Part shown: in pieces, positions 1-9,678 of the stretch | How the letters are laid out: each line of letters begins with the position of its first letter | Numbering within the stretch: the stretch's first letter is position 1 | IMG/VR virus record: IMGVR_UViG_2534682162_000003 | Location: 1 to 9,678 of that record | Strand: one strand, 5' to 3' | Length of the DNA stretch: 9,678 bases | From: a virus | Lineage: Duplodnaviria > Heunggongvirae > Uroviricota > Caudoviricetes | The notes under the pieces: generated by a model | What the model saw: only the letters and a program-made list of their open reading frames with translations | What the model was told of the DNA's origin: nothing | The model's database searches: none | Position numbers and translations under genes: made by a program

Positions 1-333
1 GCGAAAATCTGCACTCCGGGCGCGGATGGTGACAACATCCGGCGCGCCCCGGTGTTCAACCTCATCAACGGTAAATTTCCCTTTGCATACCAGGGCAAAA
101 CCTTTCCAGCCGATATACACCGTCAGGACAGCGCCACGAACCGGCAGCCCGACCTGCCCGTCGGCATCGTTCAGTTCAATATCAAGCTGGTCAGCCTCAA
201 AGCCCCGGTTATCCGTCAGGGTCATGCTCATCAGACGGTCGCTGATATTGCCGGTAATATCCCTGCTGTCGAGCATCAGCATGTAATCCGGCGTCAGCGT
301 ACTGCCTGCATCAAATGTCAGCGTATCCAGCAT
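1..333 (-). CDS. D: Tail/baseplate protein D (phage late control gene D family), N-terminal 111 codons only; gene continues past the window start
   Basis: Minus-strand frame is open from the ATG at 333..331 to position 1 (hand-translated: MLDTLTFDAGSTLTPDYMLMLDSRDITGNISDRLMSMTLTDNRGFEADQLDIELNDADGQVGLPVRGAVLTVYIGWKGF...). Its start overlaps the U stop as TAATG (331..335). Position after U matches the P2 order T-U-D. Family assignment is from memory of gpD-like N-termini, not a search. Confidence 0.75.
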   Translation of the reverse strand, partial: MLDTLTFDAGSTLTPDYMLMLDSRDITGNISDRLMSMTLTDNRGFEADQLDIELNDADGQVGLPVRGAVLTVYIGWKGFALVCKGKFTVDEVEHRGAPDVVTIRARSADFR

Positions 334-812
334 TATCCCGCCCCCGTCATACCCGTGAATTTAGTTGCCATACTGCCCGCCTTACCGATGAGCGATTCCG
401 CCTGTTTACCGATATCGCCATAAAGCGCGGCCAGTGATTCATCAACGCGGGTAAGTGACAGCGTAAAATCAATTTTCCGGGGTGTGCCGTCTGCAAAGAA
501 AATACTCCCTGTTTCACTCACCCTGCTGATGACATACATGCCGTAAATCATGCCTGTGCCATCCAGCAACGGCCACGCCCGGCCTTCCTCAGCCATCAGC
601 CTGAGCGTGGTCATCGTCAGCTTGCCGCCGGTCAGTTCGGGATAAAGCACACCGGCAAGCGTGATATTTTCCTCGCCAACACCGAGAAACTGGTAGGCAT
701 CCCGTTTACCGATACGGGAATTTGACGGCCAGCGATAATCTGATTCACGCTGCATGGTCTGGTGTGGCAGCGTCTGGCGCATAAAAACAAACATACCTAA
801 CGCGAGCATCAT
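333..812 (-). CDS. U: Tail protein U (P2 gpU-like)
   Basis: 159-aa ORF, the length I recall for P2 gpU. AGGAGG Shine-Dalgarno at 819..824 (minus strand), overlapping the end of T. Sits between T and D as in P2. Confidence 0.85.
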   Translation of the reverse strand: MMLALGMFVFMRQTLPHQTMQRESDYRWPSNSRIGKRDAYQFLGVGEENITLAGVLYPELTGGKLTMTTLRLMAEEGRAWPLLDGTGMIYGMYVISRVSETGSIFFADGTPRKIDFTLSLTRVDESLAALYGDIGKQAESLIGKAGSMATKFTGMTGAG

Positions 813-826
813 TTTTCGTCACCTCC

Positions 827-3274
827 TTAACCGTCATGCATCATGCTGGCACGGGCGCGCGCACGTTTATCCCGCTCGTATTTTTCGAGCGCATCCTGTA
901 ACTGGCGGTCGAGCTGAGTCCCCGGCGCAGTACCGCCCGTCAGACTGATGTGATATTCGTTTTTACTCTGGTCCACATAAGAGCGGCCAGCCGGTGCCGT
1001 AACCGGCTGATAAGCCTGATAGCCTGCATAAGAGCTGGTCGCCGGAATATAACCACCGGTGCCATACGTGGCGGCATGAGTTCTGGCGGCGGTCTGGTCA
1101 AGCGTGCCTGACTCTTTGTTGATAACACCGAGTTTTTCCAGTACCCAGTCAATACCGCTGCGCAGTTTGTTGAACGCATTAAGCGGCAGCATCAACGCGT
1201 CAGCCAGTGCCTGCCCGAACATGACGCCAGTATCACGGCAACGGTTCAGGGTGTCCTGGGTGGCTTTGACCGGGGCAATCAGGTTTTTAAACCACTGCCA
1301 CGCGGCCTGTAACTTTTCGCCCAGCCAGTCAAACACCGGCTTAAGTGGCGTGAACAGTTCCCCCACCGGCGCAAATGCCGCTTTCAGCCCTTCCATCACA
1401 CCGCCAAAGAATGCGCTGACAGGCTCCCAGTATTTACGGATAAGCAACGCCCCGGCGACAATGGCGGCCACCACGGCCACAACCGGCCAGCTAATCGCCC
1501 CGATGGCAGTCATAACAGCACTGCCAACCGTCGTGAAGATTGCCCCCATTGCGCCTGCTGCCACGATGATGGCATTGATGCCGGTGATAACCGGCCAGGC
1601 TACAAGACCAATGGCACCGATGATGCCAGTAAGCGCCAGCGCGCCACCGGCAATTAGGCCAATGGTTGACGCCAGTGATTTGTTTTTCTGGATCCAGCCG
1701 TCGAGTTTTAACACATACTTTGTGGCCGTCTGCGTGAGCTTACGCAGTGCGCCTTCCTGCTGGTCAAACAGGTCAGTCCCCACCGCTTCATAAGCGGACT
1801 GAAACTCCTTAAAGTCACCGCCGAGGTTGTCCTGCATGATTTTAACCAGCTCTTCCGTTTTACCGTCTGAGGCTTTCAGTGTGGCGGTCAGCTTATCCAG
1901 TTTTCCGCTTGCAGCCGCTGCCAGTAAAACGTTCGCTGATTTCAGGGCTTCCTCACCAAAAATGGTTTTAAGGTATTCCCCCTTCTGAGACGTTCCCAGC
2001 TTGTGTTTATCAAAGCTGGCCTGAATCTCTTTCAGAATGGTGAACAACGGACGCATATTTCCCTTTTTGTCCGAGGTTTTAACGCCAAGCTCTTTGAGTG
2101 CATCCCATGCTTTTCCAGTCGGTGCCTGTAATCGGGTGACAACGGCACTGCCACCCGTACCCGCCATTGACCCCCTGATGTTATTGTCATGCAGCACACC
2201 TGTCATGGCCGCTGCCTGTTCAAGACTTACACCTGCCGTCCTCGCAACCGGACCGAGGTAAGTCAGTGCATCACTGAGTCCCTGAAAATCAGCCGCCGAC
2301 TTATTCATCGTTGCCGACAACACGTCGCCCACATGGCTGACATCATCATTTGACAGTTGAAAGGATGCCTTAGTCCCCAGCAACAGTTGCGCGTTTTCTT
2401 CCATCGACCGCTGATTCGCCAGTGCCATATTCAGCGTGACCGGCGTTGCCGCCTGAATAGCCGCAGCATCTCCACCCGCTTTCGCAATGATAATCTGCGC
2501 ACCGGCCGCATCATCCGCTGAGGCGGCGGTATTGTCGCCGAGCTGGCGCGCCTGTTTGCGGAGCGCGGCCATTTCGGCGGAATCTTTTGCCACACCGAGC
2601 ACGGCCTGCAATTCTGAGTTTTTCTGCGCAAACTCATAACCGGGCATCAGCAGCTTAACTCCGGCCATCGTTCCCGCCGCCGCAATCCCCACACCGGCAG
2701 CGCCCACTGAGGCCATATTTCCGGCAAGTTCTTTTCCTGCCTGATAACGCTGTTTGACTGCGTTAAGTTTTGCCTGTTGTGCACTGACACGCGCCAGCGC
2801 GTCACGCTGCCGGTTAAGCTGTGCGGTGGTTTCACTGATACGGTTTTTCAGCCCCTGCTCATCATGTGCAAGATTGCGGGTATTAATTCCCACAGCGGCC
2901 AGTTCCCGCTGCTGGCGTTTAACGGAATCCGTCAGGCGGTTATATTTCGCCTGTAAGTCCTCCGCCGCACGCTTTGCGGATTCCAGCACTTTCGCCTGAG
3001 CACGGGTCGGACGTTCAGTGTTTTTAAACTGTGTGGCAAGTGCTTCGGCCTCCTGCCGTGCCTTTTCAAGTGCATGACCAGTCACGGCAAGCTGTGCACT
3101 GGTCTTGCGAAATCCCTCAATACGGGATGCGTGACCATTCAGCTCGCGCAGTGATTTTTGTGTTTCCCGGATATCCCCCGACAGCGACTTACTCGCTGTG
3201 CGGATGGATTTAAACGGGCGGGATGCCTGGTCAACAGCCCTGAGCAATACCTGTAATTTTACATTGTTACTCAT
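827..3274 (-). CDS. T: Tail tape measure protein (P2 gpT-like)
   Basis: 815-aa ORF. N-terminal region is charged and Ala/Gln/Arg-rich (coiled-coil character), followed by long Gly/Ala-rich hydrophobic segments (e.g. LTGIIGAIGLVAWPVITGINAIIVAAGAMGAIF...), typical of tape measure proteins. Located directly downstream of the E/E' chaperone pair. Confidence 0.9.
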   Translation of the reverse strand: MSNNVKLQVLLRAVDQASRPFKSIRTASKSLSGDIRETQKSLRELNGHASRIEGFRKTSAQLAVTGHALEKARQEAEALATQFKNTERPTRAQAKVLESAKRAAEDLQAKYNRLTDSVKRQQRELAAVGINTRNLAHDEQGLKNRISETTAQLNRQRDALARVSAQQAKLNAVKQRYQAGKELAGNMASVGAAGVGIAAAGTMAGVKLLMPGYEFAQKNSELQAVLGVAKDSAEMAALRKQARQLGDNTAASADDAAGAQIIIAKAGGDAAAIQAATPVTLNMALANQRSMEENAQLLLGTKASFQLSNDDVSHVGDVLSATMNKSAADFQGLSDALTYLGPVARTAGVSLEQAAAMTGVLHDNNIRGSMAGTGGSAVVTRLQAPTGKAWDALKELGVKTSDKKGNMRPLFTILKEIQASFDKHKLGTSQKGEYLKTIFGEEALKSANVLLAAAASGKLDKLTATLKASDGKTEELVKIMQDNLGGDFKEFQSAYEAVGTDLFDQQEGALRKLTQTATKYVLKLDGWIQKNKSLASTIGLIAGGALALTGIIGAIGLVAWPVITGINAIIVAAGAMGAIFTTVGSAVMTAIGAISWPVVAVVAAIVAGALLIRKYWEPVSAFFGGVMEGLKAAFAPVGELFTPLKPVFDWLGEKLQAAWQWFKNLIAPVKATQDTLNRCRDTGVMFGQALADALMLPLNAFNKLRSGIDWVLEKLGVINKESGTLDQTAARTHAATYGTGGYIPATSSYAGYQAYQPVTAPAGRSYVDQSKNEYHISLTGGTAPGTQLDRQLQDALEKYERDKRARARASMMHDG

Positions 3275-3694
3275 TCGTGTTTCCGCTTCGCTGGAGCGCC
3301 TTTTCGCGCCATGTGATGAGTTCGGTCAGGCTCATGGGATACAGTTCTGATGGCGGCCAGTGAAATATCACTGCCACATCCGCCATCAGGTCATCTACCG
3401 ACAGATTTTTCGGAAACGTCACTGCACCGAGTTCGGCGACAAAAAACCGACCACCTTACCGGCCAGTTCCACAAGGTCAGGCAGTTCCATCGCGGCGACT
3501 TCCTGCTCGGTCAGCATCGGTGCCGTCATGCGCGGCAGCACCTTAATAAGTGCATCGACTTCGGAGTGTGCGACCGAAGCCAGACTGACACCGCGAAGCG
3601 TCCCGGCATTAGGTTTCATCAGCGTGACCTGTTTGATAACCTGCTCACCACGTTTGACCGGATTTTCCAGGGTAATCACATTTTCTTTGTTCAT
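3267..3694 (-). CDS. E': Tail assembly chaperone E+E' fusion made by programmed -1 ribosomal frameshift
   Basis: Hand-translated: after a -1 slip on T TTT TTG, the frame stays open for 58 codons (VAELGAVTFPKNLSVDDLMADVAVIFHWPPSELYPMSLTELITWREKALQRSGNTNE) and ends at TAA 3269..3267, overlapping the T start codon (3274..3272). This is the P2 arrangement, analogous to lambda G/GT. Confidence 0.65.
3419..3694 (-). CDS. E: Tail assembly chaperone E (P2 gpE-like)
   Basis: 91-aa ORF between FII and T. Contains the T TTT TTG slippery heptamer near its 3' end. Confidence 0.85.
   Translation of the reverse strand: MNKENVITLENPVKRGEQVIKQVTLMKPNAGTLRGVSLASVAHSEVDALIKVLPRMTAPMLTEQEVAAMELPDLVELAGKVVGFLSPNSVQ
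3440..3446 (-). promoter_or_regulatory. -1 frameshift slippery heptamer T TTT TTG (minus strand)
   Basis: Plus strand 3440..3448 reads caaaaaacc, so the minus strand reads ggttttttg. In the E reading frame this gives GGT TTT TTG, the canonical X XXY YYZ layout. Confidence 0.65.
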
Positions 3695-3750
3695 GGTTTT
3701 CTCACTTCTGAATCAGGGTTAACCGGTCAGCCAGGCTGACCGGATGAAAA

Positions 3751-4269
3751 TCACAGGCCGATATTGCGGCGGTGTTGCTCCAGCCGGTCGACGCCGTTCA
3801 CCTTCTCAATCATGTTGATGGTGTCGATTTCGACCAGCTCCTTACCGTCCATCGTCAGCCGGAAATAGGTGCAGACCACGGAGATTTTCGACTCGGTGTC
3901 TTCTCCCTGTTTGCCCTCGCCGGTGTCGATTTCTTTCTGACGTCCACGCATGACCACCTCGACGGCCACCGTTTCGCCGGTATCGTCACGCTGGTAAGAG
4001 CCTGCAAAACGAATCGGTACGGCATCCACACCGGTTGCGGCGTAAAGCTCCCAGATAACCGAATCCGGGAAGCCCCCGAGCGACCACTCCATTGACAGCG
4101 CATCGTCATCAAGGCCGAGGTCTACCGGTGCGCTGCCGTTCATCCCCGCACCGCGATAGTTTTCGAGCTTACGGGTCAGTTTTGGTAGCGTGACGGACTT
4201 CGCGACGCCCTGATAGCTGTAGCCGTTCAGAAAGACGTTCATTAACTTGAGTTTGCGCGGCATTGCCAT
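3751..4269 (-). CDS. FII: Tail tube protein (P2 gpFII-like)
   Basis: 172-aa ORF immediately downstream of the sheath gene. AGGAG Shine-Dalgarno at 4273..4277 (minus strand), overlapping the FI stop. Confidence 0.9.
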   Translation of the reverse strand: MAMPRKLKLMNVFLNGYSYQGVAKSVTLPKLTRKLENYRGAGMNGSAPVDLGLDDDALSMEWSLGGFPDSVIWELYAATGVDAVPIRFAGSYQRDDTGETVAVEVVMRGRQKEIDTGEGKQGEDTESKISVVCTYFRLTMDGKELVEIDTINMIEKVNGVDRLEQHRRNIGL

Positions 4270-4281
4270 CGGTCAGGCTCC

Positions 4282-5472
4282 TTAATTGCTGTTAACCGAG
4301 GTGACCAGATTTGCCAGGTATTTATCGGTAATACGCTGGCGCAGGGTCAGGTTTTCAAGAGGAGGCACCGGTGTATAGTCGTAGTCGATATACAGTTTTC
4401 CGGCCTTGAGGGTTTCCGCATCGTTGGATTCTTCGCTGAACCAGCAGGTCGCATCCACGATATAGCCGTTTGTTTTCAGCTCACGGAATTTGGCATTGAT
4501 GCCGTCAACGATGTCGCGAATCAGCGTTGCGGTGATGGGCTTGTCCACCGCCCACATGTGCGCCTCAGCCATCGTGTCGGCCAGCACCTGCGCGGTGCGG
4601 GTGTAGTTTTCAAAGAGGAACAGCGGGTCATCAGAGCAGGTACGGTTACCCCAGAAGCGGAAACCGTCGCGGCGAATCAGCGTAGTGACGCCTGACTCGT
4701 TAAGCAGGTCAGCATCGGTGCCGGACTCCTGCAAGTCCCAGAATACAGATGCGCTGATGCCGGTAACACCGTTCACCCCGACATTGGACAGCGTTTTATG
4801 CCAGCCCTGCTCCTGGTCGATTTTGGCACGCAGCCCCAGTGCACGGGCGGTTGCATACGCGGTGGCGGTGGTACTGGTGACCGTATCCCATGCGAGGAAA
4901 TCCGGCCAGATGACCATCAGCTCACGCTGGCTGAAATTCTGGCGGTAAGCTTTCACCTCGGAAATGGTTTTACAGCCCCATGCGCTGATATACCCGAAAG
5001 CGCGCAACTTCTGACAGACTGATGCCAGTGCAACAGCCACCTCTTTGGTATCCAGCCCCGGCACACCGAGAATACGCGGTTTAACACCGGTTACCGACTC
5101 CGCCGCCAGCAGGGCTTTCAGTCCGGTGTACTGGCCGTTTTCGTCGGTGGTGCCGATGATATTGGAAACGGTCTGCGCGAGTTTCGTTTCTTCGTCGTCG
5201 CCGGTTCCGTCTTCCACGCGCACGACAACGGTGACCGGTTTTGACTGGTCAGCGATGGCCTGCAACGATGCCGCCAGCGTGCCTTTTTTACCGGCCTTTG
5301 CAATGGCGCTCTGCACATTGGTAATCAGCACAGGTTTATTGAGGGGGAAGGTTTCCGCATCCGCATCGCTGGCCGTGCAGACCATGCCGACAATGGCAGT
5401 GGATACGGTGGAAATGACGCGGGTGCCGTCGTTAATCTCCAGCACCTGCACGCCGTGATGATAGTCACTCAT
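4282..5472 (-). CDS. FI: Contractile tail sheath protein (P2 gpFI-like)
   Basis: 396-aa ORF, first gene of the FI-FII-E-T-U-D block. GGAG Shine-Dalgarno at 5480..5483 (minus strand). Confidence 0.9.
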   Translation of the reverse strand: MSDYHHGVQVLEINDGTRVISTVSTAIVGMVCTASDADAETFPLNKPVLITNVQSAIAKAGKKGTLAASLQAIADQSKPVTVVVRVEDGTGDDEETKLAQTVSNIIGTTDENGQYTGLKALLAAESVTGVKPRILGVPGLDTKEVAVALASVCQKLRAFGYISAWGCKTISEVKAYRQNFSQRELMVIWPDFLAWDTVTSTTATAYATARALGLRAKIDQEQGWHKTLSNVGVNGVTGISASVFWDLQESGTDADLLNESGVTTLIRRDGFRFWGNRTCSDDPLFLFENYTRTAQVLADTMAEAHMWAVDKPITATLIRDIVDGINAKFRELKTNGYIVDATCWFSEESNDAETLKAGKLYIDYDYTPVPPLENLTLRQRITDKYLANLVTSVNSN

Positions 5473-5561
5473 CCGTTTAACTCCGTGGTTAATGGGTGCA
5501 ACTATTTTCTGTTGTGCAGTGCATGAGACGCTATTTGACCTGACTGGTCAGTGGATGAAAC
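5473..5561 (-). promoter_or_regulatory. Probable late promoter region for the FI-FII-E-T-U-D operon (P_F equivalent)
   Basis: About 90 bp lies between the minus-strand terminator and the FI start, and by synteny with P2 this is where the activator-dependent late promoter should be. I found no clean TGT-N12-ACA dyad by eye; only a short CTGAC-tg-GTCAG dyad at 5540..5551. Confidence 0.3.
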
Positions 5562-5596
5562 AACAGATAAAGAAAAGGCGGGCAATTCGCCCGCCT
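5562..5596 (-). terminator. Rho-independent terminator on the minus strand
   Basis: 8-bp GC-rich stem (5576..5583 aggcgggc pairing with 5589..5596 gcccgcct) with a 5-nt loop. On the minus strand it is followed by TTTCTTTATCTG (5575..5564). Confidence 0.55.
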
Positions 5597-5625
5597 GTCC
5601 TGATTTGTACTCACTCATTTTCCGC

Positions 5626-5660
5626 CTGACAATTTACATAGCCCAAATGCTATCAAATCT
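5626..5660 (+). promoter_or_regulatory. Candidate sigma70-type promoter for the cargo gene
   Basis: -35-like cTGACA at 5626..5631 and an extended -10-like TGcTATCAA at 5648..5656, with a 19-bp spacer (longer than optimal). Identified by eye only. Confidence 0.25.
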
Positions 5661-5692
5661 GACAGTCTGCTTTGAGCGAAAAGCAGACTGTC
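5661..5692. repeat. Perfect 13-bp inverted repeat with 6-nt spacer (GACAGTCTGCTTT gagcga AAAGCAGACTGTC)
   Basis: Read directly from the sequence: 5661..5673 is the exact reverse complement of 5680..5692. Lies about 115 bp upstream of the cargo start and just downstream of the candidate promoter. Confidence 0.6.
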
Positions 5693-5808
5693 ACGCGTTG
5701 AAGTTAATTGTATTACTTAGATAAACACTATCATTTTCCTGACGTTAAGTTGTATCTTTGATAGGATTAAAAAACGTATAGATAGCTTATGCTACTGAGG
5801 GAATAAAA

Positions 5809-6618
5809 ATGACGAAAATTAGTGAACGATGGAAGCACAATGGCATTACTGAAGGTTATTGCAATATTTGTGGGAAATATGGCTTGCTCACAAAAGATCA
5901 TGTTCCTCCAAAGTGCGCCATAACCTTAGGCCCTGTTTTGCAGAAAACAGTTAGCGAATTTTTTGGTATTCAGGAACCAGTTAAACCATTAAATGCTAAA
6001 AATGGCTCTTATTTCAGAACCATTTGCAGCCACTGTAACAATAAGGTATTAGGTGGGCTCGATGTTGCAATTGAAAATGTAACAAAGTCCTTTAAAGAAC
6101 AGTTAAGTCGATATATGAATGGTATGAATGTATATCCATTCATTAGAATACCTTTTGATAGCATATCTTTCACTAAGGCTATGATTGGGCACGTGCTATC
6201 AGCAACTTCAGTTGAAGATTGTAAAAAAGAACCCGTAGATAGCCCCTTCTATACACCTTTAAAGGATTATGTTTTGGGTAAAAATTCAAGTTTTGAGGAA
6301 ACTCATGATATTTACTACTGGTTTTACCCACACAGAATGCACATATCCGCTCAAAGTGTAGCATTTATGAACGAAGGACATGTGGCATTTATTTGTGCTT
6401 TACATTTTTTCCCTATCGGTTTTATTATCACAATGAAAAATGAAGGAACATACCCTGCCCACTCTACAAAATTAGAACTTGAAGATAAATTCCTTACATT
6501 TAATATGACCTCTATAAATTATGAGTATACGACATTTCCATTTGTAAATCTTAAGGGAAACCAAATGTATGCGATAAGCAACGGTCATACTTGTGTGAGT
6601 TATCCAATAATTAAGTGA
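5809..6618 (+). CDS. Hypothetical protein with N-terminal HNH-like zinc-finger nuclease motif; candidate anti-phage defence/exclusion cargo
   Basis: 269-aa ORF with a GAGGGA Shine-Dalgarno 6 nt upstream of the ATG. The translation contains C18-x2-C21, D30-H31-V-P-P and C74-S-H-C77-N-N-K80, matching the CxxC...DHxxP...CxxCNxxK pattern of HNH/His-Me finger nucleases. The remaining ~190 aa are aromatic-rich with no motif I recognise. Confidence 0.75.
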   Translation: MTKISERWKHNGITEGYCNICGKYGLLTKDHVPPKCAITLGPVLQKTVSEFFGIQEPVKPLNAKNGSYFRTICSHCNNKVLGGLDVAIENVTKSFKEQLSRYMNGMNVYPFIRIPFDSISFTKAMIGHVLSATSVEDCKKEPVDSPFYTPLKDYVLGKNSSFEETHDIYYWFYPHRMHISAQSVAFMNEGHVAFICALHFFPIGFIITMKNEGTYPAHSTKLELEDKFLTFNMTSINYEYTTFPFVNLKGNQMYAISNGHTCVSYPIIK

Positions 6619-6672
6619 CGGCTAAATCATACAATCTACGCATGTTCACTTTCTACATATACCATCTATAAT

Positions 6673-6722
6673 GTCCGCTGTTGGCACAGAGCGGACTGTC
6701 AGATCAGGCTTTACTCTGTGCC
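6673..6722. repeat. Overlapping inverted repeats between the cargo stop and the G stop
   Basis: GTCCGCT (6673..6679) pairs with AGCGGAC (6690..6696); GGCACAGAG (6683..6691) pairs with CTCTGTGCC (6714..6722). Neither is followed by a clean U-tract on either strand. Confidence 0.4.
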
Positions 6723-6757
6723 ATAGATATGTAAGCTCACACCAGAGCTCATACAAC

Positions 6758-7285
6758 TTATTGCGGCATTTCCGGCCATTCGGGATTTGCAGGATCCACA
6801 CGACTGACCAGAACGCTGTAGCGTTCCCATCTTTCCAGTCTGCTACGCTCCTCCTCTGTTGCCATATTCAGCCTGACAGCGCGCTCCAGCGGCAAAATCA
6901 CGGATTCAGCATCTGCAAGAAGTCTGGCTTTCCTGTTTTCTGCCTGCTGTTGCAATTCCTCTGCCGTATAAATTCGTTTGATCACTGTGCCATCCTTAAA
7001 CATCCAGTTCCCTGAAATATCCGCCCGTCGGTTAGCAGTAATATCCGCCACTTCAACAACACTTAATCCATCCGGTCTGATAGCTGTCACATCCTTTTCC
7101 ACATAGCGGATGATATTATCTTTGTCGTACGCTATTTTTATCGTGTCATCAGCAAAATACTTTTGTTCTTCGTACCAGTTCTTACCATCTTCTGAAAAAA
7201 ACCAGACAACATCAAAGTCCTTTGTCAATTGATATTGTTCAACCGTTTTTGGATTACCCGCCGTAATATTTTTTAAATGCTGCAT
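6758..7285 (-). CDS. G: Tail fiber assembly chaperone (P2 gpG-like)
   Basis: 175-aa ORF starting 3 nt after the H stop. C-terminal half is GC-rich and conserved-looking; N-terminal half is AT-rich. Confidence 0.85.
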
Positions 7286-7288
7286 AAA

Positions 7289-9367
7289 TTATACCTGCGC
7301 CACGTTATACCATGTCCCGTTAATGTATTTCTGCACCGGTCTGTAATATACGCCACCAATGTTATCGGCAGAGTTTGAGCCGGTATCCTGAACAATAATG
7401 CCGGTATATACACACCCGGACGGTGCCTGATGTGTCCATGTCATGCCATTGTTCGCAGGTTTGTATGTGGCGGCACCACCAAGCCGGATATCCCGGACAT
7501 AGCGGGAGTCAAAATTGCTGAAATTTGATGGTATCACCTGCCCGGTAACCCGTAGTGCATCAGACTTAAGCGTCATCAGGTCTTTTGTTGTGCTGCCAGA
7601 CCTGATGCGCCATTTAAAATATTCATTGCCATTATCACCAGTTTCAAACCACATGTATGAGTCAGAATCAGCATCTGAATCATTTTTAAATCCAATTTTC
7701 GCCCAGTCAGTGTTTCTTTCCCAAATCAGGAAGGCATCATTGATAAATTTTATGCTGCCTGACATGCTTCCGCCTGATAATGCCAGAGCAAGAATATCCG
7801 CAGGTGTTGGCTTTCGTGATGTGGTATAAAACTCTGACCAGTCAGCCTCAAATCCATACCCATCACGTGCCGACCTGTAAAAAATCCCCCTGTTTTTATA
7901 ATCCACAAGAAACTGCATTGCCGGACAACTTCCCTCACCCGTGTAAAAATGCAGCACCATTTTTGATGCTCCGCCATCCTGTGCACAATAAGCACCACTG
8001 TCCCAGTTCCATCCTACCGCTTTATTATTTGCAACCGTATTTCCTGTTTTCCCTAATGCAAAAGCCGGTTGCTTATTTTTCGTATTGTAGTCGCGTCGCC
8101 AGCCCGGCGCATAATCAGCTCCGTGATTGATATACGTGAATTGCGCACTGGTGGTACCACCACCGCTTGATGTACTCGGAGTGGTCACACGAATGGTCAT
8201 TGCAGCTTTAACGCCCATAACCTCAATCACGCAACCTGCAAGATGAATAGTCCCACAGTCAGTATCGGTAATAATTTTGTTATTACCGTATGACCAGGAA
8301 CACTTGCACATCCAGTAGGGATGATTAAAGGCTCCCTGAGACTCTAGCCAGTCAATAAACTGAGCGGTTGTCCAGTTTCCGGCGTCAGTGCTCAAAGCAC
8401 CGCTATAAGCACGACAGGCACCGATATTTTTCGTGAAAGTATCCTTTCCCGGAATATCCGCACCGTTCTGATCTTTCTGAAGACGTTTTTCAGCATTGTC
8501 ATAGGCAGACTTCACCGCTTTTGGTGTTGCCGCAAGCGTTTCAGAATCGCTGTTGGTGGCGCTACTGAGCTGGACAAGACCTTTTCGCGCTGTGGTGGCA
8601 TCCTGTGCAGTGTATTTCCCGTTAGCAAGGTCATACGCTGTCTTAACCGCCTTTGGCGTTGCCGCAAGCGTTTCAGAATCGCTGTTGGTGACGCTACTTA
8701 GCTGGACAAGGCCTTTTCGCGCGGTGGTGGCGTCCTGTGCGGTATATTTCCCGTTAGCAAGGTCATACGCGGCCTTTACCGCTTTCGGCGTTGCGGCCAG
8801 TGTTTCAGACGTGCTGTTGGTCGCACTGCTTAACTGAGTAAAACCTTTTGCGGTCAGCGAGGCGTCCGGGTGACGTCGTGACTGTTCGTGCTCTGCAATT
8901 TTGTCATCAACGTAATCCTGCGTCGCCATCACCGTTGTGGTGTCAATGGTCAGCTCCACTGAGGCCACACTGCTGACGATGATGACCATACGGCAGGTCT
9001 GCGAACGCCCTGAGCCTTCGGCAAGGGCAGGCTTATAACTTTCGGCCATGTTCGCCACGGCAATTAACGTTCCCGCATCATCGTACAGGCCAAGCTCACG
9101 CATCCAGAAACCGCCCACCTCCGGCGGAATAACCAGCTCTGCGATAATATAATTACTGTTTCGTTTGTCCTGGCTGATTTTGTTCAGCGCATGTCGCCAG
9201 ACTTCGTGGATAAGCCCGGTCTGTCCGGCATCCGGGACAGGCAATTTACCACCGCCATCCCCGACGGCCATCGTGGTAATGTTGACCTTCCGCCCTCCCG
9301 GCGCGGTTGCCGCTGCCAGCTTTGCTGCACCGGCAGTGGTGATAACGGTTCTGAATTTTGTGCTCAT
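7289..9367 (-). CDS. H: Tail fiber protein (P2 gpH-like)
   Basis: 692-aa ORF. The N-terminus (MSTKFRTVITTAGAAKLAAATAPGG...) resembles what I recall of P2 gpH. Contains three tandem 44-aa repeats. The C-terminal ~350 aa are lower in GC and Cys/Trp/Tyr-rich, consistent with a receptor-binding domain. Confidence 0.9.
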   Translation of the reverse strand: MSTKFRTVITTAGAAKLAAATAPGGRKVNITTMAVGDGGGKLPVPDAGQTGLIHEVWRHALNKISQDKRNSNYIIAELVIPPEVGGFWMRELGLYDDAGTLIAVANMAESYKPALAEGSGRSQTCRMVIIVSSVASVELTIDTTTVMATQDYVDDKIAEHEQSRRHPDASLTAKGFTQLSSATNSTSETLAATPKAVKAAYDLANGKYTAQDATTARKGLVQLSSVTNSDSETLAATPKAVKTAYDLANGKYTAQDATTARKGLVQLSSATNSDSETLAATPKAVKSAYDNAEKRLQKDQNGADIPGKDTFTKNIGACRAYSGALSTDAGNWTTAQFIDWLESQGAFNHPYWMCKCSWSYGNNKIITDTDCGTIHLAGCVIEVMGVKAAMTIRVTTPSTSSGGGTTSAQFTYINHGADYAPGWRRDYNTKNKQPAFALGKTGNTVANNKAVGWNWDSGAYCAQDGGASKMVLHFYTGEGSCPAMQFLVDYKNRGIFYRSARDGYGFEADWSEFYTTSRKPTPADILALALSGGSMSGSIKFINDAFLIWERNTDWAKIGFKNDSDADSDSYMWFETGDNGNEYFKWRIRSGSTTKDLMTLKSDALRVTGQVIPSNFSNFDSRYVRDIRLGGAATYKPANNGMTWTHQAPSGCVYTGIIVQDTGSNSADNIGGVYYRPVQKYINGTWYNVAQV
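8490..8880. repeat. Tandem 132-bp repeats (three copies plus a partial) inside H
   Basis: Repeat units begin at about 8526, 8658 and 8790 (period 132 bp), with a degenerate partial copy near 8490. They encode the 44-aa repeat LSSxTNSxSETLAATPKAVKxAYDLANGKYTAQDATTARKG. Confidence 0.85.
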
Positions 9368-9377
9368 TATTCCTCAC

Positions 9378-9678
9378 TTATCCGGGGTAAACCGTAATTA
9401 CATCGCCGTCGTAAGCCACACCACCGGCGAACAGGTAGCCGGGAATGTCCCGGGTAATGTTCAGGCCAATAAGGTGGCGACTTGCAGGTTTGGCATCAGC
9501 AATCAGCCGTTCCATTTCCTGATACATTGCCTCTGTGATGCCGCTTTCCAGTACACCAATATCAAGCCTGAAGGTGCCTGGCGGGTCACTGTTTTCCCAC
9601 CACTCCGTCACGTTGATGAGATAGCCGAGCGGCTCCACCACACGCCGGATTGCGCCGATAGTGCCTTTATGACAGTGG
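9378..9678 (-). CDS. I: Baseplate assembly protein (P2 gpI-like), C-terminal part; gene continues past the window end
   Basis: Minus-strand frame is open from the window end (9678) to the stop at 9378..9380. The stop is followed by a GAGGA Shine-Dalgarno and the H start. Position upstream of H matches the P2 order I-H-G. Confidence 0.7.
   Translation of the reverse strand, partial: HCHKGTIGAIRRVVEPLGYLINVTEWWENSDPPGTFRLDIGVLESGITEAMYQEMERLIADAKPASRHLIGLNITRDIPGYLFAGGVAYDGDVITVYPG

Follow-up and report, generated by a model that had tools for sequence, protein, structure and literature searches.

Morons, in the sense of Juhala, Hendrix and colleagues, are autonomous gene units inserted between the late genes of temperate phages. 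In phage P2 the late promoters are activated by Ogr or Delta and carry a partial dyad, TGT-N12-ACA, centred near -55. In P2-like phages, the locus between the late genes G and FI is known as defence hotspot #2 (PMC9519451; bioRxiv 10.1101/2024.10.15.618418). The name 'TO region' does not apply here; it denotes the tin/old locus between A and Q.

Here, a stretch of 9,678 nucleotides from a Caudoviricetes record of IMG/VR was analysed (the window). It holds the late region of a P2-like prophage; the late genes lie on the minus strand, and the gene order is I-H-G (minus), a cargo gene (plus) and FI-FII-E-T-U (minus). Gene G (6758-7285, minus strand; tail-fibre assembly) was assigned from the list of open reading frames, a Pfam match to Caudo_TAP (E = 9e-34) and its position, which is that of P2 gpG. 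It is the final gene of the V-W-J-I-H-G late operon. Gene H (7289-9367, minus strand) was taken from the same list, and gene FI (4282-5472, minus strand; tail sheath), the first gene of the F operon, from the list and Pfam. The cargo gene (5809-6618, plus strand; 269 aa) is convergent with G and sits between G and FI, at the position of P2 fun(Z) and of defence hotspot #2. The gene calls behind an earlier annotation made from the letters alone (the sequence-only reading) are borne out by the open reading frames and Pfam matches.

As in morons, the cargo occupies a gap between genes of a late operon, is presumably expressed in the prophage and is foreign by base composition. The GC content is 0.32-0.375 across 5700-6699, versus 0.50-0.60 in FI and at the end of G. 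The product falls into phrog_21495, a PHROGs family without assigned function, and has 93 homologues. It had no match in Pfam, NCBIfam or PADLOC, and no homology to a known defence protein was detected. Its AF2 model is confident (pLDDT 90.8), and no structural relative of the model was found in the PDB. An HNH nuclease-like motif can be picked out by eye (CxxC...DHVPP...CxxCN); no tool supported it and it is not claimed here. The textbook moron has its own promoter and terminator, whereas the cargo in the window is instead bounded by two related hairpins. The scans, which weak or unusual signals could escape, listed no plus-strand sigma-70-like site in 5694-5808, with no convincing sigma-70 promoter for the cargo, and no plus-strand terminator anywhere in the window.

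P2 fun(Z) (AF063097) shares with the window the gene order, the hotspot, the conserved flanks, a cargo opposite to the late genes and the promoter pF immediately downstream. The two differ in their terminators. The P2 GenBank record places its 'putative rho-independent terminator for V operon' (15639-15666) elsewhere, within the cargo region. This terminator is cargo-borne, lies on the G side and shields fun(Z), whereas the window has no canonical terminator between G and the cargo. The pF-proximal hairpin of P2 is unannotated and weakened by a mismatch (-10.1 kcal/mol, versus -19.5 kcal/mol here in the same scan). Overall, the layout is an ordinary 'moron' arrangement, and the finding refines known moron biology only modestly.

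The terminator before pF and its conservation

An intrinsic terminator stem-loop on the minus strand (5576-5596) was identified by terminator scan, RNA folding and conservation. It reads AGGCGGGC-GAAUU-GCCCGCCU, and its stem has 8-9 bp with 7 G-C pairs and a loop of 3-5 nt; the scan lists 9 pairs and a loop of 3 nt. The U-tract follows at 5566-5575 (minus strand; UUUCUUUAUC), with the closing U of the stem just before it, and the scan gives the minus-strand tail after the stem as TTTTCTTTATC. A U-rich tract directly 3' of the stem is present on the minus strand only (UUUUCUUUAU). The plus-strand side of the stem reads GUCCUGAUUUG and the plus-strand sequence after it GTCCTGATTTG, with no U-tract, so the terminator is directional. 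Among the six matches of the scan in the window this one ranks first and is the only intergenic one; the remaining matches fall within FII, T, H and E. With 6 matches against 10.6 +/- 3.4 expected from shuffles, the count for the whole window does not exceed chance. The hairpin itself is above chance, with a fold of -20.1 kcal/mol (z = -4.5) and none of 200 shuffles as stable. In the alignment, the TTTTCT column block of the U-tract is invariant. In the stem, 88.8% of cells were paired with one compensatory cell, no different from shuffles; the sequences are too alike for the covariation tests, here and for the hairpins stem A and hpL described below, to support or refute structure. The sequence-only reading had named this hairpin as the only textbook terminator, with a minus-strand U-tract, on the far side of the cargo from G. 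Both parts were confirmed: it is the sole strong intergenic terminator by the scan and its z-score, and coordinates and gene calls place it beyond the cargo.

The terminator is located at the end of a transcription unit, in intergenic DNA upstream of pF. In the P2 annotation, the pF site lies 69-97 nt and the transcription start 24-26 nt upstream of the FI ATG. Transfer of this position to the window gives a predicted Ogr-type activator dyad, TGT-N12-CCA, at 5545-5562 on the minus strand (TGT at 5562-5560, CCA at 5547-5545); by eye, the annotated site of P2 has the same TGT-N12-CCA form. The pF transcript is predicted to start near 5497, and the terminator lies 4 nt upstream of the predicted activator site.

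Relatives were then compared. In the cargo-less Yersinia phage P37 and Eganvirus SI22, the G stop is followed after 6 nt by a homologous hairpin with U-tract, then by pF and FI; the SI22 stem has one C-G pair exchanged for U-A. The IMG/VR set comprised 70 loci with 39 cargo types and G-FI gaps of 1077-4202 nt. The same terminator is kept in every one of the 39 cargo types, where it ends 91-107 nt upstream of the FI ATG, as well as in P37, SI22 and P2, and all 39 types are placed between G and this terminator. The suggestion that the cargo had inserted between G and its original terminator is thus supported by the compact P37/SI22 layout and by every cargo type in the set. Pattern scans of IMG/VR found no 'empty' site with both conserved flanking blocks or a single complete hairpin, and the only empty form found was the P37/SI22 type, which is fully compact. 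Phages can do without the terminator, since no canonical terminator was found upstream of FI in Klebsiella phi7.1, Burkholderia FLC10, Erwinia EtG and Salmonella RE-2010. In Yersinia phage vB_YenM_56.17, a non-homologous terminator occupies the analogous place.

Cargo orientation is about even: 18 of the 39 types lie wholly on the late strand and 21 have at least one opposite ORF. The same-strand types are mostly without any other terminator and must therefore use the conserved one. For the opposite-strand cargo ORFs, 18 of 26 have no late-strand terminator upstream; a protective terminator of their own is found with P2 fun(Z), in L010 and in the L083 family. Inversion of the cargo between inverted-repeat ends was rejected for this sample, as no cargo occurred in both orientations among the 70 loci.

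Hairpins and conserved blocks at the cassette ends

Conserved blocks flank the cargo on both sides. The G-proximal block of cargo-bearing P2-like phages (6697-6757, minus strand) was defined by alignment of 31 distinct flanks and has a mean column identity of 91%. Within it lie the 5' arm of stem A (6714-6723) and a small hairpin formed by 6745-6750 and 6733-6738; the cargo-less P37 and SI22 lack the block. The FI-proximal block (5597-5659, minus strand), for which 51 distinct flanks were compared, extends from the hairpin hpR to the terminator. It begins with TGTCAGAT, complementary to ATCTGACA at 6697-6704 (inverted repeat I1).

Downstream of G, stem A is formed by 10 bp between 6714-6723 and 6682-6691, and its 3' arm is overlapped by hpL (6673-6696, no strand assigned). 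This boundary hairpin, GTCCGC-N12-GCGGAC, reads GTCCGCTCTGTGCCAACAGCGGAC on the late strand and was found by folding, flank alignment and motif search. Stem B pairs 6690-6696 with 6673-6679. Together, the post-G hairpins (6673-6723) fold at -21 kcal/mol (z = -2.75). The sequence-only reading had described them as lacking U-tracts, and this holds on both strands: after the stems the late strand continues with ACAGCGGA and AUUAUAGA and the plus strand with UGUCAGAU, and the terminator scan did not list these hairpins. They are kept in all cargo-bearing loci, with 96.5% of cells paired in stem A and 89.9% in hpL and no significant covariation in either. In some loci a T-rich stretch follows hpL, which there reaches the score of a terminator (-17.4 kcal/mol in L071, -16.1 kcal/mol in L062). 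A search of Rfam gave nothing above chance in 5300-7000, and its sole match across 10 hairpin-bearing loci was one tRNA. The hairpins at 6673-6723 are a conserved cassette-boundary element, not failed terminators.

Two further features are absent from the sequence-only reading. One is the 14-bp hairpin hpR (5660-5693, no strand assigned), the second boundary hairpin, found by inverted-repeat search and folding. Its core at 5665-5688 is GTCTGC-N12-GCAGAC, extended in the window to a perfect 14-bp stem (-23 kcal/mol, z = -5.0). The other is a weak terminator-like hairpin within the cargo (6003-6022, minus strand) with a T-run at 5995-6002, scored at -8.6 kcal/mol in a separate scan; it was not listed by the main terminator scan and may be a chance product of AT-rich DNA.

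The hairpins hpL and hpR share the motif GTCYGC-N12-GCRGAC, with two conserved loop types. They bound the cassette exactly in the window, and they also bound the same cassette in plasmids and a lambdoid prophage. The homologous stretch shared with the lambdoid and plasmid copies stops at 6696 and 6692 on the hpL side and sets in at 5664 and 5665 on the hpR side, and the breakpoints of two different cassettes coincide with the hairpin pair. The exact motif occurs in the genomes of at least 120 species, Alpha- and Betaproteobacteria included. No P2 tail genes lie near the hpL matches in these genomes, so the motif is not merely a P2 marker. Copies are repeated within genomes, often paired, and in many genomes are found in both orientations relative to adjacent genes; E. 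coli has few copies, located at accessory-gene boundaries. The neighbours that were sampled are ordinary accessory genes, with no integrases among them. The hairpins stand in direct orientation, with array-like repeats 0.7-3.6 kb apart and junctions of the form hpR, ~18 nt, hpL. Many cargo ends read AAC/GTCCGC and GCGGAC/GTT. Upstream of hpL stands GCCTAAT, and these sequences bear a partial likeness to integron attC sites. A sigma-54 promoter, Xer/dif, shufflon sfx, E. coli REP and ERIC were considered as possible identities of the hairpin and rejected, as none fitted beyond 8-11 nt.

The hairpin is a widespread repeat at the boundaries of gene cassettes, apparently undescribed so far, and it could be assigned to no known repeat family. 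A more tentative and rather doubtful suggestion, drawn from sequence comparison, is that hpL and hpR might be recombination sites of an undescribed cassette-exchange system, which would move single accessory or defence genes among the P2 G-FI hotspot, lambdoid prophages, plasmids and chromosomal islets across Proteobacteria. If true, the P2 hotspot would be a landing pad in the 3' tail of the late operon, and cassette orientation would set whether a gene is co-transcribed or transcribed antisense in lysis. The boundary hairpins are of the larger potential value, as a concrete testable handle on a cassette-swapping mechanism.

Proposed late-strand transcription across the cargo gene

The arrangement is probably best explained by a conserved terminator that closes the late unit before pF, a hotspot that arose after the G stop and ahead of this terminator, a cargo antisense to the late strand, and post-G hairpins that represent cassette boundaries. 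The stem-loop at 5576-5596 with its U-tract would close the V-W-J-I-H-G transcription unit of P2-like phages directly before the Ogr-dependent promoter pF. In the compact layout, taken as ancestral, it would have stood 6 nt after the G stop, and the fun(Z) moron hotspot would have arisen between the two. Whatever its orientation, each cargo would consequently be part of the untranslated 3' end of the late operon. A common backstop, the conserved terminator would stop late-strand transcription from crossing the pF activator site, presumably protecting pF from occlusion. Because the cargo runs opposite to the late genes and is preceded by no canonical terminator, RNA polymerase that passes G should enter it antisense in lytic growth. 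From this layout, antisense read-through across the cargo, which the sequence-only reading had proposed, is plausible. The literature searched yielded no transcript data on P2 late terminators or transcriptomes. Given the even cargo orientation and the 18 of 26 opposite-strand ORFs without protection, the antisense layout looks like a tolerated by-product of the cassette landing site. We regard any silencing of the cargo as a by-product rather than a designed switch, and the layout is probably incidental, the general architecture of the known fun(Z) hotspot.

Late transcripts might instead end before 5576-5596. Rho, aided by H-NS on the AT-rich cargo, would stop untranslated RNA within a few hundred nucleotides; antisense RNA would then reach the 3' part of the cargo only, and the conserved terminator would be a rarely used backstop. 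The read-through RNA over the cargo would be untranslated, AT-rich and in places richer in C than in G (6117-6038, C/G = 2.0; 5877-5758, C/G ~3), and thus a typical Rho substrate. The low GC content of the cargo and the weak hairpin with T-run at 6003-6022 are consistent with this. In E. coli, Rho acts to suppress antisense RNA that is not translated. That the satellite P4 encodes a Rho inhibitor, Psu, implies Rho action on P2 late transcripts. However, rut sites are not reliably predictable from sequence, and the same-strand cargos without their own terminator suggest that polymerase crosses the hotspot. We regard Rho-dependent termination of this RNA as a serious rival, with chances somewhat less than even. 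An unlikely alternative source of the G mRNA 3' end is the pair of stem A and hpL, which would either halt polymerase, by pausing or non-canonical termination, or block 3'-exonucleases in a REP-like manner once the RNA has been cleaved, and let little transcription into the cargo. Their stability, their conservation across all cargo-bearing loci and the T-rich tails of hpL in L071 and L062 would agree with such a role. In the window, however, there is no U-tract on either strand, covariation is not significant, and the occurrence in both orientations to neighbouring genes is a better fit to a DNA-level or general structural role.

The sequence-only reading went further and took read-through to suppress the cargo in the lytic cycle while allowing its expression in the lysogen. 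Selection for such a switch, by transcriptional interference or antisense pairing, agrees with the geometry: late promoters are off in lysogens, and polymerase on the late strand would cross the cargo promoter region (5694-5808) before it meets the terminator. Yet the 39 cargo types show no orientation bias, and same-strand cargos would instead be turned on late. The protective terminators of P2 fun(Z), L010 and the L083 family indicate that exposure is not conserved, and the same cassette is also present outside the P2 context, in the lambdoid prophage and the plasmids. An adaptive switch therefore appears quite improbable. With a conserved terminator beyond the hotspot as the preferred reading, any gene in the second P2 defence hotspot would join the untranslated tail of the late operon. 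The hotspot layout bears on predicting the timing of prophage defence gene expression, and cloning of hotspot loci 'with native promoter' drops the late-strand context.

Comparison with described systems

In coliphage 186, transcriptional interference between the convergent promoters pR and pL has been measured and described by the 'sitting duck' model. As in this P2-family phage, a strong phage promoter in the window would drive polymerase over a weaker convergent promoter. The window case, in contrast, is known from geometry alone, the distance is ~1 kb, and Rho or hairpins may intervene.

For the hairpins, REP/BIME palindromes and REPINs are similar in being short, stable, intergenic, repeated, often paired and without a U-tract. 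The hairpin sequence in the window differs from that of E. coli REP, however, and REPs are lineage-specific, whereas the 24-mer of the window is common to Alpha-, Beta- and Gammaproteobacteria and phages. Integron attC sites differ as well: the hairpins in the window have no canonical RYYYAAC/GTTRRRY core sites and are 24 nt each, compared with an imperfect palindrome of at least ~57 nt with IntI nearby. What they have in common with attC arrays and with IS200/IS605-type elements, which carry sub-terminal hairpins, is that directly oriented, structured sites with array-like spacing delimit the cassettes, and that identical cassettes are found in unrelated replicons.

Layout of the G-FI gap and its cargo

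The window carries late morphogenetic genes of a P2-like (Peduovirus) prophage on its minus strand, in the order end of I, H (7289-9367), G (6758-7285), FI (4282-5472), FII, E, T and U. The cargo ORF (plus strand, 5809-6618, 269 aa) lies between G and FI. Phage records matching the window by megablast were P2-like phages; conserved flanks were seen at ~5300-5688 and ~6680-6900, and most phages had unrelated DNA between them. The G-FI gap is where P2 carries the fun(Z) moron; in P2-like phages the site is also known as the second defence hotspot.

The cargo family had 93 detected members in Enterobacterales, Vibrio and Pseudomonas, and the source labels of the homologues were 'chaperonin', 'metal-binding protein' or 'hypothetical'. 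Residues C21, D30-H31-V32-P33-P34, C73, C76-N77 (CxxCN) and H128 were invariant, C18 nearly so. No Pfam match was obtained for the family, and the confident structure model (pLDDT 90.8, pTM 0.90) had no structural neighbour in the PDB. A Serratia homologue (84%) was located in a different P2 hotspot, after gpD, and an Enterobacter homologue (56%) adjoins a terminase gene. The behaviour of the family is moron-like.

The terminator upstream of FI

A consensus terminator scan of the window found a minus-strand stem at 5596..5576 with nine pairs, seven of them G-C, followed by TTTTCTTTATC. The hairpin had a folding energy of -20.1 kcal/mol (z = -4.5), and none of 200 shuffled sequences was equally stable. 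Together with its U-tract (5566-5575) it is directional, on one strand only. The sequence-only reading had called this the sole textbook terminator; indeed it was the top-scoring match and the only intergenic one. The window held six terminator-like sites against 10.6 expected, a total not above chance.

Coordinates of the late promoter pF were transferred to the window from the P2 GenBank record, in which the FI ATG is preceded at 69-97 nt by the activator site and at 24-26 nt by the transcription start. The predicted positions are ~5541-5569 and ~5497, respectively. The predicted activator dyad, TGT (5562-5560)-N12-CCA (5547-5545), matches P2's annotated site in form. Since the U-tract ends 4 nt from this dyad, the arrangement would be a classic terminator-promoter junction of two late operons. 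The pF region exists in two very dissimilar versions (window 5497-5565 compared with 5050-5130 of the retrieved locus L003), both with TGT-N12-CCA. The window type, ATCTGTTGTTTCATCCACTGACCAG..., was found in the majority of loci and the P2 type, ACCGGTGGTTGTGCTGTCGATTAGCCAACCGG..., in P2, P37 and locus L082. A 45-aa plus-strand ORF (5492-5629), whose equivalent in phage pro147 is the hypothetical protein ORF8, overlaps pF and the terminator and is very likely spurious.

Two relatives lack a cargo. Yersinia phage P37 reads G-TAA-ACACAA-GGCGGGC-TTATT-GTCCGCT-TTTTCTTTATC, followed by pF and FI (133 nt). SI22, a 186-like Eganvirus with an FI 88% identical, has the stop, 6 nt, AGGTGGGT-TTATT-ACCCGCCT-TTTCTTTTTCC, pF and FI (134 nt), with U-A in place of one C-G pair of the stem. 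We also compared 70 IMG/VR loci in which identity of the G protein was 95% or higher. Here the G-FI distance was 1077-4202 nt and 39 cargo types were present; in all 39 types and 70 loci the terminator ended 91-107 nt ahead of the FI ATG. The compact layout of P37 and SI22 and the same terminator in every cargo type therefore support well the proposal, made from the sequence at the outset, that the cargo was inserted between G and its original terminator. Insertion would be more parsimonious than repeated precise deletion, because the compact form is common to two genera. The sequences differ too little for formal covariation of the stem to be informative. Not every phage of the family has the terminator: Klebsiella phi7.1, Burkholderia FLC10, Erwinia EtG and Salmonella RE-2010 lack any canonical one upstream of FI, and Yersinia vB_YenM_56.17 has an unrelated terminator at the analogous place.

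Hairpins at the cassette boundaries

Downstream of G, stem A (10 bp, 6714-6723 with 6682-6691) and stem B, or hpL (6673-6696), had a folding energy of -21 kcal/mol. Both hairpins were present as the sequence-only reading had described them, with no U-tract after them on either strand. That reading had missed a hairpin with a perfect 14-bp stem (5660-5693; -23 kcal/mol, z = -5). When the flanks of all 39 cargo types were aligned, the conserved sequence on each side ended exactly at one of two related hairpins. On the late strand the G stop is followed by 61 nt, the outer flank ATCTGACA, hpL (GTCCGC-TCTGTGCCANNA-GCGGAC) and the cargo, and then by hpR (GTCCGC-TYYTCGCTCAAA-GCAGAC), the outer flank TGTCAGAT, ~60 nt and the terminator. 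With their flanks (6673-6704 and 5657-5693), hpL and hpR have the common form GTCYGC-N12-GCRGAC; the stem is shared, whereas the conserved loops, TCTGTGCCANNA and TYYTCGCTCAAA, differ. The outer flanks are complementary to each other, and the palindrome is often extended by the cargo ends, as in locus L013 (GCGGACATATC...GATATGTCCGC). Long cargos carried internal hairpin copies between their modules (L006, L029, L047, L062). Within ~0.94 Mb of retrieved, mostly P2-like loci the motif was confined to cargo or cassette regions, the one exception being a coding coincidence in FI.

Of 5426 complete E. coli genomes, 141 carried the cargo DNA, with 29 plasmid locations. Only 25 of the 141 carriers had it in P2 context; in 21 of these it was a 94% variant of the pro147 type, and in four the FI side alone was present. 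The non-P2-context copies (~115 genomes by subtraction) were 99.7-99.8% identical in those listed, and their homology to the window spanned exactly 5664-6696, hairpin to hairpin. The cassette, 99.8% identical, is carried by a lambdoid prophage of E. coli UMNK88, where its neighbours are hokD and a DUF977 gene, and by plasmids. In plasmid loci L085 and L086 it adjoins IS26; on plasmid p84_MLI104-1 it is flanked by IS26 and a small integrase gene, and a cer-like Xer site is ~25 nt away. The cer-like site of L085 (plasmid NZ_CP116920.1, ~2900-2965) reads GGTACGCGTAA-TGAGGCG-TTATGGTAAAT and is ~25 nt outside the cassette hairpin; on the other side is a gene for a 200-aa 'site-specific integrase'. 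This setting may be connected with the subject named in the title of Nilsson et al. 2004. A GTP pyrophosphokinase cargo (L013 type), unrelated to the first, has a copy in non-P2 context in E. coli T16R, where homology stops at the outer foot of each hairpin, hpL and hpR.

The exact 24-nt hpL pattern GTCYGCTNTGTGCCANNAGCGGAC was found in at least 120 species genomes, while we calculated a chance expectation of ~0.5 matches in 596 Gb. The matches listed came from many Enterobacterales as well as Hyphomicrobiales, Xanthobacteraceae and Pseudolabrys MAGs, Nitrosomonadaceae and Pseudomonas, and included Alpha- and Betaproteobacteria MAGs. P2 tail genes were near hpL in none of the 120 loci among these matches. 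Their usual form outside P2 was an hpR-like hairpin, ~18-21 nt and hpL, and in several loci such repeats followed each other array-like at 0.7-3.6 kb. In sampled Enterobacterales loci the hairpins flank ordinary accessory genes (MFS transporters, LysR/AsnC regulators, aldo-keto reductases). In E. coli MSHS 472 they stand between TauE/AraC, NUDIX and DinB-family genes, and one copy kept the loop with a different yet complementary stem, GTCAG(T)...(AG)CTGAC. No Rfam family matched the boundary hairpin, nor was it identifiable with REP/BIME, ERIC, attC, Xer or shufflon sites. The most interesting reading is that the hairpins are sites of cassette exchange at structured DNA; the most conservative is a REP-like mRNA/DNA structural repeat that merely attracts recombination. 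They merit separate follow-up.

Possible antisense transcription across the cargo

A literature search found no transcriptome of any P2-like phage. Read-through of the late operon into the cargo is supported by the window scan, which listed no canonical late-strand terminator between 6757 and 5597, and by the same-strand cargo types, most of which lack a terminator of their own and must therefore depend on the conserved one. However, RNA past the G stop is untranslated, the DNA crossed is AT-rich (GC 0.32-0.375), and the late-strand RNA has C>G stretches at 6117-6038 and 5877-5758, all of which argue against full read-through. Untranslated AT-rich, C>G RNAs are typically Rho targets, and the Psu protein of P4 inhibits Rho during P2-dependent growth. 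We consider the architecture as described fairly probable, and rather doubt that most late transcripts reach 5576-5596. Antisense silencing of the cargo is plausible from this layout and would probably be incidental. That the arrangement is a designed or adaptive switch turning the cargo off in lytic growth is unlikely: orientation is about even (18 cargo types wholly on the late strand, one or more opposite ORFs in the other 21); of the 26 opposite-strand ORFs, 18 are exposed like the cargo of the window; and P2 fun(Z), locus L010 and the L083 family have a protective G-side terminator.

Within the cargo, a separate scan of our own detected a weak late-strand hairpin with a T-run (stem 6003-6022), which the sequence-only reading had overlooked and the consensus scan did not list. 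This terminator-like element (minus strand, 5995-6022), UGGUUCU-GAAAUA-AGAGCCA followed by UUUUUAGC (-8.6 kcal/mol), could truncate antisense transcripts or be due to chance. Two promoter-like sites face each other at 6626-6672, just inside the G-side end of the cassette. The plus-strand site (6645-6672, TTCACT-16-TATAAT, 10/12) is directed into G antisense and the minus-strand site (6655-6626) into the cargo antisense; the window held 11 promoter-like sites against 9.2 expected, a total not above chance. In summary, the terminator layout exemplifies ordinary moron architecture, and its hotspot is a known one.

Follow-up and report, generated by a model that had tools for sequence, protein, structure and literature searches.

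An AT-rich single-gene module in the Z/fun slot of a P2-like prophage carries a candidate phage-defence gene with an HNH-like motif

The cargo gene at the G/FI junction

The window analysed here, a stretch of 9,678 nt from a P2-like prophage, contains the P2-type genes U, T, E, FII, FI, G and H, all on the minus strand (Table 1). Between FI on one side and G on the other lies an AT-rich cargo insert of 984 bp (5689..6672) with a single ORF of 269 codons. As described in the initial annotation, this ORF is opposite to all of the flanking structural genes and has its own Shine-Dalgarno sequence, 7 nt ahead of the ATG. Its orientation is that of fun(Z) in P2 (convergent with G).

Table 1 Features of the window, with positions counted from its first nucleotide.
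Feature	Position	Strand	Details
U	333..812	-	identity checked against P2, pro147 and RefSeq annotation
T	827..3274	-	identity checked as for U
E	3419..3694	-	identity checked as for U
FII	3751..4269	-	identity checked as for U
FI (sheath)	4282..5472	-	identity checked as for U
Terminator-like GC-rich hairpin, then T run	5576..5596	-	9-pair stem with 7 GC pairs, tail TTTCTTTATC
32-nt inverted repeat, left arm	5657..5688	.	ATCTGACAGTCTGCTTTGAGCGAAAAGCAGAC; 81% complementary to 6673..6704; flanks the Z/fun slot
Module, hairpin to hairpin	5665..6696	+	1,032 bp; common to P2-like prophage, lambdoid prophage and IncF plasmids at >99% identity
Left boundary hairpin, 24 nt	5665..5688	.	GTCTGCTTTGAGCGAAAAGCAGAC; all non-P2 module copies begin here
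Leader of the cargo gene	5689..5808	+	Shine-Dalgarno GAGGG at 5797..5801
Cargo ORF, 269 aa	5809..6618	+	ATG start; identical to WP_000161640.1; phrog_21495
Predicted N-terminal HNH/His-Me-finger-like zinc module, residues 14-85	5848..6063	+	C18, C21, D30-H31-V-P-P, C73, C76, N77, D85
Family-specific 21-residue insertion, residues 37-57	5917..5979	+	between both HNH-core strands; gap in hhalign alignment to PtuB
C-terminal alpha/beta domain, ~residues 100-269	6106..6615	+	no recognisable fold; conserved G127, H128, W171, Y173, F200, P202, P244
32-nt inverted repeat, right arm	6673..6704	.	P2 backbone restarts here (alignment)
Right boundary hairpin, 24 nt	6673..6696	.	GTCCGCTGTTGGCACAGAGCGGAC; 55 nt past the stop codon
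G (tail-fibre assembly)	6758..7285	-	identity checked as for U
H	7289..9367	-	identity checked as for U

The insert has a GC content of 0.345, the ORF one of 0.351 and the segment 5597-6757, which the initial annotation had taken as the low-GC island, one of 0.363; GC3 is 0.30 in the ORF vs 0.685 in FI. The 128 other segments of 984 nt had a mean GC of 0.535 (sd 0.038, minimum 0.432), which places the insert at z = -5.0, so the dip itself was upheld. The limits of the island were not, since comparison with P2, P2-EC58, P2-EC31 and pro147 assigned 5473..5688 and 6673..6757 to the conserved backbone of P2, and the foreign insert therefore shrinks to 5689..6672. It should be noted that low GC is not confined to the island, because a second, weaker dip (0.37-0.46) extends over G and the 3' portion of H.

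The backbone flanks hold the pF promoter region, the terminator-like hairpin and the arms of the 32-nt inverted repeat. The hairpin separates the cargo from the pF/FI promoter region without belonging to the insert, and the alignment shows it kept in P2, EC58, EC31 and pro147. AJ512683 and AJ512677 label the 32-nt repeat element that flanks the slot 'right inverted repeat'.

Inside these conserved inverted repeats the cargo varies among related phages. P2 itself carries fun(Z) at the G/FI junction, on the strand opposite to the tail genes, P2-EC31 carries a Shedu SduA gene (PADLOC: E = 9e-163), P2-EC58 carries ORF1, OU784549 carries a 299-aa ORF and pro147 carries the same gene as our window. 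The position given for Z/fun in the initial annotation was thus confirmed, as was the alternation with known defence genes that it had proposed to look for, here Fun(Z) and Shedu. Its description of the junction as a hotspot for anti-phage systems agrees with the literature, in which the G/FI locus is the second defence-enriched P2 hotspot and the source of three new systems (Vassallo et al. 2022, PMC9519451); two later papers also name this locus as a hotspot.

Seven alleles of the cargo ORF gave dN/dS values of 0.03-0.19, and the ORF is a real gene under purifying selection. A promoter scan of the + strand ahead of the ORF found no sigma-70-like promoter above threshold; a weak candidate may be formed by CTGACG (5739..5744) and TAGGAT (5762..5767), with a spacing of 17 nt and 8/12 matches. 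The hairpin 3' of the stop codon has no T run, and a search of the island against Rfam returned just a chance snoRNA match (E = 0.5).

Predicted architecture of the cargo protein

Public records of WP_000161640.1 name the protein 'chaperonin', 'metal-binding protein' or hypothetical. We found nothing in favour of the 'chaperonin' label, and the protein has no hydrophobic segment that would make it a secreted or membrane protein. Searches with the native protein gave no significant match in Pfam or NCBIfam, no match in PDB sequence and profile searches, and in PHROGs only a family of unknown function (phrog_21495). The initial annotation had suggested that this might be an undescribed defence system; the defence-profile search that it proposed gave 0 matches to PADLOC-DB 2.0.0 (5,027 models, including the candidate PDC and HEC models), and among 49 family members there were only single weak matches, all with E above 0.007. 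Literature searches by WP_000161640, A0A0L7ACS6, phrog_21495 and AKH49325 found no mention of the protein. The protein also has no homology to virion structural or lysis proteins, which would have spoken against a defence role, so the proposal stands on this point.

We compared 64 family sequences, with identities down to ~20%, to determine which residues are conserved. C21, H31, C73, C76, N77, W171, P202 and P244 were invariant, and C18, D30, P33, P34, D85 and H128 were conserved in at least 90% of sequences. The structure model (pLDDT 85.7, pTM 0.87; block-mean pLDDT 59-71 over residues 31-70, the region of the insertion) has predicted strands at residues 24-32 and 67-73 and a predicted helix at 74-81. 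A beta-beta-alpha-metal fold would be expected to show this order of two strands and a helix. In the model, a catalytic-type histidine preceded by aspartate (D30-H31) closes the first strand and N77 is located on the following helix, while two CxxC pairs (C18-x2-C21 and C73-x2-C76) lie around the predicted core and align with the PtuB cysteines in the same register.

The HNH/His-Me nucleases (HNH_5 PF14279, HNH PF01844, Endonuclease_7 PF02945) share with the cargo protein the pattern CxxC...[DE]H.xP...CxxCN and the four zinc cysteines. The cargo protein differs from these families in its 21-residue insertion, its sub-threshold scores and a fused 170-residue domain of unrecognised fold. HNH_5 was matched weakly by 36 of the 49 family members; the native protein scored 11.6 bits and the best spliced sequence 23.2 bits against a gathering cut-off of 27.5, and HNH (PF01844) reached at most 17.8 bits against a cut-off of 21.4. 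No curated HNH family profile was above its Pfam gathering score for the native protein, the 49 members or the spliced sequences. After removal of the insertion, 9 of 10 members matched HNH_5 over most of its length (E = 7e-5 to 0.02), although there is some circularity here, as an HNH alignment had supplied the splice site. Using hhalign, the motifs YCxxC, [DE]H.xPK and IC..CN of the cargo protein aligned in register with those of PtuB, with the 21-residue insertion between them, at a probability of only 7.5%. Foldseek against PDB and BFVD returned nothing at E ≤ 0.001 and no HNH protein, which is weak evidence either way because small beta-beta-alpha modules in a larger query are easily missed.

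These sub-threshold scores, and the fact that no HNH fold was retrieved, would fit accessory cargo with a role outside immunity, for example in regulation or lysogenic conversion; the four cysteines would then form no more than a structural zinc ribbon, and any likeness to HNH would be a relic or a coincidence. The database names go no further than 'metal-binding protein' or 'chaperonin', and the Z/fun slot and other hotspots are reported to carry non-defence cargo too, with toxins, tail-fibre genes and invertases in P2 hotspots. However, the strictest conservation extends beyond the four cysteines to the catalytic-type D30-H31 and N77, and it does so in relatives of ~20% identity. We consider a role outside immunity to be rather unlikely, also given the gene neighbourhoods described below.

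Mobility, distribution and gene neighbourhoods

The left boundary hairpin of the module is enclosed by a perfect 14-nt palindrome with arms at 5660..5673 and 5680..5693. Three module copies covered positions 5664..6696 (locus L052), 5665..6696 (L054) and 5665..6692 (L055) of the window, and in E. coli S10 a P2 remnant stops exactly at the right hairpin (6673..6696). The same hairpins bound other cargo in places where the cargo ORF is missing, including fun(Z), Shedu, DUF2254-betT and a 246-aa ORF in Erwinia, and therefore they do not depend on the cargo ORF. In E. coli, Shigella and Klebsiella, many copies travel as passengers within plasmid resistance regions bounded by IS26, and for this reason the abundance of copies need not mean selection for the gene.

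The family is large, with 1,763 clusters (50% identity) at E ≤ 1e-3 and 338 at E ≤ 1e-30. Its members are nearly all 260-290 aa long and were matched over their full length, and a second large search for homologues, run with a wider profile, brought in no named relative. Family members were present in 141 of 5,426 complete E. coli genomes (about 2.6%), and many genomes of Vibrio, Pseudomonas, Serratia and others have one too. In a set of 50,697 phage records, only two P2-like temperate phages carried the gene and no virulent phage did.

A free-standing HNH gene that has inserted between conserved genes of a phage is the classic form of a homing endonuclease. The position of the cargo gene, the sharp ends of the module and its identity of >99% in three unrelated replicon types would all suit a selfish nuclease of this kind, either a homing endonuclease or a mobiliser of its own hairpin cassette, which would spread by cutting empty sites and not through any benefit to the host. 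Against this, the hairpins enclose unrelated cargo just as well; relatives elsewhere have attC boundaries and scattered insertion contexts with no single cognate site; no NUMOD, IENR1 or HTH module was found using Pfam; and the distribution over phage records is the narrow one given above. A selfish nuclease is the least probable of the explanations considered here, and we regard it as very unlikely.

In 37 genomes the 277 neighbouring ORFs fell into 246 clusters and no partner gene was conserved. We rejected a two-gene system for this lack of a conserved neighbour, and the family gene probably works alone. Several of its neighbourhoods contain known defence genes, as a qualitative listing of loci shows: in L048 a member separates hsdS from hsdR in a type I R-M operon, another is directly upstream of a complete Septu PtuA/PtuB pair (L034), and others adjoin an Eco57I-like methylase (L036), a SIR2 protein gene (L030) or a GajA/OLD-like ATPase gene (L039), or are located near DruA and toxin-antitoxin genes (L059). 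In Plesiomonas (L010) a cassette array is shared with HEPN_AbiU2 and SduA_C cassettes; here a 139-nt repeat occurs in nine copies, spaced 615-996 bp apart, and the family gene is one of the units. Two further relatives each make up a single-gene cassette of an integron, in V. cholerae between VCR-like repeats (L012) and in V. barjaei with TAACAAACGC... right after the gene (L033), which makes three relatives with a single ORF bounded by attC in an array. The copy in our window, by comparison, is bounded by hairpins and not by attC sites.

Other mobile elements with the gene in a cargo position are a filamentous prophage, a P2-like remnant (at its gpD end) and a lambda-like prophage (next to the terminase gene). 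The last of these, in Enterobacter, raised the question of a terminase-associated HNH protein, but the gene is on the other strand from the lambda-type terminase genes and encodes 269 aa, and we rejected this assignment. Relatives are also found on plasmids and on islands flanked by serine recombinases, and some contexts contain no defence genes, examples being one beside Tc toxin genes in Photorhabdus and one inside the his region in Motilimonas.

Such contexts again fit cargo with a role outside immunity. On the other side, the co-location with R-M, Septu, Shedu, AbiU2, SIR2 and OLD-like genes is repeated, the gene swaps with Shedu and Fun(Z) in one slot, and it recurs as an integron cassette, a class in which ~18% of the tested unknown members are reported to be anti-phage.

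Carriage by prophages, plasmids, integron arrays and serine-recombinase-flanked islands would also be consistent with a weapon or stabiliser acting between mobile elements, directed against P4-type satellites, rival prophages or plasmids, or acting as an addiction-type toxin; stabilising toxin systems are reported to be abundant in integron arrays. The 37 genomes contained no antitoxin-like conserved partner, and a lone constitutive toxin would kill its host. We therefore judge this explanation to be improbable, a little less so than the selfish nuclease, whilst noting that it overlaps strongly with immunity against phages: the mechanism is the same, the target differs, and the present data do not separate the two.

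A candidate single-protein defence family

Taken from gene context and the sub-threshold nuclease motif, the reading that we favour is that the cargo protein is a stand-alone nuclease-type defence protein, to which we give a probability of about 0.5. The gene is a good candidate for a new single-protein phage-defence family. The island would then be a cargo module with one gene, acquired horizontally and placed in the accessory Z/fun slot, and its product a cytoplasmic anti-phage, or more widely anti-mobile-element, immunity protein made in the lysogen; as a counter-point to such expression, the AT-rich cargo gene may be silenced. The protein would consist of an N-terminal His-Me (HNH-type) nuclease, in which the four-cysteine zinc site would steady the module and D-H...N would be the catalytic set, and a C-terminal domain of unrecognised fold, which might sense a cue specific to the invader or restrain the enzyme. 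The HNH module would cut nucleic acid. Its target may be DNA of the invader, as for type IV restriction enzymes, or host or phage nucleic acid, with abortive infection as the outcome and comparable to the action of PtuB.

Several known systems resemble the putative defence protein in part. P2 Fun(Z) (NP_046777.1), which excludes T5, has the same slot, orientation and flanking inverted repeats and is likewise non-essential AT-rich cargo; however, it is a 528-aa protein without the HNH-like motif and has no similarity to the cargo protein (BLASTP: E = 0.32), so the two are analogues by position only and kinship was rejected. Shedu SduA of P2-EC31 is a single-gene nuclease-based defence in the identical hairpin-bounded position, but it is a DUF4263 nuclease of the PD-(D/E)xK type whereas the cargo protein has an HNH-like module, and no homology was detected between them. 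PtuB, the HNH protein of Septu, has been reported to cleave tRNA. Its motifs have the same register as those of the cargo protein, in which the histidine at the end of strand 1 and the asparagine of the helix are predicted to be placed alike, but the cargo protein has no PtuA-type ATPase partner, and the copy upstream of PtuA/PtuB is merely beside that pair. Type IV (modification-dependent) enzymes such as McrA combine an HNH nuclease with a recognition domain in one polypeptide, are often borne by prophages and need no methylase or immunity partner. The likeness of the cargo protein to McrA-type enzymes is in its single polypeptide with an HNH(-like) module and a second, putative recognition domain.

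Sirona and Nemetona are single-gene anti-phage integron cassettes of V. cholerae N16961 and distant His-Me/HNH relatives, Sirona being present in 34 genera of Pseudomonadota (Darracq et al., bioRxiv 10.1101/2024.07.02.601686). As far as can be compared by their description only, our family is likewise widespread and likewise occurs as a Vibrio integron cassette, so the status of the cargo gene as undescribed is likely but cannot be fully guaranteed. The NinG profile had no match among the 49 family members, and no protein named from N16961 was among the returns of either of two homologue searches.

A more specific version of the defence reading is tentative, and we would put it below an even chance: the ORF would be the E. 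coli member of an unnamed Gammaproteobacteria family of single-protein immune nucleases (at least 1,700 clusters at 50% identity), with an insertion-bearing His-Me finger fused to a sensor whose fold has no counterpart among solved structures, and in enterobacteria it would travel in a cassette with 24-nt hairpins that hops between P2-like phages, lambdoid prophages and IncF resistance plasmids, which would make this a system of cassette exchange separate from integrons.

If the protein is an immunity nuclease, a compact one-gene system of 0.8 kb with a previously unseen recognition domain would join the defence repertoire, the Z/fun slot would gain validated cargo beyond Fun(Z), Shedu and the three systems of Vassallo et al., and a function would be provided for a family carried by E. 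coli, Vibrio, Pseudomonas, Serratia and others. If it is not defensive, the case warns against reasoning by association at hotspots. The hairpin-bounded module is in itself a handle on the exchange of hotspot cargo between unrelated mobile elements. It is also worthy of note that the carriers include epidemic azithromycin-resistance plasmids of Shigella, on which a phage-defence gene, if the cargo gene is one, would be co-selected with antibiotic resistance.

Insert at the G/FI junction

The window covers a tail module, that of a P2-like (Peduovirus) prophage, and is shown on the strand opposite to its tail genes. As the initial annotation had described, a single 269-aa ORF on the opposite strand to the flanking genes was found between G and FI with its own Shine-Dalgarno (GAGGG, 7 nt ahead of the ATG), directed towards G in the same orientation as fun(Z) in P2. 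We aligned the left and right junctions (alignments A2 and A3) with those of P2, P2-EC58, P2-EC31 and pro147, which identified 5473..5688 and 6673..6757 as conserved P2 backbone and therefore confined the foreign DNA to 5689..6672; the AT-rich island which had been proposed at 5597-6757 is thus foreign DNA at this junction, but with narrower limits. Its clearly lower GC was confirmed, the insert lying at z = −5.0 because its GC is 0.345 compared to a mean of 0.535 (sd 0.038, minimum 0.432) for 128 other windows of 984 nt. The 32-nt repeats at its edges are labelled as left and right inverted repeats in the GenBank records of Z regions AJ512677 and AJ512683. The terminator-like hairpin upstream of the pF/FI promoter region would stop leftward transcription of the H-G operon running antisense across the cargo, and no terminator of comparable quality was found after G.

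Features of the window and of related loci (coordinates are those of the window unless a locus is named)
Feature	Position	Strand	Remarks
Tail genes U, T, E/E' and FII, and the start of I		-	
FI	4282..5472	-	GC3 0.685
Strong terminator-like hairpin with T run	5576..5596	-	Just upstream of pF/FI promoter region; within conserved backbone
pF promoter region			Annotated in P2; within conserved backbone flanking insert
Interval of initial annotation	5597..6757		GC 0.363
32-nt inverted repeat, two arms within conserved backbone	5657..5688 and 6673..6704		
Left hairpin	5665-5688		GTCTGCTTTGAGCGAAAAGCAGAC, 24 nt
Insert	5689..6672		GC 0.345
Cargo ORF, 269 aa	5809..6618	+	Sole ORF between FI and G; GC 0.351, GC3 0.30
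Right hairpin	6673-6696		GTCCGCTGTTGGCACAGAGCGGAC, 24 nt, related to left hairpin
G	6758..7285	-	
H	7289..9367	-	
Module, lambdoid-prophage copy (L052)	L052 6002-7033		
Module, IncF plasmid copies (L054, L055)	L054 6966-7997; L055 6966-7993		
Other hairpin-bounded segments, plasmids	L054 7974-11670; L055 up to 14416		
Other hairpin-bounded segment, Erwinia aeris (L016)	L016 11260-12252		

A second, weaker GC dip (0.37-0.46) at 6900-8100 spans G and the 3' half of H. Identity to the proteins of P2 and pro147 is about 75% for G, against 99-100% for FI and FII, and these features would fit a swap of the host-range module (tail-fibre tip and assembly) adjoining the cargo slot. H (- strand) also contains, at approximately 8480-8850, three tandem repeats of about 45 residues (...KGLVQLSS.TNSDSETLAATPKAVK.AYDLANGKYTAQDATTAR...), evident in the translation and in repeated antisense ORFs.

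The G/FI junction had been put forward as a hotspot for anti-phage cargo, and this agrees with published work: Rousset et al. 2022 analysed the old/tin hotspot alone, Vassallo et al. 2022 (PMC9519451) described the fun locus as a second P2 hotspot, enriched for defence and the source of three new systems, and the Z/fun hotspot is named explicitly in later work. At this slot the cargo does alternate with known defence genes. ORF1 of P2-EC31 (AJ512677, 457-1542) is Shedu SduA (PADLOC E 9e-163), and P2 carries Fun(Z), its T5-exclusion protein, which occupies the same repeats and slot as the cargo but has no similarity to it and was matched by no PADLOC model. ORF1 of P2-EC58 gave a weak match only, to a DRT-associated protein. 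The P2-EC31 gene was deposited as a "putative lysogenic conversion protein" about 15 years before Shedu was described.

Protein family and HNH-like motifs

The exact cargo sequence (WP_000161640.1) was found on at least 1,000 contigs, and its only public names are "chaperonin", "metal-binding protein" and hypothetical. It belongs to phrog_21495, a function-unassigned PHROGs family. When 1.84 billion cluster representatives were searched with a profile, 1,763 clusters matched at E ≤ 1e-3, of which 338 reached E ≤ 1e-30; nearly all were of 260-290 aa and matched over their full length. Values of dN/dS among seven enterobacterial alleles were 0.03-0.19, and the cargo is a real gene under constraint. 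The name "chaperonin", given by NCBI to many members, was supported by nothing in any search and looks like a propagated misannotation.

Conservation was scored in an alignment of 64 sequences, down to approximately 20% identity, in which C21, H31, C73, C76, N77, W171, P202 and P244 were invariant and C18, D30, P33, P34, L81, G82, D85, G127 and H128 were conserved in ≥ 90%. The N-terminal pattern C18xxC21...D30-H31-V-P-P...C73xxC76-N77 has the signature of a zinc-stabilised HNH/His-Me finger, a reading backed by four results. Weak HNH_5 matches, below the Pfam gathering threshold, were found in 36 of 49 family members, and hhalign against a genuine PtuB (the Septu HNH nuclease) encoded beside a family member placed all motifs in register (E 0.0047, probability 7.5%), with a 21-residue insertion in the cargo family relative to PtuB. 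When this insertion was spliced out, at a site taken from an HNH alignment, 9 of 10 diverse members matched most of HNH_5 (E 7e-5 to 0.02) and several also matched HNH and Endonuclease_7, with all HNH-type scores, including those of the spliced sequences, below Pfam gathering thresholds. The AlphaFold model (pLDDT 85.7, pTM 0.87) has a strand at 24-32 ending in D-H, a strand at 67-73 and a helix at 74-81 with C76-N77; the fold searches returned no HNH structure and no structural match for the second domain.

The best-supported reading, to which we give a probability of about one half, is that the cargo is a candidate stand-alone nuclease-type immunity protein carried by the prophage. Its substrate may be foreign DNA, the target of type IV restriction enzymes, or alternatively RNA; Septu is reported to cleave a tRNA (PMC13096335). 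The conserved motifs might instead belong to a non-immune accessory protein whose zinc site is only structural, which we consider unlikely. A single-gene candidate with an HNH effector at a P2 hotspot is of a well-known kind, and hotspot genes without a prior assay often prove defensive; for P4 hotspots, six of eight unknown loci were active in the one reported test. The family is in none of the libraries searched, a comparison outside which lie Sirona and Nemetona (HNH-related integron systems) and the current DefenseFinder models.

Hairpin-bounded module and its spread

Copies of the identical protein fall into three settings. The first is the P2 slot, for example in the window and in E. coli S10. 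The second is a lambdoid prophage of UMNK88, a porcine ETEC strain, where the gene lies between hokD and genes of the DUF977/ydaT type. The third consists of conjugative IncF plasmids from E. coli, Shigella sonnei and Klebsiella, on which it adjoins IS26 and the resistance genes mph(A)/erm(B). The DNA common to the non-P2 contexts (> 99% identity) runs exactly from 5664/5665 to 6692/6696 of the window, from the left hairpin to the right one, with unrelated DNA outside. Judged by these boundaries, the module appears to move as one unit, the hairpins behaving as the putative recombination break points of a cassette. On the plasmids the same hairpin types flank DUF2254-betT, and in Erwinia aeris they flank an ORF of 246 aa; in the latter locus a right-type hairpin is followed 15 nt on by a left-type one, like the junction of two cassettes. 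These observations suggest that hairpin-bounded cassettes form arrays of their own, different from the attC arrays of integrons. The cargo could itself be a selfish homing or mobility nuclease, but we regard this as highly improbable, since unrelated cargo is also enclosed by the same hairpins and its relatives have other boundaries.

In E. coli S10 (NZ_CP010229; L053 1-4224 and beyond) the right hairpin marks the exact end of a P2-like remnant that consists of T, E, FII, FI and the cargo and is joined there to DUF2254-betT. Since the plasmids share this junction, their copies probably derive from a prophage fragment of the S10 type. In the pro147 allele (94% identical at the nucleotide level) the left hairpin is missing, together with some 70 nt of surrounding sequence (junction at ~3183-3173 of pro147, L001, compared to 5656-5722 of the window), so this hairpin is unnecessary for maintenance of the gene.

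Of 5,426 complete E. coli genomes, 141 carried the cargo, as did 52 plasmids in PLSDB, 44 of them conjugative; the P2 junction query 5473..6757 had a full or partial match in approximately 1,117 genomes. On Shigella sonnei p59 (NZ_CP099771, L054) and in Klebsiella pneumoniae (NZ_CP023918, L055) the cargo directly adjoins IS26 and the macrolide-resistance region mph(A)/mrx(A)/erm(B), and therefore spreads as a passenger of antibiotic-resistance plasmids. That it acts as a weapon or stabiliser between such mobile elements seems to us improbable.

Relatives and their neighbourhoods

No conserved partner gene was found across 37 genomes, in which 277 neighbouring ORFs formed 246 clusters, the largest being a serine recombinase (8 loci, at varying positions). 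In 36 of the 37, the gene had a lower GC than the locus around it. At least three lineages carry it as a single-gene integron cassette: V. cholerae (a contig of 969 bp flanked by VCR-like repeats, with a 90% cluster common to six Vibrio species), V. barjaei and Plesiomonas, where the array has nine copies of a 139-nt repeat and also holds HEPN_AbiU2 and SduA_C cassettes. The family gene lies directly upstream of Septu in Pseudomonas koreensis, and other relatives neighbour an Eco57I-like methylase, a 1,278-aa SIR2 protein or a GajA/OLD-like ATPase. Further relatives occupy the cargo end of a filamentous prophage, a position next to the terminase gene in a lambda-like prophage, the site after gpD in a P2-like remnant of Serratia, and a region that contains IS elements, DruA and toxin-antitoxin genes. 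A search of 50,697 phage records found the cargo gene in only two phages, both P2-like and temperate. In Thiomicrorhabdus cannonii (L048 5248-12264) the hsdS and hsdR genes of a type I R-M operon are separated by a distant member together with an ORF of 189 aa that has no match in Pfam.

Follow-up and report, generated by a model that had tools for sequence, protein, structure and literature searches.

The near-identical 12-mers that flank the cargo gene between tail genes G and FI of this P2-like phage are probably fragments of two inverted, ~30-bp palindromic boundary sites (12-6-12) that enclose a swappable accessory cassette in the Z/fun hotspot. Alignments of phages that carry different cargo show homology starting and stopping at these sites, and database matches show the same two sites at the ends of this cassette and of other cassettes, both in the unrelated backbone of the lambdoid hokD/DUF977 locus and in IncF plasmids. 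Because homology breaks at the sites and the same cassette ends recur in other backbones, we read the sites as the recombination junctions of the cassette.

A 2026 survey of hotspots in P2 and P4 says that the recombination processes behind defence-gene exchange, in particular with unrelated mobile elements, 'still need to be elucidated' (PMC13586616); the survey weighs transposons, homologous recombination and illegitimate recombination, and leaves these boundary sites unmentioned. For the G/FI hotspot the sites suggest a concrete and testable answer, in which exchange with lambdoid prophages and plasmids would be delimited by two short palindromes with the crossovers inside them. If a dedicated enzyme exists, phage-defence genes and other accessory genes would have a new route by which to move horizontally. 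Engineering could also make use of the site pair as a natural landing pad, and in annotation the pair fixes cassette ends to the nucleotide, both in P2-like and in lambdoid prophages.

Two inverted palindromic sites flank the cargo gene

The window, a stretch of 9,678 nucleotides, covers the P2 tail region in the order H-G-[cargo]-FI, that is, the Z/fun hotspot, and is syntenic with the P2-like phages pro147, Wphi, L-413C and fiAA91-ss. The boundary sites and the cargo lie between the tail fibre assembly gene G and the tail sheath gene FI (Pfam Caudo_TAP and Phage_sheath), with the following features:

4282-5472, minus strand: FI, tail sheath gene and left backbone gene of the hotspot (Pfam Phage_sheath_1, Phage_sheath_1C and Gp18_domIII_N; FI annotation in related phages)
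5576-5596, minus strand: intrinsic terminator of the upstream late operon, outside the cassette; the sole terminator-like site in 5400-6850
5598-5656, no strand: left spacer of the docking module; every cargo-bearing P2-like phage keeps it (columns at least 90% conserved over 30 cargo types)
5657-5664, no strand: ATCTGACA, P2-backbone extension of the inverted repeat, conserved in P2 loci and pairing with 6697-6704
5662-5691, no strand: left boundary site, 12-6-12, including the left 12-mer (palindrome 5660-5693; homology ends after AGCRGAC-RTT), with outer arm ACAGTCTGCTTT at 5662-5673, centre GAGCGA at 5674-5679 and inner arm AAAGCAGACTGT at 5680-5691
5665-6696, no strand: exchanged cassette, both 24-nt hairpins plus cargo (BLAST matches from query position 25/26 to 1053/1057 of segment 5640-6720)
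5809-6618, plus strand: cargo open reading frame, 269 aa, WP_000161640.1, low GC (open reading frame list)
6670-6699, no strand: right boundary site, 12-6-12, including the right 12-mer (homology starts at AAY-GTCCGCT), with inner arm AATGTCCGCTGT at 6670-6681, centre TGGCAC at 6682-6687 and outer arm AGAGCGGACTGT at 6688-6699
6697-6704, no strand: TGTCAGAT, P2-backbone extension of the inverted repeat, pairing with 5657-5664 (inverted-repeat pairing; P2 locus alignment)
6705-6757, no strand: right spacer of the docking module; cargo-bearing P2-like phages keep it conserved, and the lambdoid hotspot flank is homologous to it
6758-7285, minus strand: G, tail fibre assembly gene and right backbone gene of the hotspot (Pfam Caudo_TAP, E 9e-34; G annotation in related phages)

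The cargo differs in composition from its surroundings, with a GC content of 0.32-0.38 versus 0.5-0.6 in the flanks. Sequence searches of Pfam, PADLOC, NCBIfam and PDB returned no match for the encoded protein, and its PHROGs match is phrog_21495, a family of unknown function. The terminator forms a DNA hairpin of -11.1 kcal/mol (z -4.2) and is still there in phages with an empty site (L008, L015, L037, L039 and L077); the left spacer is missing from empty-site P2-like loci. Homology of the right spacer to the lambdoid flank is supported by a local alignment score of 36, reached in 0 of 1000 shuffles. The 59-nt left and 53-nt right spacers were considered as further parts of the inverted repeat and rejected, as they are not inverted repeats of each other.

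The 12-mers GCAGACTGTCAC (5683-5694) and GCGGACTGTCAG (6691-6702) are real, agreeing at 10 of 12 positions on the same strand, and the GACTGTC core is also seen inverted, as its reverse complement at 5661-5667, just as an earlier note on this DNA had reported. That note called them a direct repeat, which is wrong: the actual feature is an imperfect inverted repeat of 32-35 nt (5657-5691 versus 6670-6704), 81% complementary over the 32 nt of 5657-5688 and 6673-6704, and formed by two palindromic sites. Each arm of this repeat is itself a palindrome of 12 nt, a 6-nt centre and 12 nt, with the centre GAGCGA on the left and TGGCAC (GTGCCA in inverted reading) on the right. The left 12-mer lies within a perfect 14-6-14 palindrome (5660-5673 and 5680-5693) and the right one within a hairpin, GTCCGCT-N10-AGCGGAC, at 6673-6696, in agreement with the inverted-repeat setting first described for both. 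The sole reason that a direct match exists is that the left arm is a palindrome. Half of the left 12-mer (TGTCAC) is cargo-specific and absent from other P2-like left junctions. Its TGTCA belongs to this cargo, since it also occurs in the lambdoid and plasmid copies, and the TGTCA of the right 12-mer is P2 backbone sequence.

The consensus drawn from 30 P2 loci has the 12-6-12 layout of a tyrosine-recombinase core-type site (inverted arms of ~11-13 bp around a 6-8-bp centre).

Homology between P2-like phages breaks at the sites

Across 48 P2-like loci grouped into 30 cargo clusters, columns are at least 90% conserved up to ...AGCRGAC-RTT on the left and again from AAY-GTCCGCT... on the right. 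Beyond the sites, conservation falls within 1-3 nt to ~30%, the random level, and the inner boundary is the same to the nucleotide in at least 30 unrelated cargos. This alignment of the junction across phages with different cargo is the check that the earlier note had proposed, and the breaks fall at its motifs, within 1-3 nt of them in 30 cargo types. Its reading is thus borne out for the recombination junctions of the cargo cassette, and falls short both in the direct-repeat description and in the regulatory alternative taken up below.

Searching 13-kb P2 loci located the site core at the two junctions only, except in two loci where an additional site is present. No cargo cluster contains a cargo in both orientations. 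An invertible segment of the Gin/Cin/Hin type was rejected on this ground, each cluster having one orientation, and because the window encodes no invertase. P2-like loci in which an invertase adjoins FI are without these sites. In pro147, which has the same cargo as the window, the entire left site is deleted.

The same cassettes occur in lambdoid prophages and plasmids

The cassette at 5665-6696 is found with 99.5% identity in Rac/Qin-like lambdoid prophages and IncF plasmids, the plasmid copies amounting to 58 records. In these contexts homology stops at the outer edges of both sites and the flanks beyond differ; the extension ATCTGACA is replaced by other sequence. Many cargos occupy the lambdoid hokD/DUF977 locus between the same sites, with at least 17 different site-to-site distances, and at least 18 different backbone flanks occur in viral contigs. 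A synthetic flank-to-flank query of 5426 E. coli genomes detected no lambdoid locus that is empty or has a single site; even the smallest locus carries both sites, with 272 nt separating its flanks.

Cargos common to both backbones point to where the exchange takes place. Six of the 30 P2 cargos also occur in lambdoid loci, and in 6/6 of these the outer arm reads GTCTGCT in P2 versus GTCCGCT in the lambdoid backbone; a further backbone-specific difference, G/A, lies at position 6689 of the right site. The centre variant GAGTGA moves together with its cargo. In shared cassettes, inner arm and centre therefore accompany the cargo and the outer arm remains with the backbone, which places the crossovers within ~8-12 nt inside each site, a window that includes the centre and is the finest mapping obtained. 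Between plasmids L209 and L210 there is a 2.7-kb difference, joined exactly at TTGGCACA in a site centre. The right spacer is ~65-70% identical between P2 and lambdoid loci while the sites stay conserved, which argues for selection on the sites.

Departures from this pattern were also observed. Some junctions in the lambdoid loci L215 and L216 are degenerate or lie elsewhere. In array L226 a single gene is enclosed by two left-type sites, and array L257 has four sites, all in one orientation; both break strict left/right pairing, and heterospecific pairing is therefore not universal. Near-identity searches with these two arrays against GenBank phages gave no match.

Proposed cassette exchange and its alternatives

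On the reading that we favour, two replicons in the same cell would trade cassettes by two crossovers, one joining their left sites and one joining their right sites, a process that would be the equivalent in nature of recombinase-mediated cassette exchange. With the differing centres GAGCGA and TGGCAC, the left and right sites of a single cassette would be prevented from recombining with each other; this proposal is in line with cargos that keep one orientation and with the lack of single-site 'empty' loci. The 12-6-12 architecture points to a conservative enzyme that resembles tyrosine recombinases and acts in trans, and neither the open reading frame list nor Pfam revealed a recombinase in the window. 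A 200-aa tyrosine recombinase is encoded in plasmids L210 and L211, with 20 nt between its end and a half-site, and was dropped as a general candidate. In a tblastn search of phages the L210 protein has only distant relatives (at most 58% identity), mostly in Gram-positive phages, and no close relatives were found in enterobacterial phages. Site-specific exchange leaves unexplained the first arrival of a new gene precisely between two inner arms.

More tentatively, the mobile elements of enterobacteria may have a general system of cassette exchange that these sites define, in which P2-like phages, lambdoid prophages, satellite-like elements and plasmids carry heterospecific 12-6-12 docking pairs and a putative trans-acting recombinase or host factor swaps defence and accessory genes by double site-specific exchange, integron-like without an integron. 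We regard this extension as possible rather than probable.

The sites could instead be conserved linkers, with homologous recombination, ordinary or relaxed (RecA, or annealing of the Red/RecET type), swapping cassettes over 24-35 nt of homology per side and no dedicated enzyme taking part, an explanation that we take seriously and consider somewhat unlikely. The 8-12-nt crossover windows fit short-homology recombination at any point in the shared 24-30 nt of a site just as well. For lambda Red, homologies of ~30-50 nt are enough, Rad52-like phage recombinases are documented to recombine in a relaxed manner, and the lambdoid partners encode recombination genes of the RecE/exonuclease type; the search for a recombinase candidate, which produced none, also favours linkers. 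Linkers, however, have no need to be palindromic or to be inverted relative to each other, and ordinary recombination leaves unexplained both the conservation of the sites at 90% or above beside diverging spacers and an inner boundary that is identical to the nucleotide in at least 30 unrelated cargos. We also know of no Red-type system in P2-like phages.

A regulatory or insulating role, as terminators, RNA-stability elements or protein operators needed by every cargo, would attribute the sharp boundaries to selection against damaging replacements. Both sites can form hairpins, strongly on the left (-14.6 kcal/mol, z -5.8), and they are placed between convergent or divergent transcription units, as such elements might be. 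The right hairpin, however, is weak (-7.3 kcal/mol, z -1.6), and neither site has the T tail of a terminator: the terminator scan calls only the minus-strand site at 5596-5576, outside the cassette. Searches of Rfam at E values up to 1 gave no match except one chance snoRNA match, and stem variation is one-sided, creating mismatches with almost no compensatory changes. The pro147 locus keeps the same cargo without a left site, and selection of this kind would leave scattered breakpoints inside the cargo region, where none is seen. These results speak against the matched regulatory sites that the earlier note had offered as its second possibility, and we consider any such role improbable.

There is a similarly slim chance that the hairpin-to-hairpin unit 5665-6696 is a non-autonomous, transposon-like element mobilised in trans by a putative transposase. 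As in a transposon or MITE, 24-nt inverted repeats (20/24 matching) stand at both ends of a unit shared across contexts, homology stops exactly at their outer edges, and the flanks of the viral contigs are as varied as such mobility would predict. Yet P2, lambdoid and plasmid junctions show no target-site duplications or direct flanking repeats, different cargos sit at exactly the same position in each backbone, and no transposase is nearby in the window. The backbone-specific outer-arm variants (T/C and G/A) of all six shared cassettes imply, furthermore, that the outer arms stay behind and do not move with an element.

Chance similarity of the 12-mers, without biological meaning, is negligible as an explanation: the 7-mer core alone is only mildly enriched in the window (3 matches versus 0.82 expected, with 10 of 200 shuffles reaching 3), but the 12-mer at up to 2 mismatches has 5 matches versus 0.67 expected, a count that 0 of 200 shuffles reach, with 3 of the 5 at the two junctions, and the motif lies inside a 32-nt inverted repeat kept at fixed positions in dozens of related loci. 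Nor is the motif GACTGTCA common elsewhere, a further point on which the original reading could have failed; the whole genome of the related phage Wphi has 5 copies versus 0.78 expected, two of them at junction sites. A scan of 596 Gb of genome contigs with the 15-mer ATCTGACAGTCYGCT gave chance matches only, in unrelated phyla, and is uninformative because a 15-mer is too short for that amount of sequence; the loci that it yielded (L089-L208) were left out of account.

Relation to known systems

The proposed exchange shares features with several recombination systems. Like integron cassettes, the units here hold a single gene, are promoter-independent and end to the nucleotide at imperfect palindromes; their cargo is often defence-related, and arrays occur (L226). 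Unlike attC, which is found once per cassette in direct orientation and spans 57-141 nt, the sites here are ~30 nt long and inverted at each end; they also lack RYYYAAC...GTTRRRY cores (beyond the arms only RTT/AAY is conserved), and the window contains no intI. In the pdif modules of Acinetobacter plasmids, cargo is flanked by inverted XerC/XerD sites. The two resemble each other in that accessory modules are bounded by an inverted pair of palindromic sites of ~28 bp and keep the same boundaries across replicons, whereas the arm sequences here are unrelated to the XerC/XerD binding arms. Engineered cassette exchange with heterospecific lox or FRT sites likewise combines the same arms with differing centres and proceeds by double crossover with no excision or inversion in cis; it is artificial and has a known enzyme, whereas the heterospecificity of the sites here is a proposal. 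Local alignment of the sites with dif, cer, gix, hix, loxP, sfx and the P2 attP core scored no better than shuffles.

Lambdoid phages reportedly carry 'morons' and conserved module-boundary sequences, as described by Hendrix and Juhala and by Clark et al. in 2001. The likeness is that accessory genes of foreign composition stand between backbone genes and that short conserved junction sequences are proposed to guide recombination. In contrast to those boundaries, the sites described here are defined palindromes common to the unrelated P2-like and lambdoid families, and they are not terminators.

Inverted repeats at this locus are already known: a 2022 review credits those at the P2 Z/fun locus to a 2004 report by Nilsson, Karlsson and Haggard-Ljungquist in Mol Biol Evol (PMC8987985). 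As that review summarizes the report, the repeats flank a variable low-GC open reading frame at the same G/FI locus, the same open reading frames and repeats occur in bacterial genomes, and site-specific recombination was proposed (PMC8987985); our comparison is with this description. Here too, a 32-nt inverted repeat flanks a variable open reading frame of foreign composition, and the open reading frame together with its repeats occurs outside P2-like phages as well, in lambdoid prophages and IncF plasmids.

Inverted repeats flank the cargo gene

The window carries, in reverse orientation, late genes of a P2-like phage (Peduovirus), as judged from ORF content, GC and Pfam matches, and the cargo gene occupies the G/FI intergenic position, the classical Z/fun hotspot.

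Genes and repeats around the cargo
9367-7289, reverse orientation: H, late gene
7285-6758, reverse orientation: G, late gene
5809-6618, plus strand, opposite to the late genes: cargo ORF, low GC
5472-4282, reverse orientation: FI, then FII, E, T and U
5657-5688 with 6673-6704: inverted repeat, 32 nt, 81% complementary (repeat finder)
5660-5693: left palindrome, perfect, 14-6-14 (repeat finder)
6673-6696: right hairpin, GTCCGCT-N10-AGCGGAC (repeat finder)

The earlier note described a 12-mer direct repeat on both sides of the cargo gene, and its observations are reproduced: GCAGACTGTCAC (5683-5694) and GCGGACTGTCAG (6691-6702) agree at 10 of 12 positions on the same strand, the reverse complement of GACTGTC lies at 5661-5667, and both 12-mers sit inside inverted repeats, the left in the palindrome at 5660-5693 and the right at the hairpin at 6673-6696. 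Allowing up to two mismatches, the window holds five matches to the 12-mer against 0.67 expected, a count reached by none of 200 dinucleotide-preserving shuffles; the 7-mer core alone is only mildly enriched. The 12-mers are a small visible portion of a larger feature, and the true arrangement is an inverted rather than a direct repeat. The match appeared direct because the left arm, as a palindrome, has the same sequence on either strand, and because the left site's cargo-side flank here, TGTCA in place of the usual RTT, copies the right site's P2 backbone flank (GAC-TGTCAGAT). This flank, within 5683-5694, may be a trace of an older rearrangement of the cassette.

Homology ends at the sites in P2-like phages

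The window was set against seven P2-like phages from GenBank carrying other cargo and one with an empty site, and then against an extended sample of 80 IMG/VR loci retrieved via the FI protein. Both repeats occur at fixed distances from FI and G in 48 loci, window included, which hold 30 unrelated cargo clusters and span G-FI intergenic distances of 1144 to 4404 nt. In repeat-anchored profiles of these clusters, columns at least 90% conserved extend on the left across flank and repeat to ...AGCRGAC, then RTT, and on the right begin at AAY, then GTCCGCT...; between the two junctions conservation is ~30%, as in random sequence, the drop being complete in 1-3 nt. Alignment of junctions with different cargo, proposed in the earlier note as a check, thus places the end of homology at the motifs in all 30 clusters. 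Its other check, a motif count elsewhere in the genome, gives five copies of GACTGTCA in complete Wphi against 0.78 expected, two of them at the junction sites.

The consensus at each junction is a 12-6-12 palindromic site; outside the central 6 nt, left and right sites are inverted copies of one another.

Consensus of the boundary sites
Left site: NAYGTCYGCTTT-GAGCGA-RRAGCRGACRTT
Right site: AAYGTCCGCTNT-TGGCAC-AAAGCGGACRTN

Empty-site phages (127-133 nt from FI to G) lack both the sites and the adjacent 59-nt and 53-nt spacers. Within 13-kb P2 loci the site core is restricted to the two junctions; loci L045 and L071 are exceptions, the latter with one additional site and, it appears, two cassettes. 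In phage pro147 (L001), which carries the same cargo, the entire left site is deleted (locus ~640-700 versus window 5650-5733) between two CTATCA direct repeats (window 5650 and 5727), and the cassette is therefore able to persist without it. Another architecture occurs in ~15 of the 80 loci (L010, L011, L021, L023 and others): just upstream of FI, the end of a DNA invertase gene abuts the FI promoter region, replacing the spacer-and-site module, and boundary sites are absent. These loci are the invertible tail-fibre type of the same hotspot.

The same sites bound the cassette in lambdoid prophages and plasmids

At 80% coverage or more, segment 5640-6720 is matched in 136 of the 5426 complete E. 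coli genomes searched. It also has matches in 58 plasmid records (49 at or above that coverage), the majority from conjugative IncF-type plasmids of Escherichia, Shigella and Klebsiella. The aligned part, window 5664/5665 to 6692/6696, is bounded by the outer edges of the two 24-nt hairpins. On plasmids the cassette adjoins IS26, and the chromosomal copies sit in Rac/Qin-like lambdoid prophages, flanked by hokD and a DUF977 gene; flanks outside the sites are wholly different among the three settings.

Flanks immediately outside the sites
P2-like: ATCTGACA (left), TGTCAGAT (right)
Lambdoid: TTTCTA (left), AACCACGC (right)
Plasmid: GCTAAT (left), GCCCACTC (right)

The lambdoid hokD/DUF977 locus is a hotspot too, using the same two sites. 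Its flank homology ends at the sites in thousands of genomes, and other cargo includes a DUF5677 protein with junctions GAC/GTT...AAT/GACCACT. Scanning viral contigs for right-type sites placed 62 of 80 loci in the lambdoid context, with at least 17 different site-to-site distances, and revealed ~17 additional backbone flanks. An empty or single-site lambdoid locus was found in none of the 5426 genomes; in the shortest, the flanks are 272 nt apart and both sites are kept.

Distant homology links the 53-nt right spacer of P2 (window 6705-6757) to the right flank of the lambdoid hotspot, with a score of 36 that none of 1000 shuffles reaches, which argues for a common origin of the docking module as a whole in the two families. 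Conservation of at least 90% in the sites, against only distant homology in this spacer, speaks for selection on the sites. Between P2 and lambdoid loci the left spacers are not significantly similar. The right spacer and lambdoid locus L212 (10034-10100) both contain TGTGCCA, the complement of the right site's centre and possibly a degenerate third site.

Crossover positions and a model of exchange

Of the 30 P2 cargo types, six are also present in lambdoid loci (k-mer sharing 0.86-1.0). For each of these, both backbones have the same inner arm and 6-nt centre, even where the centre is the rare GAGTGA, and the outer arms carry a backbone-specific base: GTCTGCT in P2 versus GTCCGCT in lambdoid loci on the left, and ...CACAG or CACAT versus ...CACAA on the right. 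As the inner arm and centre follow the cargo and the outer arm the backbone, these alignments confine the apparent exchange points to ~8 nt (left) and ~12 nt (right) inside the sites. A 2.7-kb segment distinguishes plasmid L210 from L209, and its junction falls precisely at TTGGCACA in a site centre. At the level of sequence, these comparisons show that cassettes are exchanged at the sites, both within P2-like phages and among P2-like phages, lambdoid prophages and plasmids, with crossovers falling inside them. The recombination junctions suggested by the earlier note are thereby borne out, in an inverted rather than direct arrangement.

We lean, with modest confidence, towards a double crossover between two replicons, in which left would recombine with left and right with right. 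The 12-6-12 architecture resembles core sites of conservative (tyrosine-type) recombinases, and the differing centres would keep left and right sites from recombining with each other, which fits the fixed cargo orientation and the lack of single-site loci. Short-homology recombination using the sites as linkers would fit the crossover data equally well, yet it leaves the palindromes and their inverted relation, the conservation of sites relative to spacers and the nucleotide-exact inner boundary unaccounted for, and we consider it less likely, though it is the leading alternative. Neither short homology nor the double crossover accounts for how a new gene first arrives between two inner arms.

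Other readings are not supported. A transposon with target duplications is contradicted by P2, lambdoid and plasmid junctions free of such duplications and by the backbone-specific outer arms of shared cassettes, and an invertible segment by the absence of any cargo in both orientations and of sites in invertase-bearing P2-like loci. attC-like elements do not match two inverted 30-nt sites per cassette with no GTTRRRY core and no intI. The sites match no known RNA family, variation in the 7-bp stem is almost all one-sided and yields mismatches rather than covariation, and the hairpins lack the T tail of terminators; the sole terminator-like element lies outside the repeats on the FI side (5596-5576, minus strand). 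No similarity was seen to dif, cer, gix, hix, loxP, sfx or the P2 attP core.

Our search found no recombinase for the sites; a half-site in L210 adjoins a small tyrosine recombinase, which does not qualify as a general candidate. That protein (200 aa, complete, FimB-sized, WP_001752951.1) is encoded with a 476-aa protein lacking a family match in the 2.7-kb segment (locus 5009-7780), which is present in the IncF-type plasmids L210 and L211 and absent from L209. A third site in L209, at 8682, follows DUF2254-betT and is upstream of relB. Arrays of four to six boundary-type sites occur in two IMG/VR contigs, L226 (979-3960) and L257 (310-1360), neither with a near match among GenBank phages; left and right types do not always alternate in such arrays. 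In L226 such sites lie between a TIR-domain (CAP12/Pycsar-type) gene and a GNAT acetyltransferase. The four sites of L257 all share an orientation, at intervals of 90-540 nt, and this contig's integrase, DUF5906, capsid protein and small terminase genes give it the look of a phage satellite.

The boundary sites are already known in outline and in kind, because a 2022 review (PMC8987985) credits inverted repeats at this locus to Nilsson et al. 2004. A search of Rousset 2022 for repeats and hairpins gave nothing relevant, and the iLund4u preprint and a 2026 NAR study (PMC13586616) do not mention the sites; the latter regards the exchange mechanism as still to be elucidated. The sites offer a neglected, well-delimited and experimentally testable handle on the movement of accessory and defence genes between unrelated phages and plasmids.

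Cargo protein and neighbouring features

The 269-aa cargo protein (5809-6618, plus strand) is identical to WP_000161640.1, and its N-terminal part shows the pattern CxxC...DHVPPK...CxxCN, which by eye resembles an HNH or zinc-finger motif. The protein has no match in Pfam, PADLOC, NCBIfam or PDB sequences and matches only phrog_21495 (unknown function), yet is widespread, in 136 E. coli genomes and 58 plasmid records. A 57-aa ORF (5551-5724, plus strand) overlapping the terminator and the left site is probably not a gene, although related records annotate a short 'hypothetical protein' at this position (for example, pro147 ORF8). GC falls to 0.35-0.41 at 7000-7300, across the 5′ part of G and the H/G junction, against 0.5-0.6 in neighbouring late genes, a composition that suggests a separately exchanged tail-fibre or assembly module.

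What the first reader, a model, noticed from the sequence alone, without database searches (positions are those of the whole stretch)
5809..6618. Cargo protein pairs an HNH-like zinc-finger nuclease motif with an unrecognised C-terminal domain
The translation contains C18-N-I-C21, then D30-H31-V-P-P, then C74-S-H-C77-N78-N-K80. The pattern CxxC...DHxxP...CxxCNxxK is the hallmark of HNH (His-Me finger) endonucleases: a four-cysteine zinc ligand set, a catalytic His preceded by Asp, and a metal-binding Asn or His after the second CxxC. The DH-to-second-CxxC spacing (about 43 aa) is longer than in minimal HNH domains, suggesting an insertion. Residues ~90-269 are aromatic-rich (YYWFYPHRMH, HFFPIGFII) with no motif I can name, and could be a sensor or regulatory domain. 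A lone nuclease with no obvious immunity partner points to an abortive-infection or triggered-effector mechanism.
Basis: partly seen in the sequence, partly recalled or inferred. Interest (0 to 1): 0.75.

Follow-up and report, generated by a model that had tools for sequence, protein, structure and literature searches.

The report
Lone HNH-type nuclease prophage cargo gene
A single foreign gene in the tail region of a P2-like prophage encodes a zinc-stabilised HNH-type nuclease fused to a conserved domain of unknown fold; it belongs to a large unnamed family carried at the cargo sites where phages, satellites and integrons keep anti-phage genes, but no defence activity has been shown for it.

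Summary
All four Cys, D30, H31 and N77 are 96-100% conserved in 144 diverse relatives.

A third invariant motif (G127-H128) extends the core. The C-terminal half is more constrained than the N-half.

The gene is a lone 1033-bp low-GC cassette at the P2 Z/fun hotspot. Near-identical copies sit in lambdoid prophages and plasmids. Relatives sit in the P4 int-psu hotspot, an inovirus, integron arrays and defence islands. No partner gene is conserved.

DefensePredictor scored a 53%-identical E. coli paralogue as defensive, but it failed against 24 phages.

Verdict: a new variant of a known nuclease kind, a plausible but unproven single-gene defence.

The parts
5809..6618 (+). CDS, 269 aa (identical to RefSeq WP_000161640.1). 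Single-domain-like protein of a large unnamed family, PHROG 21495, labelled 'chaperonin' or 'metal-binding protein' by NCBI.
5854..5910 (+). Motif I, residues G16-P34: G-x-C18-x-I-C21 ... L27-x-x-D30-H31-V-P-P. It holds the first zinc CxxC and the putative catalytic Asp-His at the C-terminal end of predicted strand 24-32.
   Evidence: HNH_5 profile positions 1-21 align here.
5920..6000 (+). Family-specific insertion, about residues 38-64, with predicted helix 42-51. It lies between the DH strand and the second strand of the HNH core and is the most variable block.
6004..6063 (+). Motif II, residues G66-D85: predicted strand 67-73 ending in C73, then C76-N77 at the start of helix 74-80, then L81-G82 and D85. 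It holds the second zinc CxxC and the putative metal-binding Asn.
6175..6204 (+). Motif III, residues 123-132, (R/K)-A-x-x-G127-H128-x-L-(S/A)-A in predicted helix 118-131. G127 is invariant and H128 is 99% conserved. Probably part of the active site (inferred).
6214..6615 (+). C-terminal beta-rich half, residues about 136-269, with conserved W171, Y173-P174, F200-x-P202 and P244. No match to any Pfam model or solved structure. Its dN is lower than that of the N-half.
5797..5801 (+). Shine-Dalgarno-like GAGGG, 7-8 nt upstream of the ATG.
   Evidence: read from the sequence
5664..6696 (+). The 1033-bp mobile cassette that carries the gene. The same segment occurs with unrelated flanks at 99.5-99.8% identity in lambdoid prophages and a plasmid, and at about 92-94% in Kluyvera and Erwinia chromosomes.
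5660..5693 (.). Left boundary hairpin: a perfect 14-bp stem with a 6-nt loop (-23.3 kcal/mol, z -5.2). It is the left arm of the inverted repeat that flanks the cargo.
   Evidence: The homologous region is annotated 'right inverted repeat' in AJ512683.
6673..6704 (.). Right boundary: a weak hairpin (GTCCGCT...AGCGGAC) and the right arm of the inverted repeat.

Best explanation
The gene encodes a self-contained, single-polypeptide metal-dependent nuclease of the His-Me finger (HNH) superfamily. Its closest Pfam model is HNH_5.

Proposed anatomy:
- A Cys4 zinc site (C18, C21, C73, C76) staples the two halves of a beta-beta-alpha core.
- H31, at the end of the first strand, is the general base.
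- D30 and N77, at the start of the helix, hold the catalytic divalent metal.
- A family-specific insertion of about 22-27 residues sits between the strands.
- D85 and the invariant G127-H128 helix probably complete the active site.
- The tightly packed C-terminal beta-rich half has no known relative and is likely to gate or direct the nuclease.

The gene needs no partner. It travels as one-gene cargo with its own expression signals, and it is oriented against the late tail operons, as is usual for genes expressed from a prophage.

The most likely role is protection of the lysogen against other phages or mobile DNA, through cleavage of nucleic acid triggered or targeted by the C-terminal domain.

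Shown here: the gene, the motif conservation, the homology to HNH_5, the absence of a partner, and the cargo and defence-hotspot contexts.

Inferred: nuclease activity, the residue roles, the role of the C-terminal half, and the defence function.
For: HNH assignment:
- 81 of 144 members hit PF14279 at E<=0.1.
- P0191 scores 27.9 bits over profile positions 1-45, and P0192 scores 27.6 bits. Both reach the 27.5-bit cut-off.
- The query with residues 38-64 deleted scores 21.8 bits (E 1.8e-4) over profile positions 1-43/56.
- hhalign against a Septu PtuB gives 76.8% probability and aligns both motif halves.
- The four Cys, D30, H31, N77, D85, G127 and H128 are 96-100% conserved.
- The AF2 model has pLDDT 87.2 and pTM 0.88. 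Strand 24-32 ends in DH, strand 67-73 ends in C73, and helix 74-80 starts with C76-N77.

Real, constrained gene:
- dN/dS is 0.06-0.19.
- 1804 clusters at 50% identity match at E<=1e-3, nearly all of them full-length proteins of about 270 aa.

Stand-alone: no conserved neighbour in 80 loci, and no informative domain fusions.

Defence-type context:
- P2 Z/fun, a hotspot described in PMC9519451 and PMC13586616.
- The P4 int-psu hotspot (L006).
- Integron cassette arrays (L026, L008).
- An inovirus, and lambdoid moron sites.
- E. coli islands with SLATT+SMODS and DS-13.
- Neighbours include a CBASS cyclase and effector, AbiD, PD-T4-2, AbiTii, HerA and NsnAB.
- DefensePredictor log-odds are 7.5 and 8.4 for two E. 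coli homologues.
Against: - The query alone does not reach any Pfam threshold (11.6 bits).
- No PADLOC v2 or NCBIfam model matches it.
- Fold searches with the full model and with an N-terminal model found no significant HNH structure.
- Comparison with a PtuB profile gave only 25% probability.
- The one experimental test of a family member was negative. WP_001609855.1, 53% identical, was expressed from pBAD and challenged with 24 coliphages; it is marked defensive = FALSE.
- Neighbours are dominated by integrases and transposases rather than defence genes. The context therefore proves mobility more firmly than it proves immunity.
- The C-terminal half is more conserved than the nuclease half, which is unusual for a phage-sensing surface.
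Confidence: 0.5

Rival explanations
1. It is a modification-dependent (Type IV-like) restriction nuclease in the manner of prophage-encoded McrA. The HNH core cuts DNA directly, and the C-terminal domain reads a base modification that the host lacks. This would explain why no immunity partner is needed, and it would be direct restriction rather than abortive infection.
For: It is a single gene with no partner. It is an HNH core plus a separate conserved domain. It is prophage-borne. The conserved C-half fits recognition of an invariant chemical feature better than recognition of a variable phage protein.
Confidence: 0.15
2. It is a selfish element. The HNH protein would be a homing-type or mobility endonuclease that spreads its own hairpin-bounded cassette, with no benefit to the host.
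For: The cassette has sharp, recurring boundaries at hairpins (5664/6696) in at least five unrelated contexts at up to 99.8% identity. HNH is a common homing-endonuclease fold (established knowledge). The defence assay on the paralogue was negative.
Against: Flanking inverted repeats exist only around the E. coli cassette type, not around other family members. Insertion sites are unrelated, so there is no conserved homing site. Other members ride on integron attC sites, the P4 hotspot or serine-recombinase islands, which have their own mobility enzymes. Purifying selection is strong over the whole length across many phyla.
Confidence: 0.1
3. It is not a nuclease. The Cys4 module would be a zinc-ribbon nucleic-acid or protein-binding domain, and the protein a regulator or other lysogenic-conversion factor that kept HNH-like residues for structural reasons.
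For: The query is below all Pfam thresholds. No fold match confirms a beta-beta-alpha-metal site. NCBI labels it only as 'metal-binding protein' or 'chaperonin'.
Against: The catalytic-type residues D30, H31 and N77 are 96-100% conserved over 144 clusters down to about 20% identity, together with D85 and H128. Inactivated HNH domains usually lose these residues (established knowledge). Nothing found here supports the 'chaperonin' label.
Confidence: 0.15
4. It is the toxin of an addiction (toxin-antitoxin-like) module that stabilises the prophage, plasmid or integron array, with a small unannotated antitoxin RNA or peptide inside the cassette.
For: It is a lone potentially toxic nuclease on mobile elements. 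It sits next to hokD in lambdoid prophages and among TA genes on a plasmid.
Against: Only the ORF and about 68 nt upstream are conserved between the 100% and the 78-79% nucleotide-identity versions. No Rfam match appears in 5300-6900. No conserved adjacent ORF exists.
Confidence: 0.05

Closest known systems
Pfam HNH_5 (PF14279), His-Me finger / HNH endonuclease clan
   Same: The CxxC ... (D/E)H-x-x-P ... CxxCN motif order is the same. Two natural family members reach the curated cut-off, and 81 of 144 give sub-threshold hits that cover profile positions 1-53 between them. The predicted strand-strand-helix order has His at the end of strand 1 and Asn at the start of the helix.
   Different: A 22-27-residue insertion splits the motif, so the query itself scores only 11.6 bits. 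An extra invariant GH motif lies 50 residues downstream. About 135 obligatory C-terminal residues have no known relative. The profile covers 56 positions of a 269-aa conserved unit.
Septu PtuB (HNH nuclease effector of the PtuA/PtuB anti-phage system; PADLOC PDLC00321)
   Same: It is the best defence-database relative. Four family members hit PtuB models (best E 5.4e-5). hhalign against one PtuB aligns GxCxIC..(D/E)H..PKG and C..CNN..L (76.8% probability).
   Different: Comparison with a PtuB profile drops to 25% probability, or 69% over motif II only. PtuB works with the PtuA ATPase, and no ATPase or any other partner is conserved here. The C-terminal parts are unrelated.
P2 Z/fun-locus cargo (fun, and three systems of Vassallo et al. 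2022) and P4 int-psu hotspot cargo (Rousset et al. 2022)
   Same: The chromosomal slot is the same, between sheath FI and tail-fibre assembly G, with the same opposite orientation and low GC. A relative occupies the P4 hotspot.
   Different: There is no sequence relationship to any of those systems, since no PADLOC hit was found. Its activity is untested.
Sirona and Nemetona (single-gene Vibrio cholerae integron-cassette defence systems described as distant His-Me/HNH relatives; bioRxiv 10.1101/2024.07.02.601686)
   Same: They are single-gene, small, HNH-related and integron-cassette borne. Members of this family are also integron cassettes in Vibrio and Plesiomonas.
   Different: Those proteins were linked by their authors to NinG (PF05766) and a type II restriction domain. 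Neither family appeared among the Pfam hits of 144 members here. The V. cholerae cluster of this family is rare.
DefensePredictor candidate PDP1 (WP_001609855.1, E. coli)
   Same: It is a true paralogue, 53% identical over the full length (E 9e-106). It was predicted to be a novel defence gene (log-odds 7.5).
   Different: It was tested and did not protect against the 24-phage panel (Table S6). It lies in a chromosomal island next to DS-13 and SLATT/SMODS genes rather than in a P2 prophage.

Membership tests
HNH / His-Me finger nucleases (Pfam HNH_5 PF14279) | The protein itself matches an HNH-clan profile at the curated threshold | tested here: not met
   The query scores 11.6 bits (E 0.29) over residues 18-35 only, against a cut-off of 27.5 bits.
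HNH / His-Me finger nucleases (Pfam HNH_5 PF14279) | Homology to the profile is established through the protein's own family (transitive) | tested here: met
   81 of 144 members hit at E<=0.1, best 1.9e-6. P0191 scores 27.9 bits and P0192 27.6 bits, both at or above the cut-off. The query with the insertion deleted scores 21.8 bits (E 1.8e-4) over profile positions 1-43/56.
HNH / His-Me finger nucleases (Pfam HNH_5 PF14279) | Catalytic His preceded by Asp/Glu at the C-terminal end of the first strand | tested here: met
   D30 is 96% and H31 100% conserved. They lie at the end of predicted strand 24-32.
HNH / His-Me finger nucleases (Pfam HNH_5 PF14279) | Metal-binding Asn/His on the helix that follows the second strand | tested here: met
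   N77 is 100% conserved, directly after C76 at the start of predicted helix 74-80.
HNH / His-Me finger nucleases (Pfam HNH_5 PF14279) | Structural Cys4 zinc site formed by two CxxC pairs | tested here: met
   C18, C21, C73 and C76 are 99-100% conserved. Zinc binding itself was not tested.
HNH / His-Me finger nucleases (Pfam HNH_5 PF14279) | Three-dimensional beta-beta-alpha-metal fold superposable on solved HNH domains | tested here: inconclusive
HNH / His-Me finger nucleases (Pfam HNH_5 PF14279) | Divalent-metal-dependent nuclease activity | not testable with these tools
   This needs purified protein.
Septu PtuB | Profile-level homology to PtuB | tested here: inconclusive
   hhalign gave 76.8% against a single PtuB, 25% against a profile of 35 PtuB sequences, and 69% over 18 columns after trimming.
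Septu PtuB | Adjacent PtuA ATPase partner | tested here: not met
   No conserved neighbour family was found in 80 loci. The window has no second cargo gene.
Known anti-phage defence systems (PADLOC-DB v2.0.0) | Match to a model of a known or candidate defence protein | tested here: not met
   The query has no hit at E<=10. Among 144 members there are only scattered weak hits to PtuB, PDC-M01B and Cas8c.
Anti-phage defence gene (generic) | Residence in defence hotspots or islands of mobile elements | tested here: met
   P2 Z/fun; P4 int-psu; integron arrays; E. coli islands with DS-13 and SLATT/SMODS; defence neighbours.
Anti-phage defence gene (generic) | Experimentally measured protection against phage | not testable with these tools
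   From the literature only: paralogue WP_001609855.1 is marked defensive = FALSE against 24 phages (PMC13092281 Table S6). The window's protein has not been tested.
Free-standing homing endonuclease | Same insertion site, with homologous flanks, wherever the gene occurs | tested here: not met
   Flanks are unrelated outside 5664-6696 in P2, lambdoid, plasmid, Kluyvera and Erwinia copies. None of the 80 genome-collection loci L010-L089 has P2 tail genes within 10 kb.
Sirona / Nemetona (integron His-Me defence cassettes) | Sequence homology to the published proteins | not tested
   Their sequences are not held in any accessible source. Only the authors' description was read.

The most novel reading that the evidence does not exclude
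This is an undescribed single-protein immune nuclease family. An HNH core is split by an insertion and welded to a C-terminal domain of novel fold that senses infection or foreign DNA. The family is old and widespread (about 1800 clusters at 50% identity, from Proteobacteria to Cyanobacteria, Bacillota and CPR). Every known cargo platform has captured it independently: integron cassettes, P2 Z/fun, the P4 hotspot, lambdoid moron sites, an inovirus and plasmids. The negative assay on the paralogue would then reflect a narrow or non-lytic-phage target, such as temperate phages, satellites or plasmids.
Probability: 0.35. Interest if true: 0.6.

Novelty: new variant of a known kind. Interest (0 to 1): 0.42.

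Why it matters
If it is active in defence, this would be a compact (269 aa) immune nuclease that needs no partner and has a sensor or regulatory domain of unknown fold. Such a protein is useful for understanding how a lone nuclease is kept harmless to its host. It is also a possible tool enzyme.

The family is common enough to matter for phage-host range:
- It matches in 229 of 5426 complete E. coli genomes.
- It is present in Klebsiella, Enterobacter, Serratia and Vibrio.

It is currently annotated as 'chaperonin', which nothing found here supports.

The gene also gives a clean example of one cassette moving at more than 99.5% identity between P2-like and lambdoid prophages and plasmids.

If it has no defence role, it is simply one more uncharacterised HNH moron.

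Tried and rejected
- PDB sequence-profile search: only a spurious dethiobiotin synthetase hit.
- PtuB profile-profile comparison: weak, at 25%. I therefore do not file the family under Septu.
- Domain fusions in longer family members: none informative.
- The hairpins as ends of an element mobilised by the protein itself. I rejected this as a family property, because flanking inverted repeats are absent around other members. The exact hairpin 25-mer occurs only in contigs that carry this cassette.
- Rfam scan for an antitoxin-like RNA: nothing.
- Promoter scan upstream of the ATG: no convincing sigma-70 match on the + strand.
- Literature. No paper cites the protein accessions. None of the described systems of the P2/P4 paper (PMC13586616) or of the integron-cassette screen (bioRxiv 2026.03.17.712381) matches this architecture. 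Nilsson 2004 (Z-region repeats) and Brenes & Laub 2025 are not held.
- The distal-gene 'control' for defence enrichment was not a valid control, because the distal genes also lie in defence islands. I could not count exact numbers of defence neighbours, because the tool lists only the top 25 families.
Full report
**Setting.** The window is the tail module of a P2-like (Peduovirus) prophage, read on the minus strand.
- The genes are gpD-like (333-812), tape measure T (827-3274), E/E' (3267-3694), tube FII (3751-4269), sheath FI (4282-5472), tail-fibre assembly G (6758-7285) and fibre H (7289-9367).
- Between FI and G, on the plus strand, lies one ORF, 5809-6618. Its GC content is 0.35-0.39, against about 0.55 in the tail genes.
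- This is the Z/fun position of P2. GenBank AJ512683 ('P2-EC58 proviral Z-region') annotates left and right inverted repeats around a different cargo gene at the same place.
- Vassallo et al. 2022 describe the locus as a second defence-enriched hotspot of P2-like phages (PMC9519451). PMC13586616 also names Z/fun as a P2 defence locus.

**The observation.**
- The ORF encodes 269 aa.
- The pattern is not chance. A regular expression for it matches 82 of 89 family ORFs. It matches 1 of 1403 unrelated ORFs in the fetched loci, and that one is a bona fide HNH protein.

**The family.**
- A word-indexed search found 93 relatives, all about 270 aa with full-length alignment. None had a Pfam annotation. 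NCBI names them 'chaperonin' or 'metal-binding protein'.
- An exhaustive HMMER profile search found 1804 clusters (50% identity) at E<=1e-3 and 356 at E<=1e-30. Again these were almost all full-length proteins of 260-300 aa.
- In 144 diverse representatives, the positions conserved at 90% or more are G16, C18, C21, L27, D30, H31, P33, P34, C73, C76, N77, L81, G82, D85, G127, H128, W171, P202 and P244.
- Conservation falls into three blocks: motif I (16-34), motif II (66-85) and motif III (123-132, with invariant G127 and H128 at 99%).
- The segment between motifs I and II (41-60) is the most variable part of the protein.
- The family occurs in Gamma- and Betaproteobacteria, Cyanobacteria, Nitrospirota, Planctomycetota, Bacteroidota, Bacillota and a CPR genome.
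- dN/dS against eight orthologues is 0.06-0.19. The C-terminal half has a lower dN than the N-terminal half in every comparison.

**Is it an HNH nuclease?**
- On its own the query is below threshold. HNH_5 (PF14279) scores 11.6 bits over residues 18-35 only.
- PADLOC and NCBIfam give nothing. PHROG 21495 has unknown function.
- At family level the signal is consistent. 24 of 35, and then 81 of 144, members hit HNH_5. A few also hit Endonuclease_7 and HNH.
- Two natural members reach the curated cut-off of 27.5 bits. P0191 scores 27.9 bits, aligned continuously from the first CxxC to the second (profile positions 1-45). P0192 scores 27.6 bits.
- Deleting residues 38-64 from the query raises its score to 21.8 bits (E 1.8e-4) over profile positions 1-43/56. 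A second deletion variant also matches PF01844.
- The DH-to-CxxC spacing is 34-60 residues in the family, with a mode of 41-43. In a Septu PtuB found in one of the loci it is 23.
- hhalign of the family against that PtuB aligns GxCxIC..(D/E)H..PKG and C..CNN..L, with a 22-column gap in between (76.8% probability).
- Against a profile of 35 PtuB relatives the probability falls to 25%. After trimming it is 69%, over motif II only. I therefore take PtuB as a distant cousin, not the parent family.

**Structure.**
- AlphaFold2 with the family alignment gives a confident single body (pLDDT 87.2, pTM 0.88).
- The element order is: strand 15-17, strand 24-32 (DH at its end), helix 42-51 (the insertion), strand 67-73 (ending in C73), helix 74-80 (starting C76-N77), long helix 85-103, strand 111-115, helix 118-131 (G127-H128). 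A beta-rich C-terminal half follows (166-264).
- This is the one-dimensional order expected of a beta-beta-alpha-metal finger.
- The three permitted fold searches did not confirm it in three dimensions:
  - Foldseek against the PDB gave a best E of 0.088.
- The same searches show that the C-terminal half has no recognisable relative among solved structures.
- The AlphaFold database library was not available, and model coordinates could not be inspected.

**Lone gene.**
- I called ORFs in 80 loci from a one-genome-per-species collection and compared the three neighbours on each side all-against-all. No partner family emerged. The largest neighbour cluster spans 4 loci.
- Longer family members carry no extra recognisable domain.
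- Between the E. coli cassette and versions at 78-79% nucleotide identity, only the ORF and about 68 nt upstream are conserved.
- Rfam finds nothing in 5300-6900.

**Where the family sits.**

| Context | Locus and call |
|---|---|
| Lambdoid prophages at mtfA, between the replication genes and hokD/nin | L149, L150 |
| 96-kb plasmid, beside IS26 and an integrase | L094 |
| P4-like satellite, between int and psu (the P4 hotspot of Rousset et al., PMC9122126) | L006 |
| End of a filamentous prophage | L003 |
| Beside the terminase of a lambda-like prophage; after the tail fibres of another; at the end of a P2-like remnant | |
| Island with two serine recombinases | L005 |
| Integron cassettes: VCR repeats flank the gene in Vibrio mimicus; 16-18 attC-like repeats in Plesiomonas, with HEPN_AbiU2 and SduA_C cassettes nearby | L026, L008 |
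| E. coli islands with SLATT+SMODS, a KAP NTPase and the validated DS-13 genes | L092, L093 |

- Among 148 immediate neighbours from 73 loci, the commonest Pfam family is Phage_integrase, followed by transposases and resolvases.
- PADLOC hits among those neighbours include a CBASS cyclase and effector, AbiD, PD-T4-2 A and B, PDC-S09, AbiTii, HerA and NsnAB.
- Genes 6.5-10 kb away also include defence proteins. That set therefore could not serve as a control.
- The context shows mobile, self-sufficient cargo that often keeps company with defence genes.

**What has been tested by others.**
- DefensePredictor (PMC13092281) lists two E. coli homologues, WP_001609855.1 and WP_187183634.1, as 'predicted novel defense gene', with log-odds of 7.5 and 8.4.
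- WP_001609855.1 is 53% identical to the window's protein over its whole length (E 9e-106).
- It was cloned under the working name PDP1 and challenged with 24 coliphages. Table S6 marks it defensive = FALSE.
- The authors note that non-validating candidates may need other phages, hosts or gene boundaries.
- No paper cites the accessions of the window's protein.
- Darracq et al. (bioRxiv 10.1101/2024.07.02.601686) validated two single-gene V. cholerae integron cassettes, Sirona and Nemetona. They describe these as distant His-Me/HNH relatives, similar to NinG and to a type II restriction domain.
- I could not obtain their sequences. NinG did not appear among the Pfam hits of 144 members, and this family's V. 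cholerae cluster is rare. A close relationship is therefore unlikely but not excluded.

**Mechanism.**
- The best-supported reading is a stand-alone, zinc-stabilised His-Me finger nuclease. H31 is the general base, D30 and N77 are metal ligands, and D85 and H128 are likely additional active-site residues.
- The conserved C-terminal domain would control or target the nuclease.
- Residue roles follow from established knowledge of HNH enzymes, for example the Asp-His...Asn arrangement of Cas9 HNH. They are inferred, not shown.
- A defence role is the most likely biology given the locations. It stands at roughly even odds because of the negative assay on the paralogue and the slow evolution of the putative sensor half.
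- The rivals are a modification-dependent restriction enzyme, a selfish mobility nuclease, a non-catalytic zinc-ribbon protein and an addiction toxin.
- The selfish reading loses weight because the flanking hairpins are peculiar to the E. coli cassette and absent around other family members.

**Verdict.** The insertion and the unknown C-terminal domain are real family features. The abortive-infection idea is unproven. This is a new variant of a known kind of enzyme in a well-known kind of cargo slot. It has been flagged by a machine-learning screen but is not validated. Interest is moderate.

Noticed in passing
window 5664-6696; L149 8856-9888; L094 6857-7884; L010 9862-10880; L011 9854-10888: The gene travels as a sharply bounded 1033-bp cassette. 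It is 99.5-99.8% identical in P2-like prophages, in lambdoid prophages (between the replication genes and hokD) and in a 96-kb plasmid, and about 92-94% identical in Kluyvera and Erwinia. Flanks are unrelated beyond the same two end points. No transposase lies inside and no target-site duplication was seen.
   Followed up: partly
window 5657-5693 and 6673-6704: The cassette ends are hairpins that share the terminal inverted repeat GTCCGCTTTG. The left one is a perfect 14-bp stem (-23.3 kcal/mol, z -5.2). The P2 backbone reads atctgac|cassette|tgtcagat, as if the cassette sat in the centre of a palindrome. P2 relatives with other cargo share sequence through the left hairpin (to about 5687-5692). 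The mechanism of exchange is unresolved. The exact 25-mer occurs only in viral contigs that carry this cassette.
   Followed up: partly
L026 555-1575; L008 7842-8987: Relatives of the protein are integron gene cassettes. They are flanked by VCR-type attC repeats in Vibrio mimicus. In Plesiomonas shigelloides they lie in an array of 16-18 attC-like repeats that also holds HEPN_AbiU2, SduA_C, Fic and NUDIX cassettes.
   Followed up: partly
family-wide: NCBI names many members 'chaperonin'. No evidence found here supports that name, and it looks like propagated misannotation.
   Followed up: no
window 5576-5596 (- strand): A strong terminator-like hairpin followed by a T run (AGGCGGGCGAATTGCCCGCC TTTTCTT, -20.1 kcal/mol) lies between the cargo and the sheath gene. 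It is presumably the end of the H-G late operon, ahead of the FI promoter.
   Followed up: no
L090 2787-4224; L094 10697-14035; L107 6888-10538: In some P2 remnants and on the plasmid, the cassette is linked to the same DUF2254 gene and BCCT transporter gene. In L107 about 3.7 kb of extra DNA separates the cassette from gene G. This suggests larger composite cargo blocks that are shared between a plasmid and prophages.
   Followed up: no
window 7289-9367 (- strand), about 8500-8850: Tail-fibre protein H carries three near-identical copies of a ~40-residue repeat (Phage_fiber_2, ...ATPKAVK.AYDLANGKYTAQDATTARKGLVQLSS.TNS.SETLA...) and a T4 gp37-like C-terminal region.
   Followed up: no
window 3267-3694 (- strand): The overlapping ORFs 3419-3694 (91 aa) and 3267-3422 (51 aa) have the layout of the P2 E / E+E' tail-chaperone pair, which is made by programmed frameshifting. 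This was not examined.
   Followed up: no
L092 9627-10876: The E. coli paralogue WP_001609855.1 lies directly upstream of WP_000387046.1 and WP_001022716.1, which are DS-13, validated by DefensePredictor. A SLATT + SMODS pair lies within about 1.3 kb upstream of it. The untested possibility is that the paralogue works with, or is redundant to, these neighbours.
   Followed up: no

Follow-up and report, generated by a model that had tools for sequence, protein, structure and literature searches.

The window analyzed here, a stretch of DNA 9,678 nt in length, originates from a P2-like prophage on a contig in assembly GCA_000190795.1. An exact match to the H protein led to this source, in which the window is the contig between two runs of N, whereas an exact 60-mer across the cargo/G junction had no match in the GTDB species representatives. 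Its ORF list gives the gene order I'-H-G-cargo-FI-FII-E-T-U, all on the minus strand. Judging from this order, the wider prophage context and a comparison with P2, H and G belong to the late operon V-W-J-I-H-G, with the FI-FII-E-T-U-D operon downstream of it, in an order colinear with P2. The backbone (1-5688 and 8640-9678) showed 93-98% identity to all the peduoviruses compared, whereas within 6900-8500 the nearest neighbours change segment by segment.

Gene H (7289..9367, minus strand) encodes a tail fibre protein of 692 aa, as identified from the ORF, the Pfam domains and the match to phage fiAA91-ss. It has the architecture of Peduovirus gpH, in which the collar/baseplate attachment domain Phage_tail_fib (PF12571; aa 1-151, E=1.3e-58) is followed by Phage_fiber_2 (PF03406) repeats, three in this case (E=1.1e-60); Pfam also detected gp37_C (aa 441-533) and Gp34_trimer (PF21446; aa 555-610), and the NCBIfam search of H and G returned nothing meaningful. 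The N-terminal baseplate-attachment (collar) part (8888..9367, minus strand, GC ~0.56) belongs to the conserved P2 backbone and is 96-100% identical in nucleotides to P2, Wphi, pro147, 12474III, P2_2H4 and YpM_46. Adjacent to it, the repeat search found three tandem 132-nt units (8492..8887, minus strand), which are the 44-aa Phage_fiber_2 repeats. The universal homology ends within these units, and the homology of most relatives begins at 8492 or 8640. Because both this end of homology and a change point in GC content (8504) fall in the 132-nt repeats, the repeats are likely a recombination joint. The H protein of P2DC1 has one additional unit and is 736 aa long.

H aa 300-527 (7787..8470, minus strand) form a domain of the Mu S'/P1 S' type, that is, of the alternative G(-)/C(-) fibre. 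It matched residues 187-416 of PDB 8JU3 with E=1.1e-122 and 393 bits (phmmer), and showed 80.5% identity to P1 Sv' (tblastn) and 72.4% to Mu Sv' (blastp). Although the earlier note recognized no motif in the C-terminal domain of H, the sequence in question (HPYWMCK...) is this Mu/P1 S' domain, for which 8JU3 is a crystal structure. Among peduoviruses the domain was found only in fiAA91-ss and P2DC1 (96-100%) and, partly, in 12474III and YpM_46. The following aa 528-612 (7532..7786, minus strand) are a Gp34_trimer-like segment that resembles residues 183-267 of Mu S according to phmmer and Pfam; it scored 112.7 bits against 5YVQ_A (phmmer) and is ~60% identical in nucleotides and 70% in amino acids to P2/Wphi. 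The distal tip consists of the last 73 aa (aa 620-692; 7292..7510, minus strand) and, from the identity comparisons, is inherited with G. Its aa identity is 95-100% in P2_2H4, P2_2H1, fiAA91-ss and P2DC1, as against 45-49% to P2-type phages and Mu/P1 S and 37% to S'. The tip also matched the C-terminus of Mu S (425-503) and the tip of the 9CUY short tail fibre (phmmer).

Gene G (6758..7285, minus strand) starts 4 nt past the H stop, so that the chaperone gene lies directly downstream of the fibre gene. It encodes a tail fibre assembly protein (Tfa) of 175 aa, with Caudo_TAP (PF02413) at E=9.2e-34 and a full-length match of aa 1-175 to Mu U (PDB 5YVQ_B) at E=3.8e-83, and it shows the Tfa/Mu U-type organization of a variable fibre-binding N part and a conserved C-terminal domain. 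Codons 1-25 are conserved. Codons 26-135 (6881..7210, minus strand, GC 0.34-0.47) are allele-specific: to P2-type G their aa identity is 65-69%, with synonymous differences of 44-50%, versus 96-97% aa identity to window-type G. The C-terminal helices (codons 136-175 and the stop; 6758..6880, minus strand) form a flank conserved at the backbone level; they are 92-98% identical in amino acids to both allele types with 8-21% synonymous differences, and 84-95% identical in nucleotides to all peduoviruses compared. Identity in the H tip co-varied with identity in G codons 26-135 (Mantel r=0.90, p=2e-4) across 14 fibre/chaperone pairs, which are phylogenetically non-independent and represent only three classes. 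The earlier idea that a part of the chaperone is matched to the tip therefore held, but the variable part is codons 26-135 and not the N-terminal half. According to PMC9608196, which cites North 2019, Tfa proteins bind the tip of the fibre through their N-domain, while the C-domain is conserved and trimerises. By analogy with the 5YVQ complex in that description, G probably binds the C-terminal tip of H and would be needed for trimerisation.

Downstream of G, repeat and homology analysis revealed a hairpin (6673..6704), which is the right arm of an inverted repeat bracketing the cargo and the place where homology to all peduoviruses resumes. In P2 (NC_001895) the V operon is annotated with a rho-independent terminator located downstream of G, and the hairpin presumably corresponds to it.

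The GC content of the backbone is 0.556 (1-5472 plus 8500-9678). In H it decreased from 0.560 in the 5' part (8900-9367) to 0.460 in the 3' part (7289-8300), in agreement with the drop from 55-60% to 45-47% described in the earlier note. G had a GC content of 0.392 in its 5' half (7000-7285), with 0.34-0.35 in the opening 40-55 codons, and of 0.508 in its 3' half (6758-6999), which bears out the ~37% and the recovery noted before. Binomial p values against the backbone were 1.2e-10 for H 3' and 3.4e-8 for G 5', and the minima among backbone windows of equal length were 0.538 and 0.472, none of them near the values of H 3' and G 5'. The maximum-likelihood change points were 8504 (H) and 6967 (G), and the low-GC span is therefore ~6900-8500; the dip at 7000-8400 first noticed is present (p=1.4e-15), but that span was slightly too narrow. 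GC3 was 0.59 at aa 1-290 versus 0.445 at aa 300-692 of H, and 0.389 at aa 1-95 versus 0.50 at aa 96-175 of G, the backbone having 0.58-0.72. GC1 and GC2 fall as well as GC3 (GC2 is 0.305 in G aa 1-95), and since codon positions 1 and 2 hold part of the dip, amino-acid composition contributes to it.

Composition alone does not prove transfer. The same GC profile was seen in nine peduoviruses, including P2, Wphi and pro147, whatever allele they carried, and in the Sv/Sv'/U/U' genes of Mu and P1, including the low-N/high-C step inside U. Because the profile is common to all the relatives and to Mu/P1, a swap cannot be dated or localised by GC; the drop, which had been read as the mark of a swap, is a property of an older shared gene pool and no sign of a recent swap in this genome. 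We found no recent acquisition specific to the window genome, the H allele occurring in 30-41 complete E. coli records and in a phage whose genome is published.

The published phage fiAA91-ss (NC_022750; Peduovirus) has the same gene order, an H of 692 aa with 99.7% aa identity and a G with 94%; its nucleotide identity is 97.6% over 6674-9678 and 94% in the backbone. Its cargo between G and FI is orf20 (1,107 nt), whereas the window has ORF269 instead. P2 (NC_001895) resembles the window in the N-terminal 240 aa of H (97% in nucleotides), the repeats, the G family and the GC profile, but its H is 48% identical overall and lacks the S'-type domain, and the identity is 47% in the tip and 66% in G codons 26-135. 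In the S'-U' pairs of Mu (gp52/gp51; PDB 8JU3, Mori et al. 2024) and P1, the S' variable domain is 72-80% identical to H aa 300-527, but the pairing of an S'-type tip with U' is absent in the window: the tip is only 37% identical to that of S', and the last 40 aa of G have 25-28% identity to U' versus 82% to U, the chaperone being of the U/G type. Unlike S', the window H carries the extra Mu S-like segment between the S'-like domain and the tip, and unlike the Mu/P1 S'-U' genes, H and G are not in an invertible segment. As for the Mu S-U pair (PDB 5YVQ, North et al. 2019), U aligns end to end with G, and S residues 183-267 and 425-503 align to H aa 528-612 and 609-692 with a tip identity of ~49%, while the central part of S (268-424) is missing from the window H.

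The GC dip coincides with the homology breaks, which identifies the H/G region as a recombination mosaic with deviant composition, neighbours discordant with the backbone and sharp breakpoints. Neighbours switch exactly where GC changes, consistent with the earlier proposal that the host-range part of the fibre was horizontally exchanged. Neither result that would have spoken against this proposal was obtained, as the composition is not uniform across H and G and the neighbours of H 3' and G differ from those of the backbone. The same proposal had the C-terminal half of H and the N-terminal half of G swapped in recently as one low-GC unit. The whole of 6670-8849 is in common with fiAA91-ss and P2DC1 at 96-100% identity, and it is therefore one block for the window and these two phages. 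However, other relatives share different parts only: P2_2H1 and P2_2H4 have just 6672-7548 in common with the window (93-95%), and 12474III and YpM_46 just 7809/8089-8849 (86-88%). Moreover, in 5,426 E. coli genomes searched at a threshold of at least 95% identity, the S'-like part of H was present in about 41 complete records and the tip plus G block in 298, a ~7-fold gap which indicates that the two assort independently. One of these searches hit roughly 1,200 E. coli prophages in all. The S'-like part (7787-8470) and the tip plus G (6881-7510) thus differ in both neighbours and prevalence, and the GC profile is identical in all relatives and Mu/P1, so we consider a single, recently acquired cassette improbable.

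Less probable still is that no transfer occurred and that the dip reflects only the amino-acid composition demanded by the fibre and chaperone folds. The declines in GC1 and GC2 would fit this explanation, as would the N-low/C-high step inside G/U in every homologue, Mu and P1 included, but GC3 drops as well, to values below those of the backbone, the neighbours are discordant with sharp breakpoints, and the unrelated phages P1 and Mu carry close relatives of the modules. The invertible segments Mu G and P1 C contain homologues of these modules, which might point to a programmed host-range switch like those of Mu/P1, the phages from which the modules would then derive, based either on inversion of a Gin/Cin-type segment or on some other diversity-generating system. 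The window, however, contains only one fibre/chaperone pair. A search allowing up to one mismatch found no AAACCNNGGTTT-type Gin/Cin crossover core in the window, the repeat search revealed no long inverted repeats on either side of H/G, and the window has no invertase ORF; an invertible segment, which would need gix/cix sites as well as an invertase, was therefore rejected, and we assign a switch of any kind a negligible probability.

Very probably, the distal host-range part of H and the fibre-specific part of G were drawn from a shared lower-GC pool that is reshuffled by recombination. The pool would consist of lower-GC (~45-47%) fibre/chaperone modules common to P2-, Mu- and P1-like enterobacterial phages, with the upstream joint in the 132-nt fibre repeats and the downstream joint in the last 40 G codons and the terminator. 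The fibre of this prophage is a chimera in which the P2 baseplate-attachment end and three repeats are followed by the Mu/P1 S'-type domain, then a Mu S-type trimerisation-like segment and finally the 73-aa tip. If the Mu S-U complex is a guide, the N-terminal beta-sandwich of G may bind this tip and the conserved C-terminal helices may drive trimerisation.

Host range in P2-like phages is set by a hypervariable region at the C-terminus of H (PMC5285337), and an engineered chimera of P2 and P1(S') proved functional with U' (PMC9942202). The fibre probably binds LPS core, with a specificity that would resemble that of fiAA91-ss and, in part, that of the Mu G(-)/P1 S' type. As a structural template for predicting receptor use, 8JU3 is available for the S'-like domain. 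It is conceivable, though doubtful, that the S'-type domain in series with a U-type-chaperoned tip provides two carbohydrate-binding sites and an extended range on a P2 chassis. In that case a Mu G(-)-like range (Shigella sonnei, E. coli C, Citrobacter) would be added to the tip's own specificity, and the choice of chaperone would follow the last 73 aa of H only.

The low-GC stretch is real but ordinary, representing what is already known as the exchangeable outer part of the fibre and the fibre-binding part of its chaperone. That P2, Mu, P1 and lambdoid phages exchange distal fibre/chaperone modules in mosaic fashion has been a textbook fact since the early 1990s. The H/G genes of P2 are the reference case of tail-fibre mosaicism in common with Mu, P1 and lambda, reportedly described by Haggard-Ljungquist et al. 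(1992). The locus adds little new biology, the exact H allele being already in a published phage genome. It does display natural and evidently viable fusion points in the 8492-8887 repeats, at 7510/7548 and at ~6880, which could be useful in the design of tailocins or P2/P4 delivery particles, although the practical value is modest.

The neighbouring cargo gene, ORF269, had no match in PADLOC, NCBIfam and Pfam searches, and with a GC content of 0.35 it is a stronger anomaly than the H/G dip. The lowest GC in the window was found at 5473-6757 (0.374; 0.351 in ORF269), and the 3' end of G stands out as a small island of higher GC with a low-GC tract on either side.

The differing relatives and prevalence of its parts indicate that the fibre region, comprising the tail fibre gene H (7289-9367, 692 aa) and the gene for its assembly chaperone G (6758-7285, 175 aa), is a mosaic in which three or more modules assort independently of one another. 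When 200-nt slices of the window were compared with nine peduoviruses, P1 and Mu, together with whole-locus BLAST, the C-terminal part of I and the N-terminal part of H (8700-9678) were 96-100% identical in nearly all peduoviruses. The domain resembling the alternative fibre S' (7800-8500) reached 96-100% only in fiAA91-ss and P2DC1, with P1 and Mu at 60-82% and identity falling off from 94 to 52% in 12474III and from 92 to 44% in YpM_46. A Mu S-like segment (7500-7800) was shared with fiAA91-ss and P2DC1 only, P2, Wphi, P1 and Mu being about 60% identical, and the H tip with most of G (6900-7500) was 88-100% identical in fiAA91-ss, P2DC1, P2_2H1 and P2_2H4 and 54-77% in P2-type phages. The last 40 codons of G and the downstream hairpin (6700-6900) were 84-95% identical in all, and the cargo (5689-6672) was found in pro147 only. 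Among 5,426 complete E. coli genomes, 7550-8450 was present at ≥95% identity in about 41 records and 6758-7510 in 298; none carried the whole window, the best coverage being 92%. The earlier note had proposed one horizontally exchanged low-GC cassette at 7000-8400; the relatives of the H C-terminus and G are discordant with the rest of the module, as it expected, but the modules differ from each other in nearest relatives and prevalence, and a single cassette does not describe them.

The GC figures of that note for H and G were borne out by per-segment computation: 0.560 in H 8900-9367, 0.460 in H 7289-8300, 0.392 in G 7000-7285 and 0.508 in G 6758-6999, beside 0.57 in FI and FII and 0.55 in T. 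Against the backbone GC of 0.556, binomial p was 1e-10 for the H 3' part, 3e-8 for the G 5' part and 1e-15 for 7000-8400, and no backbone window of equal length came near these values. Likelihood change points lay at 8504 and 6967, so the dip is real and slightly wider than proposed, about 6900-8500. All nine peduoviruses examined, P2 included, show the same profile regardless of H or G allele (the first 290 aa of H at about 0.55 and the remainder at about 0.46-0.49; G aa 1-95 at about 0.38-0.40 and the remainder at about 0.51-0.53), except that P2_2H1, with a divergent H N-terminus, has 0.50 over the first 290 aa. The Mu and P1 homologues repeat it (variable fibre parts Sv/Sv' 0.45-0.48, chaperone U N-part 0.38-0.41 and C-part 0.50-0.51; the regions sampled are about 0.47), and the dip therefore marks a long-standing fibre-gene pool shared by P2, Mu and P1. 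The GC step within G belongs to this gene family as such, its N-domain being rich in Lys/Asn/Asp/Ile and GC-poor at codon positions 1 and 2. An explanation of the dip by amino-acid composition alone was rejected, because third positions also lose GC (0.59 to 0.445 within H, 0.389 for G codons 1-95) and the nearest relatives disagree with those of the backbone. Composition alone gives neither a swap date nor the G breakpoint; discordant neighbours do. A programmed invertible switch of the fibre region was likewise rejected, since the window showed no crossover sites, no inverted repeats flanking H/G and no invertase.

H begins with a P2 collar domain (Pfam, aa 1-151), followed by three Phage_fiber_2 repeats of 44 aa, encoded by three tandem 132-nt units (8492-8887); matches to gp37_C and Gp34_trimer were weak. 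The homology break at 8492 and the GC change point at 8504 coincide within these repeats, which are likely to be a joint for homologous recombination. The earlier note saw no recognisable motif in the C-terminal domain, but a solved-structure search aligned aa 300-527 (7787-8470), containing HPYWMCKCSWSYGNNK..., with PDB 8JU3 residues 187-416 (E=1.1e-122), a structure said to come from Mori et al. in 2024. It is described as the alternative fibre S' (gp52) of Mu (PMC11821841), and identity over these residues is 80.5% to P1 Sv' and 72% to Mu Sv'. In the same search, aa 528-612 aligned with Mu S residues 183-267, and aa 609-692 with the Mu S C-terminus (425-503, PDB 5YVQ_A) and a short tail fibre tip (9CUY). 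Near-identical fibres differ in the number of 132-nt (44-aa) copies, three in the window and fiAA91-ss (692 aa) and four in P2DC1 (736 aa), which implies fibre-length variation by unequal recombination. P2_2H1 (919-aa H) has a tip and G block 98-99% like the window and a baseplate-proximal H N-terminus of about 80% nucleotide identity (to 8756-9678); the end of H that is taken to be constant also exists as alternative alleles.

G aligns to Mu U over all 175 residues (5YVQ_B, E=3.8e-83) and carries a Caudo_TAP domain (Pfam). Peduoviruses have two G alleles, one in the window, fiAA91-ss, P2DC1, P2_2H1 and P2_2H4 and the other in P2, Wphi, pro147, 12474III and YpM_46. Between them, codons 1-25 are 84-92% identical in amino acids (synonymous differences 17-36%), codons 26-135 65-69% (44-50% over codons 26-95), and codons 136-175 92-98% (8-21%, about the within-type level). 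This places the G breakpoint near codon 135 (about 6880) and makes the 3' end of G part of the shared flank; a part of G does vary with the tip, but it is codons 26-135 rather than the N-terminal half. Across 14 fibre/chaperone pairs (ten P2-like, and S/U and S'/U' of both Mu and P1), identity matrices of the last 73 fibre residues and G codons 26-135 were correlated (Mantel r=0.90, p=2e-4), the pairs being non-independent and in about three classes; for the last 40 G codons r was 0.57. This supports, short of proving, a link between the tip and codons 26-135. Despite the S'-type domain of H, the window tip shares only 37% of its residues with S', and the C-terminus of G 25-28% with U', suggesting that the chaperone goes with the tip, not with the S'-like domain. 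The co-variation fits the published Tfa model, in which an N-terminal beta-sandwich is reported to bind the distal fibre and conserved C-terminal helices to mediate trimerisation (PMC9608196, describing North et al. 2019).

The closest known pair is H/G of fiAA91-ss (H 99.7% identical, G 94%). The sequencing of P2 H/G by Haggard-Ljungquist et al. in 1992 reportedly revealed horizontal exchange of tail-fibre and chaperone genes among P2, Mu, P1 and lambda, and the region is in line with this already known exchange. The N-terminal 150 aa of H would attach the trimeric fibre to the baseplate, and the repeats with the S'-like and S-like segments would form the shaft and distal domains. Residues encoded by 6881-7210 of G would bind the 73-aa tip while its C-terminal helices would nucleate trimerisation. 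By analogy with Mu fibres, the distal fibre would bind the LPS core. P1 and P2 fibres also bind the LPS core. Host range of the P2-like phage P88 is reported to be set by a 31-aa hypervariable stretch near the C-terminus (PMC5285337), which implicates the tip in specificity. Mu G(-) particles (S'/U') are described as infecting E. coli C, Shigella sonnei, Citrobacter, Enterobacter, Serratia and Erwinia (PMC4406740), and an engineered P2-P1(S') chimera with U' as retargeting P2/P4 particles to Shigella flexneri (PMC9942202). The present fibre is a naturally occurring counterpart of such a construct, its domains being candidates for receptor contact.

The large ORFs are colinear with phage P2 and all on the minus strand except the cargo: I, C-terminal part (9378-9641), H, G, FI (4282-5472), FII (3751-4269), E (3419-3694), T (827-3274) and U (333-812). 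Many Peduovirus members match 1-5688 and 8640-9678 at 93-98% identity. The window is the reverse complement of a contig that has an N-run on either side in scaffold GL871744.1 of GCA_000190795.1 (7690-17367 of the prophage locus taken from it); because scaffold gaps bound it exactly, the truncation of I and D at its ends comes from the assembly and not from decay of the genes. The contig lies within a complete P2-like prophage (capsid, lysis, baseplate and tail genes), so the fibre belongs to a prophage and not to an isolated tailocin fragment.

The cargo gene, ORF269 (269 aa, 5809-6618, plus strand), lies between G and FI, where P2 carries fun(Z); 5473-6757 has the lowest GC in the window (0.374; ORF269 0.351). 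It had no Pfam, PADLOC or NCBIfam match; phrog_21495 (unknown function) was its single match. On visual inspection the protein has an HNH-finger-like CxxC...DHxPP...CxxCNNK arrangement, and the pro147 annotation calls its homologue a metal-binding protein. A copy with ≥99% identity is present in 122 complete E. coli records (29 places on plasmids), in every case labelled hypothetical, and the gene could be a candidate for an anti-phage or lysogenic-conversion role. A 32-nt inverted repeat (81% complementary; arms 5657-5688 and 6673-6704) brackets the cargo, each arm being a hairpin adjoining ATCTGACAGTC / GACTGTCAGAT and sitting precisely where backbone homology stops and resumes. Six further peduoviruses have these arms, with ≤6 mismatches, on either side of unrelated cargos, arm starts being 1.17-1.95 kb apart there and 1.0 kb in the window; they could be terminators insulating the cargo, or cargo-exchange joints. 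GCA_043761665.1 encodes an H identical to that of the window with a different cargo (197 aa, 10832-11425 of its prophage locus, opposite strand), and cargo and fibre therefore assort independently.
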